In this document: one piece after another, positions 1-64,000 of the stretch | How the letters are laid out: every line of letters starts with the position of its first letter | How positions within the stretch are numbered: the first letter of the stretch is position 1 | Origin: Squalus acanthias | Lineage: Eukaryota | Direction: 5' to 3' | Assembly (NCBI GenBank): GCA_030390025.1 | Contig: CM059432.1 | Location: 24,864,001-24,928,000 of the forward strand | Length of the DNA stretch: 64,000 bases | Notes under the pieces: generated by a model | What the model was told of the DNA's origin: nothing | Seen by the model: the letters and a program-made list of their open reading frames with translations, nothing else | Databases searched by the model: none | Program-made: the position numbers and the translations under genes

Positions 1-886
1 CATCCTGCCAGCGGGTAGGCTGCACTGCTGCCCTCTCAAGAGGGTGCCCTTTAGTGGCAAACATCAGAACCCTCCTCTTACCTCATGCAGCAGTATATCC
101 ATCCATCAAACAGAGTGCTTGGGAGCTGCGTTACTTGGTCACATGCTGACAGATCTAATTTCTCCACATCTAGTTTGCCATTCCTTTTACTAACCATTTC
201 TTTTGCCCCCATGCAGCCTTTGGAAAGGCTGCAAGTGATGGAAATTATTAATGCCTTAAGAAAGTCTAAAACAATTTTTGACCCTGCCCTTTTAAGGGTT
301 GTTGACATTTACATTTGCCACCCCCATCCGCTTTGATGAGATCCTAGTCCCAGGCTCAATCCAGACCAAGGTTGCATATTTAATTAGGACCAACCAGGAA
401 AGATGCTCTGAGAATGGCCCAGTTCCAAATTGGCAAGTGCTACTGCTCTTTTCTGGTGCCAATTTTCTTCGCTTATATTGGAAAACATACCCTAAAGTGC
501 CCTGAACCTTTACAGTAGAATTTCTGAAGACCTAATCATTTCAGAAATGAGTCTGATGCCCTTGTTATATTGGCAATTTTGGGACCGTTGCACTATGTAT
601 TTCTCCACACCATCTAGTTTCCAATTTTTAGAAAGTTGGAATATAAACAACTTGCATTCATATAACGACTCTCAGACCGCGCACAAAGGGGCAGAGAGGA
701 ATGCAGAATGGAAGATGGGATAGATAAACGAGCGGGGTGATTGAAATCACAATTCGAAAGAGAGGTATTGAAGGAAGGAAGAGAGGCAGGCCGAAAAGTT
801 CTGGGGATAGAATTCATAAAGCAAGGGCATAGTGACTGAAAAAAACCCAGTCTCTGCAGATATGAGGATGGCTGGACCACAGTTTA

Positions 887-993
887 GTAAGAGGTGCACT
901 TCTGAGATTAGGCTTGAGGCACACTGTTGGGGCAGATCAAGAGAAACGTAACTCTCTACATATACCATGTTGTACCTGACCTGGCAGTGCTTG
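887..993. repeat. Left arm of 107-bp inverted repeat (partner 1592-1698)
   Basis: Reverse complement of 887-993 matches 1592-1698 with 3 mismatches by eye; the peptide MVYVESYVSLDLPQQCASSLIS appears in ORFs on opposite strands. Confidence 0.92.
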
Positions 994-1591
994 GACCACT
1001 CTGGCAGACTTGCCTTTTTCGGCGGTCCGTTCCTGAATTCTGGAGAAACTAGATGAAGTAAAGTTACTGGTGGCTTTCTTTGGTCTGGTTGCCAGTCACT
1101 TTATCTTGTTGATGGTTGCTATAATGACATTGTAGGGCTAATTATCTGGCTTTGTGCTGCCTGAGGGAACTTCAACTGCTGAGACAGCATATCAACCATT
1201 CAGACGGGCACACTGTGCCGAGTTTTCTGACAATTATTTAGTGGATGGAAAGCCGTGTGCCCATATTGTGCTCTTGGCTGGCAGTGTGAAGTCAGAAAGT
1301 TACTCTTTATATATAATTACAGCACCAGAGACATACTCATGCACACTAAGAGCAAAATTTCTTGTTGAGTTTACAATCTAAAAATCAAGACGAGGTAGAT
1401 GCTATAAAATACACAAACTATTTATTGCTAATCCATGTCACAGCGTAATGGTCGCTCAATCCTGGTTCCAGTGTGTACAAAAGAAGCAGTCAACTTATTC
1501 TCTCCTTTTTGCGTGAATTTTATGCTCATTAATGTTAGGGGGTCTTCATGCCTGAGGCTGGAACACTTTCCATTTCACACAGTCTTCGCAT

Positions 1592-1698
1592 CAAGCACTG
1601 CCAGGTCAGGTACAATATGGTATATGTAGAGAGTTACGTTTCTCTTGATCTGCCCCAACAGTGTGCCTCAAGCCTAATCTCAGTAGTACACCTCTTAC
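1592..1698. repeat. Right arm of 107-bp inverted repeat
   Basis: See 887-993; about 600-bp unique spacer. Confidence 0.92.
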
Positions 1699-2225
1699 GA
1701 CATTATTTCAGCATTTATCTACTTCACAACCAGCTATTCTTGATTTTTCTCAATGTCATTGCTAATTACTGCCAAACCGGGACAGTTTTGTGCCATGTAT
1801 CAATCCCCATTTGGAATGGACTGAGATTCTCCTTTATTTATCATATATTTTGCAGGTTCTTTTTCTTACACTGAGTTTCTTGTCAGACTTGTCATTTCAG
1901 ATTCAATCAACACAGTTACCTGAGCCACAGAATATTGATGTTCCCAATATAGCATAACTTCAGGCAACACTGAGGAAAAAATCCCAAGAAGATGCTTGTA
2001 GTTATCCTGGAAGTAGACTCAACACATTGATGCCAATAGTACAAAGCAGGCATATTTCAAGCAGAGTCTGCTGCCTGATGTCTCCATAGGGTATCCATTT
2101 TACTGTTTGGCAAAGTGAAGGAACTATTGAACTCTATAATGGAGCCCTGTGACCTGTGAACAGGAATATTTTCCAAATTAATTGTTCGAAAATGAATAAG
2201 TGCTACTTGCGATCTATATCTCTGA

Positions 2226-2349
2226 CTTGGCACAGTTGGTAGCACATTCACCTCTAAATAGGAAGGTTGCAAGTTTGAGCCAATTAATGGACATGATCAC
2301 ATAACCTCGAATGATACTTCTGTGCAGTACTGAGAGAGTGCTGTATTAT
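2226..2349 (+). mobile_element. SacSINE1/DeuSINE-like SINE, tRNA-derived 5' part (continues at 10913 after CR1 insertion)
   Basis: A-box-like tggcacagttggtagc, then gtgcagtactgagagagtgctg, matching the SINE body seen at 8391-8771. Confidence 0.7.
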
Positions 2350-2439
2350 AGAGAGTGCGGAGCTGCGAGGAGTCGGCAGCAGCGGAGGAGGCATAAATAC
2401 AGCGGGAGGACAGCGTGGACCTGCGAGGAGTCGGCAGCA

Positions 2440-2530
2440 GCAGCGGAAGTGACAGATACAAATCCGGCAAATTCCAAAAGAACAGCAAAATCAAGGAGTG
2501 ACGTCACAGGACTGCAGGTAGGTGATTGGT
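2440..2530 (+). promoter_or_regulatory. Putative internal promoter motifs in CR1 5'UTR (ETS-like CGGAAGT, CRE palindrome GTGACGTCAC 2498-2507, reverse CCAAT)
   Basis: Motifs seen directly; CpG-rich, with a duplicated ctgcgaggagtcggcagcagc unit at ~2363 and ~2421; function inferred. Confidence 0.4.
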
Positions 2531-2676
2531 GGGTGAGTATTAGCATTTTATTCTCTCTAACTTAACTAGGTAAACTAATGAACAGAACTATAAACAATCG
2601 TGTGAATAAAGACGTTAAATAAAAGAGCGAGAGAAGCGGCCGGAGATAAAGGTAGGCCTGACTTTTAAGGCTCTTA

Positions 2677-3426
2677 GGGCTAGAAATTCGGTGCATTTGC
2701 GCCTCTCGTTATCACCCCTGGGGGCACTAACGGGGCGCAAATGACTTTTCGCCCGGGTGCAGCGCCGCTAATAACTCCCACTAAATTCAGCGGGAGTTTG
2801 GCGCCGGCGGTAACCGGTAGCGCCCTGCTGCACTGCGCAGGCGATGATGACGCCAACACCGTGTGCAGCTCCCCGTTTTTGCCCCGCCTGCAAAATTGGT
2901 CCGCGCCCCCTGAATCTGCACCGGGCGATGACAGCGACCAATTCAGGGGGTGGGAACGGAGAGGCAGGAGGCTCGCGGGGCACTAACTAAAGGGGAGGTG
3001 GCGGGTGGGGAAACAAATATCGGCCGACTTACTTGTTGCAGCCCATTGTGTCTTTGAACATGGGGTCCGTGCCGCGATGTGGCAGCCCAGCACTCCTCTT
3101 GAGTGCCAGGCTGCTGGCACGGCACCCCACTCCCCGGTGGTCCAGGTTAGGCCCCGCAGAGTTGTGGGCTTGGGCCCTCCCCTTTAAGAGCCCTTCCATG
3201 CGGCAACGCTACGTGGCCCAGTGCGTAGCGCTGCAGAACGCACTGCCCCGATATTTGGGGTTAGAGCTCTAAGAAGGAAGTGGAGCGTTTGAATTAACGC
3301 TCCAGCTCCCTCGTGGGGCGCTGTAATTGAAGTTAGTGATCGCCAGCGCTATTTTTCGTCGGGCACTAAATTTAGCGCCCAGGCAATGTTAGTGGCCCAA
3401 AATGGTCGCTAATGAATTTTTCCCCC
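2677..3426 (-). mobile_element. PIF/Harbinger MITE in CR1 5'UTR
   Basis: TTA TSD (2674-2676 / 3427-3429); imperfect TIRs gggctagaaattc / gggggaaaaattc; subterminal similarity to the ends of 22873-27016. Confidence 0.88.
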
Positions 3427-3478
3427 TTAGTCTTAAGTTTATTTCTGTAAGTTGGTTAATAGTCAAATAAATAGAGGC

Positions 3479-4424
3479 ATGGCAGGGCACTTCAGTCCCG
3501 CGGAATGCACATCCTGTGCCATGTGGGAAATCCAGGACGCTTCCCGTATCCTGGACAACCACATGTGCAGGAAGTGTCGTCAGCTGGAGGAGCTCGAGCT
3601 CCGGGTTTCGGAGCTTGAGCAGCAGCTGGCGTCACTGCGGTGCATCCTCGAGGCTGAGGGCTATGTGGATAGCACATTTCAGGAGGTGGTCACCCCGCAG
3701 ATAAAGAGTGAGCAGGCAGAGAGGGAATGGGTGACTGCCAGATAGAAGAGGAGGACCAGGCAGGTAGTGCAGGAGTTCCTTGAGTGCATCTCACTCTCCA
3801 ACCAGTATTCAGTACTGAATACTGGTGAGGGTGATGGTCCCTCTGGGGAGTACAGCCAGAGCCAAGTCCACGGTACCACGGGTGGCTCAGCTGTACGGGG
3901 GGGAGGAGGAAGATCAGGAAGGCAATAGTGGTAGGGGATTCGATAGGGGAACAGACAGGCATTTCTGCGGCTGCAGACGTGATCCCAGGATGGTATGTTG
4001 CCTCCCTGGTGCCAGGGTCAAGGATGTCACCGAGCATCTGCAGAACATTCTGAGGCGGGAGGGTGAGCAGCCAGAGGTCGTGGTCCATATTGGTACCAAT
4101 GACATAGATAAAAAAAGGGATGAGGTCCTGCAAGCAGATTTTAGGGAGCTAGGAAAGAGATTCAAAAGTAGGACCTCAAAGGTAGTAACCTCTGGATTAC
4201 TCCCTGTCCCTCACTGAGCTAGTGAATATGGAAATAGGAGGATAGAGCAGATGAATGCGTAGCTGGAGAGATGGTGCAGGAGGGAAGGCTTCAGATTCCT
4301 GGGGCATTGGGACTGGTTCTGGGAGACCTGTACAGGCCGGACGGGTTGTACCTCAACAGAGCCAGAACCAATGTCCTCATTGGGGGGGGGGTTTGCTAGT
4401 GCTGTTAGGGAGGGTTTAAACTAA
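3479..4424 (+). pseudogene. CR1 ORF1 (CxxC..CxxC zinc finger, leucine zipper, SGNH esterase), disrupted
   Basis: CTSC...CRKC, LEELELRVSELEQQL, VVVHIGTNDI; stops and frameshifts. Confidence 0.9.
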
Positions 4425-6082
4425 TTTGGCAGGGGGGTCGGCACCAGGATGTAGCATTAGAAAGAAGAAACCGTGCACAAAGGATGGGGAGAGACAGATA
4501 GCATTCAAGTAATAAATAGTAAGGTATTAGGTGGGGTCAGAGTAAGAGAAAATACAAGAAGGTCTAAGACAGGTTCACAGTGCATGTGTGTAAATGCACA
4601 AAGCATGGAAAATAAAGTTGGTGAGCTGCAGGCGCAAATAGCCACATGGAAATATGATGTTGTGGTGATAACGGAGACCTGGCTCAAAAAAGGGCAGGAT
4701 TGGCTTTTAAATATTCCTGGATATAAGATGTTCAGGAAAGATAGAGAAGAAAAGAAAGGAGGTGGGGCAGTATTAGTTAAGGAGAATGTTACATTGCTGG
4801 AGAAAGGGGATATTCTGGAGGGGCCAAAGACAGAATCAATTTGGTTATAGAGTTAAGAAATAATAGAGGTGCCATTACACTACTAGGTGTCTTCTATCGG
4901 CCACCAACTAGTGGGAAAGATATAGAGGAGCAAATTTGCAGGGAAATTACAGAGATGTGCAAGAAAAATACAGTAGCAATAACGGGGGACTTCAAATATC
5001 CTAATATAGACTGGGATAATAATAGTGTAAAGGGCAGATATGGGGAAGAATTTCTGAAGTGTGTTCAGGAAAACTTCCTTGATTAGTATGTTCCCGGCCC
5101 AATGAGGAAGGAGGCATTGCTGGATCTGGTTCTGGGGAATGAGGTGGATCAAGTGGAGCAATTGTCAGTAAGGGAACATTTAGGGAACAGTGATCATAGT
5201 ATCATAAGGTTTAGATTAGCTATGGAAAAGGACAGGGAGCAATCTAGAGTAAAAATACTTAATTGGAGGAAGATAAATTTCAGTGGGTTGAGAATAGTTC
5301 TGGCCCGGGTAAATTGGAATCAAAGATTGGCAGGCAAAACTGTAATCGAACAATCGGCTGCCTTTAAAGAGGAGATGGTACAGGTACAGTTGAGGTACAT
5401 TCACACTAGGGGGAAAGGTAGAGCAACTAAAGCCAGAGCTCCCTGGATGACGAAAGAGATAGAGAGTAAGATGAAGCAGAAAAAGAGCGCTTATGACAGA
5501 TGTCAGGTTGAGAATACAAGTGAGAACCAGGCTGAATATAGAAAATTCAGAGGGGAAGTGAAAAAGAAAATAAGAGGGGCAAAGAGAGAGTATGAGAATA
5601 GATTGGCAGCTAAAATAAAAGGGAATTCAAAAATCTTCTATAGGCATATAAATAATAAACGGTTAGTAAGAGGAGGGGTGGGGCCGATTAGGGACCAAAA
5701 TGGAGACCTACGCGTGGAGGCAGAGGGCATGGCTGAGATACTAAATGAGTACTTTGCATCTGTCTTTACCAAGGAAGAAGATGCTGCCAAAGTCACAGTG
5801 AAAGAGGAAGTAGTGGAGTTACTGGATGAGATAAAAATTGATAAAGAGGAGGCACTAGAAAAGCTGTCTGAACTTAAAGTTGATATGTCAGAAGGACCTG
5901 ATGGGATGCATCCTAGGATGCTGAGGGAAGTTAAGGAGGAAATCGCGGAGGTACTCGCCATAATCTTCCAATCCTCCTTAGATACGGGGTTGGTGCCAGA
6001 GGACTGGAGAATTGCAAATGTTACACTCTTGTTAAAAAAAAGGGTGTAAGGATAAACCCAGCAACTACAGGCCAGTCAGTTT

Positions 6083-9000
6083 TTTTAATTCATTTTTATG
6101 GGATGTGGACATCGCTGGCAAGGCCAGCACTTATTACCCATCCCTAGTTGCCCTTGAGAAGGTGATGGTGAGCCGCCTTCTTAAACCAATGCAGTCCGTG
6201 TGGTGAAGGTGCGCCCACAGTGCTGTTAGGTAGGGAGTTGCAGGATTTTGACCCAGCGACGATGAAGGATCGGCAATATACTTCTAAGTCAGGATGGTGT
6301 GTGACTTGGAGGGGAACTTGGAGGTGGTGGTGTTCCCATGTGCCTGCTGCCCTTGTCCTTCTAGGTGGAAGAGGTCGCGGGTTTGGGAGGTGCTGCCGAA
6401 GAAGCCTTAGTGAGTTGCTACAGTGCATCTTGTAGATGGTGCACACTGCAGCCACGGTACGCCGGTGGTGGAGGGAGTGAATGTTTAAGGTGGTGGATGG
6501 GGTGCCAATCAAGCAGGCTGCTTTGTCCTGGATGGTGTCGAGCTTCTTGAATGTTGTTCGAGCTGCACTCATTCAGGCAAGTGGAGAGTATTCCATCACA
6601 CTCCTTACTTGTGCCTTGTAGATGGTGGAAAGGCTTTGGGGAGTCAGGAGGTGAGACACTCGCCACAGAATACCCAGCCTCTGACCTGCTCTTGTTGCCA
6701 CAGTATTTATATGGTTGGTCCAGTAAAGTTTCTGGTCAATGGTGAACCCCAGGATGTTGATGGTGGGGGCTTTGGCAATGGTAATGCCGTTGAATATCAA
6801 GGGGCGGTGGTTAGACTCTCGCGTGTTGGAGATAGTCATTGACTGGCACTTCTGTGGCGCGAATGTTACCTGCCACTTATCTGCCCAAGCCTGAACGTCG
6901 TCCAGGTCTTGTTGCATGCGGGCATGAACTGCTTCATTATCTGAGGAGTTGTGAATGGCGCTGAACACTATGCAGTCATCAGCGAACATCCCCATTTCTG
7001 ACCTTATGTTCGAGGGAAGGTCATTGATGAAGCAGCTGAAGATGGTTGGGCCTAGGACTAGCCCTGAGGAACTCCTGCAGTGATGTCCTGGGGCTCTGAT
7101 GATTGACCTTCAACCACCACAACCATCTTCCTTTGTGCCAGGTATAACTCCAGCCTATGGAGCATTTTCCCCCTGATTCCCATTGACTTCAGTTTTACGA
7201 GGGCTCCTTGATGCCACACTCGGTCAAATGCTGCCTTGATGTCAAGGGCAGTCACTCTCACCTCACCTCTGAAATTCAGCTCCTTTGTCCATGTTTGGAC
7301 CAAGGCTGTAATGAGGTCGGGAGCCGAGTGGTCGTTGCGGAACCCAAACTGGGCATCAGTGAGCAGGTTATTGGTGAGTAAGTGCCGCTTTATAGCACTG
7401 TTGATGACACCTTCCATCACTTTGCTGATGATTGAGAGTAGACTGATGGGACGGTAATTGGCCGGATTGGATTTGTCCTGCTTTTTGTGGACAGGACATA
7501 CCTGGGCAGTTTTCCACATTGTCGGATAGATGCCAGTGTTGTAGCTGTACTGGAACAGCTTGGCTAGAGGCGTGGCTAGTTCTGGAGCACAAGTCTTCAG
7601 CACGATAGCCGGGATATTGTCGGGGCCCATAGCCTTTGCTATATCCAGTGCGCTCAACCATTTCTTGATATCACGTGGAGTGAATCGAATTGGCTGAAGA
7701 CTGGTTTCTGTGGTGGTGGGGACCTCAGGAGAAGGCCGATATGAATCATCCACTCAGCACTCTGGCTGGAGATGGTTGCAAACGCTTCAGCTTTGTCTTT
7801 TGCACTCACGTGCTGGGCTCCACCATCATTGAGGATGGGCATATTCATGGAGCCTCCTCCTCCCGTTAGTTGTTTAATGGTGCACCACCATTAACGACTG
7901 GATGTGGCAGGACTGCAGAGCTTTGATCTGATCCATTGATTGTGGAATCGCTTAGCCCTATTTATAGCATGCTGCTTCTGCTTTTTAGCATGCATGCAGT
8001 CCTGTGTTGCAGCTTCCCCAGGTTGGCACCTCATTTTTAGGTATGCTTGGTGCTGCTCCTGGCTCTTCTACACTCCTTATTGAACCAGGGTTGGTCCCCT
8101 GGCTTGATGGTAATGGTAGAGTGAGGGATATGCCGGGCCATGAGGTTACAGATTGTGGTGGAATACAATTCTGCTGCTGCTGATGGCCCACAGCGCCTCA
8201 TGGATGCCCAATTTTGAGCTGCGAGATCTGTTCTGAATCTATACCATTTAGCACGGTGGTAGTGCCACACAACACGATGGAGGGTGTCCTCAGTGTGAAG
8301 ACGGGACTTCGTCTCCACAATGACTGTGCGGTCTTCACTGCTACCAGTACTGTCATGGACAGATGCATCTGCGACAGGTAGATTGGTGAGAAAGAAAAAA
8401 GAAAGAAAGACTTGCATTTATATAGCACCTTTCATGACCACCGGACGTCTCAAAGCACTTTACAGCCAATGAAGTACTTTTTGAAGAGGAGTCACTGTTG
8501 TAGTGTGGGATACGTGGCAGCCAATTTGCACACAGCAAACTCCCAGAAACAGCAATGTGATAATGACCAGATAATCTGTTTTTGTTATGTTGATTGAGGG
8601 ATAAATATTGGCCAGGACACCGGGGATAACTCCCCTGCTCTTCTTCGAAAAAATGCCATGGGATCTTTTACATCCACCTGAGGGAACAGACGGAGCCTCG
8701 GTTTAACGTCTCATCTGAAAGATGGCACCTCCGACAGTGCAGCACTCCCTCAGCACTGTACTGGAGTGTCAACTGGAGGACGAGGTCCAGTAAGTTTTTC
8801 CCTCATGTTGGTTCTCTCACCACCTGTCACAGGCCCAGACTGGCAGCTATGTCCTTCAGGACTCGGCCAGCTCGGTCAGTAGTGGTGCTACCAAGCCACT
8901 CTTGGTGATGGACATTGAAGTCCCCCACCCAGAGTACATTCAGTGCCCTTGCTACTCTCAGTGCATCATCCAAGTTGTGTTCAACATGGTGGAGCACTGA

Positions 9001-9548
9001 TTCATCAGCTGAGGGAGGGCGGTAGGAGGTAATCAGCAGGAGGTTTCCTTGCCCATGCTTGACCTGAAGCCATGAGACTTCATGGGGTCCGGAGTCAATG
9101 TTGAGGACTCCCAGGGCCACTCCTTCCCGACTGTATACCACTGTGCCGCCACCCCTGGTGGGTCTGTCCTGCCGGTGATTCAGGACATACCCAGGGATGG
9201 TGATGGAGTAGTTTGGGACATTGGCTGAAAGGTATGATTCTGTGAGTATGACTATGTCAGGCTGTTGCTTAACTAGTCTGTGGGACAGCTCTCCCAATTT
9301 TGGTACAAGTCCCCAGATGTTGGTGAGGAGGACTTTGCAGGGTCGACTGGGCTAGGTGTGCCATTGCCATGTCCGTAGCCAATGCCGTGGTCAATGCAGG
9401 GTGATCTGTCCAGTTTCATTTTTATTATTGTGTTTTGTAGCGGTTTGTTACAACTGAGTGGATTGCTAGGCCATTTTAGAGGGAAGTTAAGAGTCAACCA
9501 CATTGCTGTGGGTCTGGAGTCACATATAGGCAGAGCAGGTAAGGACGG
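6083..9548 (-). mobile_element. Second CR1-clade LINE family (APE-RT ORF2, 5'-truncated) inserted antisense in CR1 ORF2
   Basis: DIVILTESYL, YRPP, GDFNVHH, NYRPISLLS, LDIKAAFDRVWH, GVPQG, MFADD; CAGTTT at both junctions (6077-6082, 9549-9554); host NYRPVSLTSV codons rejoin. Confidence 0.92.
8391..8771 (-). mobile_element. Young 5'-truncated SacSINE1/DeuSINE-like SINE inside the LINE
   Basis: L2-like tail gctatataaatgcaagtctttc(tttc)n on minus strand; body shared with other copies (45890-46198). Confidence 0.85.
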
Positions 9549-10912
9549 CAGTTTAACCTCGGTAGTGAGGAAGCTTTTGGAAATGATAATCAGGGACAAA
9601 GTTAACAGTCACTTGGACAAGTGTGGATTAATTAAGGAAAGCCAGCACAGATTTGTTAAAGGCAAATCATTTTTAACTAACTTGATTGAGTTATTTGATT
9701 TGGTATTAGAGAGGTTTGATGAGGGCAATGCGGTTGACGTGGTGTATATGGACTTCCAAAAGGCGTTTGATAAAGTGCCTCATAATAGGCTTGCCAGTAA
9801 AATTGAAGCCAATGGAATAAAAGGGACAGTGGCAGTATTGATACAAAATTGGCTAAGTGACAGGAAACAGAGAGTAGTAGTGAACGGTTGTTTTTCTGAC
9901 TGGAGGAAGGTATACAGTGGTGTTCCCTAGGGGTCGGTACCAGGACCACTGCTTTTCTTGATATATATTAATGACTTGGACTTGGGAGTACAGGACACAA
10001 TTTCAAAATTTGCAGATGACACAAAACTTGGAGGTATAGTGAACAGTGAGAAGGAGAGTGATAGACTTCAGAAAGACATAGACAGGCTGGTGAAATGGGC
10101 GGACACATGGCAGATGAAATTTAATGCAGAAAAGTGCGAAGTAATACATTTTGGTAGGAAGAACGAGAAGAGACAAGATAAACTAAAGGGTACAATTCTA
10201 AAGGGGATGCATGAACAGAGAGACCTGGGGGTATGTGTCCACAAATTGTTGAAGGTGGCAGGGCAGGTTGGGAAGTGGTTAAAAAATCATACAGGATACT
10301 GGGCTTCATAAATAGAGGCATAGAGTACAAAAGCAAGGAAGTTATGATGAACCTTTATAAAACACCGGTTCGGCCTCAACTAGAGTATTTTGTCCAATTC
10401 TGGGCACCGCACTTTAAGAAGGGTGTGAAAGCCTTAGAGAGGGTGCAGAAAAGATTTACAAGAATTATTCCAGGGATAAGGGGCTTCAGTTGTTCTCCTT
10501 AGAGCAGAAAAGGTTGAGAAGAGATTTGATAGAGGTATTCAAATCATGAGGGGTCTAGACAGAGTAGATAGAGAGAAACTGTTCCAATTGACGGATGGGA
10601 CGAGAACCAGAACACACAGATTCAAGGTGATTTGCAAAAGAACCAAAGGCGAAATGAGGAAAAACTTTTTTACGCAGCGAGTGGTTAGGATCTGGAATGC
10701 ACTGCCTGAAAGGGTGGTGGAGGCAGACTCAATTGTGGCTTTCAAAAGGGAATTGGATAAGTACCTGAGGGGAAAAAAATTGATGGCTACAGGGAAAGGG
10801 CAGGGGAGTTGGACTAGCATAACTGCTCTTGCAGAGAGCGGGCACGGGCTCGATGGGCCAAATTGCCTCCTTCTGGCCTGTAACCATTCTACGATTCTAT
10901 GATTCTATGATT

Positions 10913-11275
10913 TTCTGAGGTGCCATCTTTCAGAAGAGACACCAAACTGAGATGGATGGACGCCTGCTCAGGTGGACGTTAAAAATCCCAAGGTACTATT
11001 GAAAGAAGAGCAGGGAATTCTCTTGGTGTCCCAGCCAACATCACTCCCTCAAACAATATCAATGAAACATATCTGGTTACTCATTCATTTGCTGTTCGTG
11101 GGACCTTGCTGTGTACAATTTGTCACTTTACACTTTACTTGCATTTGCCTTTCCAACAACAGTGATTATACTTTATACTTTAACAATATTCTATATTATA
11201 ATTATAAAGCAATTTGGGATGCCCTGAGGATGTGAAGGGCAATATAAAAATATATTTTCCTTCTTTTTCTTTTCT
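10913..11275 (+). mobile_element. 3' part of the SINE split by CR1
   Basis: gaggtgccatctttcag...caggtggacgttaaaaatccc continues the SINE broken at 2349. Confidence 0.75.
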
Positions 11276-11990
11276 ATTCTAGGTACTTTGTAGTTACTTT
11301 TTCCTTTGGTGCCTCATTAATCAATGCAGAAACCAGACAGGAGTGAATTTATGGGAAAACTACGGAGAAGCATTTCAGACTTTGTATTGTATATGACTTT
11401 GCCATGTAGCTGCAAATCCCAGATGACCCATGACTTTGGATAGATGTCAGAAAATAAACATGGACAGCTTATCTAGACTTTTTAGGGAGACAGTAAGAAG
11501 ATTAGAAGAGTATCCAAATTCTTGTGATGAGGAGAATCTTACCTGAAAGAGGTAGCAAAGTGTTTATTATGATGGAGTCCTGCTAACCTAGTCGTTCTAA
11601 ATCAACGCCTTACCTAAAACCTCTCCTTTGTGCGCAAACAAATTCCTCGTCTGCTGAGTTGAACAGAATTTGGTATTTATTGATTATACTCTGACTGCTT
11701 TGGAAACTCAAGGCCTCCATGGTATTGATTCTTTTGTTGCATCTGATTTTAGTACAATAATCCAAACTTCCGTAATGGGTTGCTAGCCAACAGCTATGGA
11801 CAGCCATTTCCTCATCAACATCTTTTAGCTCCTCTTACGACTTGTGACCTGCCCTGGACTCTGTATTGTGGATATGTTTGCGTCCTATACTTGGAGACCT
11901 AGAACATGACGCCGAAAGGAGAACACTGGTGTATCCTTTTGAGACACGTAAATGAATAGACTTTCTGAAGCGTTGTTGACATCCTGGTAG

Positions 11991-12063
11991 CATTTTCAGA
12001 AGGAGTTTGATCATTTTCAGGACGCCTATAATCATTTTCAGAAGGACTATGACCATTTTCAGA
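11991..12063 (+). repeat. 21-bp tandem repeat (~3.5 copies) derived from CR1 RT DFQKAFD codons
   Basis: cattttcagaaggagtttgat units followed by tttcatagggtgccacataagag (FDKVPHKR-like). Confidence 0.6.
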
Positions 12064-12521
12064 TTGCATTTCATAGGGTGCCACATAAGAGAATTGTTAC
12101 AAAACGTAAGCATATCATATTAAGAAGAATAAGATAGATTTTAATTTTCACCATCGAGTGCAAAGCTGGCGGTAGCAGATCAGCCACCCGTTATACATTC
12201 CACCAGATTTTCCCTTCCATTGACTTCAATTAAAAGATAAATGAAGTGGAGTGTACTATCGGAGGGATGATGAAGGTTCAGACACTAAAGGGTGGGGTAA
12301 ATGGATGCTTTACATATTGGCAGGATATATGCAGTGTTGTGCCCAGGGGTCTAGGCTGTTTACCATTTATATAAATGATTTAGGCCTAGGCACAAGACAA
12401 AAGAAACAAGAAGAAAGTAAGAACTTGTATTTATATGGCACTTTTCATGACCTCAGGATGCCGCAAAGTGCTTTCCAGCCAATGAAGTACATTTTTGAAG
12501 TGTAGTTACAGTCGTAGAGAA

Positions 12522-13580
12522 CCACCTGCAATGGTTTCACTTCCCATCCCGCACCGTTACCTCTGGTGTCCCCCAAGGATCTATCCTTGGCCCCCTCCTA
12601 TTTCTCATCTACATGCTGCCCCTCGGCGACATCATCCGAAAACACAGTGTCAGTTTCCACATGTACGTTGACGACACCCAGCTCTACCTCACCACCACTT
12701 CTCTCGACCCTTCCACGGTCTCTAAATTGGCACACTGTTTGTCCGACATCCAGTACTGGATGAGCAGAAATTTCCTCCAACTAAATATTGGGAAGACCAA
12801 AGCCATTGTCTTCAGTCCCTGCCACAAACTCCGCCCCTAGCCTCCGTCTCCATCCCTCTCCCTGGCAACTATCTGAAGCTGAACCAGAATCTTCGCAACC
12901 TTGGTGTCGTATTTGACACCGAGATGAGCTTTCGACCACATATCCGCGCCATCACTAAGGCCGCCTATTTCCACCTCAGTAACATTGGCCGACTCCGCCC
13001 CTACCTCAGCTCATCTGCTGCTGAAACCCTCATCCATGCCTTTGTTACCTCTAGACTTGACTATTCCAATGCACTCCTGGCTGGCCTCCCATCTTCTAAC
13101 CTCCGTAAACTTGAGGTTATCCAAAACTCTGCTGCCCGTGTCCTAACTCGCACCAAGTCCTGTTCACCCATCACCCCTGTGCTCACTAACCTACATTGGC
13201 TCCCGGTTAAGCAACGCCTCGATTATAAAATTATTCCTTGTTTTCAAATCCCTCCATGGCCTCGCTTCTCCCTATCTCTATAAACTCCTCCAGCCCCAAA
13301 ACCCTCCGAGATATCTGCGCTCCTCCAATTTTGTCCTCTTGTGCATCCCCGATTTTAATCGCACCACCATTGGTGGCCGTGCCTTCAGCTGCCAAGGCCC
13401 TAAGCTTTGAAATTCTCTCCCTAAACCTCGCTGCCTCTCTACCTCGCTTTCCTCCTTAAAGACGTTCCTGAAAACCTAGCCCTTTGACCAAGCTTTTGGT
13501 CATCTGTCCTAATACCTGTGGCTCGGTGAAAAATGTTGTTTGATAATGTTCCTGTGAAGCGTCTAGGGACGTTTTACTAT
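12522..13580 (+). mobile_element. L2 LINE, 5'-truncated (RT C-terminus and 3' end)
   Basis: GVPQGSILGP, FHMYVDDTQLY, SRLDYSNALLAGLP, LHWLPVKQR. Confidence 0.9.
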
Positions 13581-13894
13581 GATATATGAAGTGGCTATTG
13601 AGGCAGAAACTTATTTGAAATTAAATTGCATGGTATTTGAAAGGCAGGAATATGGAGAAAGGGCAGGGAATAGGATTAGAATAGACAGCTCTGGTTGAAG
13701 AGCCAGCACTGCCACACACTGGATAAGCAGGACGGCCTCTTTCTATGATTACCTTAGCGCCCTCATTTAAAATTCTGCTAAACTTTCTTGCTGTGGTGTT
13801 GTTTTCACCACGGCTAGTCCCCACTCTTACTTCATCCAAGTGACCATTGTTTATATACAAGCCTTGTCAGCAAACCTTGGCATGACATTTAACC

Positions 13895-14075
13895 AAAGGT
13901 GACAGCACAGCTGAACCTTATCCTGTCCTCACTGACATCTGCACATACCTACATCTTCAGAAAAGTTGGTGCTCGATCAGGAGCCCGTTCTCTGGTTGAT
14001 TGTTTCCTCTTCCATAACCCAAGGACGCTAAAGACGATTGTAGCATCCATCCCAACATCAGTACTGAGATCAGTA
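13895..14075 (-). mobile_element. Ancient tRNA-derived SINE fragment (AmnSINE2-like)
   Basis: Similar to 14720-15005, 27690-27900 and (opposite strand) 47960-48370; family name from memory. Confidence 0.45.
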
Positions 14076-14719
14076 CATTTAGAATTTTAATGGAGCATCA
14101 AGTAAATAAAAGGCTTATCTATTGCTTGATGTGAATCCAGTCTTTCTTATACACAGTGCAATCCTACTAAGTTACAGTATGCATTGGTATTCCCCTACAG
14201 TCCTTCTGCCTTATATTGTCTATGAATCATAAACCCCTTCCAATTGATGAACCAATATATGTTTCAGAAATTCTGTCCTTAGTGGGTACTGCAGAGTACT
14301 GTGACATTTTAATAAGTGCAAATGCTCATTTTGCAGAAATAATAAGGTAAATGATAGTGAAGATGTTTGTAGCCAGATGGTAATGGATAAGGGATTAGAC
14401 CTTAAGGCTGGTAATCTAATCTGTAGGGAGATGATTCATTGAAAAGAAACATCATTGTGAAAACATGAATTACCCTTTAAATTGCTACAAAGAACTATAA
14501 GTCAAATAGCTTATTGTAACTCATAATGAATAGCCCATGGCTCATTTGACTACATGTATTAGAATTTACAGAGGTTTGTACATATCTGAATGGCAATCTA
14601 CATTCTGGCCGTAGAAACAGTCTGAGGTGTGCACATAGCCTCTTAAATTAAAATTGGAAGCAAATGTGATAGTTAAAATGTGCCAACCCATTTTTTGTAC
14701 CTGAATTTTTGCTCTCCTC

Positions 14720-15005
14720 CAATTTCTCTCCTCTTCACTGGAGGTGTCGACTCCTGCTGGGGTATGGGTTACATGGATGTCAGTTGCTCTCCAGTAACCC
14801 ATCCAAATTCCTTTCTTCATGCATGACCTTAGATATTGAGTGTTTGGCAGGCTTTTTAGCCACTCAGGCAGTGCTTCTGAGCCCAGCACTCACTTTCCAT
14901 GCATGTACACTTTTGCTTATGAGGAAACACTGGATAGTGTGAAACCCTGGTGATTTAATTTACCCTCACTAGTCCAAGGACACTTAGACCAATTGTAGCA
15001 CCCCA
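14720..15005 (-). mobile_element. Ancient SINE fragment (AmnSINE2-like)
   Basis: gactcctgctggggtatgg...ccaattgtagcacccc shared with other copies. Confidence 0.45.
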
Positions 15006-15464
15006 GTTTTCCTCCTGCTTTTCTTTTCTTCCTTGTATAGTTTTTTTTTCTCAAGAAAGGACATAACTGTGAAGTTAGTTTCTGCCACAATACCTTTGAG
15101 TCTTAGGAGGTCAAGGTTCACAAATATAAGTCATCAATTTGGGGTGCTTGTTGGATAAGAGCTTCAACTCTGTGCGTCACAGAGCAGTGGAATACCAGTT
15201 TGTATGTGTTGAGTTTTCAGTCCCAACTGTCCCATTGTGGGCAGGAGGCTAGCAAAGGTAATGTGCATGCCATCCAGGTGTCAAGGAAAATCAGAGAGTG
15301 GGGCAACTTCAGTAGGCCTCTCTAGCATCTCCTAATGGGTGGTTAAGAAGTAGCATTGACAGAAGCCTTGGAGCAGGATGTTTACACCGTTCCGATTAAG
15401 AAAAGTATTCAGAACCCAATTAAAGGAAAAATGAAGAAAATGCAAATAATCAAAGAGGAGGTCT

Positions 15465-16496
15465 TGAAGGGATAATTACTAGTCCTAACCCTTTTAGGGC
15501 TACCCCAGATCAGGCGTATTCCCCAGACGTTCACTTTCAACTAAAGTTTGACGTAGCCGAATCCTAAAGACGCTTAATTGGGTCTAAAGGTCTGGACCAT
15601 CTCTCCCTAAAGGAAAGGAACAACCTGAAAATGTTACCGTCCTCCAGATAGCACTTTTAATAAGTTTAGCTAGACTGTAACGTTCCGGATATTATGAGGG
15701 TCCGGAAAACTCCCCCAGAATTCTGCAACTCCTCACCAAAGAGTGTACAGAAATTGAGTTCACAAGTTTGATACAGAAGTCTTGTGAGACAATTCTAAAA
15801 ATATATAGATTTATTAAAGAACTGACATGTAATTTACAGTTGGTGAGTCAATCGCAACATTAACAGTTCCAAAAAGATAAAGCTTACAATTCTATTATCA
15901 GAGAACCTACTCTCAAATCTTAACTTCGCTACAGTTTTACAGTTCTTAGTTTTCTACAGGATATCCACCAACATCAAATACAGTACCTTTGATCCCCGAG
16001 GTACAAAGAGTGGTATTTCCTTTAAGGTTTTCTGCTGATGTAAGCTAATTATCTCTAGTCATTTTTCTGCTGACCCCTGCAATTTTTACAGTCACCTCAG
16101 CTGGTAGTATTACAGGATTATGTCTCTTCTCTAGGTGTTCTAAGTTTATCATAAAAAATGGTGTAACAGCAGGTGCATTTTTTACTTCATGTCATTTTTA
16201 CTAAGGCAGATGTTTGTGCTTCTTTACGAAGTACAAATTAGAACACCTTAACCAGGGTGAACTGTTGTCTTGTTCCCAAAGGTCAGTCTGTCAGGAGCCT
16301 TTAACCTTCTGTTTCAATAAGGTTATTGATTCAGTGTCAACAACTATCTTATCTCTATAGCCAGAATGCTATCACAGCTTTTCCATAGTTAGGTTTCTAG
16401 ATTTCCAAACCCAGTTTGTCATGTTTTAATAAGGCCAGAATTCTTTCATAGAATGGTGTATTTTTCTGAATAGGTTTTATGGCTTATTCCTTCACA
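15465..16496 (-). mobile_element. Solo LTR (1032 bp)
   Basis: TG...CA termini, 4-bp TSD GTCT (15461-15464 / 16497-16500), both ends homologous to 35758-37208. Confidence 0.88.
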
Positions 16497-16618
16497 GTCT
16501 CACCCTAAAAAAAACCTACTGAACAATTACACAGCATAACCCACACTCATAGCATCACTAACAATTTATTAATTTCATAATTTTGTTTTCATCTGTGCGA
16601 TTCATGAGCATCAATGAA

Positions 16619-16782
16619 AAACATAGAAAAATAGAAGCAGGAGTAGGCCATTTGGCCCTTCGAGCCTGGTCCGCCATTCAATATGATCATGGCTGATCCT
16701 CTATCTCAATACCATATTCCCGCTCTCTCCCCATACCCCTTGATGCCTTTTGTGTCTAGAAATATACCTATCTCCTTCTTAA
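16619..16782 (-). mobile_element. CR1 3'-end fragment
   Basis: catagaaaaatagaagcaggagtaggccatttggcccttcgagcc tail. Confidence 0.8.
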
Positions 16783-17034
16783 GAGGGGGATAGACAAACT
16801 TTTCTGCTCCCTTTTATCCTTGTAAATGAAAATAGTGAAATCAGGCCTTGAAATTATGCTCTGTAATATTAGCATACAAGTGAAAGTTCTTTATCTGGTA
16901 TTTTAATGGAGACATTAAGTGATAAGTTAGCACCTCCACTAAATCTGCAGCGAAAGGAATTTTATAAGACTGCATAAGCATTTGAGCGTTAATGTCATGT
17001 GGCCTAATTTCAGGACCAAAATTGTTAACAAAGA

Positions 17035-19180
17035 GCATAAGAACATAAAGGATTAGGAGCAGGAGTAGGCCATACGGCCCCTCGAGCCTGCTTCACCATT
17101 CAATAAGATCATGGCTGATCTTCGACCTTAACTCCACTTTCCTGCCCTATCCCCATAGCCCTTAATTCCTCTGGAGTCCGAAAATTTCTCTCTCTCAGCC
17201 TTGAATATACTCAACGACTGAGCATCCACAACACTTTGGGACAGAGAATTCCAAAGATTCACAACCGGCTGAGTGAAGAAATTCCCCCTCATCTCAGTCT
17301 TAAAAGACCAGCTGCTTATCCTGAGACTATGCCCCCTAGTTCTAGTCTCTATAGTCAGGGGAAACAATCTCAGCATTTATCCTGTCAATCCCCTTCAGAA
17401 TCTTACATGTTTCAATGAGATCACCTCTCATTCTTCTAAACTCCAGAGAGTATAGGCCCATTCTACTCAATCTCTCCTCATAGGACATACCTCTCATCCC
17501 AGGGATCAATCTAGTGAACCTTTGTTGCACCACCTCTAAGTCAAGTATATCCTTTCTTAAATAAGGAGACCAAAACTGTGCACAGTACTCCAGGTGTGGT
17601 CTCACCAGAGCCCTGTACAATTGTAGCAAGACTTCCTTACTCTTGTACTCCAACCCTCTAGCAACCCTCTAGTCACATGCCATTTGCCTTCTTAATTGCT
17701 TGCTGTACCTGCATGCTAACTCTCTGTGTTTCTTATACTAGGACACCTTAATCTCTCTGAACAACAACATTTAATCGTTTCTCACCATTTAAAAAATATT
17801 CTGTTTTTCTATTCTTCCTACCAAAGTGAATAACCTCACATTTCCCCACATTATACTCCATCTGTCACCTTATTGCCCACTCACTTAACCTGTCTATATC
17901 CCTTTGCAGGCTCTTTGCATCCTCCTCACATCTTACTTTTTCACCAAGCTTTGTATCGTCAGCAAACTTTGATAAATTGCACTCGGTCCCTTCATCAAAG
18001 TCAGATTGTAAATAGCTGAGGCCCAAGCACTAATCCTTGCGGCAACCCACTAGTTACAGCCTGCCAATCTGAAAATGACCTGTTTATCCCTACTCTCTCT
18101 TTTCTGTCTATTAACCAATCCTTTATCCATGCTAATACATTACTTCGGTCCCCATGTGCCCTTACCTTGCTTCACAACCTTTTATGTGACACCTTATAGA
18201 ATACCTTTTGGAAATCCAAATATACTACATCCACTGTTTCCCCTTTATCTACCCTACTAGTTACATCCTCAAAAAAGTCTAATAAAACACAATTTCCATT
18301 CATAAAACCATGTTGACTCTACCTAATCATATTATGATTTTCTAAGTACCCTGTTAGCACTTTCTTAATAATGGATTCCAGCATTTTCCTGATGACTCAT
18401 GTCAGGCTAACTGGTCTATTGTTCCCTGTTTTCTCTCTCCCTCCTTTCTTGAATAGCTGGGTTACATTTGCTACCTTCCAATCTGCTGGGATCGTTCCTG
18501 AATCCTGGGAATTTTGGACGATTACAACCAATGCATCCACTCTCTTTGCAGCCACCACTTTTAGAACTCTAGGATGCAGGCCATCAGGCCCAGGAGATTT
18601 GTCGGTTTTTAGTTCCATTCATTTCTCAAGTACTTTTTCTCTATTGATTTTAATTACATTAATTTCCTCGATCTCATTAGCCCCTTGGTTCCTCACTATT
18701 TTTGGTATATATTTTGTGTCTTCCACTGTGAAGACAGATACAAAATATTTATTTAAAGTCTCTGCCATTTCCTTGTTCCCCAATATAATTTCTCCTGTCT
18801 CAGCTTCTAAGAGACCAACGCTTACTTTTGCTACTCTCTTCCTTTTTACATGCTTGTGGAAGCTCTTACAATCTGTTTTTATATTTCTTGCTAATTTACT
18901 CTCATATTCTATTTTCTCCGTTCTAATCAATTTTTTGGTCATCCTTCGCTGGTTTCTAAAGCCCTCCCAATCCTCAGGCTTACTACTATTCTTTGCAACA
19001 TTACAAGCCTCTTCTTTTAATCTAATACTATTCTTAACTTCTTGAGTTAGCCACGGATGGATCATTTTTCCCACGGAGTTTCTATTTCTCAATGGAATGT
19101 ATAATCGTTGAGAATTTTGGAATATTTCTTTAAATGATTGCCGCTGCTTATCCACTGTCATACCTTTAAATCTAATTTCC
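17035..19180 (-). mobile_element. CR1 LINE, 5'-truncated, decayed RT
   Basis: KSPGPDGLHPRVLK, RPHLEYCAQFWSP, WNSL; cataagaacataa tail. Confidence 0.93.
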
Positions 19181-21921
19181 AGGCATCAGGCGTATTGACA
19201 ACATTTGTTGCATTGTGGCTGTAAGAAGTGGTGGGAGTACTTTGTGAACTGAATCTGTGTTATAAATGGTTGAAAAGTGGCTGAACATGTGAGAGACCGT
19301 GCACCAAGGTTTTCCGATAATGCACTGGAGGTCTTGGTGCAAGATGTGGACAGAAGGAGAGATATCCTGTATCCACAGGGGGACAGGAAGCCCTCGAGAC
19401 CTATGCTCAGGAGGCCGTGGTCAATGCCAGGAGTGTAGCTCCAAGAACATGGATGTAGTGCAGTGCAAGAAGAAGTTTAATGATCTGACATGAGGCTGAT
19501 GGGTGTACACAACCAAATACTTGATGCACTGGAAAGCCTGCCAGAAAGCCTGCACACAATGTCAAAGAGCACAGAGAAGTTCAGCTCCAACTTGACACAG
19601 GGCTTTGTACAGAGCTTGGAGCCCATCCTTTCAAACATGGAACAGTTGGTCAACTCCATCAGCACACCTATAGCACCCACCATGATGCAGCATCTGATGG
19701 CTGATATCACTGCTTCCATTGCAGCACAAGCAGCTTCCAACAAAGGTCTGAGTGCTGCAGTGGAATCTCAGACTGCTGCCTTCATGGTTCTGGGTGCCAC
19801 TGTTCAAAGGGGTTTCCAGGGCGTCATAGCAGTCCATCACCGGGAGAATGGCAGAGGCTCCATGGAACAGGAACCTGCTGTCCTCTCTCAGGATGACAGC
19901 ATTCCTGCTCCCAACCCTGCCACTCCGCCAGTGCCCTTGCTGATGCCTGTCAGTCAGTCAGCCCAGACTGCTGCAGCCCAGGCCGAGATGGTGCAGTCTG
20001 AATCCAGGCCCTCTAGGCCCATAGCTACTCGAGGTCATCCTCCAAGGCCATCTGCAGTCTCTTCAATTGAAGGTCCGCAGCCTTCCACCACCCCTGCTGC
20101 AGCCACTGGGGAAGCACCTCATAGAAGCACAAGGCTAGGCAAAGACAGGCACTAAGGGAATGCACAAGGGTGATTAGTTTAATTATTTATGCATTATTTA
20201 ATGAGTGAATTTATAAAATTGGATTTGAATCAGCATTTTCTGGTGGGTTTTATTTTTGTATTGTCAGAAAGATGGTCAGTGATAGGGGAAAGGTAAGGAA
20301 TGTGGGACTGTTGGTGAATGGGAAGGTGTAGTTGAAGTTACTGGTGTAATCATGAATAATCTGATCACATAGAGTCCTGGCATAAAGGGGCGGTCTATGT
20401 TGTAGCTTCCCTTCCTCTTGCACTTCCTCCTCCTTTTCTTCGTTCTCCTGCTCCTCAGCTTCTCACCTGATAGGTGGTGGCAAGGGCTGGTCCCTCATAA
20501 TGGCCAGGTTGTGCAGCATGCAGCATACCACTACATATCTTGATACCCGCTCAGTTCAGTACTGCAAAGCTCCTCCAGAGCAGTCCAGGTAGAGGACACC
20601 AATGGTGTGCTCTATAATGTTCCTTGTGGCAGCATGGCTCACATTGTATGCCTGCTGTGCACATGTGTGTTGGTTCCTGACCAGAGTCATGAGCCATATC
20701 ATGAATGGATAACCCTTGTCACCCAATAGCCAGCTTTGACTTTCTATGGTGGTTCAAATATAGGTGGAACAGAGGACTGCCGCAGAATGAAAGAATTGTG
20801 ACGTTGGCCAGGATAACGGGTCTTCACCTGCATAATGGATTGCCTGTGGCCGCATACCAGCTGCAAAATAAGCTTGATGAAATGGCCGACTTCAGATGAG
20901 GAACACAGAAGGCAATGTGCGTGCAGTCACTGGCACCCTGCAGCATGGGGAAGCCTGCAATCCATGCAAAATCTTGTGCTCACTCATCCTGTTTGTGTCT
21001 GGCAAGAGGGAATGAGATAAATGTATTTCTCTTTGGATAGAGAGCCTCAGTGACCTCCCTTATGCAGCAGTACACTGCAAACTGAGACATGTTGCTTATA
21101 TCTCCAGCCAGCCTGAAAGGAACCAGACACATACAAATTAGGAGCCACAGTCACCTGGACAGCCACAGACAATACTGTCCTTGTCCTGCTTTGAAGCTGC
21201 AGTTGTGGCTGCAGCAGTTGGCAGATATCACTCACGACTTCTTTTGTGGTGAAGATATCTCATGCATTAGTCCTTGCTGAAGTTGAGGTAAGAGAATTGC
21301 TCCCTGAAGACCCTTGGCACATTTGACCTCCTGCTCCTTCTCCCCCTCCTCCTCCTCCCACTTCTAATGGCTTGCCATGCTCTTCCTGGCCTCTCTTCAT
21401 TCTCCCAGTCATGTTCAATTCCCAGAGTAAGCCTTACCAGGCTACCTATGTCTGGAAGCAACTTCTTTCAGCACAATATTAGTACTGCAAGACCAGCCAG
21501 ACCACTCCCTGTAGAGTATTCAAACTGTAGCCTAGTACAGGAAACCTCCAAAAACATGTACAATTGCACCAGCAGCCAGAAGAAATAATCTGTAAGTACT
21601 TCATGATCCCTTTAAATATTGCTGGTGGGAGGATCCTTCATTCCGTTTAATGGCATGTTCAGCTGTGCGAGGCTAAGACAGGACATTGACTGGAGTTTGG
21701 ATTCGGAAAATGCCAATGGTGGCTTCAAATCAGCGTTGCACACTTATTCGCATCATTAGCTCACTGCTCTGCATGCTGCTGGCGCGCACAAAGCCCTTTA
21801 CCAAGATGGTGTCCTGGGCACTTCCCGGCGGAAGTGTGCGCACATCTTGGACCCCATTTTCGAGTCTTATGTGATGGTGTAGCGCCTAAAAGACAGACGC
21901 TATAGGGCCCAATTTAGCCAC
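19181..21921 (+). mobile_element. Decayed Harbinger (family B): Myb/SANT gene remnant (+, ~19260-20155) and transposase remnant (-, ~20340-21450); left end lost
   Basis: QCKKKFNDLT; PRVFREQFSYLNF, LQPQLQLQSRTRTVLSVAVQVTVA; right TIR cccaatttagccac. Confidence 0.85.
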
Positions 21922-21998
21922 TGAATGTCTGCTTCAACTGTCTGCCTGCTGCTATTTGTTGATTTCTATACCATAGCTACTCATATTTCCAACTCAAT

Positions 21999-22739
21999 GC
22001 GTCAAATCTTATTGGAAAAATAATAACGTGTTAACGATGCACACTGTTATTAATGCACAAATTGGCCAGCAAATTCTGGGGATTACGAGATGAGTTGCAA
22101 ATCTACAGAACTTGTTGGTCGATTTATGCCACTCCTCTGTTTGTTTCGCACAAAATGGCATCTCACCCTATCATCCCCATTATATTTAAGAACTTGGTGG
22201 ATTTGCACATTAATTGATCATTAAACTCGCAGCAGAATGTTAGGGCTAGTAATTAAGATTTAACGATCTGGTAATTGTTAATTCAATACCAATCAAACTC
22301 TCTGGCCCAGAAAATGAATAACTTAAACTGTGGAATCTCACTCCTGCCTGTAGTAAAAAAAATTTAGAGATTTGAAACATTTCAAATTTTACTTTTTTTT
22401 TCTTACTTTTCCTTTATGTCTCTTTTCTCTCTCCCTCTCTCTTAATAAAATCTTTCCCTCTTTTTACTTTTCATTCTGTACTTGACTTGACTCTAATTCA
22501 CTCACTCGAATTCACCCTCCTTCTCCGTCGTTCCTCTGTTTCTTTCTCAATCCTTAAATCACATTGGTTAAGGAGATAGACTATTGGTTCCGCCATTCAC
22601 TGAGGTCCCAGATGCCCCGCTTCCCCCACATGTTACCAGCTCGCACCTCCAGCAAATATTTTCAGGCTGAAGGGTGCGGGAAAAAGTCTAACTAACAGAG
22701 TATGCCGCGATGATGCCCCGCTCCAGCAAGATTTGGCCC
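21999..22739. mobile_element. Harbinger-type MITE
   Basis: TIRs gcgtcaaatcttattgg / gggccaaatcttgctgg, AAT TSD (21996-21998 / 22740-22742). Confidence 0.7.
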
Positions 22740-23234
22740 AATATTACTCTTCCATTAGAATTTCCACTACATAATACAGCTAGAAAGAATAAAGAATTTG
22801 CATTCAAATACAATATTTTAATTCACAGTCATTTAATGCGAATTTTCGTATAATTAATTTGTTTAAAGATTTGGGGGGAGAAATTCAGTATCGCCCCGTT
22901 TGGGGCGCGATTATCAACTGGGCGCAAAGTTTAGCGCCTGGCGCTAATTATCGCCTCTGACTGCAAACTTGGCTTTTATCGCCCCTGGAGGTGATTGGAG
23001 CGCTAAATCAGGCGCTTTACACCTGTCTTAAGGCGCAAAGGCCGAGGAGTGAGGCGTTAACTCAGAGCGCGAGCGCCACGCAGGTGATGTCAGTTAGCGA
23101 TGGAACACAGACACACTGGCGCTGGACAGTTCTTAAAGGGGAGGGTCGATCTTGCTCTCCAGCCACACCCTGCTCATTGTAGCCTTGAATCTCGGCCTGG
23201 AGAGACCTGTGACTACATTTTCCAGCCAAGGACT

Positions 23235-25060
23235 ATGGAGAGGGTGAGAGAACGAGCTCAGCGCTTCAGCGAGCGGGCCTTGGAGGCTCTGGTTGGCGCG
23301 GTGGAGCGCAGATGATCTATACTCTACCCTGAGAGTGGCAGGAGGCCTTTGCCGCGCGACTATAGAAGAGTGTGGAGGGAGGTGGCTTAGCACATCTCCT
23401 CCAAAAGCATGGTGATCAGGACCCATACTCAATGTCGCAAAAAGTTCAACGACCTCACTCAGGTTGTCAGGGTGAGTGGCTTTTTTCCAATACCTCTCCA
23501 TCCCTCCATCTCAACCTCACTCTATGGCCAAAGGGTCTTAAAACCCCAATGCCCAACACTCATCCAACACCTATGGCCCTCTCATGAAACACACATGCAC
23601 ATTCCACACTTTGCATACAGTAAGGGCTATTCAACTATGGGAGGCACATCAGGCAAGACCATGGCTGCATACATTAAGTGCTATTCAATTATGGGAGTCA
23701 CATCAAGCAAGACCATGGCTGTATATTTACTCAGACGCTGTCCTTTTTCTTGCAGGCCAAGCTATCTCATAATAGGAGACAGCAGCAACGGACGGGTGGA
23801 GGGCGGCCTCAGCTGCAACCCCTCAGCGATCTTGAGGCGCGCAGCCACAGGATCATCGCAAGCCAGGTGATCGGTCCCGTCGTTCCTGGAGAGGCCGACC
23901 CCGTTCGGGACAGCAATGGTAAGGTCATCAGTTTTCTCTCCTCTCTTATTCCACTTGTCCCTCACAACACCAGCCTTTGACACTTTCAATCCAACTTACT
24001 AAATCGCTGCACTCCTTCCTCCCTTACTGCCACCCTGTCCTCACGCTAAAGCCACTCTTGTACCTCCCTGCTTTCAGATGGTGATTCACCAGCTGAGGAG
24101 ACGGGCCCTGAAGCTGCCAGTGGGAGCGAAGCTGCAGGTGAGGAGGAAGAGGAAGCTGGAGCATCAGCACCACCCTCTCTCTCTCTCTCGAGGAAGCCCA
24201 TGCCAACTCTGGTAACACGTCTTCCCTGGAGGGGAGCAGGGGGGAAGGGTCTGATGAGGGTGAAGCTCCAGGACCCAGCGGGCTGCAACAACGCGATGTG
24301 GCTAGGGAAGCTCGGGGGCCTTCTCCCCGGAGGGAGAGTATGCCAGCGAGTCCTGCTGCACTGGACGCAGAGGAGGAGCGGCTCATCGCTGAAATGAACA
24401 CCCAGGCGGTGGACATGCACACTGAGCTCATGGGTGCAGTGGGAAGGGTGCCCGAATGCATTGATGCACTGGCAAGGAGTCTGGAGCACTTCGCTGTAGC
24501 ACAGGCGGATGCCACGCTGAAGCTTAGTGCTGCAATTCAGTCACTGGCTGCCGTGATCCCATCTTTGACTGCTCTCATGCAGACTCAGATTGAGGCCACG
24601 CAAGCACTGACTGCTGCCATTGTCGCTGGTTCGGACACATTTCCCCGGGGCTCTCACCGCGCCGCAGCAGGCCAGCAATCTGTGCTCCAGCAGATTGCTC
24701 CGGATGCTGATGTGCTGCCCCGTGGGAGTGCCAGTGTGTCGGTCGAGCAGGGAGTTGCTGTCCTCTCTCAAGATGACAGCATTCCTGCTGCCACCACTGT
24801 CACTTCTCCATTGCACTTGCCACCGTCTGTAGCCCAGATTGCTGCCGCCCATGCAGAGTTGGTGCAGTCTGCAGCCGGGCCCTCCAGGCCCAGAGCTGGT
24901 TGAGGCCGTCCTTCAAGGGCATCTGTAGTCCCAGGTTCTGACAATCAGCAGCCTTCCAGCAGCCTTGCTGCAGCCACTGGGGCCCCATTACGGAGGAGCA
25001 GTAGGGTGGGAAGGGGGGAAGTGCGCAAGGGAAGGAGATCACCCTCGAAGGGCAAAAAGT
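23235..25060 (+). pseudogene. Harbinger Myb/SANT-like (trihelix) DNA-binding protein, 3 exons (23235-23471, 23756-23918, 24078-~25060), with nonsense and frameshift lesions
   Basis: RAQRFSERALEALV...W.EVA...QCRKKFNDL | AKLSHNRRQQQRTGGG; GT-AG junctions in compatible phase (0, then 1); 3' end approximate. Confidence 0.85.
23613..23720 (+). repeat. 54-bp tandem duplication in Myb intron 1
   Basis: gcatacagtaagggctattcaactatgggaggcacatcaggcaagaccatggct x2, few mismatches. Confidence 0.85.
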
Positions 25061-25390
25061 AGGAGGTGTGACGAAATGTTGGTCAATTTTTTATTAAAGG
25101 CCGAGGTTCATGTTCAAACTTTTGTTTAGTGTTTTTGCCATTATCTCCAGGTTGTGAGAACCAGTTATGTTAATGAATGATTTTTGTGTTTGTTCCTATT
25201 AGTTTGTCATGAAGAAATGACACACACAGAGTTTGTAAAATAAAAACATTTTTGCATTCAAAATGTACAGGTTTGGCCTTTGGAATCATTGCTGTCTTGG
25301 CCGGCTATAGGTGTTGCAGGTTGCTTTCCATCATGTTGTTCTCCATGGCAGAAGCCATTTCCTCAGCAGGGGCCTAGAAGCGGCTTGCTA

Positions 25391-26534
25391 TCAGCCGTTG
25401 ACGGACGGCCCTTGCAGTTTCATCATTATGGGCCTCCCTCCCGCCTTGGTGCTGCTGATGATCATCCAACTCCTCTTCCTCCTCCTCTTCCTCCTCCTCC
25501 TCCGGTGGTGCTCCAGGCCTGGTGGCATTGGCTGGGTCCTGAGGATTGCCAGGTTATGCAGCATGCAGCACACAACTATGAAGAGGGAGACTCGCTCAGG
25601 CGAGTACTGCAGGGCTCCTTCTGAGTGGTCCAGACAGCGGAACCGTTGCTTGAGCATGCCGATCGTCTGCTCAATGATGTTCCTGGTGACGAGATGGCTC
25701 TCGTTGTACCGCAGCTCAGCAGGGGTGTTGGGGTTACGGAGCGGTGTCATCAGCCAGGTGCACAGTGGATAACCTTTGTCCCCGAGGAGCCAAGCACTTG
25801 GCTGATGCAGTGCCTGGAAAAGTTCTGGCACAGCAGCCTGGCGCAGGATGAAAGCATTGTGGCTGCTGCCAGGATAGCGGGCATTGACAGTGAGTATCAG
25901 CTGTCTGTGGTCACAGACCAACTGGACATTTAAGGAGTGGTACCCCTTGCGGTTGCGGAAATCCTCTGCATTCTCATGCGGTGCACGCAATGCCACATGC
26001 ATGCAGTCAATGGTGCCCTGCACCATGGGGAAGCCCGCTATCCTTGCAAAGCCCAATGCACGTTCATGCTGTTTGGCCCGGGTCATCGGGAAAGAGATGT
26101 ACTGGCGTCTCCTTTTATAGAGGGCATTTGTGACCTGACGGATGCAGCAATGGACCACGAACTGGGAGATATTGGCGATGTCCCCAGTAGCAGCTTGAAA
26201 GGAGCCGGTGGCATAAAAGTTCAGAGCCACTGTGACCTTCGCTGCCACCGACAGAGACGTCCTGGTCCTCAGTAGAGGCTGCAGATCTGGCTGCAGCAGG
26301 TGGCAGAGCTCAGTGACCACCTCCTTGCTGAAGCGCAGCCTGCGCAAACACTGCTCCTCAGACAAATTAATGTAGGAGAATTGTTGGCGAAATACTCAGG
26401 GAGGGTAAGATCTCCTGTACAGAGGCCTGTTGGCCCTCCTCTGTCTGGCCATGATTGCCACTCTCTCTCTGCGTCTCTGTTGCCTCCGATTCTGCAGGCA
26501 CAGGACGATGCCCCGAATCAGTGCAGCCCCCACA
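25391..26534 (-). pseudogene. Harbinger DDE transposase (HARBI1-like family); catalytic core open for 324 codons, one upstream stop and probable C-terminal frameshift
   Basis: GTIDCMHV, NRKGYHSLNVQLVCD, PGSSHNAF, LLGDKGYP, RNIIEQTIGMLKQRFRCL, CCMLHN; upstream ORF 26396-26701 is in frame across one TGA. Confidence 0.92.
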
Positions 26535-27413
26535 GTCTCTTGGTAATCGAAGTAATGAAGGTCAAATCCAAAAGTACCTGCAAAGTGATGCTCAGTAGCC
26601 AAAACGACTTCACACAGCGTTGACTCTATGCAGAAGTCTCTCTTTCTCTCTCTCAGAATCTCTCTCTCAGTCAGAATGAGTGGTGCAAAAATGTCTACCA
26701 CAGAAAAAGCCAGGAAGAGGCCGTCTTTAAATAGTGCCCCCCCAGTCTACCTGTCATTGCTTGCGCCAGGCGGAAAGGAGGGTGGCGCCACTCAATATCT
26801 GGTCCGGTGCACCACAAGGGCGTTGCACGCTCGACTGACGTCAAGATCTGCGGGCGCTGGAGATCGGGGCGGTAGTGTTTAGCGCCGCTGCAAAATGTCT
26901 GGTCAATTTCGCAAGCGGCGCAGACATCGCCGCGCCCGGGCGCTAGTTGCTTTGCACCCCATTAGTGCCCTCTTAAGGCGCTAACGGGAAGTGCAAACCA
27001 ACCAAATTTTCCCCCCAATATTCCCCCTTGTTCTTTATGTTGCTTAATTCAAATTATTAGATAATTACATTTTTTAAGTCAAAAAGAAGTCAACTGCAGT
27101 GCCTCATCAAATCCCAAAGACTATCTCATCTTTGCCCATCTATGCAAGCTTATGCGAATATAGAAGGGAGATAAATGTGATTTACTCTTAGGTGGTGAAC
27201 CTCTGGGAGAGCTTGCGGCATTTCTACAGCTTTTCTGGGGTTTTTGTGTTCTCTCGCCAAAGTTATGGTGGACGAGCGGGAGAACTACCACAGAAATCCA
27301 CCCCTTAATACCTTTAGGACAACTAGGGATGGGCAATAAATACTGGCCACAACCCAAGATCAAATTAACAAAAGACGCAGCAATGATATTCATAAGCTGC
27401 TGAGTTACATTCA

Positions 27414-27624
27414 TGATGTGGAGATGCCGGTGTTGGACTGGGGTGGACAAAAGTGAGAAGTCGTAGAACACCAGGTTATAGTCCAACAGTTTTATTTGAA
27501 ATCACAAGCTTTCGGAGCGGCTGCTCCTTCGTCAGGTGAAGTGACGAAGGAGCAGCCGCTCCGAAAGCTTGTGATTTCAAATAAAACTGTTGGACTATAA
27601 CCTGGTGTTGTGCGACTTCTCACT
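27414..27624. mobile_element. Fold-back mini Penelope-like element (inverted terminal-repeat hairpin)
   Basis: ~85-bp arms, 7-nt loop, 13-bp TSD TGAGTTACATTCA (27401-27413 / 27625-27637). Confidence 0.88.
27502..27539 (-). ncRNA. Minimal type I hammerhead ribozyme motif
   Basis: UCAC-CUGACGA-aGGAGC agcc GCUCC-GAAAGCUU-GUGA: intact core, stem II, palindromic stem III, stem I UCAC/GUGA. Confidence 0.8.
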
Positions 27625-28027
27625 TGAGTTACATTCAGGTCAAGTAGCTGGTGCAGAAGCCAGGGTAACTGGTGGGACTAATTTTGTTCCCCTCCACTTT
27701 ACCTGCCTTTCATTTTGAAGGTACTGACAAATGCAAGGGTATGGTTCCCTGGGCACCACCACCCTTTGGTACTTCACCCATTATTCTTGCTTGAGCCTAG
27801 ACAGTAAGTGTCAAACGTTACACGACAATAGGAGACCATCACAGATGAACTCAACCCTGTTCTCACTTGATTTTGGCACAGGCATTTTCAATGGGGCATC
27901 ACTAAAGAATGACCTTGTATTTATCTAGCACTTTGCACAGCCAATGAAGTACTTTTGAAGTGTAGTCATTGATGTAATGTAGGGAAACATGGCAGCCAAT
28001 TTGCACTCAGCAATGTTCCACAAACAG

Positions 28028-28360
28028 CATAAGAAATAGGAGCAGGAGTAGGCCATTCAGCCCCTCGAGCCTGCTCCACCATTCAATAAGGTCATGGTTG
28101 ATCTGATCTTGGCCTCAACTCCATTTTCCTACCTGTTCCCCATAATCCTTGACTCCCCTGTAGCTCAAATATCTGTCTATCTCAGCCTTGAATATATTCA
28201 CTGACTCAGCCTCCACAGCTCTCTGGGATAGAGAATTCCAAAGATTCATGACCATCTGAGAGAAGAAATTCCTCCTCATTGCCATCTTAAATGGGCGACC
28301 CCTTATCCTAAAACTATGCCCCCTAGTTCTAGATTCCCTACGAGGGGAACATCCTCTCTG
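28028..28360 (-). mobile_element. CR1 3' fragment inside a SINE tail
   Basis: RTRGHS..RRNFFSQ..WNSL; cataagaaataggagcagg tail. Confidence 0.85.
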
Positions 28361-28375
28361 GGATAAATGACCAGA

Positions 28376-28759
28376 TACTCTAATGAAGCTCAACGGAAGC
28401 TTGAGGAACAGCACCTCATCTTTCAATTAGGCACTTTACAGCCGTCTGGACTCAACATAGAGTTCAACAATTTCAGATCATAACTACTGTTCCCATTTTT
28501 TCTGACAGCAGGTGCTGGTAATGGTTCTGCTGTAGCCATTTACACCTCCTCTAGACCCATCTTTTGTTTCTTTACTTGTCCCTTTACCATCTCCCTTTGT
28601 CTTGCACCATCATCCCTGCCTTCCACCCTATCAGAGACCTTCCATTTTTTTCTTTCCTTCCCTACCCCCTTTCCCTGCTTCTGTACTTGCTTAAAATCTG
28701 TTACATCTCTAACTTTATCCAGTTGTGATGAGAGGTCCTAGACCTGAAACATTAACTTT
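28376..28759 (+). mobile_element. Penelope-like element 3' end (GIY-YIG tail + pLTR with degenerate HHR)
   Basis: cttgaggaacagcacctcatcttt...ggactcaacatagagttc; near-identical to 37630-38009. Confidence 0.85.
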
Positions 28760-29100
28760 GACCATGATTTTGCTGACCTCGGTGGCTCCGTGGCGGGCGA
28801 CGTCGGTGGTGGGTCCTGACCCCGCTGCTGTCTCCATTCCTTCCTCTGAAATGAATTTCCCAAAATTGGGCTTGTTAAGCCCGCCCAGCGTGTTTGCCGG
28901 CCAATTAGAGGAAGTAGGTCTGATGAAGTCATTTGATGACATGTCATCAGCCAGTTTCCTTAAAGGGACCATGCCCAAATTTAGTTTGACATTTGTGCTG
29001 TCAGTGTTCTACAGCATTGAGGTGCTGCAAGCACTGACAAGCACTGCACAGAGGTACAGGGCTACACCCAGGCTCTCCCAAGACTCCCTCCATATGTTTG
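28760..29100 (+). mobile_element. Truncated Harbinger derivative (family C) inserted in Penelope pLTR
   Basis: Left TIR gaccatgattttgc; homologous to 38010-38822 and 49280-50903. Confidence 0.8.
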
Positions 29101-29113
29101 GAAAAGATGAGGT

Positions 29114-29724
29114 ACAAAGCGGTCACCCAAATGCAGATTGGGTGACCGCTTTGTGGAACACCTCCATTCAGTCCGTAAAGGTGACCCCGAGCTTCCAGTC
29201 GCCTGTCACTTTAATTCTCCGCTCCACTCCCACTCTGATCTCTCCATCCTTGGCCTCTTACACTGCTCCATTGAAGCTCAATGTAAGCTCGAGGAACAGC
29301 ATCTCATCTTTTGATTAGGCACTTTACAGCCTTCTGGACTCAACATCGAGTTCAACAATTTCAGACCATAACCTTTGTCCATATTTTTTTTTCCACATGG
29401 CAGCTGTTGATCATTCAGCCATTGCCATTTACACTTCATCCAGACTCATCTTTTGTTTCTTAACTTGTCTCATTACCATCTCCTTTTGCCTTGCACCATC
29501 ATCCCTTTTGTCTCTTTATCTCTCCTGCCTTCCATCCTATCACAGACCTTCCCTTTTGTTCTTTCCTCTCCTCCCCCCTCTCCCTGCCCCTACACTTGCT
29601 TAAAAACCTTTTACATCTCCAACTTTTTCCAGTTCTGACGAAGGGTCATCGACCTGAAACATTAACTCTGTTTCTCTCTCTGCAGATGCTGCCTGACCTG
29701 CTGAGTATTTCCAGCATTTTCTGA
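29114..29724 (+). mobile_element. Penelope-like element 3' end, uninterrupted pLTR
   Basis: GIY-YIG C-terminal codons, then cagatgctgcctgacctgctgagtatttccagcattttctg. Confidence 0.85.
29631..29667 (+). ncRNA. Minimal hammerhead ribozyme motif (stem III mutated, CATT for presumed CGTT)
   Basis: AGUU-CUGACGA-agGGUC auc GACCu-GAAAcauu-AACU. Confidence 0.7.
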
Positions 29725-30852
29725 ATTCTCCTGGAATCCTGGCCAACTTTCTTCCCTGAACCAACAGTAGCCAAAACAGATTAATTGGTCATTCATTTGC
29801 CATTTCTAGGACCTTGCAGAATCCAAATCGGCTGCTGTATTCACCTACATAACAAAAGTGACTGCTCTTCAAAAGTATTCCATTGCTTGTAAAGTGCTTT
29901 GGGATGTTTGAGGATGTGATCAGTTGCTTGTTAAAAATTTAGGTCTGCTGTAGATACCTTCTTGGACTCAGTGGTGTCAGTCACTCCCCAAAGAAATCTG
30001 AGTATCTTACCTTTACTGGAGTTGACTCACACTGATTTAAACCTACTTACATTTCTCAACCAGGCAATGCACTTACCCAGTAAGCCACTGGGAGAGCTTT
30101 CCAATTTATTTTGCATTTAAACATCCGTGAAATTGAAGTATAGGGAATTATAAAAATAGGGCTAACGTGGGCATCATAAATTTAGGCCTTTTAAGTCATC
30201 CTTAGCCACTTGATCTGATTTAAAAGTGGAAGGAGTGATGACGATTTTATTTTATACTGTACCAAGAATTTACTAATCTGTGCCCAAGGAAGGCAAGAGA
30301 CCTGCATTGTTTTTTATCCCCTCAAGAAATTCTCACTCTTATTATATTACTAATCAAACATTGATGCACTGATCACTGACAAAAAGTGCTTCTTTCACGA
30401 ATGACTACAGACAAGAAAACCAATCAAAATTTTTCACCTCCATTATAACATCATCTGACCAGAGATATTGCTTCGGTTGCTATGGTTATGGCAGGACCTC
30501 AAATTACGATTAGTGCTACAATTAGGATTACATTTCAGTCGGTGTTCGCTAACCACTTTGCGGACTGCGTCTTGACAGTTGTCATTTGTTTGGAGATTTA
30601 CGCTTGCCAATTAATCAGGAGCAAGTTAATCTTCAGCTTCAGTGAAGCTGAGAAATAGACTAAGAGTAAAACATTGGCTGCTTTGTGTTAAATACAGCAA
30701 ACTCATTAGGAACGATTTTACAAATGTGGACTCCTGATGGAAAGCCCTTGCCCACCAGCAGCTCATATTGAGAAATTGTGGTTTTGCTCCCCATGAATTT
30801 TCATCCAATGGATGGAGAATTGCACGGAAGCGCGGCAGCAATTTGTTGACAT

Positions 30853-31697
30853 GGACTGGATTTTCTGAAAGGGAAGCTTTTGGAGGCGGGACTCCCACTT
30901 GTCGGGTTTCAGTCCCACCTCCATCAGCTTCTGGCCAACCAGTGGGATTTTCCCCTGAGTAACCTTGTTAAGCCCACCCGGCGGGCTCAGCAGGCCAATT
31001 AGGGGAAGTCAGTGACAGAGCACGTCAACGTATGACGTGTCATCTGTCAAGAACTTTTGAAAGAAGCAATGTCATCATTTGACAGCTATTTGAAGCTGTC
31101 AAACACTGACATTCTGTGTAGTTTGATGAGTCCTTGTGTTCAGGACTCATCAAACCTTTCTACTTTGCAGAATTCAGCTGGCTGTTGGATCGGAGGATGG
31201 AACAGCCAGTCAGTGATCTCTACAATGGAGATGTCGGGGACTCTGGCTCCACAGCGGCTGAAGGCTGTAGGTAGAAACAAAGGTAAGTTAACATTTTCTA
31301 ACACTTTACACTCACCTCACATACTTACCACTCCACACTTGCACTCATCACTCAACTCTACATCGCACTTTCTGACCCCTCCGACCCTCGCAGACCCACT
31401 GCTCGCCTCCTACACCCTGGTGGGGTTCCCCCAGGTCGGGAAGCCCGCACTTCAGAATGAAAAATGAGGATAATCCTATTTTCTGCCTGTTAGCTACCTG
31501 TTAACAGGCAGTTAACAGGCTTTAATCCCTTCCCGCCTCCAAGGAGATGGGACCTGGGGCAGGACGGCTTCCTGCCTCCTGGCAAGAGGGCACGGAGGCG
31601 GGTTGGGGGCGGGTTTGCCTCCTGCCCCCAAATTCTGCAACTTTCCCGGCAGTCCCGCCTCCATACCCACCTCCTCGGGGCTGAGAAAATCCAGCCC
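30853..31697. mobile_element. Harbinger-type MITE
   Basis: TIRs ggactggattttct / gggctggattttct; GC-rich subterminal regions; no clear TSD. Confidence 0.75.
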
Positions 31698-31754
31698 GTG
31701 TTCTTTACCAGCTCTCCACCAGGAGTGCAAATTTGTAAAATCATCCCCGCTGTC

Positions 31755-32125
31755 TGCCATGTGTTCCATACAGGATAACGCGCAGGTAGCAAAGCGTTCC
31801 ATATAGGATAGTGCACAGACTGCAGTGTCTTCCGTAGAGGATAACACAATCTGCACTGTGTTACATCCTTTATGGAACATACTGTAGACTGTGCACTACC
31901 CCTACCTGGAACACACTGCTGACTGTGTTACCCTGTATGGAGCACACTGTGCAGATAGCGCATAGCCAACAGTGTATTACATACATGTAGTCTGCAGCGC
32001 GTCTCATATAGGATAATTCAATCTTCAGTGTGTTGCGTACAGAATAATACAAGATGCAGTGTGTTCCGTAAAGGATAAAGTCCAGTCTGCAATGTGTTCC
32101 ATTCAGGATAATGCAGAATGCCTGT
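31755..32125. repeat. Degenerate ~32-bp minisatellite with internal orientation switch
   Basis: Units like gtgtgttccatacaggataacacagtctgca forward, reverse (~31860-31960), forward. Confidence 0.7.
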
Positions 32126-32874
32126 GCAGATTGAAGTATTGAACTTTAATGACTGCTGAAGTGGGAACTTCAATTTCTTTCCCTTAGAGTTTGATTGGCA
32201 AGTTTTCATAGTGGAAAGAGTGAACCAATCTGAAAAGCTAACTCAATGTTTACATCTTTTTCATCTAGTTATTTTTAAAGGCAGAAACACTGAGCCAATC
32301 ATAAAACTAGGCCATGAACCTCTAGTGAACCAATCAGGACAAACATAAAAACATTATATCGATACAATATCATTGATTTACATTATACTCAAAATATATA
32401 AGCTCCCAGTTAATGAAATAAAAGTCCATTTAATTTCAGTATGAGACAAATGATTTACCCTTTGGTCATTTTAACAATAGCTTGCAACTGAAGACAACTC
32501 CAACAAGGACAAACATTCCACAAATTTGACTTGATATCTGTTGAAAGCAAATGTAGACCTAGCAAAATTGTATTGGGCAAGCAAAGTCTTTCCAATTAGC
32601 CAGTGCTTGGTCCAACAACCTTGGAAATCTGGCTCAAGTTCAAGCAACTCTTGTGATGATGCCTCTAGTCATGATCATGTAACAGACTGACATCCTAATG
32701 ATGTTGCAGCTGAGACTCAGGCATAGGCCATCTCCATCTGGTCCATTCACTTTACTGAGTCCGAAAGGAATAAATGATTTTCTTTCTTCAGGCTGCCAAA
32801 CAGGTCAATATGTGTGTCTGGCTTCTGGGAACTTAAAGCTAAACTGAACAGCTGATTTTCATAGTAAGTACTTT

Positions 32875-33579
32875 GGGGGAGAAATTCGGTATCGCCCCAT
32901 TTGGGGGCGCTAACTTTTAAAAGTTGAAAAAATTAGCGCCAATCAAGCGCTCCACTTCCTTCCTGGAGCGAAACAGGCAGCATACAGGGCGGTAGGTGTG
33001 CAACACACTAGGCCATGCAGCGCTGCTGCGTTGGTAGGTTCCTTCCCTCCCTTAAAGGGAAGGGCCATCGCTGCAGGCTCTGCAAGAGGGAAACTTACCT
33101 GGTCCCTGACGGCAGCTGCGATCCGGCCCGATCAGCCCGATGCACTGCAGCAGAGTGCCGGGCTGATCGATCACTGGCAAAGACAAATGAAAAAAGAGAA
33201 AGAGCGTTTCAGAATTTTTTCCAACTTACCTCGGCCAGCTCGCCTTTAAGCATCGCCCCCCGAAGCGCCCGGCCTCCCGTTGAACGCCTCCTGCAGCTGC
33301 CGATGTTTTTGCCCAGCAATGCTGCAGGGGGCGGAACCGAAGTTCGGGCCCGGGGCGCTACCGAGGCGATGCGCACAGTGATGACGTCACAAGCTCCGGG
33401 CGAAGGAGATCAGGGCGCAACGCCATACTGCCGCCGCAAACTTCCCTCCGAATATAGCGGGAGTCGATCTTCTCGCCGCGCCTGGTCGGTAAGTGCTTAG
33501 CGCCCTGTTATCGTCCCCAACCCCCCCCCCCCACCCCGCGGCGATAACGGGAGGTGCTAAGGAGGCCAATTTCTAGGCC
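32875..33579 (+). mobile_element. Harbinger MITE related to family A ends
   Basis: TIRs gggggagaaatt / ggcctagaaatt, TTT TSD; start gaaattcggtatcgcccc matches 22879 onward. Confidence 0.85.
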
Positions 33580-33789
33580 TTTCCAAGCCAATCCTATACA
33601 TTCTACTTTTCTATATTTTTTTCTATTTTGTGATTTATTTTCCTTACAAAGGAATGATGTTCCATACAACATTCCATTGGTCAATCATTCCCAACCCCCT
33701 GGCCTATGGTGTTCTGGAATAATTGCTGGGAGGTATGCAAAAGAGGCGTGGGATGCTGTTTTTTTAAATCTCTTTTCCTTCTCAAAGGA

Positions 33790-34910
33790 GAAGAACCTCT
33801 CCAGACAGACCACCTTAGATTCAGCAAGTACATTCAGTTCTGGTCACGGAAGCACAAGGAAAATATTCTAACACTGGAAGTGATGCAGAGCAGAGGTTTG
33901 TGGCTGATACCTAGTGTGAGGACTTTGTTATGAGGAAAAATTAGAAAGATGGCCTTGAAAGGGTAAAAATGAGAAAGGACCTTACACTGGTATATAAGAT
34001 ACTAAGTGGAATAGTAAAGATTAATCTGATAGAAGGCAAATTTTGATATCAAAAAACAATGTGTAGATGATACTATAATAGGAGAAATAGTTAATTCTTT
34101 AGAAGACCAAAGGATGTTGTAAAGTGATATTGATATGTTAGGGGAATGGGCTAATAAGCGGCAGATGGAATTCAATGTCAGTAAGTTCGAAGTGATGCAC
34201 TTTGGTAAAAAAATAACAGCGGTAATTATACTCTGAATGGAAGTAGGCTAGATGCTGTGGAAGAGCAGAGGGATTTGTGGTACAGGATGTAAAAGCCTAG
34301 AGGTAATGATGAGGAATATAAAACCTTAATAAGACCTCAGTGAGAGGACTGTGAAGCAGTATTGGGCTCAACACTATAAGAAGAATATTGAGGCTTTATA
34401 GAGGGTTCAATGATGTCTGGTATGAGGAAATGCAAATACAAAGAAAGGCTTGAAAAATGTGTCTTTTTTGTTCGAACAATACAGATTATGGGACGATATG
34501 ATAGAAGTGGTTAACATTATGAAGGAATGGGACAGGGTTGGTAGAAGCAGACTGTTTCTAGTAGTTGAGTGGTCCAGAACAAGAGGCCATAGATATAGGA
34601 TATAAGATTAATTGTAAGAGATTTAGAACAGAGAGCAAGAGAAATTTCTTCACACAACAACTTGCATTTATATAGCGCCTTTAACGTAGTAAAATGTCCC
34701 AAGACCCTTCACAGGAGCATTATCAAACAAAATTGTTGTTGTTGGAGGGTCCATGTTACCTATGTTTCTATGTATCTCTTCACACAAAGAGTAGTTAATA
34801 CCTGGAATTGATTAGTGGGTCGGGTTGTGGAGGCAAAATTTGTTGAGCTATTCAAGGAGTTAAACAGTGAAATGGAGATAATCATATATTGTAAGGGAGG
34901 AAGAGTTAGA
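33790..34910 (+). mobile_element. Old CR1 RT/3' fragments (with an L2 tail at ~34655-34740)
   Basis: Degenerate WQMEFNVSK.EVMHFG, QFWS, RTRGH, NFFTQ codons. Confidence 0.65.
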
Positions 34911-35757
34911 ATGGTCTCCCTCATCTCTATGGACGTCCAGTAACTCTACGCCTCCATCCCCCACCAGGACGGCCTGAGGGCGCTCCGCTTCTTCCTTGAA
35001 CGGAGGCCCAACCAGTCCCCATCCACCACCACACTCCTCCGCCTGGCTGAATTTTTTCTAACATTGAACAACTTCTCCTTTGATTCCACTCATTTCCTCC
35101 AAATAAAAGGTGTTGCTATGGGACCCCTTATGGGTCCCAGTTATGCCTGCCTTTTTGTGGGATATGTGGAACATTCTTTGTCCCAGTCCTACTCAGGTCC
35201 CCTCCCTCACCTCTTTTTCTGGCACATTGATGACTATCAGTGCCGTTTACTGCTCTCACCCCGAACTGGAAAGTTTCATCAACTTTTCTTCCAATTTCCA
35301 CCCTTACCGCATCTTCACATGGTCCATCTCTGATTCTTCCCTTTGCTTCCTCGATTTCTCTATCTCCATTTCTGGGGATAGGCAATCGACTAATATCTAC
35401 TATAAGCCACCTACTCCCAAGCTACCTTGACTACACGTTCTCCCACCCTGCTTCCTGTAAGGACTTTATTCCATTCTCACAGTTTCTCTGTCTCCGTCAC
35501 ATCTGTTCTGACGGTGCCACCTTTCATACCAGTGCTTCTGATTTGTCTTCCTTTTTCCTCAACCAAGGATTCCCCTCCACCATGGTTGATAGGGCCGTCG
35601 ACTGTGTCAGTAACATTTCCTGCACTTATGCTCTCACCCCTTCCCCTTCGTCCCAGAACCACAATAGGGTTCTCCTTGTCCTCACCATCCACCCCGCCAG
35701 CCTCCACATTCAACGGGTCATCCTCCGCCATTACCACCACCTCCAGCCTAATCCCAC

Positions 35758-37208
35758 TGTAAAGGAATGAGCCATACCTATTCAGAAAAATACACCATCC
35801 TATGAACAGAATTCTGACTTTTTAAAAATATGACAAACTGGGTTTAAAGATCTAAAAGCCTCAATGACACAAAGCTGTAAATACAGGCTTCTGAGGTAAG
35901 ATGAGTCACAAAGCTGTAAACACCATACAAGCTTTTGAAATGGGAATTGGTTGTAAATACTAAAACAATGGCCCTATTGAAGAAGCAAAGAGGAGGTTCC
36001 AAGAAGTCTGCAGTTTGGAACCAACACAATAAGAATACCCAGTTTAAAGTGTTAAAAACTAACACTTCGAACAGAAACACAGAACATTAAAAAACCATGT
36101 GCCTTTGTAAAAGTAACATCAAATGAAAGACAGGAAACATAAGTTTGTAATATAACCAACTAAGATGGCTGGGGAAACAATCAAGTACTTAGTTGAAGTG
36201 TTTTTGATTTACATATTGTAAAAGGTACAAACAGAAGACTTTGTAAATATTACATCAATAGATGCATCAAGCAATCACATTGGTTATGTGTTGAACTTGG
36301 AACACACGGAGACAGAAGTCTGCTTTCAACCAGTTAAAGTGATTTAAGAATTCAATAGAGGACCTTCGTAAGAATGGTATCAAATAAAAAACTACTGTCA
36401 AATTGTTTTTTATGATAAGATTTGAACACCTAAAGGTAGAGACAGAAGTCTGCAAGTTAACAGCTGAATTGACAGTACGAATAGAAAGAAGTCAACAGAA
36501 AATATGACTGGAGATAATTAGCTTACATCAGCAGAAAACTTCAACGAATATACCACTGAGAAAGAATATAAAATATAGAACTTTCAGATAGGAAGTCAGA
36601 AGTCGCTGGAAGGGGCAAGCGATTCTCAACTTCAGAGGCAGGCTCTGTAAGTTTTTAACTCTTTGAGTCTCAGGGATCAAAAGGTACTTTTATTTGATTT
36701 TGGTGGATATTCTGGATTAAGAATAAGTACGAAGTGTGGAAAGGTAACGAAGTTAAGATTTGAGAATAAGGATCTCTGATAAGAAATGTAAGCTATTTGT
36801 AATTTGAACTGTTAAAGTTGCGATTGAATCACCAACTGTTAGCTGCATGTCGGTTCTTTAATAAATCTATATATTTTTAGAATTGTCTCACGGAGTATTT
36901 CTGTATCAAACTCGCAAACTCAATTTCTGTACACTCTTTTGTGAGGAGTTGCAGAATTCTGGGGGGGTTTCCGGACCCTCATAATATCCGGAAGGTTACA
37001 GTCTAGTTAAACTTATTAAAAGTGCTATCTGGAGGACGGTAACATCTTCAAGTCATTCCTTTCCTTTAGGGAGAGGTAGTCTGACCTTTAGACCCAATTA
37101 AGCGTCTCTAGATTCGGCTATCTCTAACTTTAGTTGAAGGTGAACGTCTGGGAATACGCCTGATCTGGGGTCACCCGAAAAGGGCTAGGACTAGTAATTA
37201 TCCCTTCA
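35758..37208 (+). mobile_element. Solo LTR (1451 bp)
   Basis: TG...CA, TSD CCAC (35754-35757 / 37209-37212), TATAAAA 36567-36573, AATAAA 36860-36865. Confidence 0.88.
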
Positions 37209-37970
37209 CCACCACCAAACACATCTTACCCTCCCCTTTCAGCATTCCAAAGGGACCCTTTGCGGCAACCTGGCCCACTCTTCAATCACACCCAACACCC
37301 CTACCCCTTCCCACAGCACCTTCCCATGCAAGTGCAGGAGATGCAACACTGGCCCTTTTACCTCCTCTCTTCCCACCATCCAGGGCCAGAAACTTTCCTT
37401 CCAGGTGAAACAGCGTTTTACTTGTATTTCTTTCAATTTAGTAAACGGTATTCGCTGCTCACGATGTGATCTCCTCTACACTGGGGAGACCAAATGCAGA
37501 TTGAGTGATCACTTTGCGGAATACCTCCTTTCAGTCCGCAAGCAAAACCCTGAGCTTCCGGTTGCCTGTCATTTTAATACTCCGCCCACTCCCACTCTGA
37601 CCTCTCTGTTCTTGGCCTCCTACACTGTTCTAATGAAGCTTAATGGAAGCTTGAGGAACAGCACCTCATCTTACTATTAAGCACTTTACAGCCTTCCGGA
37701 CTCAACATTGAGTTCAACAATTTCAGATCATAACCACCGCTCCCAATTTTTCGGACAGCAGCTATAGGTAATGATTCTGCTATTGCCATTAACACCTCCT
37801 CTAGATCCATCTATTGTTTTTTTACTTGTCCCTTTACCATCTTCCTTTGTCTTGCACCATCATCCCTGCCTTCCACCCTATCACAGACCTTCCATTTTTT
37901 TCTTTCCTTCCCTACCCCCTTTCCCTGCCTCTGTACTTGCTTAAAACCAGTTACATCTCTAACTTTTTCC

Positions 37971-38007
37971 AGTTCTGATGAAAGGTCCTCAACCTGAAAC
38001 ATTAACT
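37971..38007 (+). ncRNA. Degenerate hammerhead ribozyme motif in Penelope pLTR
   Basis: agttCTGATGAaaggtcctcaacctGAAAcattaact. Confidence 0.55.
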
Positions 38008-38009
38008 TT

Positions 38010-38822
38010 GGCCGTGATTTTGCTGACCTCGGTGGCTCCGTGGCGGATCCTGACCCCGCTGCTGTCTCCATCCTCTGAAATGAATTTCCCAAGATTGGGC
38101 TTGTTAAGCCCTCCCAGCGCGTTTGCCGGCCAATTAGAGGAAGTGAGTCTGATGACATCATTTGATGACGCGTCATCAGCCGGTTTAGTTTGACATTTGT
38201 GCTGTCAGTGTTCTACAGCATTGAGGTGCTGCAAATACTGACAAGCACTGCACAGAGGTGCAGGGCTGCACCATGGCTCTCCCATGACTCCCTCCATATG
38301 TTTATGGAGGGAGTCACAGTACACAGGGAGATTCTCTTCCCTTCCCATGGGCGGAAGTGACCTCCATCGATCAACACAGCCTGGTTGCACATTGCAGAGG
38401 AGGGCACAAGTAGGGATGTGGTCAGGAGGGCAAACCTTTCAATGATCTCAGTAGATCATGAAACGTTAGTACAAAGCCACACTCAACCTCATCGCTGTGC
38501 CTCTGAACACATCTCCCTCACTCTGCCTTCCCTACCCTACTCCTGCACATCATTACTCGCACCAATCTTTCAAATCTAAAAAGCTGGGAAAAAAACATTG
38601 ATAAGTGGCTGTAAACAAGCCACTAATGATTTTAATTGTCCCCCCCCCCCCCCCCCCCTGTCGCTGCATGTTGGGTCTGCTCAGCGCTGACAGACCCGAC
38701 ATTTGGTAAAGGCACATGGCGACGGGTTCACAACGGGGTCCCGACCCACTGGGGTAAAAGAAAACTTTCCCACTCGACCCGCCACCTGATCGTGCCCACT
38801 GACCCCCCGCAAAATCCAGCCC
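38010..38822 (+). mobile_element. Harbinger derivative (family C) with Myb exon-1 remnant
   Basis: TIRs ggccgtgattttgc / gggctggattttgc, TTT TSD (38007-38009 / 38823-38825). Confidence 0.87.
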
Positions 38823-38884
38823 TTTGTTTCTCTCTCCACAGATGCTGCCTGACCTGCATGAGTATTTCCAGCATTTTATTTTTA

Positions 38885-39250
38885 TTCCCTCATCTCTACT
38901 TGTCTTTGTAATCACTACTACTGTGGTCATTGCTCCTGTGAACGTTCCTCTCCTGTTAATCCGAAACTTCAAGTATTCCGTCCTACATGCTTTCCCTCCT
39001 TCCAGCATCATGTGTTGAAGTCAAAACACGTGGCATTGTCTCCTGCTCTAACCCATTCTTTCCTAAAAGCTCAAAACTGTGGTACTCCTTACCTCCCCTT
39101 TCTCTCAATGTCTACAGGTTTTTAAGCTCAAGCTTAATGTTATCTAACCACAACTTCTTGAACTATCTACTTCTCTCCTGTTCTTTTCTACCTTGCTTGT
39201 GCCCTGCGTCAGGCATGCACCTAGATTTTTTAATAATTAAAAAAAACAAC
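38885..39250 (+). mobile_element. 3' end of a further decayed non-LTR (CR1/Jockey-like) element
   Basis: NPFFPKSSKLWYSLP resembles the SFFPRT..LWNSLP terminal motif; A-rich tail. Confidence 0.5.
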
Positions 39251-39299
39251 TGGATCCTAGAGAAGTGTGACAACATTAAAGTGCACCAAACCACCAGCA

Positions 39300-40850
39300 G
39301 CAACCATTTGTCTTGATCAGAGTGTGTGGAGAAAGTGAATGTCTTCTCCAGTGTCTTTGTGAATGTACTCAGAAAAAGGCTGGCACTGCACGAGTCAGGG
39401 CAATTTTGAAAGTAAACTCAGGATTGAGATGTACAACTGTTGCAACGATGTTTCTGCAGATACCAAAAAGAAATTGAAGAGATTATAACAGTGAAGAACT
39501 GCTCAGGGCCCAGGAATTCAAAAATAAATCAACTAATACTACCCAGGGGCTACGATTATGATTCGCAGAATTACAATCAAAAACGACCTTACCACATCAA
39601 ATTGATTTGTTTTGCTTTTCTTCTCGGCTTTAATGACTTCTAAAAAATTAGCTCGTTTTTCCAAACCAGCAGTTTTTATTGGAGGATATGAATGTCTGCA
39701 TTCCCAGTAAGGATAAGTTGGTCTATTGTCTTCACACTTACTCAATAAAAAGAATTAAAATGTAAAACCTTAGGCAAACTTAGGCAGTCCAGGAATGTGG
39801 ATGCCTCAGAGATGCCCCATTAGAATGCCAAGGAGTTCGAGAATATATGGATTTTTTTCAAGAAAACTATATAAGGAATCTAACCCCACAGAACAGAGCA
39901 TCACCAAAATTGAAAAATGTAGGAGAGAAGACAAGATCAATGAGGAAATAATGGTTAAGTGATGGTAAACTTAGCTTTTGAAAGTCTATCGATTATAGGA
40001 GCAAGATTAGATTGATGTGCCACAGTTTTGAGGTTCTGCAAAGAGTGTGTTAAATAGGAGACAGTAATGACACTTGATTTTAATGCTGAGCTTGGTGGTA
40101 AACGTATATACATCAGCGTATTAGAGGTTTCAAAAAATAAGGAATTATAGTGGGAATGCACCAGAAGGGCCAGGGATTTTCAGCTCCTCTGTTTCCTTAC
40201 ATAGCTCAGTCTTGTCCATTTAGAATCCTAAAAACAGGAATCATATCAACTCCCAAACTTCTCTTTCCCAGTGAGAAAATTGGGCATGTTCTCACTATAA
40301 ACGTTATGGTTAAGATTGCGGTAGGGTTCTAAAGGGACCAGGTAATGTAGACCATGACAAGCTGTTTCATCTTGTCCAAAACAATAGAATCAAAGGACAC
40401 AGCCTATATTTGAAGGTGGCTAAATTCCATACTAATCTGCAGAAATATTATATCAGTGAGTGGTAAACGTATGGAACAGACTTCCTCGGGAGATAGTGAT
40501 AGGGAGATGGTGAAAGCAGATAGTGTTGATTCATTCAATTGCAAATTAAATAGATTTTTTCAGACAATAATATTTTGGGATACAGTACATGAGTAATTTG
40601 AGACATGACATATGGTAAGTGCAGCATGCTTGGGAGGAACAGGTGACTTTAGAACTATGGTTCCGAAAGCTTTCCACCATTGATGGTTTCCTCACCTCAT
40701 GTCTGGTTTTGTTGTAGACTAATTAATAGAGATTGATTACCATTAGTTAATAACTCTATTATCATTGTATCATGCAACTACCAGGATGGTAGGAGGCAAA
40801 CTAGATGGACCTCGGTCTTTTTTCATCTAGCAATTCCTATGTTCCCTGAT
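39300..40850 (+). mobile_element. Highly decayed CR1-like fragments
   Basis: ggacacagcctata, tatggaacagacttcct, attcctatgttc tail. Confidence 0.5.
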
Positions 40851-41045
40851 AGTTATGTAATACAAATCTGTGATATGGACCATTAAACTGTAATTAAGTT
40901 CACTAGCATATTTATATACCATTAAAATAATGGTACAGTGCAAGTGCTTGGACATTCTGATGACTGAAAAGTTGATAATTTAGATTTAGGAACAGTTGAT
41001 CAGTACAGTATTATTATTAGTCAACACACATTTCTTAAAGTTTAC

Positions 41046-41226
41046 GGGGATGATTTTGACTTTGTGCGATAGTGTAAAACGTGTGATAGCGAGTTGGCAC
41101 CCCCTTTTACATCTCTCTCCATCTTTTTATTGACTTTAATGGAAATGAAAATCAGGAGAGATGTAAAATCGGCTGCCAATTCACTATCCCCCGTGTTACA
41201 CAATTGAACAAAGTCAAAATTGCCCT
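41046..41226. mobile_element. Short palindromic MITE
   Basis: Whole-length imperfect hairpin centred on attgactttaat; gattttgactttg / caaagtcaaaatt. Confidence 0.75.
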
Positions 41227-41708
41227 CCCCCCTCCATTTAAATTAAGTGCAGTGCAATGTTAAAAGGTGAAAGACATCTTATAGATGCCATGTTGATGTG
41301 TAGAGTAGACTCAGAGGATTGGGCAAGGCCAGAATCTTTCAAGCAGCTCATTTCATGTAGAAATATAAGAGAAAACATCACAAAGCTCGTTATATGCAAT
41401 TAGTTACCTTTGAAGTGGAGTAATATTATTATGTAGGTACCCGGACCACAGTCTCAGTTTAATATCTTTTCCAAAATATCGCACCTCTGATAAGATGGCA
41501 CCCCCTCAGTACTACACTAGAGTGTTCAGCTGAGATTGTGAACTTAATCCTGGATTGGGGTTTGAAGATGCTTCCAACAAAACCAAGCTAACATCCAATA
41601 TTAATGCTCAAACCTAACAGGTTAAATTAGGAACACTTTTTCACGTGGAAATTGGGAACTGGTTTGAGGGTGTCTAAAATATTTTGTTTCAGATGTTGGA
41701 ATTAGAGA

Positions 41709-42058
41709 CACATAGAAACATAGAAACATAGAAGATAGGAGCAGGAGTAGGCCATTCGGCCCCTCGAGCTGATCATCCAAATTTAGTACCCTGTCCCTGC
41801 TTTCTCCCCATATCCCTTGATCCCTTTAGCCTTAAGAAATATATCTAACTCCTTCTTGAATATATTTAATGAATTGGCCTCAACTGCCTTTTGTGGTCGA
41901 GAATTCCACAGGTTCACCACTCTCTGGGTGAAGAAATTCCTCCTCATCTCTGTCCTAAATGGCTTACCCCTTATCTTTAGACTGTGACCCCTGGTTCTGG
42001 ACTCCCCTGCCATCGGGAACATCCTTCCTGCATCTAGTCTGTCTAGTCCTGTTAGAAC
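41709..42058 (-). mobile_element. CR1 3' fragment with (CATAGAAA)n tail
   Basis: SRTRGHSLKIRG..RRNFFTQRVVNLWNS. Confidence 0.9.
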
Positions 42059-42777
42059 TTATATAGAACTATAGAATGAGCTATATAACTTAAGCACAAA
42101 GACTACTTTAATATGGAAGGTTTTTTTCTAGTAATGTTAAATGGACTGAGAAGTGAGAATGACTTAGCACAATTTTCTTTCACCTCTATCCAGTCCAGTC
42201 TAATAGGATGAACATTTGCCTGATATTTACAGTGAACTGATGCCAAATTACAGAGAGCTAACAAGAATGGATAGCTTGGGACATGGTTGCTGGTACAGAA
42301 GATGGCTCTCTTCTGAGGTTACAGTTAAGGCAGAATAAAGGAAGTATTATACTGCAATTCACTTACACTCTATCTAACTTGATGCTAATGTGGGTGACAA
42401 AAATGGAAATATCTTTTATTCTCTACTGTTAACATTCACTTAAAAGAAAAAAAGTGGGAAAGCCTCAAATAATATTTTGTATATTCAGCAGCATGATATG
42501 CTGATTCCATGAAGATGGTGTTTAGATTGAATTAAAATAATAGTACAATTGAGTCACTGAACAGATGAATAACGGGAAGCAGTGTGATCGGTATCTTTAA
42601 AAGAGAGGCTGATCAGATAACTTATAGCTAGCATTAGCTTGCCTCGCCTCAACTGGTCGCACTATGGTAACTATTAGCACTATTAGTAATTTGGGGGTGC
42701 AAGTCCCACAATAGGATTTACAGTACATAAATGAGGCTAACAATGCAAGGCATGTTGCATTGTTGGTTTGAGACATA

Positions 42778-43455
42778 GGGCTGGATTTTGATACTGCGGC
42801 GGGTTGGGGTCGTGTTATCCACTTTTTGTGTTATCCACCCGACTGCAATTGGATGTGGGAGATTGATGTGATTTTCACCTAATTGGGCAATTGAGTTCCA
42901 GCATGTGGGAACCCATGAATCAATTAGTGTTTTCAGTCTGAAAGTCGCCTCTGATGATGTCATCATTGCTGCTGCATTGAAGGTCTTCAGAGACTGCTTG
43001 GCCTTTGCTGTGAGAGGACCTGGATGCAAAATGAGCAGCAGCAGCCCTAAGTCTGCTCCCAGATATTTTTACACCACCACCACTCCCAGATATGTCTCCT
43101 CCCCATCCATTCATATATGCATCCATCCACATAGCCATCCATATATGCCTGTCAGTTAGTCAGTCTGTCAGTCAGTCAGGTTTCACATTCGTGGTTCAGA
43201 ACAGGCATGCTTCACGTAGAAAAAGGGTTAAAATCACAAAGGCCTTTCAAAATGGCATTATAGAGGCAATTTAGTGCTTGTTAAGGGCTTTAACAGCCTA
43301 TCCCACCTCTTAGAAGCGGGACGGAGTCGGGACCAGCAGACACGATTTAATGAAAATTGCATGGAGACGGGCTTGTGCCCGCCCGCCAATTTTCGCAATT
43401 TTAACCCCCCACACACCTCCAAACCCGCCTCCACGGGTCAATGAAAATCCAGCCC
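42778..43455 (+). mobile_element. Harbinger-type MITE (family D)
   Basis: Perfect 12-bp TIR gggctggatttt; homologous to 52112-52856 in reverse. Confidence 0.88.
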
Positions 43456-44074
43456 TAAATTTCTCAAGGGCAATTAGGGATGGGCAGTAAATGCTGGCCA
43501 TGCCAGTGATGCCCACATCCCATACACAAATAAAAAAAATAAAGCCCCATCCTCCTATCCAGGTGGATGTAACAGATTTTGTGACACTATTCAAAGAAAA
43601 TCAGCTCTGTACAATGTTTCTCCCTCAACTAAAAGCGCCAAACAGGTTAGCTAATCATTCATCTAATTTGTTGTTTGTGGAACTCTGCTGTATGCATATT
43701 GGCTGCCGAGTTTGCCTGCATAACAACAACAGAGACTGTACTTTGAAAGTAATTCATTGTACATGAAGCACTTTGCGATACTCTAAAAATGTGGTAAGGT
43801 GCTATATAAATGCACGTTTTTTCCCCTTAAACTCAACCTTAGAAGAGACACTGCATTCTGTGCTAGTGTAAGATTTCCACTACCCATTTTTGAAACTACT
43901 CCAACATATATATATAGCACCTTTCACATGCCAAGACACCCCAAAGTTCTTCAGAGCTAACAATTTACTTTTGAAGTCACCGTTGTTACATTGGGTATTA
44001 TGGCAGCACAGCAAGGTCCCATAAACAGGTTAAACGACCAGTTAACCTGTGTTTGGTTGAAAGATGAATGCTAG

Positions 44075-44300
44075 GATGCAAGCTTGCCCTCTGGTGAGCT
44101 GTTTCCTGGGCCATCCTTTCCACCTGCACCTGCTCCTGCTTACTTGTGTTCTGTGAATTAGCCTGTGCAGACCTTTCTAACTCACTGCCTTTCGCACACT
44201 GGATGTTGATTTCTGTGCTGGGGCTTGGAAGTGTGAGAGCAAATGAATGCATCTTCGGGAGGGTTCTGTGCAACTGCAGGACCCGAGTCATCTGAAGGAC
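44075..44300 (-). mobile_element. Harbinger Myb exon-3 remnant
   Basis: SKQEQVQVERMAQETAHQR resembles the segment at 57520-57680. Confidence 0.5.
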
Positions 44301-44634
44301 CTAGTAAAAGGGCAGAAGGATAAGGGTTAGTCCATAAGGGCAAGGGTGGGCAGTAGCCAATGAGTGGTAGGTAGTGCAATGCAGCACCAGGTTGTCATAC
44401 AGACTGAGTGTGTGAATGAGCGAGTTGAGTAGAAAGAGAATTGCAAAGCAGGGGCCCTATTTGACGTCATATTGCCTGCTGCTTCAGAAATTCACATTCC
44501 ACTGATCGTAATTACACATAATTGCAGGTTGTCTTTAAATAGAAGCCACCCCACCAGATCTCCTGCCCTCCTGCTTATAAGGAGTACAATTTGCATTGGC
44601 AGTTTGCCGATTCAATTTAAATGAGGCACGACTA

Positions 44635-45084
44635 CAACAACAACATCAACTTGTATTTATGTAGCACCTTTAAAGTAGTAAAACATCCCAAAGCGCTTCA
44701 CAGGAGTGTTATTAAACAAAATTTGACACTGAGCCACATAAGGAGATACTGGGGCTGATAAAGAATATGTTTTAAGGAGCGTCTTAAAAGGGGAAAGAGA
44801 GGTGGCGAGGCGGAGAGGGTTAGGGAGGGAATTTCAGAGCAGCTGATGGCACGGCTGCCAATAGTGGAGTGATTAAAATCGGTGATGCTCTAGAGGCCAG
44901 AATTGGAGGAGCACAGATATCGCAGGGGGTTGCAGGGCTGGAGAAGATTACAGAGATAGGGAGGGGCGAGGCCATGGACGGATTTGAAAACAAGGATGAG
45001 AATTTTTAAATCGAGGCGTTGCTTAACCGGGAGCCAATGTAGGTCAGCGAGCACAGGGGTGATGGGTGAACGGGACTTGGTCAT
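44635..45084 (-). mobile_element. L2 3' fragment
   Basis: TKSRSPITPVLADLHWLPVKQRLD; (caa)n tail. Confidence 0.9.
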
Positions 45085-45889
45085 AGAGGTAGGTCACGAA
45101 TGTTGATTGGTCCTCCCACCGACTGTATCAGGAAGGCAGAGTGGAACCACTGCCTGATATATGCCTGAATCAAAACTCGCCTCCCTTATGTGCAAGTACT
45201 GGTGTGGGATTCGACCCTATGACCTTCTGAATCAGAGGCAAAAGGCCGCCCACTAAACTAACTGAGAGTAGAAAGCCAAAGCCAGATTTGGGGCAAGAAG
45301 CAGTAATTTGTAATGTAAAATGAAACAAACATTAAAATGTATTGTTAATAGTTTTTGTAAACCATCCTCCAAAAAAATGATAAACAGAAACCATGAATTC
45401 TGGAAATCTGAAATAAAAGTGGAAATGCTGTAAAGATGCAGCAGGCCAGTGGCTACTTGAATCCGAAAGAAAGTGGAAAACTTCATTTGAGCACAAATTT
45501 CTGATGGGTAAGATCCAAAATGTTAACCTAACTTTGTGTTTCAGACACTGACTGACCTGCTGTGCATTCTGGTCTTTTCCAGGTCTATTTTGCAAATATA
45601 CGCTGTGGAAAATGTTCTCGATATGCATTCCAGATGAGCAACGTTTCACCCCAGTAATGCCCATTCATAAAATTAGTTTCCTGCTTTCAATATCACTTTG
45701 TTTACATTACGTTACAACATTGACTGCACTTCAAAAGTACTTCATCGGCTGGATAACGCTTTGGGACATCCTGAGGTCAGGAAAGGCTCTATATAAATAC
45801 AAGTCTTTTTTTTTTGTCTCTTGAGATATCATCCCACTGGAAGTAGAGTTTTCCTGATTATATTTCTCTGGTACTACACTGACAATTGA

Positions 45890-46198
45890 AGCTCTTTCAG
45901 ATGAGACGTGAAAACGAGCCCCCTTTTGCGCTCTCAGCTGGATGTAAAAGATCCCATGTCACTATTCGAAGAAGAGCAGAGGCGTTCTTCCCGGTGTCCT
46001 GGCCATCATTTATCCATCAACCACCCTCAGTAAAACAGATTATCTGGTCTGTTGGTGGGACCTTGCTGTGTGCAAATTGCCTGCTGTGTTTCCCTACATT
46101 ACAACAGTGACTACAATTTAAAGGTAATTGGCTGTAAAGCACTTTGGGACATCCTGAGGTTGTGAAAGATGTTGTATAAATTGAAGTTCTTTCTTTCA
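45890..46198 (+). mobile_element. SacSINE1/DeuSINE-like SINE body
   Basis: ctttcagatgagacg...aaagatcccatg...actttgggacatcctgaggttgtgaaag. Confidence 0.8.
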
Positions 46199-48382
46199 AC
46201 GTAGTGCTGCTGGTCCATATTTGAGCAGCAGTTATTTTCAGTCCTGCAATTTGAATTTGCACAGTATTTTTAGCAGACCATCGGTTGAATCATGCTGTGA
46301 AATATTAGTAACAAAAGCTATTTTTAACAAACAAATGAATTTTTTACAATAAACAACCTTCCTTAAAATAGGAATTTCATATAATAGCATTGATTACTGA
46401 TATTTAACGATTATGGTTACACCTCCAACAGTGCAGGAGTCTTTTAGGCCTCATTTAATATTGGGATTGAAACTATTTTTGCTATTATAACTCTAAATCT
46501 GATCCAGCCCTATTAATTAATCCCAAGTGTAATAATCATCAGGCAAGCTGCGTAAATCATCAATTAAGCCAATTATTATAGGTAAAAATAAGCCCACTGG
46601 TAAAATATTGCATCATGTGTGTGGAATACACCGCAGTTGCTTTAAAGGTTATTATTTCTGTAAGAGAAGCCCTTAGCCACAAATCATCCATGTATATTCT
46701 GCCGTATTTGAAATTGCTATCATTTATAGAACTGATGGAATCCATTAAGGTTGACTGTTGGCAGTCTTACTCAGGTAGACTATTGAATAGCTGGTGTGAG
46801 AAATGGAAAAAGCAGCACACTGCTGCAGTAGGCATGATTCTAATGTTGGTTTGAAAGACATTGTTAGGGTAAAGCAGAGGGAACTTTATTTTGAATTTAA
46901 TCCACACTGTAGATTTAGGAGTTCTCAGCGCTGCCATCAGATCCCGGAAACACGGAAATTGCCGTTGATCAAAAATATTAGCATGAAAAATGCTTTTTTG
47001 AAAATTCTCAGAAGTCTCTTGTGCCTGCTGGCTGGGAGGGTCATACATAAAATGTATTTCTAGCAGTGTCAGTGCAGTTCCGAGTGGCTGTCGACCCATA
47101 GCTAAACAAAAAGTTCCACTAATTTGGCACTGTAATTTCACTTGGAGAGACTCTGGGGTAGTTTTACGAATTGGCACTCCCGCAAACTGAGACCACATAT
47201 CGGAACTTAGCCAATGGAAGATCGCAAACATGTGCGCACCTCTATTCCTAAATTCCCAATATGCACTCTGGGGTACAAAGCTCCACCCCAGGCATGCTAA
47301 TTGATAAAATCTGCTCCCATACTTAACACCGCCTCCCTCCCCCCACACCCCCCACCCCCCACACACACCCAATGCTACTTTTTAAAAACTGAGATTGTTT
47401 TAAAGGTGAGTTTTGTGCATACTTTCAAATTTGCAATGCAGTATTGCTTTAATTTTCCTTGGCATGAAATATCACCTTCAAGGTCTGTGACCGTACCGTC
47501 AATGCCCACGGAGCTGTTCATTGACTGATGGAGTGCACCGCTCTGAAACAGCAACAACAGATAAAATGAATGAGGGGATAAATTAATGAATGAAGGGGGT
47601 ATTGAACCGTCGAATGAATTAACACCAAAAACATTGTCGTTTGTCAATACTTTCAGTACTGATGGCAGCGCTGTAGTCTATGGGTTTACTCGTGGCAGTT
47701 CAATAAAACTTAGTTTGTAAAATACACTGTGTCAGTCTGACAGATAACACAGAACTACTAGTTATAATCCAGTCAGTTCTTTTATCTACGGGATGAATTT
47801 ACTGCAGTGAGTGGCAGTAAAAGGGAATTGTAGCTAGATAGCAAGTGCCGCTTTTAGCTTCTTCGAGAATACATTTCACACTTGTAAATAATATGAGTAG
47901 ATCACCTCAGAAGTTCAAGTTAAATGGCTTAATGGGGAAATGCATTGCCAGCGTGTAGCTTTCAATCGTGATGCTCAAGAAGGCTGCAGGCTCGATCTGT
48001 GGTCTATGTTCAGTCGCTGACCTCAGCCAGCATAGCTGTTGTGGTGCTACAATTGGGCTCAGTGCCTGCGGGCTAGAGAAAAGGGAAAACAAAACAACAA
48101 CCATGTTCTTCCGTTTGACCGCTTTTATACAACAGTCACTGGCTGTCCTTCCCAGTGTGTGACCACCTTTTCTAAGCTAAAGCACTCCTTCCTGCAATTA
48201 CAAGGACATGTGACTCAGTCACTTTACCAATACCTGAAGAGTACCATTGACTTGAAACAGATGAATAATAGAAGAGCCAACTTGGATTGAAGCAGGGGTA
48301 GGCTTTCCCCAACAACCTATGTGAAGACGCAGCTTGCTGCTTTTAGTCATATTTATGCTTCTAGTGTGAAGCTGCACCTTTA

Positions 48383-48566
48383 GGCCTGGAAATTTGTCTC
48401 AGGCAGTGACGCAAAACATACAGAATTGGATCGGCCGCCCGTTACACACAGCGTCTGATATTCAGTTCCATTGACTGCGATGGAACTGAATATCAGGTGC
48501 TGCGTATAACGGGCGGCCGTTCCGATACCACCCATTTGCCCCACCGCACGGGACGAATATCTAGGC
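48383..48566. mobile_element. Short palindromic MITE
   Basis: ctgatattcagttccat / atggaactgaatatcag and cggccgcccgtta / taacgggcggccg stems. Confidence 0.8.
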
Positions 48567-48730
48567 ATGAATATATAGCTGACTCGAGTCTGAAAGTCTT
48601 ACACATCCCAAACTCAGAACAGCAGCTCCTTTTCTGAACCAACATAACAGTTTTGACTTCTAAACTTGCCATCCATAAGGCCACTCTGAGTAAAATTACC
48701 AACTTAGTACTAATTAGAGTTCCCTCAGTT

Positions 48731-49129
48731 TTTTAAAATTCGTTCCTGGGATGTGGGCGTCGCTGGCAAGGCCAGCATTTATTGCCCATCCCTAGTTGCC
48801 CTTGAGAAGGTGGTGGTGAGCTGCCTTCTTGAACCACTGCAGTCTGTGTGGTGAAGGTACTCCCACAGTGCTGTTAGGGAGGGAGGGAGTTCCAGAATCT
48901 TTGACCCAGCGACGATGAAGGATCAGCGATATATTTCCAAGTCAGGATGGTGTGTGACTCAGAAGGGAATTGCAGGTGGTGGTGTTCCCATGCGCCTACT
49001 GCCCTTGTCCTTTTAGAGGGTAGAGGTCGCAGGTTTGGGAAGTGCTGCCTTGGCGAGTTGCTGCAGTGCATCTTGTAGATGGTACACACTTCATCCACAG
49101 TTCGCCAGTGGTGGAGGGAGTGAATGTTT
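48731..49129 (-). mobile_element. 3' end of second CR1-clade LINE family
   Basis: Homologous to 6083-6490. Confidence 0.9.
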
Positions 49130-51155
49130 AAGAACATAAAAATTAGGAGCAGGAGTAGGCCATGTGACCCTTCGAGCCTGCTCCGCCATTCAATAAGATC
49201 ATGGCTGATCTTTGACCTCAACTCCACTTTCCCGCCCGATCCCCAAATTCTTTGATTCCCCTAGAGTCCAAAAATCTATGGCTGCGATTTTCCCTACCTC
49301 GGTGGGTGCATGGCGGGCAACGTCGGTGGTGGGTCGTGGCCCCGCTCGTGACCCTGTCTCCATCCCGGCCTCCGACATGACTTTCCCCTGATTGGGCTTG
49401 TTAAGCCCACCCTGCCAGTTTCCGGCCAATTGAAGGAAGCGGGTCTGATGACATCTTTGGTGATGCGTCATCAGCCGGTTTCCTTAAAGGGACCATGCGC
49501 AAATTTACTTTGACATTTGTGCAGTGTCCTACAGCATTGAGGTGCTGCAAACACTGACAAGCACTGCACAGAGGTACAGGGCTGCACCCAGGCTCTCCCA
49601 ATACTCCCTCCATATGCTTATGGAGGGAGTCACAGCATGCAGGGCGATTCCCTTCCCTTCCAATTGGCGGAAGAGACCTCCCAGGAGACCAACGCAGCCT
49701 GGTTGCACATTGCACAGGAGGGCACAAGCAGGGATGTGGTCAGGAGAACCAGGCTGCAGTGGCACAAACCTTTCAATGATCTGAGCAGATCACGAAACGT
49801 TACTGCAAAGCCACACTCAACCTCATTCTGCTGTGCCACTCATCACATCCTAATCACTCTGCCTTCCCTAACCTACTCCTGCACATCCATACTCACACCA
49901 ATTTACATTGCACCTCCACCCATCCCTCTTTATCTTGATGTGATGTCAAACATTGAAACCTTTATTTTCAACACTTTGCGTTCTTGGACAGATTTGTGTG
50001 CACCTTTGGAAGTGGCTTAGTGAGTTGCAGTGAATGGTGAGACATAATGGTTCACCCCACAATGCTGATGAGTGCAAAAGGAATGGCTTGAACATTGTAG
50101 GGATGCTTTATGGTGTTGGTGTGGGGTGGTGCCAACCTGGCGCATCATGTGGCAGCCAGGGTGTGCAGCATCAAGTGAAGTAAATGTGGCCATGGTGAGG
50201 CCATCCCTGGCATCCCGGGCAGCAATGTAGTTGGGTGCTGCCGCCCTCTGTCCTGTGCAGCATCAGGTGATTGCGGAGAAGTTTGGTGTGGTTGTTAGAG
50301 CTGCTGGTGTTGGGGCTGATTGTGGTGGGATTCTGAGGACCAAGGTGAAAGAGTATAAAGTGCACCCGTGCTGATGGAATAGATGGCAGGTGAAGTAGAG
50401 ATGATAGAAGCGATCTGTCAATGGTGGGAGAGGTAATGAGGTCAGACTGGATGGAGACTTGTGTAAAGACTTGCAGCATCCTGAATCTGTAGTGGAAATG
50501 CAGTTTAGAGAAGTTGGTGGTTAAGGGAACATTTCTCAATCATCTGGGAGCTTTGACTTGACATCTGAAGCTGTCAACTCATCAGCTGATTCAATGGCGA
50601 GTAACCTCCCGTCTCAGTTTCACAGACGAGGTCTAGGCACAGTAAGGAACCAGTGGACGACCTGTCAAATTCAAAAAGCTGGGAATAAAAGCATTGTAAA
50701 GTGGCTGTAAGCAAGCCACTAATGATTTGAATTGGGGACCCCGCCGCTGCATGTCGGGTCTGCTCAGCACTGGCAGACCCGACATCGGGAAATGCAGGTA
50801 TGCACGTTTTGTCAATGGGTTCCCGACCCGCTGTCAATCATTTTAAATTTCACAGCTGACCTGCCACCCATCTTATCCATTGAGCGCTGGCAAATTCACG
50901 GCGTATTTACCTCAGCCTTGAATATACTCAATGACTAAGCATCCACAGCCCTTTTCGGTAGAGAATTCCAAAGATTCAGAACCCTCTGAGTGAAGAAATT
51001 CCTCCTCATCTCAGTCTTAAATGGCTGCCCTTATGCTGAGACTCTGTCCCCTAGTTCTAGACTTTCAAGCCAGGGAAACAACCTCTCAGCATCTACCTTG
51101 TCAATCCACCTCAGAATCTTAGAAGTTTCAATGAGATCACCTCTGATTCTTCTAA
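49130..51155 (-). mobile_element. CR1 3' fragment split by Harbinger derivative
   Basis: aagaacataaaaattaggagcagg tail; resumes at 50904 (RIRGDLIETSKIL). Confidence 0.85.
49280..50903 (+). mobile_element. Longer Harbinger family C derivative with Myb remnant
   Basis: TAT TSD (49277-49279 / 50904-50906); ETNAAWLHIAQEGTSRDVVRRTRLQWHKPFNDLSRS. Confidence 0.82.
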
Positions 51156-53116
51156 ATGGTGAATGGTGGTGGACCATTAAACAACTAACGGAAGGAGGAG
51201 GCTCCATGGATATCCCCATCCTCAATGATATTTGAGCCAAGCATGTGAGTACAAAAGACAAAGATGAATCGTTTGCAAACATCTTCAGCCAGAAGTGCTG
51301 AGTGGATGATCCATATCGGCCGCCTCCTGAGGTCCCCGCCACCACAGAAGCCAGGCTTCAGCCAATTCGATTCACTCCACAAGAAATGGCTGAGCGCACT
51401 GGATACAGCAAAGGCTGTCGGCCCCGACAACATCCCGGCTGTCATGCTGAAGACTTGTGCTCCAGAACTATCCACGCCTCTAGCCAAGCTGTTCCAGTAT
51501 ACCTACAACACTGGCATCTATCCAACAATGTGGAAAACTGCCCATGTATGTCCTGGACACAAAAAGCAGGACAAATCCAATCTAGTCAATTACTGCCCCA
51601 TCAGTCTACTCGCAATCATCAGCAAAGTGATGGAAGGTGTCGTCGACAGTGCTATCAAGCAGCACTTACTCACCAATAACCTGCTCACTGATGTCCAGTT
51701 TGGGTTCCGCCAGGATGACTTGGCTCCAGACCTCATTACAGCCTTGGTCCAAACATGGACAAAGAGCTGAATTCCAGAGGTGAGGTGAGAGTGACTGCAC
51801 TTGACATCAAGGCAGCATTTGACCGAGTGTAGCATCAAGGAGCCCTAGTAAAACAGAAGTCAATGGAAATCGGGGGGGAAACTCTCTGCTGGCTGGAGTC
51901 ATACCTAGCACAAAGAAAGATGGTTTTGGTGGTTGGAGGTCAATCATCACAGTCCCAGGACATCACTGCAGGAGTTCCTCAGGGCAGTGTCCTAGGCCCA
52001 ACCACCTTCAGCTGCTTCATCAATGACCTTCCCTCCATCATAAGGTCAGAAGTGAGGATGTTCGCTGATGACTGCACAGTGTTCAATGCCATTTGCAACT
52101 CCTCAGATAATGGGCTGGATTTTCATTGACCCGTGGAGGCGGGTTTGGAGGTGTGTGGGGGGTTAAAATTGCAAAAACTGGTGGGCGGGCACAAGTTCGC
52201 CTCCATCCCGCCTCCATCAATTTTCATTAAATCGTGTCTGCTGGTCCCAACTCCATCCCGTCTTTAAGAGACGAGATAGGCTGTTAAGGCCCTTAACAAG
52301 CACTAAATTGGCTCTATAATGCCATTTTGACAGGCCTTTGTGATTTTAACCCTTGATCTACGTGAAGCACGCCTGTTCTGAACCATGATTGTGAAACCTG
52401 GCGGGAGCACATTTGGATAGCTGACTATCAGCTGCAGGTCCACTATTAGAATGGAGATGTGATGAAGGTAGTAGTAGTATTAGGTCTGAAAGTCGCCTCT
52501 GATGCTGCTGCATTGAAGACTGCCTGGCCTTTGCTGTGAGAGGACCTGGATGCAAAAAAATGTCTCTCTCTCTCTCTCTCTCTCTCTCCTTAGAGCTGCT
52601 GCTCATTTTGCATCCAGGTCCTCTCACAGCAAAAGCCAGGCAGTCTCTGACCTGCAATGCAGCAGCAATGATGACATCATCAGAGGTGACTTTCAGACTG
52701 AAACCACTAATTGGTTCATGGGTTCCCACATGCTGGAACTCAATTGCCCAATTAAGTGAAAATTCCATCAATCTCCCACATCCAATTGCAGTCGGGTGGA
52801 TAACACGAAATGCGGATGACACGACCCCAACCCGCCCCAGTATCAAAATCCAGCCCAATGAATCAGTCCATGCCCGCATGCAGCAAGACCTGGACGACAT
52901 TCAGGCTTGGGCTGATAAGTGGCAGGTAACATTCACAACACAGAAGTGCCAGGTAATGACTATCTCCAACAAGCGAGCATCTAAACACTGCCCCTTGACA
53001 TTCAACGGCATTACCATCACCGAATCACCCACCATCAATATCCTGGGGGTCACCATTGACCAGAAACTTAACTGGACCAGCCACATAAATAATGTGGCAA
53101 CAAGAGCAGGTCAGAG
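51156..53116 (+). mobile_element. RT segment of second CR1-clade LINE family, interrupted by a MITE
   Basis: GPDNIPAVMLK, GVPQGSVLGP, MFADD, DQKLNWTSHI. Confidence 0.92.
52112..52856 (-). mobile_element. Harbinger-type MITE (family D)
   Basis: Perfect TIR gggctggatttt, AAT TSD (52109-52111 / 52857-52859). Confidence 0.92.
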
Positions 53117-53229
53117 ATTTCTGCCTCTACCATCCTTTCAGGCAGTGAGTTCCAGACCCCCACCACCTATGGGTGAAATAATTTCTCCTCAAATCCCCTC
53201 TAAACCTCCGACCAATTACTTTAAATCTA

Positions 53230-53432
53230 TGATGCGGAGATGCCGGCGTTGGACTGGGGTGGACAAAAGTGAGAAGTCGCACAACACCAGGTTATAGTCC
53301 AACAGTTTTATTTGAAATCACAAGCTTTCGGAGCTGCTGCCCCTTCACCTGACGAAGGAGCAGCAGCTCCGAAAGCTTGTGATTTCAAATAAAACTGTTG
53401 GACTATAACCTGGTGTTGTGCGACTTCTCACT
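53230..53432. mobile_element. Fold-back mini Penelope-like element, second copy
   Basis: ~80-bp arms, loop acctgac, TSD TTTAAATCTA (53220-53229 / 53433-53442). Confidence 0.88.
53345..53382 (+). ncRNA. Minimal type I hammerhead ribozyme motif
   Basis: UCAC-CUGACGA-aGGAGC agca GCUCC-GAAAGCUU-GUGA. Confidence 0.8.
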
Positions 53433-53885
53433 TTTAAATCTATGCCCCCTGGTTATCGACCCCTCTGCTAAGGGAAATAGGTCCTTCCTATCCAATCTAT
53501 CTAGGCCCCTCATAATTTTATACACCCCAATTAGGTCTCCCCTCAGCCTCCTCTGTTCCAAAGAAAACAACCCCAGCCTATACAATCTTTCCTCATAGCT
53601 AAAATTCACTTGCCCAGGCAACATCTTCGTAAATCTCCTCTGCACCCTCTCGAGTGCAATCACATCCTTCCTGTAATGTGGTGACCAGAACTGCACACAG
53701 TATTCTAGCTGCGGCCTAACTAGTGTTTTATACAGTTTCAGCAGAACCTCCCTGCTCTTATATTCTATTGTCGGCTAATAAAGGCAAGTATCCTGTGTGC
53801 CTTCTTAACCACCTTATCTACCTGGTTTTCCAGCTATTCATTTTAATGGATGAAAAACAACAGGAACCATACCCGTGATCTCCTG

Positions 53886-54135
53886 CATTGGTGGCCGTGC
53901 TTTCAGCTGCTTAGGCCATAAGCTCCGGAATTTCATCCCTAAACCTCGCTACCTCTCTCCTCCTTTAAGACGCTCATTAAAACCTACCTCTTTGACCAAG
54001 CTTTTGGTCATCTGTCCTAATATCTCCTTATGTGGCTTGGTGTCAAATTTTGTTGATAAGGTTCCTGTGAAGTGCCTTGGGATGTTTTAATATGTGAAAG
54101 GCGCTATATAAATGCAAGTTGTTGCTGTTGTTGTT
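53886..54135 (+). mobile_element. L2 3' fragment
   Basis: IGGRAFSCLG; ggcgctatataaatgcaagttgttg tail. Confidence 0.85.
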
Positions 54136-55604
54136 CTCCCCACAGTAGTGTGCATTCACAAACGCAGCCCTTTAATATCTAGGCTACACGCACTAAAAAT
54201 GGCTGAAGTACTGAATAATGGCTGGCACAGATGGAGCTGCACACAACGATGAGTCAGGCCAGGAAAGAAGAAAATTGGAGGGAAAAATATGTACAGCCAA
54301 TTTGTGATTAGTTTTGTGTAGTGGAACCGCACCCAAAGGGGACTTGATGATGATTGTATCAAACCGTAGAATGGACGATGTGAGAATAAACTGACACAGG
54401 CTATGTTGAGTGCTTCGAAGCTTTTGGCCCCAAAATGTGATGATTCTCCAGTGATTGATGGTGAATTCAACTGAAAAAAGGGGCCGTTCTGCAGTCAATC
54501 ACCTTGTGTAATGAGAAAAATGTCCTATTCAAAACTGTCAGCTTGCAACCTAATCATCATTCATAATGTAATGCTTCACAGTTCCTTAACTACTCTTTCA
54601 GGATCCTCAGATGTTCCAAAGTCCTTTGAGATCTTGTGAGCATCGTCTTTTTGCATTATCTTAAATTACAGCAAAGTTTGATATTTATGTTTATTCAAAG
54701 AATCAAAAAAACCTTCAATTTGCTCTCATCGCTCCTTAATTAGCTATCTAATTTATTGAAAGTCAACAGTTGTGAGCAGTTGAACAGTTGAAAACGAATT
54801 AATATTTGTCATTAAATTACTGATTAGCATTTTCTTTGATGTTATTGAATCTTACGAATTGTTCATTGCTCCATGTTATTTATGTGCTGTCTCAGAAACT
54901 TAGACACTGCTGACAAACCAAGTTCCAAGGGACACACATGAAGGGTAATTAACGTGCAGTCAGAAATTGCTGGAATGTTACCCCACTGCTCCAGCTAATA
55001 TAGTGACTGTTCACCCTCCTGGCCCAAAGAGTGGCCAAGGAGGTGCCATCATTTTGAGTACTTGTGCAAGGCACAACCTTGGGACAGAGGAGAAGGAGAC
55101 TGATTCCAAACCGAATCCATTCTTTATCTAACTTGGCGGTGTTTGGAATTTGACACTGAGTGTGGAAAGTGGAAAAGTGTTTTATTCCCCAGCACGGACA
55201 TCTCTCACTTGAATGAACATAAAAATTCACTTGTGCTGAGTATGGTACGTTATATGATCATGTTTGTTGTCTGTTTTAGTCATGAATAAATAATATCACA
55301 GCAATGTCTATAGAGTCTTCCATAATGAACAATAGCAGCCACAACAATGTGTACTTTACACAGAGCTGTTCACTTAGCAGGACGTCCCAAGGTGTTTTAC
55401 GGTATGGTCATGGGACTCAAGCAGGAAGAGGAAGAGAAATCCCATTGGGGAGGTAGCTGGAAGCACAGCCATAAAGGAATGGTTTCATAAAGGCTTTTAA
55501 GGTCTTTACAGAGGTAACAAGGCAAAGAAGAAAGGCTGCAAGAGAGAGAAAATAGAAGCTAGAGTTGGGAGAAGGATTGGTTATTAGATAACAAGTTTTT
55601 TCTT

Positions 55605-55765
55605 ATATAAAAATGGAAAATGCTGGAAATACTCAGCAGGACAGGCAGCATCTGTGGAGAGAGAAACTGAACTAATGTTTCAGGTCTATGACCTATCGTC
55701 AGAACTGAAAAAAGTTTGAGATATAACAGGTTTTAAGCAAGTGCAGAGGCAGGGAAAGGACAGGA
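55605..55765 (-). mobile_element. Penelope pLTR fragment with HHR motif (55670-55706)
   Basis: Minus strand agttCTGACGAtaggtcatagacctGAAAcatt; homologous to 29590-29724. Confidence 0.75.
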
Positions 55766-55851
55766 ATGTTTTTCCTTATGTCCAGTTCAAGAGGCAAAGG
55801 TACGATGATGTGAATAGCCTCCTTCAATGCTGTAAAATTCTATGATTCGAG

Positions 55852-58835
55852 GGGGACTAAATTGAGCCATGTAGAACAAGTTTTCTAGGTGCTGCACGGC
55901 TACATAAGACTTGAAAATGGGGTCCGAGATGCACGCACACACATCCGACGGGAAGTGTGCAGGAGGCCATCTGACGACTGCTGGCAGCATGCAGAGCAGT
56001 GAGATGATGATGTGAATCAGTGTGCAATGCTGATTCAAAGCCACCGCTGCCATTTTCCAACTCCACATGCCAGCCAACACCCTGTCTTAACCTCGCACAA
56101 CTGCACATGTCGTTAAACAGAATGAAGGACTCCCACCGGCACTATTTAAAGGGATCATAAAGTACTTACAGGTTAGTTGCTGGATTATTTCTTCTGGCTG
56201 CTGGTGCAATTGTATGTGGTTTGGGAGGTTTCCTATACTTAGTTAAAGTTTGAATAGTTTACACGGAGTGGTCAGAAATAAACAAGAGCTGGTGCTGAAG
56301 TACTTTTTTTGTCATATAAAATAATGTACCGAAAGAAGTTTCTTCCAGACATGGATGGGCCTGGTAGGGTCTCTGGGACTTGACTGGAAGAATGAAGAGA
56401 GGCCACGCAGAGAAGATCAAGCTGCTAGAAGGGGGAGAAAGTGGAGGAGGAGGAAGTGCAAGTGGAAGTGCAGGAAAAGGAAGAGGAAGGGATGCTGCAC
56501 TGTAGATAGCCCCTTTCTGCCCGGGCTCTACATGATCAACCTATTCATGAGCGTTACCAGTAACTTCATTCCTTACCTTTCCTCAACCTCTGATCATTAC
56601 ATCATCCTCTTTCTGACAGCACAAAATAAAAACCACCAGGAAATGCATATTCAATTCCAATGTTATAAATTCACATTAAATAATGCATTCAAAATGAAAG
56701 TAATCACCCTTGTGCATTCCCTTAGTGCCTGTTTTCCGTGTGCCTTTGCCTATTCTCGTGCTCCTATGAGGTGCTTCCCCAGTGGCTGCAGCACGGGAGG
56801 TGGAAGGTTGCTGATTTTCAATTGAGGAGACTGCAGATGGCCTTGGAGAATGACCACGAGCCGCTCTGGGCCTCAAGGTCCGGCTTCAGGCTGCACCATC
56901 TTGGCCTGGCCGGCAGCAGTCTGAGCCGGCTGGCTGACAGGCAACAGCAAGGGCACTGGCGGAGCAGTAGGGTGGGAGCATGAATGCTGTCATCCTGAGA
57001 GAGGGCAGCAGGTTTGTGTTCCAAGGAGCCACCGCCACTCTATCGGGGCGGCGCCTCAGCAATCGTGGTGATCTGTTAGAGAACAGATTGATGGACTGCT
57101 GTGACACCCTGGAAGCCCCTTTGAACAGTGGTATCCAGAGCCACAATGGCAACAGTCTGAGCAGCCAAAGCAGCAGTCTGAGCTTCCACTACAGCACTCA
57201 GACCTTTGATAGAAATTGTTTGTGCTGCAATGCAAGGTGTGACATTGGCCATCAGACACTGCATCATGGTGGGTTCCACAGGTGTGCTGATGGAGGTGAC
57301 CACCCATTCCATGTTTGAAAGGAGGGGCTCCAAGCTCTGCACAAAGCCCTGTGCCAAGTTAGTGCTGGAGTGCTCTACGCTCCTTGACATTGTGTGTAGG
57401 CTTTCTGGTAGGCTTTCCAGTTCACCAATCATTTGGTTGTGTACGCTATCAGCCTTCTTCTGTAGCCTGGGCCATCGAAGTCCTCATCTGACCCCTCTGC
57501 AGCAACTAGTGTGCGACCTTGGCCGCCTATGAGCTGGCACCTGCGTCATCCTTTCCCCCCGCCCTGGTTCCTGCACACATGTACCCGGTGTTTCACCACA
57601 GTCAGATCCCACCTCTATCCTAACCTCTAAATTATGCACAGTGTCAGTATGTGAGCTGGTGTCTCTGAGTGTAAGATCGAGTGAGGGTATCTCTTCATCT
57701 TCAGTGTCTTCTTCCTCTTCCTCCTCTGACTGGGTAGGTTCCAGTTCTTGGATATCTGAAATGAAAAAGGGACAAGGGTTGGTTGTGGTGAGGGGAGAGG
57801 AGAAAGTAAGAAATGCTTGCTTACACCATCTGCAGCTTGTGAGTCAGTAGAGATTGTAGGATGAGGGAGAAGTGGGAAGAGAGAAGGAGGATTAGGTCAG
57901 CAGATACACTCATCATTGATCCCTCCAGCCCGCCTGTGGCCACGGCCTCAGCAATGCCCCTTCCCATGATGGCCAGGACTGTCTCCTCCATGGGGGTTAA
58001 AACATGCAGCCACGCTTGTCCTCCTCCAGTTCTTTCCTGCTGCCTCCCGTTATGCGCCACCTTCTCCTGCAAGAAAGAGGGAAGTGTGTCGTTGAGTGTG
58101 CTGCAATATGTTTGGGTGATGTGGCTGTCATGGTTGAATAGCTATCAGTGTGTGCGAGCTGTGTGAGGGTGAGGTAAAGCACATGAATTGAAGGGTTGAG
58201 TACTGATTGATAGAGAGTGTTGGTAGGTGGGTGATAGGGGTGTCGTAAATTGGAACAGTGGATGAGGCTAGTGGTGCAGTTGGTAAAATATGCCATTTGA
58301 AGATTGAACTCACTCGTCAAGTTTCTTCCTGCACTGCATCCATGCTCTTGGAGGTATACACCTGGCATTGACCTCTGCCGTTACTGCTTCCCACTGACTC
58401 TTGAGCCTCCTGCACCCTCCCAGCCCCCGCCCCCCATGGATACAGGATGTCCCTCCTTCTCTTTGCGCCTTGCACCAAGGCCTCCAGTGCATTGTTAGAA
58501 AACCTTGGAGCATGCTCTCTTGCAGGTTGACCCATCTTGGCAAAAATCTTCAAAATCAATGATCTTTCTGACATCACTTCCAGCAGCCACAATACACCTC
58601 CCCTTTAAGAGGTTTAGACTACCTTTAATTAGCGCTAGCCACCCCTGATATCGGGCCCCCTGCTGATGTGTGCAGCCAATGAACAGCTCGGGTAGTGCTG
58701 GCTGCACGCAGCAATCCTGGAAATCAGCAGGCTGCACAAATTTAATATCCTGCCTGCAGCGCAATGAACGGGCGCGGGTTAATCACGCACCACAATCCCC
58801 GCACCCGATTTTGGGTTTTATCCAATTTAACCCCC
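55852..58835 (-). mobile_element. Harbinger family B deletion derivative: 3-exon Myb gene retained, transposase core deleted
   Basis: TIRs ggggactaaattg / gggggttaaattg; homologous to 19181-21921; only ~250 bp of transposase ends remain at 56350-56600. Confidence 0.85.
56720..58535 (-). pseudogene. Myb/SANT-like gene (exons ~58535-58314, 58066-~57908, 57755-~56720), frameshifted
   Basis: MGQPAREHAPRFSNNALEALV, QWEAV, WMQCRKKLD, EKVAHNGRQQERTGGG, LSQDDSI. Confidence 0.82.
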
Positions 58836-58849
58836 TATAAGTGCGTAAT

Positions 58850-59004
58850 GGGGGTAGCTTTCAAGTTTCAGCGGGTCACAAAACTGAGGGTATTGGATTG
58901 GTATTGAAGTCAATGGAAAGGATAATAGGACGGTGTGGATAATGGGCGGCCAATCCGATCCCGCCGCTACATTCAGCCCCCGCTTAATGTGAAAGTCACC
59001 CCCA
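58850..59004. mobile_element. Short palindromic MITE, decayed
   Basis: ggggtagctttca / tgaaagtcacccc, central attgaagtcaat. Confidence 0.6.
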
Positions 59005-59950
59005 GCAGGTCAGTCATTATCTGTGAAAAGAAGAGACAAATTAACATTTTGTGTTACCCGCAACAATAACCTGTCTATTTACAGACGCTAACTCACCCGC
59101 CTTGCATTTCCAACATTTTCTGCTGCCTTTTGCCCCTCTTCAGTTCTGCAGAGGGAAGTCTGCAAGGGGCCGTGGGACGACAATCCAGTTTGTTTGTGAC
59201 TGTGAAACCTGGCTTTTCACCCTCTAAGGTGCAATTCCTGCAGTTTGTGGATTTAACTACATCTTTTATATTCTAGTCCTACTTTTATTAATATTATTTG
59301 TTATGCAAGAGGTGGCATAGATATTGCCAGTTTTTTTGTGTAGCGTATGTTGTGATTGCTAAATGTACCTCAATGTGCATTCAGGACAGAGTAGAAATGA
59401 AACAGAATGCATATATGGGATCTTTGGATGCTTTGCACAAAACAGCTGGTCGAAATCATGAATGCAGCTTCCTAACATGTCACAATAAATCGGTGAGGTT
59501 CAAACACTTATTTTACTCACACACCAGCACAAAGGAAACCAGTAAGAGCATCAGCTTATCCTTCTTGGCATTAATAAAACCTGGTGGAAGTGTGACTAAT
59601 AACATTTGGAGCAAGAGGGCTTTGAAATATTGGAAAACAAAAGAAATTATTAATCGAGTCCGTGCCCTAACAGTTGACTGAATTGGCGTTTACTGTTAAC
59701 TACTGAGCTCAATATTTTCCGAATGGAAAATGAAACATAGCGTTAAATCCACCAAGGGGAACTTTAACATCAAAGCGCTAATTTCAGTTTAGTTGTAACT
59801 CAGTGTGAAATTATGGGTGGTCAAGTCTTTTGTTGCAGACTTTTCCTTTTTAAATTAACAGCCGACCAATTCTGTTGGTGGAAATCAAGAGCCTGCACTC
59901 TCAAACACAGCTAACTGTCTATGATGACTGAGAGATACTTTAACATATAT

Positions 59951-61124
59951 GGGGGTAGAAATACAATCACACCTATTTTTGGGCGTGGGCCATGAAGCTG
60001 GTGAGCTGCAGAGAGTAAGTTGCATCTTGCCCAGCGAACTGTCACTGAAGAACAGGCCGCTGCAGTGGCTCTATGGTAAGTGAGTAAGGGGGAGGCCCGG
60101 GGGGCAATCGGTGGCCGGTGGGGGAACAGTTCGTGCCTCAGGCTGAGGGGGTTGGGAAAGAAATTGGGCCTTAGGTGGAGGATAGATTGGGTCTCAGGCA
60201 GGGGGAGGTATGGTAGAGATCGGACCTCAAGCCATGGTGGGGAGGTGAGAGATTAAGCCTCAGGCTGTGGGAGAGGGGTGTAGAAGTTGGGCCTCAGGCC
60301 AAAGGGGTGGGGGGGGGTGCAGAAATTGGGCCTCAGGCCAGGGGGATAGAAGCGATTGTGCCTCAGGCTGGGAGGAGGGAGGAGAGATTGGGCCTCAGGC
60401 TGAGGTGGGGGGAGGAGAGATTGGGCCTCAGGCTGAGGTGGGGGGGGGAGAGATTGGGCCTCAGGCCGGTGGGGTGGGGGGGTGGTTGGGGTAAGGGGGA
60501 GATTGGGCCTCAGGCCAAGGGGGGAGGAGAGATTGGGCCTCAGGCCAAGGGAGGGGGAGAGATTAGGCCTCAGGCCAAGGTGGGTGGGGGGTAAGGAGGA
60601 GATTAGGCCTCAGGCCAAGGAGGGAGGAGAGATTGGGCCTTAGGCTGGGGAGGGGGGAGAGATTGAGCCTCAGGCTGGGGTGGGTGGGGGGTAAGGGGGA
60701 GATTGGGCCTCAGGCCAAGGAGGGAGGAGAGATTGGGCCTCTGGCTGGGGAGCAGGGAGGGATTGAGCCTCAGGCCAAGGGGGAGGGGGGTGGGGAGAGA
60801 TTTGGCCTCAGGCCGGTGAGGGGGGGGAGTGATTGGGCCTCAGGCTGGGGGTGGGAAGTGGGGAAAGATTGAGCCTCAGGCCGAAGGGGGGAGAGATTGG
60901 GCCTCCAACTGGGCGGGGGGAGGGCCTCAGGCTGGAGGGAAGCACAGCACATTAATTTAGATAAATTGATCTTCACTTTCAATGTTGCCGGCATGCGCTC
61001 CTGCCACCAGTGCAACCTCCTTTCCCAATATGTTGGGCGCGCACTTCCGGCCGCAAATGTGTGAGCGCTTCCTTTCTGCCATATTGGGGGCTGAATAGGC
61101 AGCATAGTGCCAAATTTATAGGCC
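59951..61124. mobile_element. Probable Harbinger-type MITE enclosing a G-rich minisatellite
   Basis: Ends ggggtagaaat / ggcctataaatt resemble other TIRs in the window. Confidence 0.55.
60130..60935 (+). repeat. Minisatellite of GAGATTGGGCCTCAGGC cores separated by G-tracts (~25 units, 30-50 bp)
   Basis: Seen directly. Confidence 0.95.
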
Positions 61125-61479
61125 ATAATGTTCTGGTTTATTTTTCAAATGCCGCAATAAAAACATTGTCCACTTGCTCCTTATCTGTAAGGGTATTCGT
61201 CCTCTTCTAATGATGGTCTAGGTTTTAGACATCAACCCAGAGGAATGTTCCACTTTGATGAGCTGTAGGATGAAATGGTGGTTTCTTGTCCTGTTACAAG
61301 GTATGTTTTGTGTTGAGCATGAGTGGAGGGCAATTGTTGGCAGCCCCACCCTACACTTCCCAACATCTCTGAACTCAGGAGGCTTTACATAGGAAATAGC
61401 AGTTGACTAGACTGAACAAGACGTTTGGTCCAATTGGCTGCGCCCATAGTTCAAAAAACAGAACACACAATTCACGAGC

Positions 61480-62170
61480 TATATTCCTCAATTGATTTTC
61501 TCATCAAATGCCTGTCCAACTCCCTCTTAAAATGACTGATGTTATCAGCCTCGATCGCCTTCCTTAGGCGCTCAATTCCAAACATTCATCATCTTCTGTG
61601 TGAAGCAGTTACATCTGGCCTGTCCATTCGCCGTCCCTCTTGTGAGCTTCAGCCCATGTCCCCATAAGTCACAGTGAGTTGTTATCATCTGTACTGCACT
61701 GTATGAAAGGGTGGTGAAAGCAAATTCACTAGGAACTTTCAAAAGGGAATTGGATATAGTCTTGTAAAGGAAAAATTTGCAGGGGTACGAGAAAAGAGTA
61801 GAGGAGTTGACTAATTCGATAGCTCTTTTAAAGAGCCCACACAGGCACAACAGGCCCTTCTATTCTGTATGATTGTATGTTATTCTTGCAGCCATGGTAA
61901 ACAGTTTCTCAAGGTTCAATTTGTTGATACCATTAAGGATCTTGAGTCCTTTAATTAAATTCCCTCTCAGTCTTCTCTTCACTGATCTCCTTCCAGCTCA
62001 GATGTCAGATGGCCATTTGACGCACTTTTTTCCAATGCCATAATGTTCTTCCTGTAAGTTGGCCAACCAGAACTCTCACAGTACTCCAGATAAGGATGAA
62101 TCAAAGATTCACATCCTCTCATTTCTGCTCTGTTCCATGATCTGTTCAACCCAAGATCCTTATTTGTGGC
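61480..62170. mobile_element. Old CR1 3' fragments in both orientations
   Basis: FTQKMMNVWN, HPYLEYC (minus); ttcaaaagggaattggata (plus). Confidence 0.55.
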
Positions 62171-63070
62171 TTTGCGTGTGAAAAAGTTGTTATGAAAAAG
62201 GGCGGAAAAGGGCAAATTGTTTCTGTCCCATAGGTTTTAGTTCAGTTCTTGGTCAATTATGTACTGAATTAAGAAACAATGTGGTAAATGTTTTGCTCAT
62301 CAAGGTGAGGGATGTTAGTGATGGTGGGTCTTCCACTTTTGTCACCCATTATCAGTAGTGGGTTCTCACGGGTCACAACCACATGGCCAAGTGCAGAGTA
62401 AAAACTCCTTTCAAGGTTGTGTTAGTGCCACCTGGTCCCAAATCGCAGATCTTACACAGCTGGCTGCCAGCAAAAATGCTAAGACTTTTACATTTGGATT
62501 TTAGCCGGCTGCAGAAAACTCACACTTTGGGAGCCCAGAGGCACTAGAGTGGGTCTTGCTCAGCGCAAAAGCACCTTTACTCTGCCCTAATAATGTCCCT
62601 CTGCTGAATGCCTGGAGAACACTGCCTTCTACACTACTGGAAACATTTCCACTTTTCATTACCAGTAATCTGTATGGTCTCACAGAATAACTTTGTTAGT
62701 TTAGTGCCAATTCTGGGCTGTGGGCCCACGGGAACTATATTGAAACGACCCAAACTCATTTCACTTTGGATCTTTATAACCAACATGCAGAAAAAAAACT
62801 GTTCCTCCATTCAGTCTGGACTGAATTGAAACCCAGGTCTCAAAACTAAAATGATAGCTGGGTTGATTTTATCTCCCATGTTGTTTTTGGCAGGAAACTG
62901 CAGGTAACAGTTAATTTTCTGTCCGCCCGTGGTAGAATGAGCCCACTGCGATTTTAACACCAGGCCTCATTAACATGCCGTAAGCCGCCTTCCTGCCCAA
63001 AATGTTGTCAGCACTCAGTTAAGTGTGGGGGCTGGGGTCCCGGGTCATTCCATAGGGCCCGGAGGAGCAT

Positions 63071-64000
63071 TCATAGAATCATAGAATGGTTACAGCTCAG
63101 AAGGAGGCCATTCGGCCCGTCGAGCCCATGCCGGCTCTCTGCAAGAGCACTTCAGCTAGTCCCACTCCCCCGCCCTTTCCCCGTAGCCCTGCAATTTTTT
63201 ATCCTTCAGATACTTATCTAATTCCCTTTTGAAAGCCACGATTGAATCTGCCTCCACATTCAGGCAGCGCATTCCAGATCATAACCACTTGCTGTGTAAA
63301 AAAGTTTTTTCTCATGTCGCCTTTGGTTCTTCTGCCAATCACCTTAAATCTGTGTCCTCTGTTTCTCGATCCTTCTGCCAATTGGAACAGTTTCTCTCTA
63401 TCTACTCTGTCTAGGCCCCTCATGATTTTGAACACCTCTATCAAATCTCCTCTCAATCTTCTCCGCTCTTAGGAGAACACCCCCAGTTTCTCAGGCTATC
63501 CACGTAACTGAAGTTCCTCATCTCAGGAACCATTCTTGTAAATCTTTTCTGCACCCTCTCTAAGGCCTTCACATCCTTTCTAAAGTGTGGTGCCCTTAAT
63601 TGGACACAATACTCCAGTTGAGGCCAAACTAGTGTTTTATACAGGTTCATCATAACTTCCTTGCTTTAGTACTCTGTGCCTCTATTTATGAAGCCCAGGA
63701 TCCCGTAAGCTTTTTTAACCGCTTTCTCAACCTGCCCTGCCACCTTCAACGATTTGTGCACATATACCCCTAGGTCTCTCTGTTCATGCAACCCTTTTAG
63801 GATTGTACTCTTTATTGTCTCTCCTCATTCTTCCCACCAGAATGTATCACTTTGCACTTTTCTACATTAAATTTCATCTGCCACGTGTCCACCCATTCCA
63901 CCAGCCTGTCTATGTCCTCTTGAAGTCTATCACTATCCTCCTCACTGTTCACTAGACATCCAAGCTTTGTGTCATCTGCAAATTTAGAAATTGTGCCCTG
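63071..64000 (-). mobile_element. CR1 LINE 3' portion, same subfamily as 2350-10912; runs off window
   Basis: catagaatcatagaatgg tail; MMNLYKTLVWPQLEYCVQ, MRKNFFTQ. Confidence 0.93.

What the first reader, a model, noticed from the sequence alone, without database searches (positions are those of the whole stretch)
27401..27637. Ribozyme-bearing fold-back mini-retroelement (copy 1 of 2)
Seen: a 211-bp non-coding insert with a 13-bp TSD, made of ~36 nt single-copy sequence plus an ~85-bp near-perfect hairpin; one arm holds a complete minimal hammerhead core with AAGCUU palindromic stem III. Established: Penelope-like elements carry minimal type I HHRs in their pLTRs, thought to work as dimers, and can form inverted-pLTR ends. 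Inference: this is a recurrent non-autonomous product whose transcript could either self-cleave or be locked as long dsRNA (ribozyme switch, or endo-siRNA source against the parent element).
Basis: partly seen in the sequence, partly recalled or inferred. Interest (0 to 1): 0.72.

Follow-up and report, generated by a model that had tools for sequence, protein, structure and literature searches.

The report
Penelope retroelement fold-back insertion scar
This 211-base hairpin-shaped insert with a small ribozyme motif is real and belongs to an abundant repeat family, and it is most likely an ordinary truncated insertion of a Penelope-like jumping gene rather than a new mini-element or ribozyme switch.

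Summary
Observation confirmed: 211-bp insert (27414-27624), exact 13-bp target duplication, 37-nt single-copy end, 84-bp hairpin (82 pairs match), complete minimal type I hammerhead on the minus strand. A second copy (53232-53432, 12-bp duplication) interrupts a LINE whose two paralogues in the window show the empty site. The layout matches the published insertion pattern of endonuclease-bearing Penelope-like elements (PLEs): a 5'-truncated terminal repeat, an inverted truncated copy and a 30-40 nt tail. The two copies have different fold-back junctions of opposite polarity, so they are likely independent products of a parent element, not one self-spreading unit. Thousands of contigs in 4 of 4 public runs laid carry the family, with a sharp tail boundary. 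The hairpin is predicted to beat the hammerhead fold by 55 kcal/mol, so a switch is unlikely; small-RNA output is untested. No parent ORF could be fetched, so membership rests on RNA motif and architecture. Rfam found no hammerhead. The scan noted this same pattern on other genomes (three earlier AI notes). Residual interest: junctions fall at the ribozyme and could record how PLE reverse transcription stops.

The parts
27401..27413 (.). Target-site duplication, left copy (13 nt; its last 1-3 bases may also be element-encoded)
   Evidence: Exact repeat; family contigs end at 27411-27413, table 7
27414..27450 (-). 37-nt tail, 3' end of the element in the ribozyme's sense; carries the 3' strand of a predicted 9-bp stem with the arm
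   Evidence: sharp family boundary with unrelated flanks in 4 of 4 runs
27451..27544 (-). 5'-truncated terminal repeat (pLTR end), tail-bearing arm; includes the complete hammerhead and an AATAAA; two private substitutions at 27464 and 27466
   Evidence: family has C at both places in about 97-100% of depth in 4 runs, table 3
27502..27539 (-). Minimal type I hammerhead motif; predicted cut between 27506 and 27505
   Evidence: Paired descriptor; coordinates; features as in PMC4209133
27532..27544 (.). Fold-back junction: 3-nt inverted microhomology TCA/TGA around a 7-nt loop
   Evidence: upstream family sequence from loose ends, table 7 (X7 27504, X6 27543)
27542..27624 (+). Inverted, tail-less, 5'-truncated copy of the terminal repeat; hammerhead incomplete (G at C3, no stem I 5' strand)
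27625..27637 (.). Target-site duplication, right copy
53220..53444 (-). Second copy: 12-nt TSD (53220-53231, 53433-53444), 201-bp insert, arms 53265-53346 and 53354-53435 with 1 mismatch, junction CTTC/GAAG around a 7-nt loop; complete hammerhead on the plus strand (C3 at 53349), i.e. in the tail-less arm
   Evidence: empty site in 2 of 2 LINE paralogues aligned

Best explanation
The insert is a hairpin made of two opposed copies of a hammerhead-bearing repeat end, with a 37-nt tail on one side and a 13-bp target duplication, and it is likely a dead-on-arrival, heavily 5'-truncated insertion of a Penelope-like retrotransposon. Inferred mechanism: the parent's GIY-YIG endonuclease nicks both target strands 13 nt apart; reverse transcription starts from both nicks, once at the end of the tail and once 37 nt further in; synthesis stops after 80-130 nt at the 5' edge of the ribozyme; the ends are closed through a 3-4 nt inverted microhomology already present in the parent (annealing of two cDNAs, or snap-back of one), and repair leaves the hairpin and the duplication. 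Each such hairpin likely arises anew from the parent. The hammerhead is inherited from the parent's terminal repeat and is predicted to be locked in duplex whenever this copy is transcribed. Shown: anatomy, TSDs, empty site for copy 2, differing junctions, family abundance. Inferred: parentage, both-strand priming, the joining step, ribozyme silencing.
For: Architecture equals the published PLE pattern: inverted 5'-truncated copy plus 30-40 bp tail at one end (PMC8557442, passages); inverted pLTR, 31-bp tail and 8-10 bp TSDs (PMC3846280, parts 1-3 of 5). [quoted passage not shown] Here the matching distances are 119 nt to the tail end, 82 nt to the tail-less end and 27 nt to the cut, and a 9-bp stem links arm and tail in both copies; both arms of both copies run through the cut site, as expected for uncleaved template. 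The motif has the listed minimal-hammerhead traits: 4-bp stem I, bulged base before stem II, G10.1-C11.1, palindromic 15.2-16.2. A second family in this window joins the same kind of motif (37975) to a frame whose nearest Atlas clusters carry GIY-YIG (score 0.96, 40% of members; fragments mapped). Copy 2 interrupts a LINE; 2 of 2 paralogues lack 213 nt = insert plus one TSD. Junctions of copies 1 and 2 differ and have opposite polarity. Public contigs: 6119, 2830, 1427 and 1214 contigs laid in 4 of 4 runs (4 of 21 listed), tail boundary at 27411-27413 with unrelated flanks, further strand-change joints at 27450/27542 and 27448/27530 (1 contig each), and one 410-nt contig of organism B that matches the left flank to 27413 and then leaves the element. 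The loop-II variant at 27519/27557 is the same in both arms within each copy but differs between copies, pointing to one template source per insertion.
Against: No ORF was linked to this terminal repeat: no genome held and 0 hits in 4 of 4 collection scans. Rfam reports no hammerhead here. Unlike the lizard element, the frame starting at stem II begins with ACG and closes at codon 19 (read from the sequence), so the Poseidon sub-group is not established. The lizard paper saw no strand difference in RT start site and does not explain inverted products. Pfam did not name the three frames of the second family. Only two full copies were compared; contigs are too short to count junction types (no listed piece spans the stretch). 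The organism B contig's onward letters were not shown, so the empty site of copy 1 is not letter-confirmed.
Confidence: 0.85

Rival explanations
1. The hairpin unit is a non-autonomous element in its own right: it is transcribed, bound through its tail by the parent's protein and re-inserted, with a few junction subfamilies.
For: Very high abundance in 4 of 4 runs; it keeps the 3' tail; pLTRs alone can mobilise sequence in trans (PMC3846280); copies 1 and 2 are 91% alike over 221 columns.
Against: 2 of 2 window copies differ in junction and polarity and other joints occur; the arm half of the arm-tail stem is predicted to be sequestered in the 84-bp hairpin; no promoter region of its own is retained upstream of the ribozyme (sequence).
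Confidence: 0.1
2. The hairpins act as a host-useful silencing source or ribozyme switch: read-through transcripts form long double-stranded RNA, are diced, and silence the parent element.
For: An 84-bp near-perfect duplex would form on either strand; contigs of two runs guessed to be RNA carry family ends inside 379-1424 nt records (table 8); rotifer Penelope copies yield antisense small RNAs (PMC3846280).
Against: No small-RNA data; RNA status of the runs is a guess and DNA may be present; a 55 kcal/mol gap and early hairpin formation leave no room for switching; the two private substitutions lie in one arm without compensation, as expected for neutral decay. This could be a side effect alongside the best explanation, not an origin.
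Confidence: 0.15
3. It is a MITE of a DNA transposon that happens to contain a hammerhead-like string.
For: Short, non-coding, nearly all inverted repeat, high copy; a DDE_Tnp_4 transposase remnant lies 1 kb away.
Against: Ends are asymmetric by a 37-nt tail; TSD length differs between copies (13 and 12); the centre differs between copies; the full paired hammerhead had 0 chance hits in 20 random 64-kb sequences.
Confidence: 0.03

Closest known systems
Complex insertions of canonical EN+ Penelope-like elements: inverted 5'-truncated pLTR plus tail (Craig et al. 2021, PMC8557442; Arkhipova et al. 2013, PMC3846280)
   Same: Inverted truncated copy at the 5' end, 30-40 nt tail at one end only, target duplication, microhomology-type junctions.
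   Different: Here both copies are so short that no ORF lies between them and the unit is a pure hairpin; TSD 12-13 nt against the 8-10 nt cases read in the rotifer paper.
Poseidon element of Anolis carolinensis, PAc (Frangieh et al. 2024, PMC11167929)
   Same: Hammerhead about 110-120 nt from an RT start, cut 26-27 nt after the stem II start, AC-rich stem-loop at the 3' end, tail, uncleaved RNA as template.
   Different: PAc's ORF starts inside the ribozyme; here that frame is closed. No protein of this family was seen. The paper does not describe hairpin products in the parts read.
Minimal type I hammerheads of metazoan PLEs (Cervera and De la Pena 2014, PMC4209133)
   Same: 4-bp helix I, bulged base 5' of helix II, G10.1-C11.1, palindromic minimal helix III; that paper notes most motifs are dispersed singles from truncated PLEs and some lie 100-700 bp apart on opposite strands.
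   Different: Helix II is 5 bp; the opposite-strand partner is adjacent and incomplete; activity untested here (monomers inactive, dimers weak in that paper).
Non-LTR retrozymes (Li, Clavereau, Pollet 2026 preprint 10.64898/2026.07.22.740005)
   Same: Non-coding, PLE pLTR-derived, type I hammerhead; present in the one cartilaginous fish sampled.
   Different: Retrozymes are head-to-tail tandems with a ribozyme in each unit; this is a single inverted pair with one complete ribozyme.
LINE-1 twin-priming inversions (recalled, no call)
   Same: Two primed cDNAs joined by microhomology give a 5' inversion inside a TSD.
   Different: In LINE-1 the two segments do not overlap; here the same 83 nt are present twice, and there is no poly(A) tail.

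Membership tests
EN+ Penelope-like elements | ORF with telomerase-like RT and GIY-YIG endonuclease contiguous with this terminal repeat | not testable with these tools
   No genome held; 0 hits in metagenome, genome and viral contig scans; contigs laid too short
EN+ Penelope-like elements | Minimal type I hammerhead in the terminal repeat | tested here: met
   Paired descriptor hit at 27535 (-) and 53349 (+), 0 in 20 random sequences; Rfam models did not hit
EN+ Penelope-like elements | Inverted 5'-truncated copy at the 5' end | tested here: met
   2 of 2 copies against PMC8557442
EN+ Penelope-like elements | 30-40 nt tail at one end only | tested here: met
   37 nt in both copies; sharp boundary in 4 of 4 runs
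EN+ Penelope-like elements | Variable-length target-site duplication with empty-site proof | tested here: met
   13 and 12 nt; empty site in 2 of 2 LINE paralogues for copy 2; suggestive only for copy 1
Penelope/Poseidon clade (PAc-like) | AT-rich target with ATT motif | tested here: inconclusive
   TSDs are 9 of 13 and 10 of 12 A+T and each holds ATT on one strand (sequence); n = 2
Penelope/Poseidon clade (PAc-like) | ORF start codon at hammerhead stem II | tested here: not met
   ACG at that place in both copies and a stop at codon 19 (read output); clade is properly defined by RT phylogeny, which was not testable
Hammerhead ribozyme (active) | Self-cleavage at the predicted site | not testable with these tools
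   Folding only: ribozyme fold is 0.8 kcal/mol above the minimum in the single arm and 55 above it in the full insert; the two-strand minimum-energy fold was not the active dimer
Non-LTR retrozymes | Head-to-tail tandem units each with a hammerhead | tested here: not met
   Single inverted pair, one complete motif per copy against the definition
Self-propagating non-autonomous element | Copies share the same internal junction | tested here: not met
   2 of 2 copies differ; small sample
MITE | Symmetric terminal inverted repeats and fixed-length TSD | tested here: not met
   One-sided 37-nt tail; TSD 13 versus 12
Known miRNA precursor family | Rfam gathering score | tested here: not met
   Best 99.9 bits against 249; 0 at gathering

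The most novel reading that the evidence does not exclude
The ribozyme itself sets where reverse transcription ends in this family: cDNAs stop at its 5' edge on uncut RNA or at its cut site on cut RNA, and short inverted repeats built into it close the ends. The genome would then hold thousands of hairpins that form a fossil record of in vivo hammerhead cleavage and of two-strand priming by a dimeric Penelope protein, and the element would seed its own double-stranded-RNA silencing triggers as a by-product.
Probability: 0.2. Interest if true: 0.5.

Novelty: new member of a known kind. Interest (0 to 1): 0.2.

Why it matters
As it stands it is a repeat-annotation point: such hairpins look like MITEs or miRNA precursors (8 of 11 sub-threshold Rfam hits were miRNA families) but are likely Penelope insertion scars. 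The steps of Penelope integration after priming, and the in vivo role of its hammerhead, are stated as open in PMC11167929 and PMC8557442. A high-copy family of short, young, TSD-bounded hairpins makes them testable by counting: junction positions against the ribozyme cut site, and agreement of variants between the two arms.

Tried and rejected
Own genome: none held, so no genome-wide table of ends. Parent element: exact-pattern scans found 0 in metagenome contigs, genome contigs and viral contigs. Rfam: nothing at gathering score; only sub-threshold miRNA and sRNA matches. Pfam did not name three frames of the second PLE-like family; the Atlas feature search did for the one frame of three that I sent. 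My first two attempts to pair copy 2's arms were out of register by a base or two and were replaced. Summed contig depth is not used as a copy number. The A>G difference at 27459 is higher in the guessed-RNA runs (about 17%) than in DNA run X1 (about 8%) but is present in DNA, so it is not taken as editing. Run X1 shows no cover of the left flank (55% of the run read); not interpreted. Lunse et al. on dimer cleavage was not held; seen only as a review passage (PMC6765202). Supplement 2 of PMC11167929 is a picture with no text and its GenBank file is unreadable, so the order of the two RT start sites in the lizard element and its sequence were not seen; this bears on the distance comparison. 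Literature searches for a description of such short hairpins in sharks gave only listings that I did not open, and 'Penelope' with 'twin priming' gave 3 unrelated listings; most subscription papers and repeat databases are not searched, so absence from print is not claimed.

Full report
Observation. An exact 13-nt direct repeat lies at 27401-27413 and 27625-27637, enclosing 211 bp. Of 3000 random position pairs at this spacing, 3 had a repeat of 12 nt or more; one is this copy and two are in a tandem array at 60 kb. The arms pair 27451-27534 with 27542-27625, 82 of 84 pairs, around a 7-nt loop; the fold is -172.7 kcal/mol, with 0 of 200 shuffles as stable. The single-copy part is 37 nt. On the minus strand, where that part is the 3' end, there is a complete minimal type I hammerhead with a predicted cut between 27506 and 27505. 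The descriptor hit 5 places in the window and none in 20 random 64-kb sequences. Rfam does not report it; that its models need a longer helix III is my inference.

Second copy. 53232-53432 has a 12-nt duplication, 82-pair arms with 1 mismatch and a 7-nt loop. It sits inside a LINE remnant; both paralogues aligned lack exactly 213 nt, the insert plus one duplication, so the duplication was made by insertion. The two copies share ends but not centres: in copy 1 the tail-bearing arm holds the whole ribozyme and the junction uses TCA/TGA; in copy 2 the tail-less arm holds it and the junction uses CTTC/GAAG. One cannot be a copy of the other. The loop-II base at 27519/27557 is the same in both arms within each copy and differs between copies, while three other differences affect one arm only; two of these, 27464 and 27466, are private to copy 1, since the family has C at both (table 3).

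Family. 20 of 21 listed runs hold part of the unit, 17 hold half or more of the sampled words, in organisms coded A to D (one may be the source sample). I laid 4 of the 21 on left flank, tail and one arm. 6119, 2830, 1427 and 1214 contigs lay on it. Loose ends pile up at 27411-27413 with unrelated flanks (agreement 0.38-0.54), so the tail end is the family's boundary. Depth falls from about 27511 towards 27544, in keeping with truncation around the ribozyme, though the end of the stretch also lowers it. Other strand-change joints occur (27450/27542 and 27448/27530, one contig each): tail joined straight to an inverted arm, the non-overlapping form expected if both primers use one RNA. Two further events sit at the predicted cut (a joint from 27505 in X1; a loose end at 27504 in 2 contigs of X7); with 218 loose-end rows not shown these are hints only. 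Loose ends in X7 and X6 show that the family continues upstream through the bases used in copy 1's junction, so that microhomology is parent-encoded. One 410-nt contig of organism B matches the flank to 27413 and then leaves the element, as an empty site would; its letters were not shown. The host looks like a cartilaginous fish by its repeats (recalled likeness, no call).

What it is. Craig et al. (passages) describe canonical PLE insertions as 5'-truncated, often with an inverted truncated copy at the 5' end and a 30-40 bp tail at one end. Arkhipova et al. (parts 1-3 of 5) show inverted pLTRs with a 31-bp tail and 8-10 bp duplications. Cervera and De la Pena (parts 1-2 of 4) define the minimal hammerhead seen here, find most as dispersed singles from truncated PLEs, some as close pairs on opposite strands, and report no monomer and weak dimer activity. 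Frangieh et al. (parts 1-2 of 4) show that a lizard Poseidon protein cuts and extends both target strands, starts at two sites that delimit the tail, near an AC-rich stem-loop 111-118 nt from the codon at stem II, and copies uncleaved RNA. The distances here are 27 nt to the cut (26 there), 119 nt to the tail end and 82 to the tail-less end, and a 9-bp stem joins arm and tail in both copies. In the window, a second family ties the same kind of motif to a GIY-YIG-like frame, which shows that such motifs here go with PLEs, but it is a different family. I could not fetch a parent ORF, and the frame from stem II is closed, so PLE membership rests on RNA motif and architecture and the clade is open.

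How it likely arose. Staggered nicks 13 nt apart; priming from both, at the tail end and 37 nt inside; arrest at the ribozyme's 5' edge; closure through a 3-4 nt inverted repeat of the parent; repair. Annealing of two cDNAs and snap-back of one give the same sequence at these two junctions; both 7-nt loops fit either. The agreement of the loop-II variant favours one template source per event (n = 2). These steps are inferred.

Function of the copy. In the single arm the ribozyme fold is within 0.8 kcal/mol of the minimum; in the whole insert it is 55 kcal/mol above the hairpin, which already forms in 130- and 145-nt partial transcripts. The ribozyme also needs a partner. A switch is therefore unlikely. 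The duplex could feed RNA silencing if transcribed; two runs guessed to be RNA hold family ends in longer contigs, but nothing here shows small RNAs.

Prior notes. My reading was entered before the look-ups. Sequence and place look-ups found nothing; a word look-up returned three AI notes on other genomes with the same reading. They are not independent support.

Verdict. Real, young-looking and clean, but a new member of a known kind. Interest 0.2; the junction statistics are the part worth a genome-wide count.

Noticed in passing
window 28336-28770, 29127-29740, 37150-38020, 55616-55759 (-), 38822-38885, 34944-35770: A second, more decayed Penelope-like family with the same type of minimal hammerhead (C3 at 29635 +, 37975 +, 55702 -) and a GIY-YIG-like frame at 37198-37680. 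Copies at 28.7 kb and 38.0 kb stop just after the predicted cut site and are followed by the same other repeat, suggesting a duplicated composite.
   Followed up: partly
window 25391-26395 (-): 334-aa frame with Pfam DDE_Tnp_4 (E 4e-36), a PIF/Harbinger-type transposase remnant (family name recalled); related repeated segments at about 19.5-20.2, 24.1-25.0 and 56.7-57.5 kb.
   Followed up: no
window 60114-60925: G-rich tandem array of about 20 units of 28-49 nt around a conserved core; strongly strand-skewed.
   Followed up: no
window 887-993 and 1592-1698: 107-nt inverted repeat, 97% complementary, 598 nt apart; possible MITE or another inverted-end element; not examined.
   Followed up: no
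window 27519: A 1-nt deletion in hammerhead loop II is common in all 4 runs laid (16-47% of depth, table 4), so loop II is the variable part of the family while the core is not listed as variable.
   Followed up: partly
window 27448-27450 joined to 27530-27542 in public contigs (table 5): A non-hairpin form, tail joined directly to an inverted arm, seen in one contig in each of two runs; it is the product expected if both primers copy one RNA.
   Followed up: no
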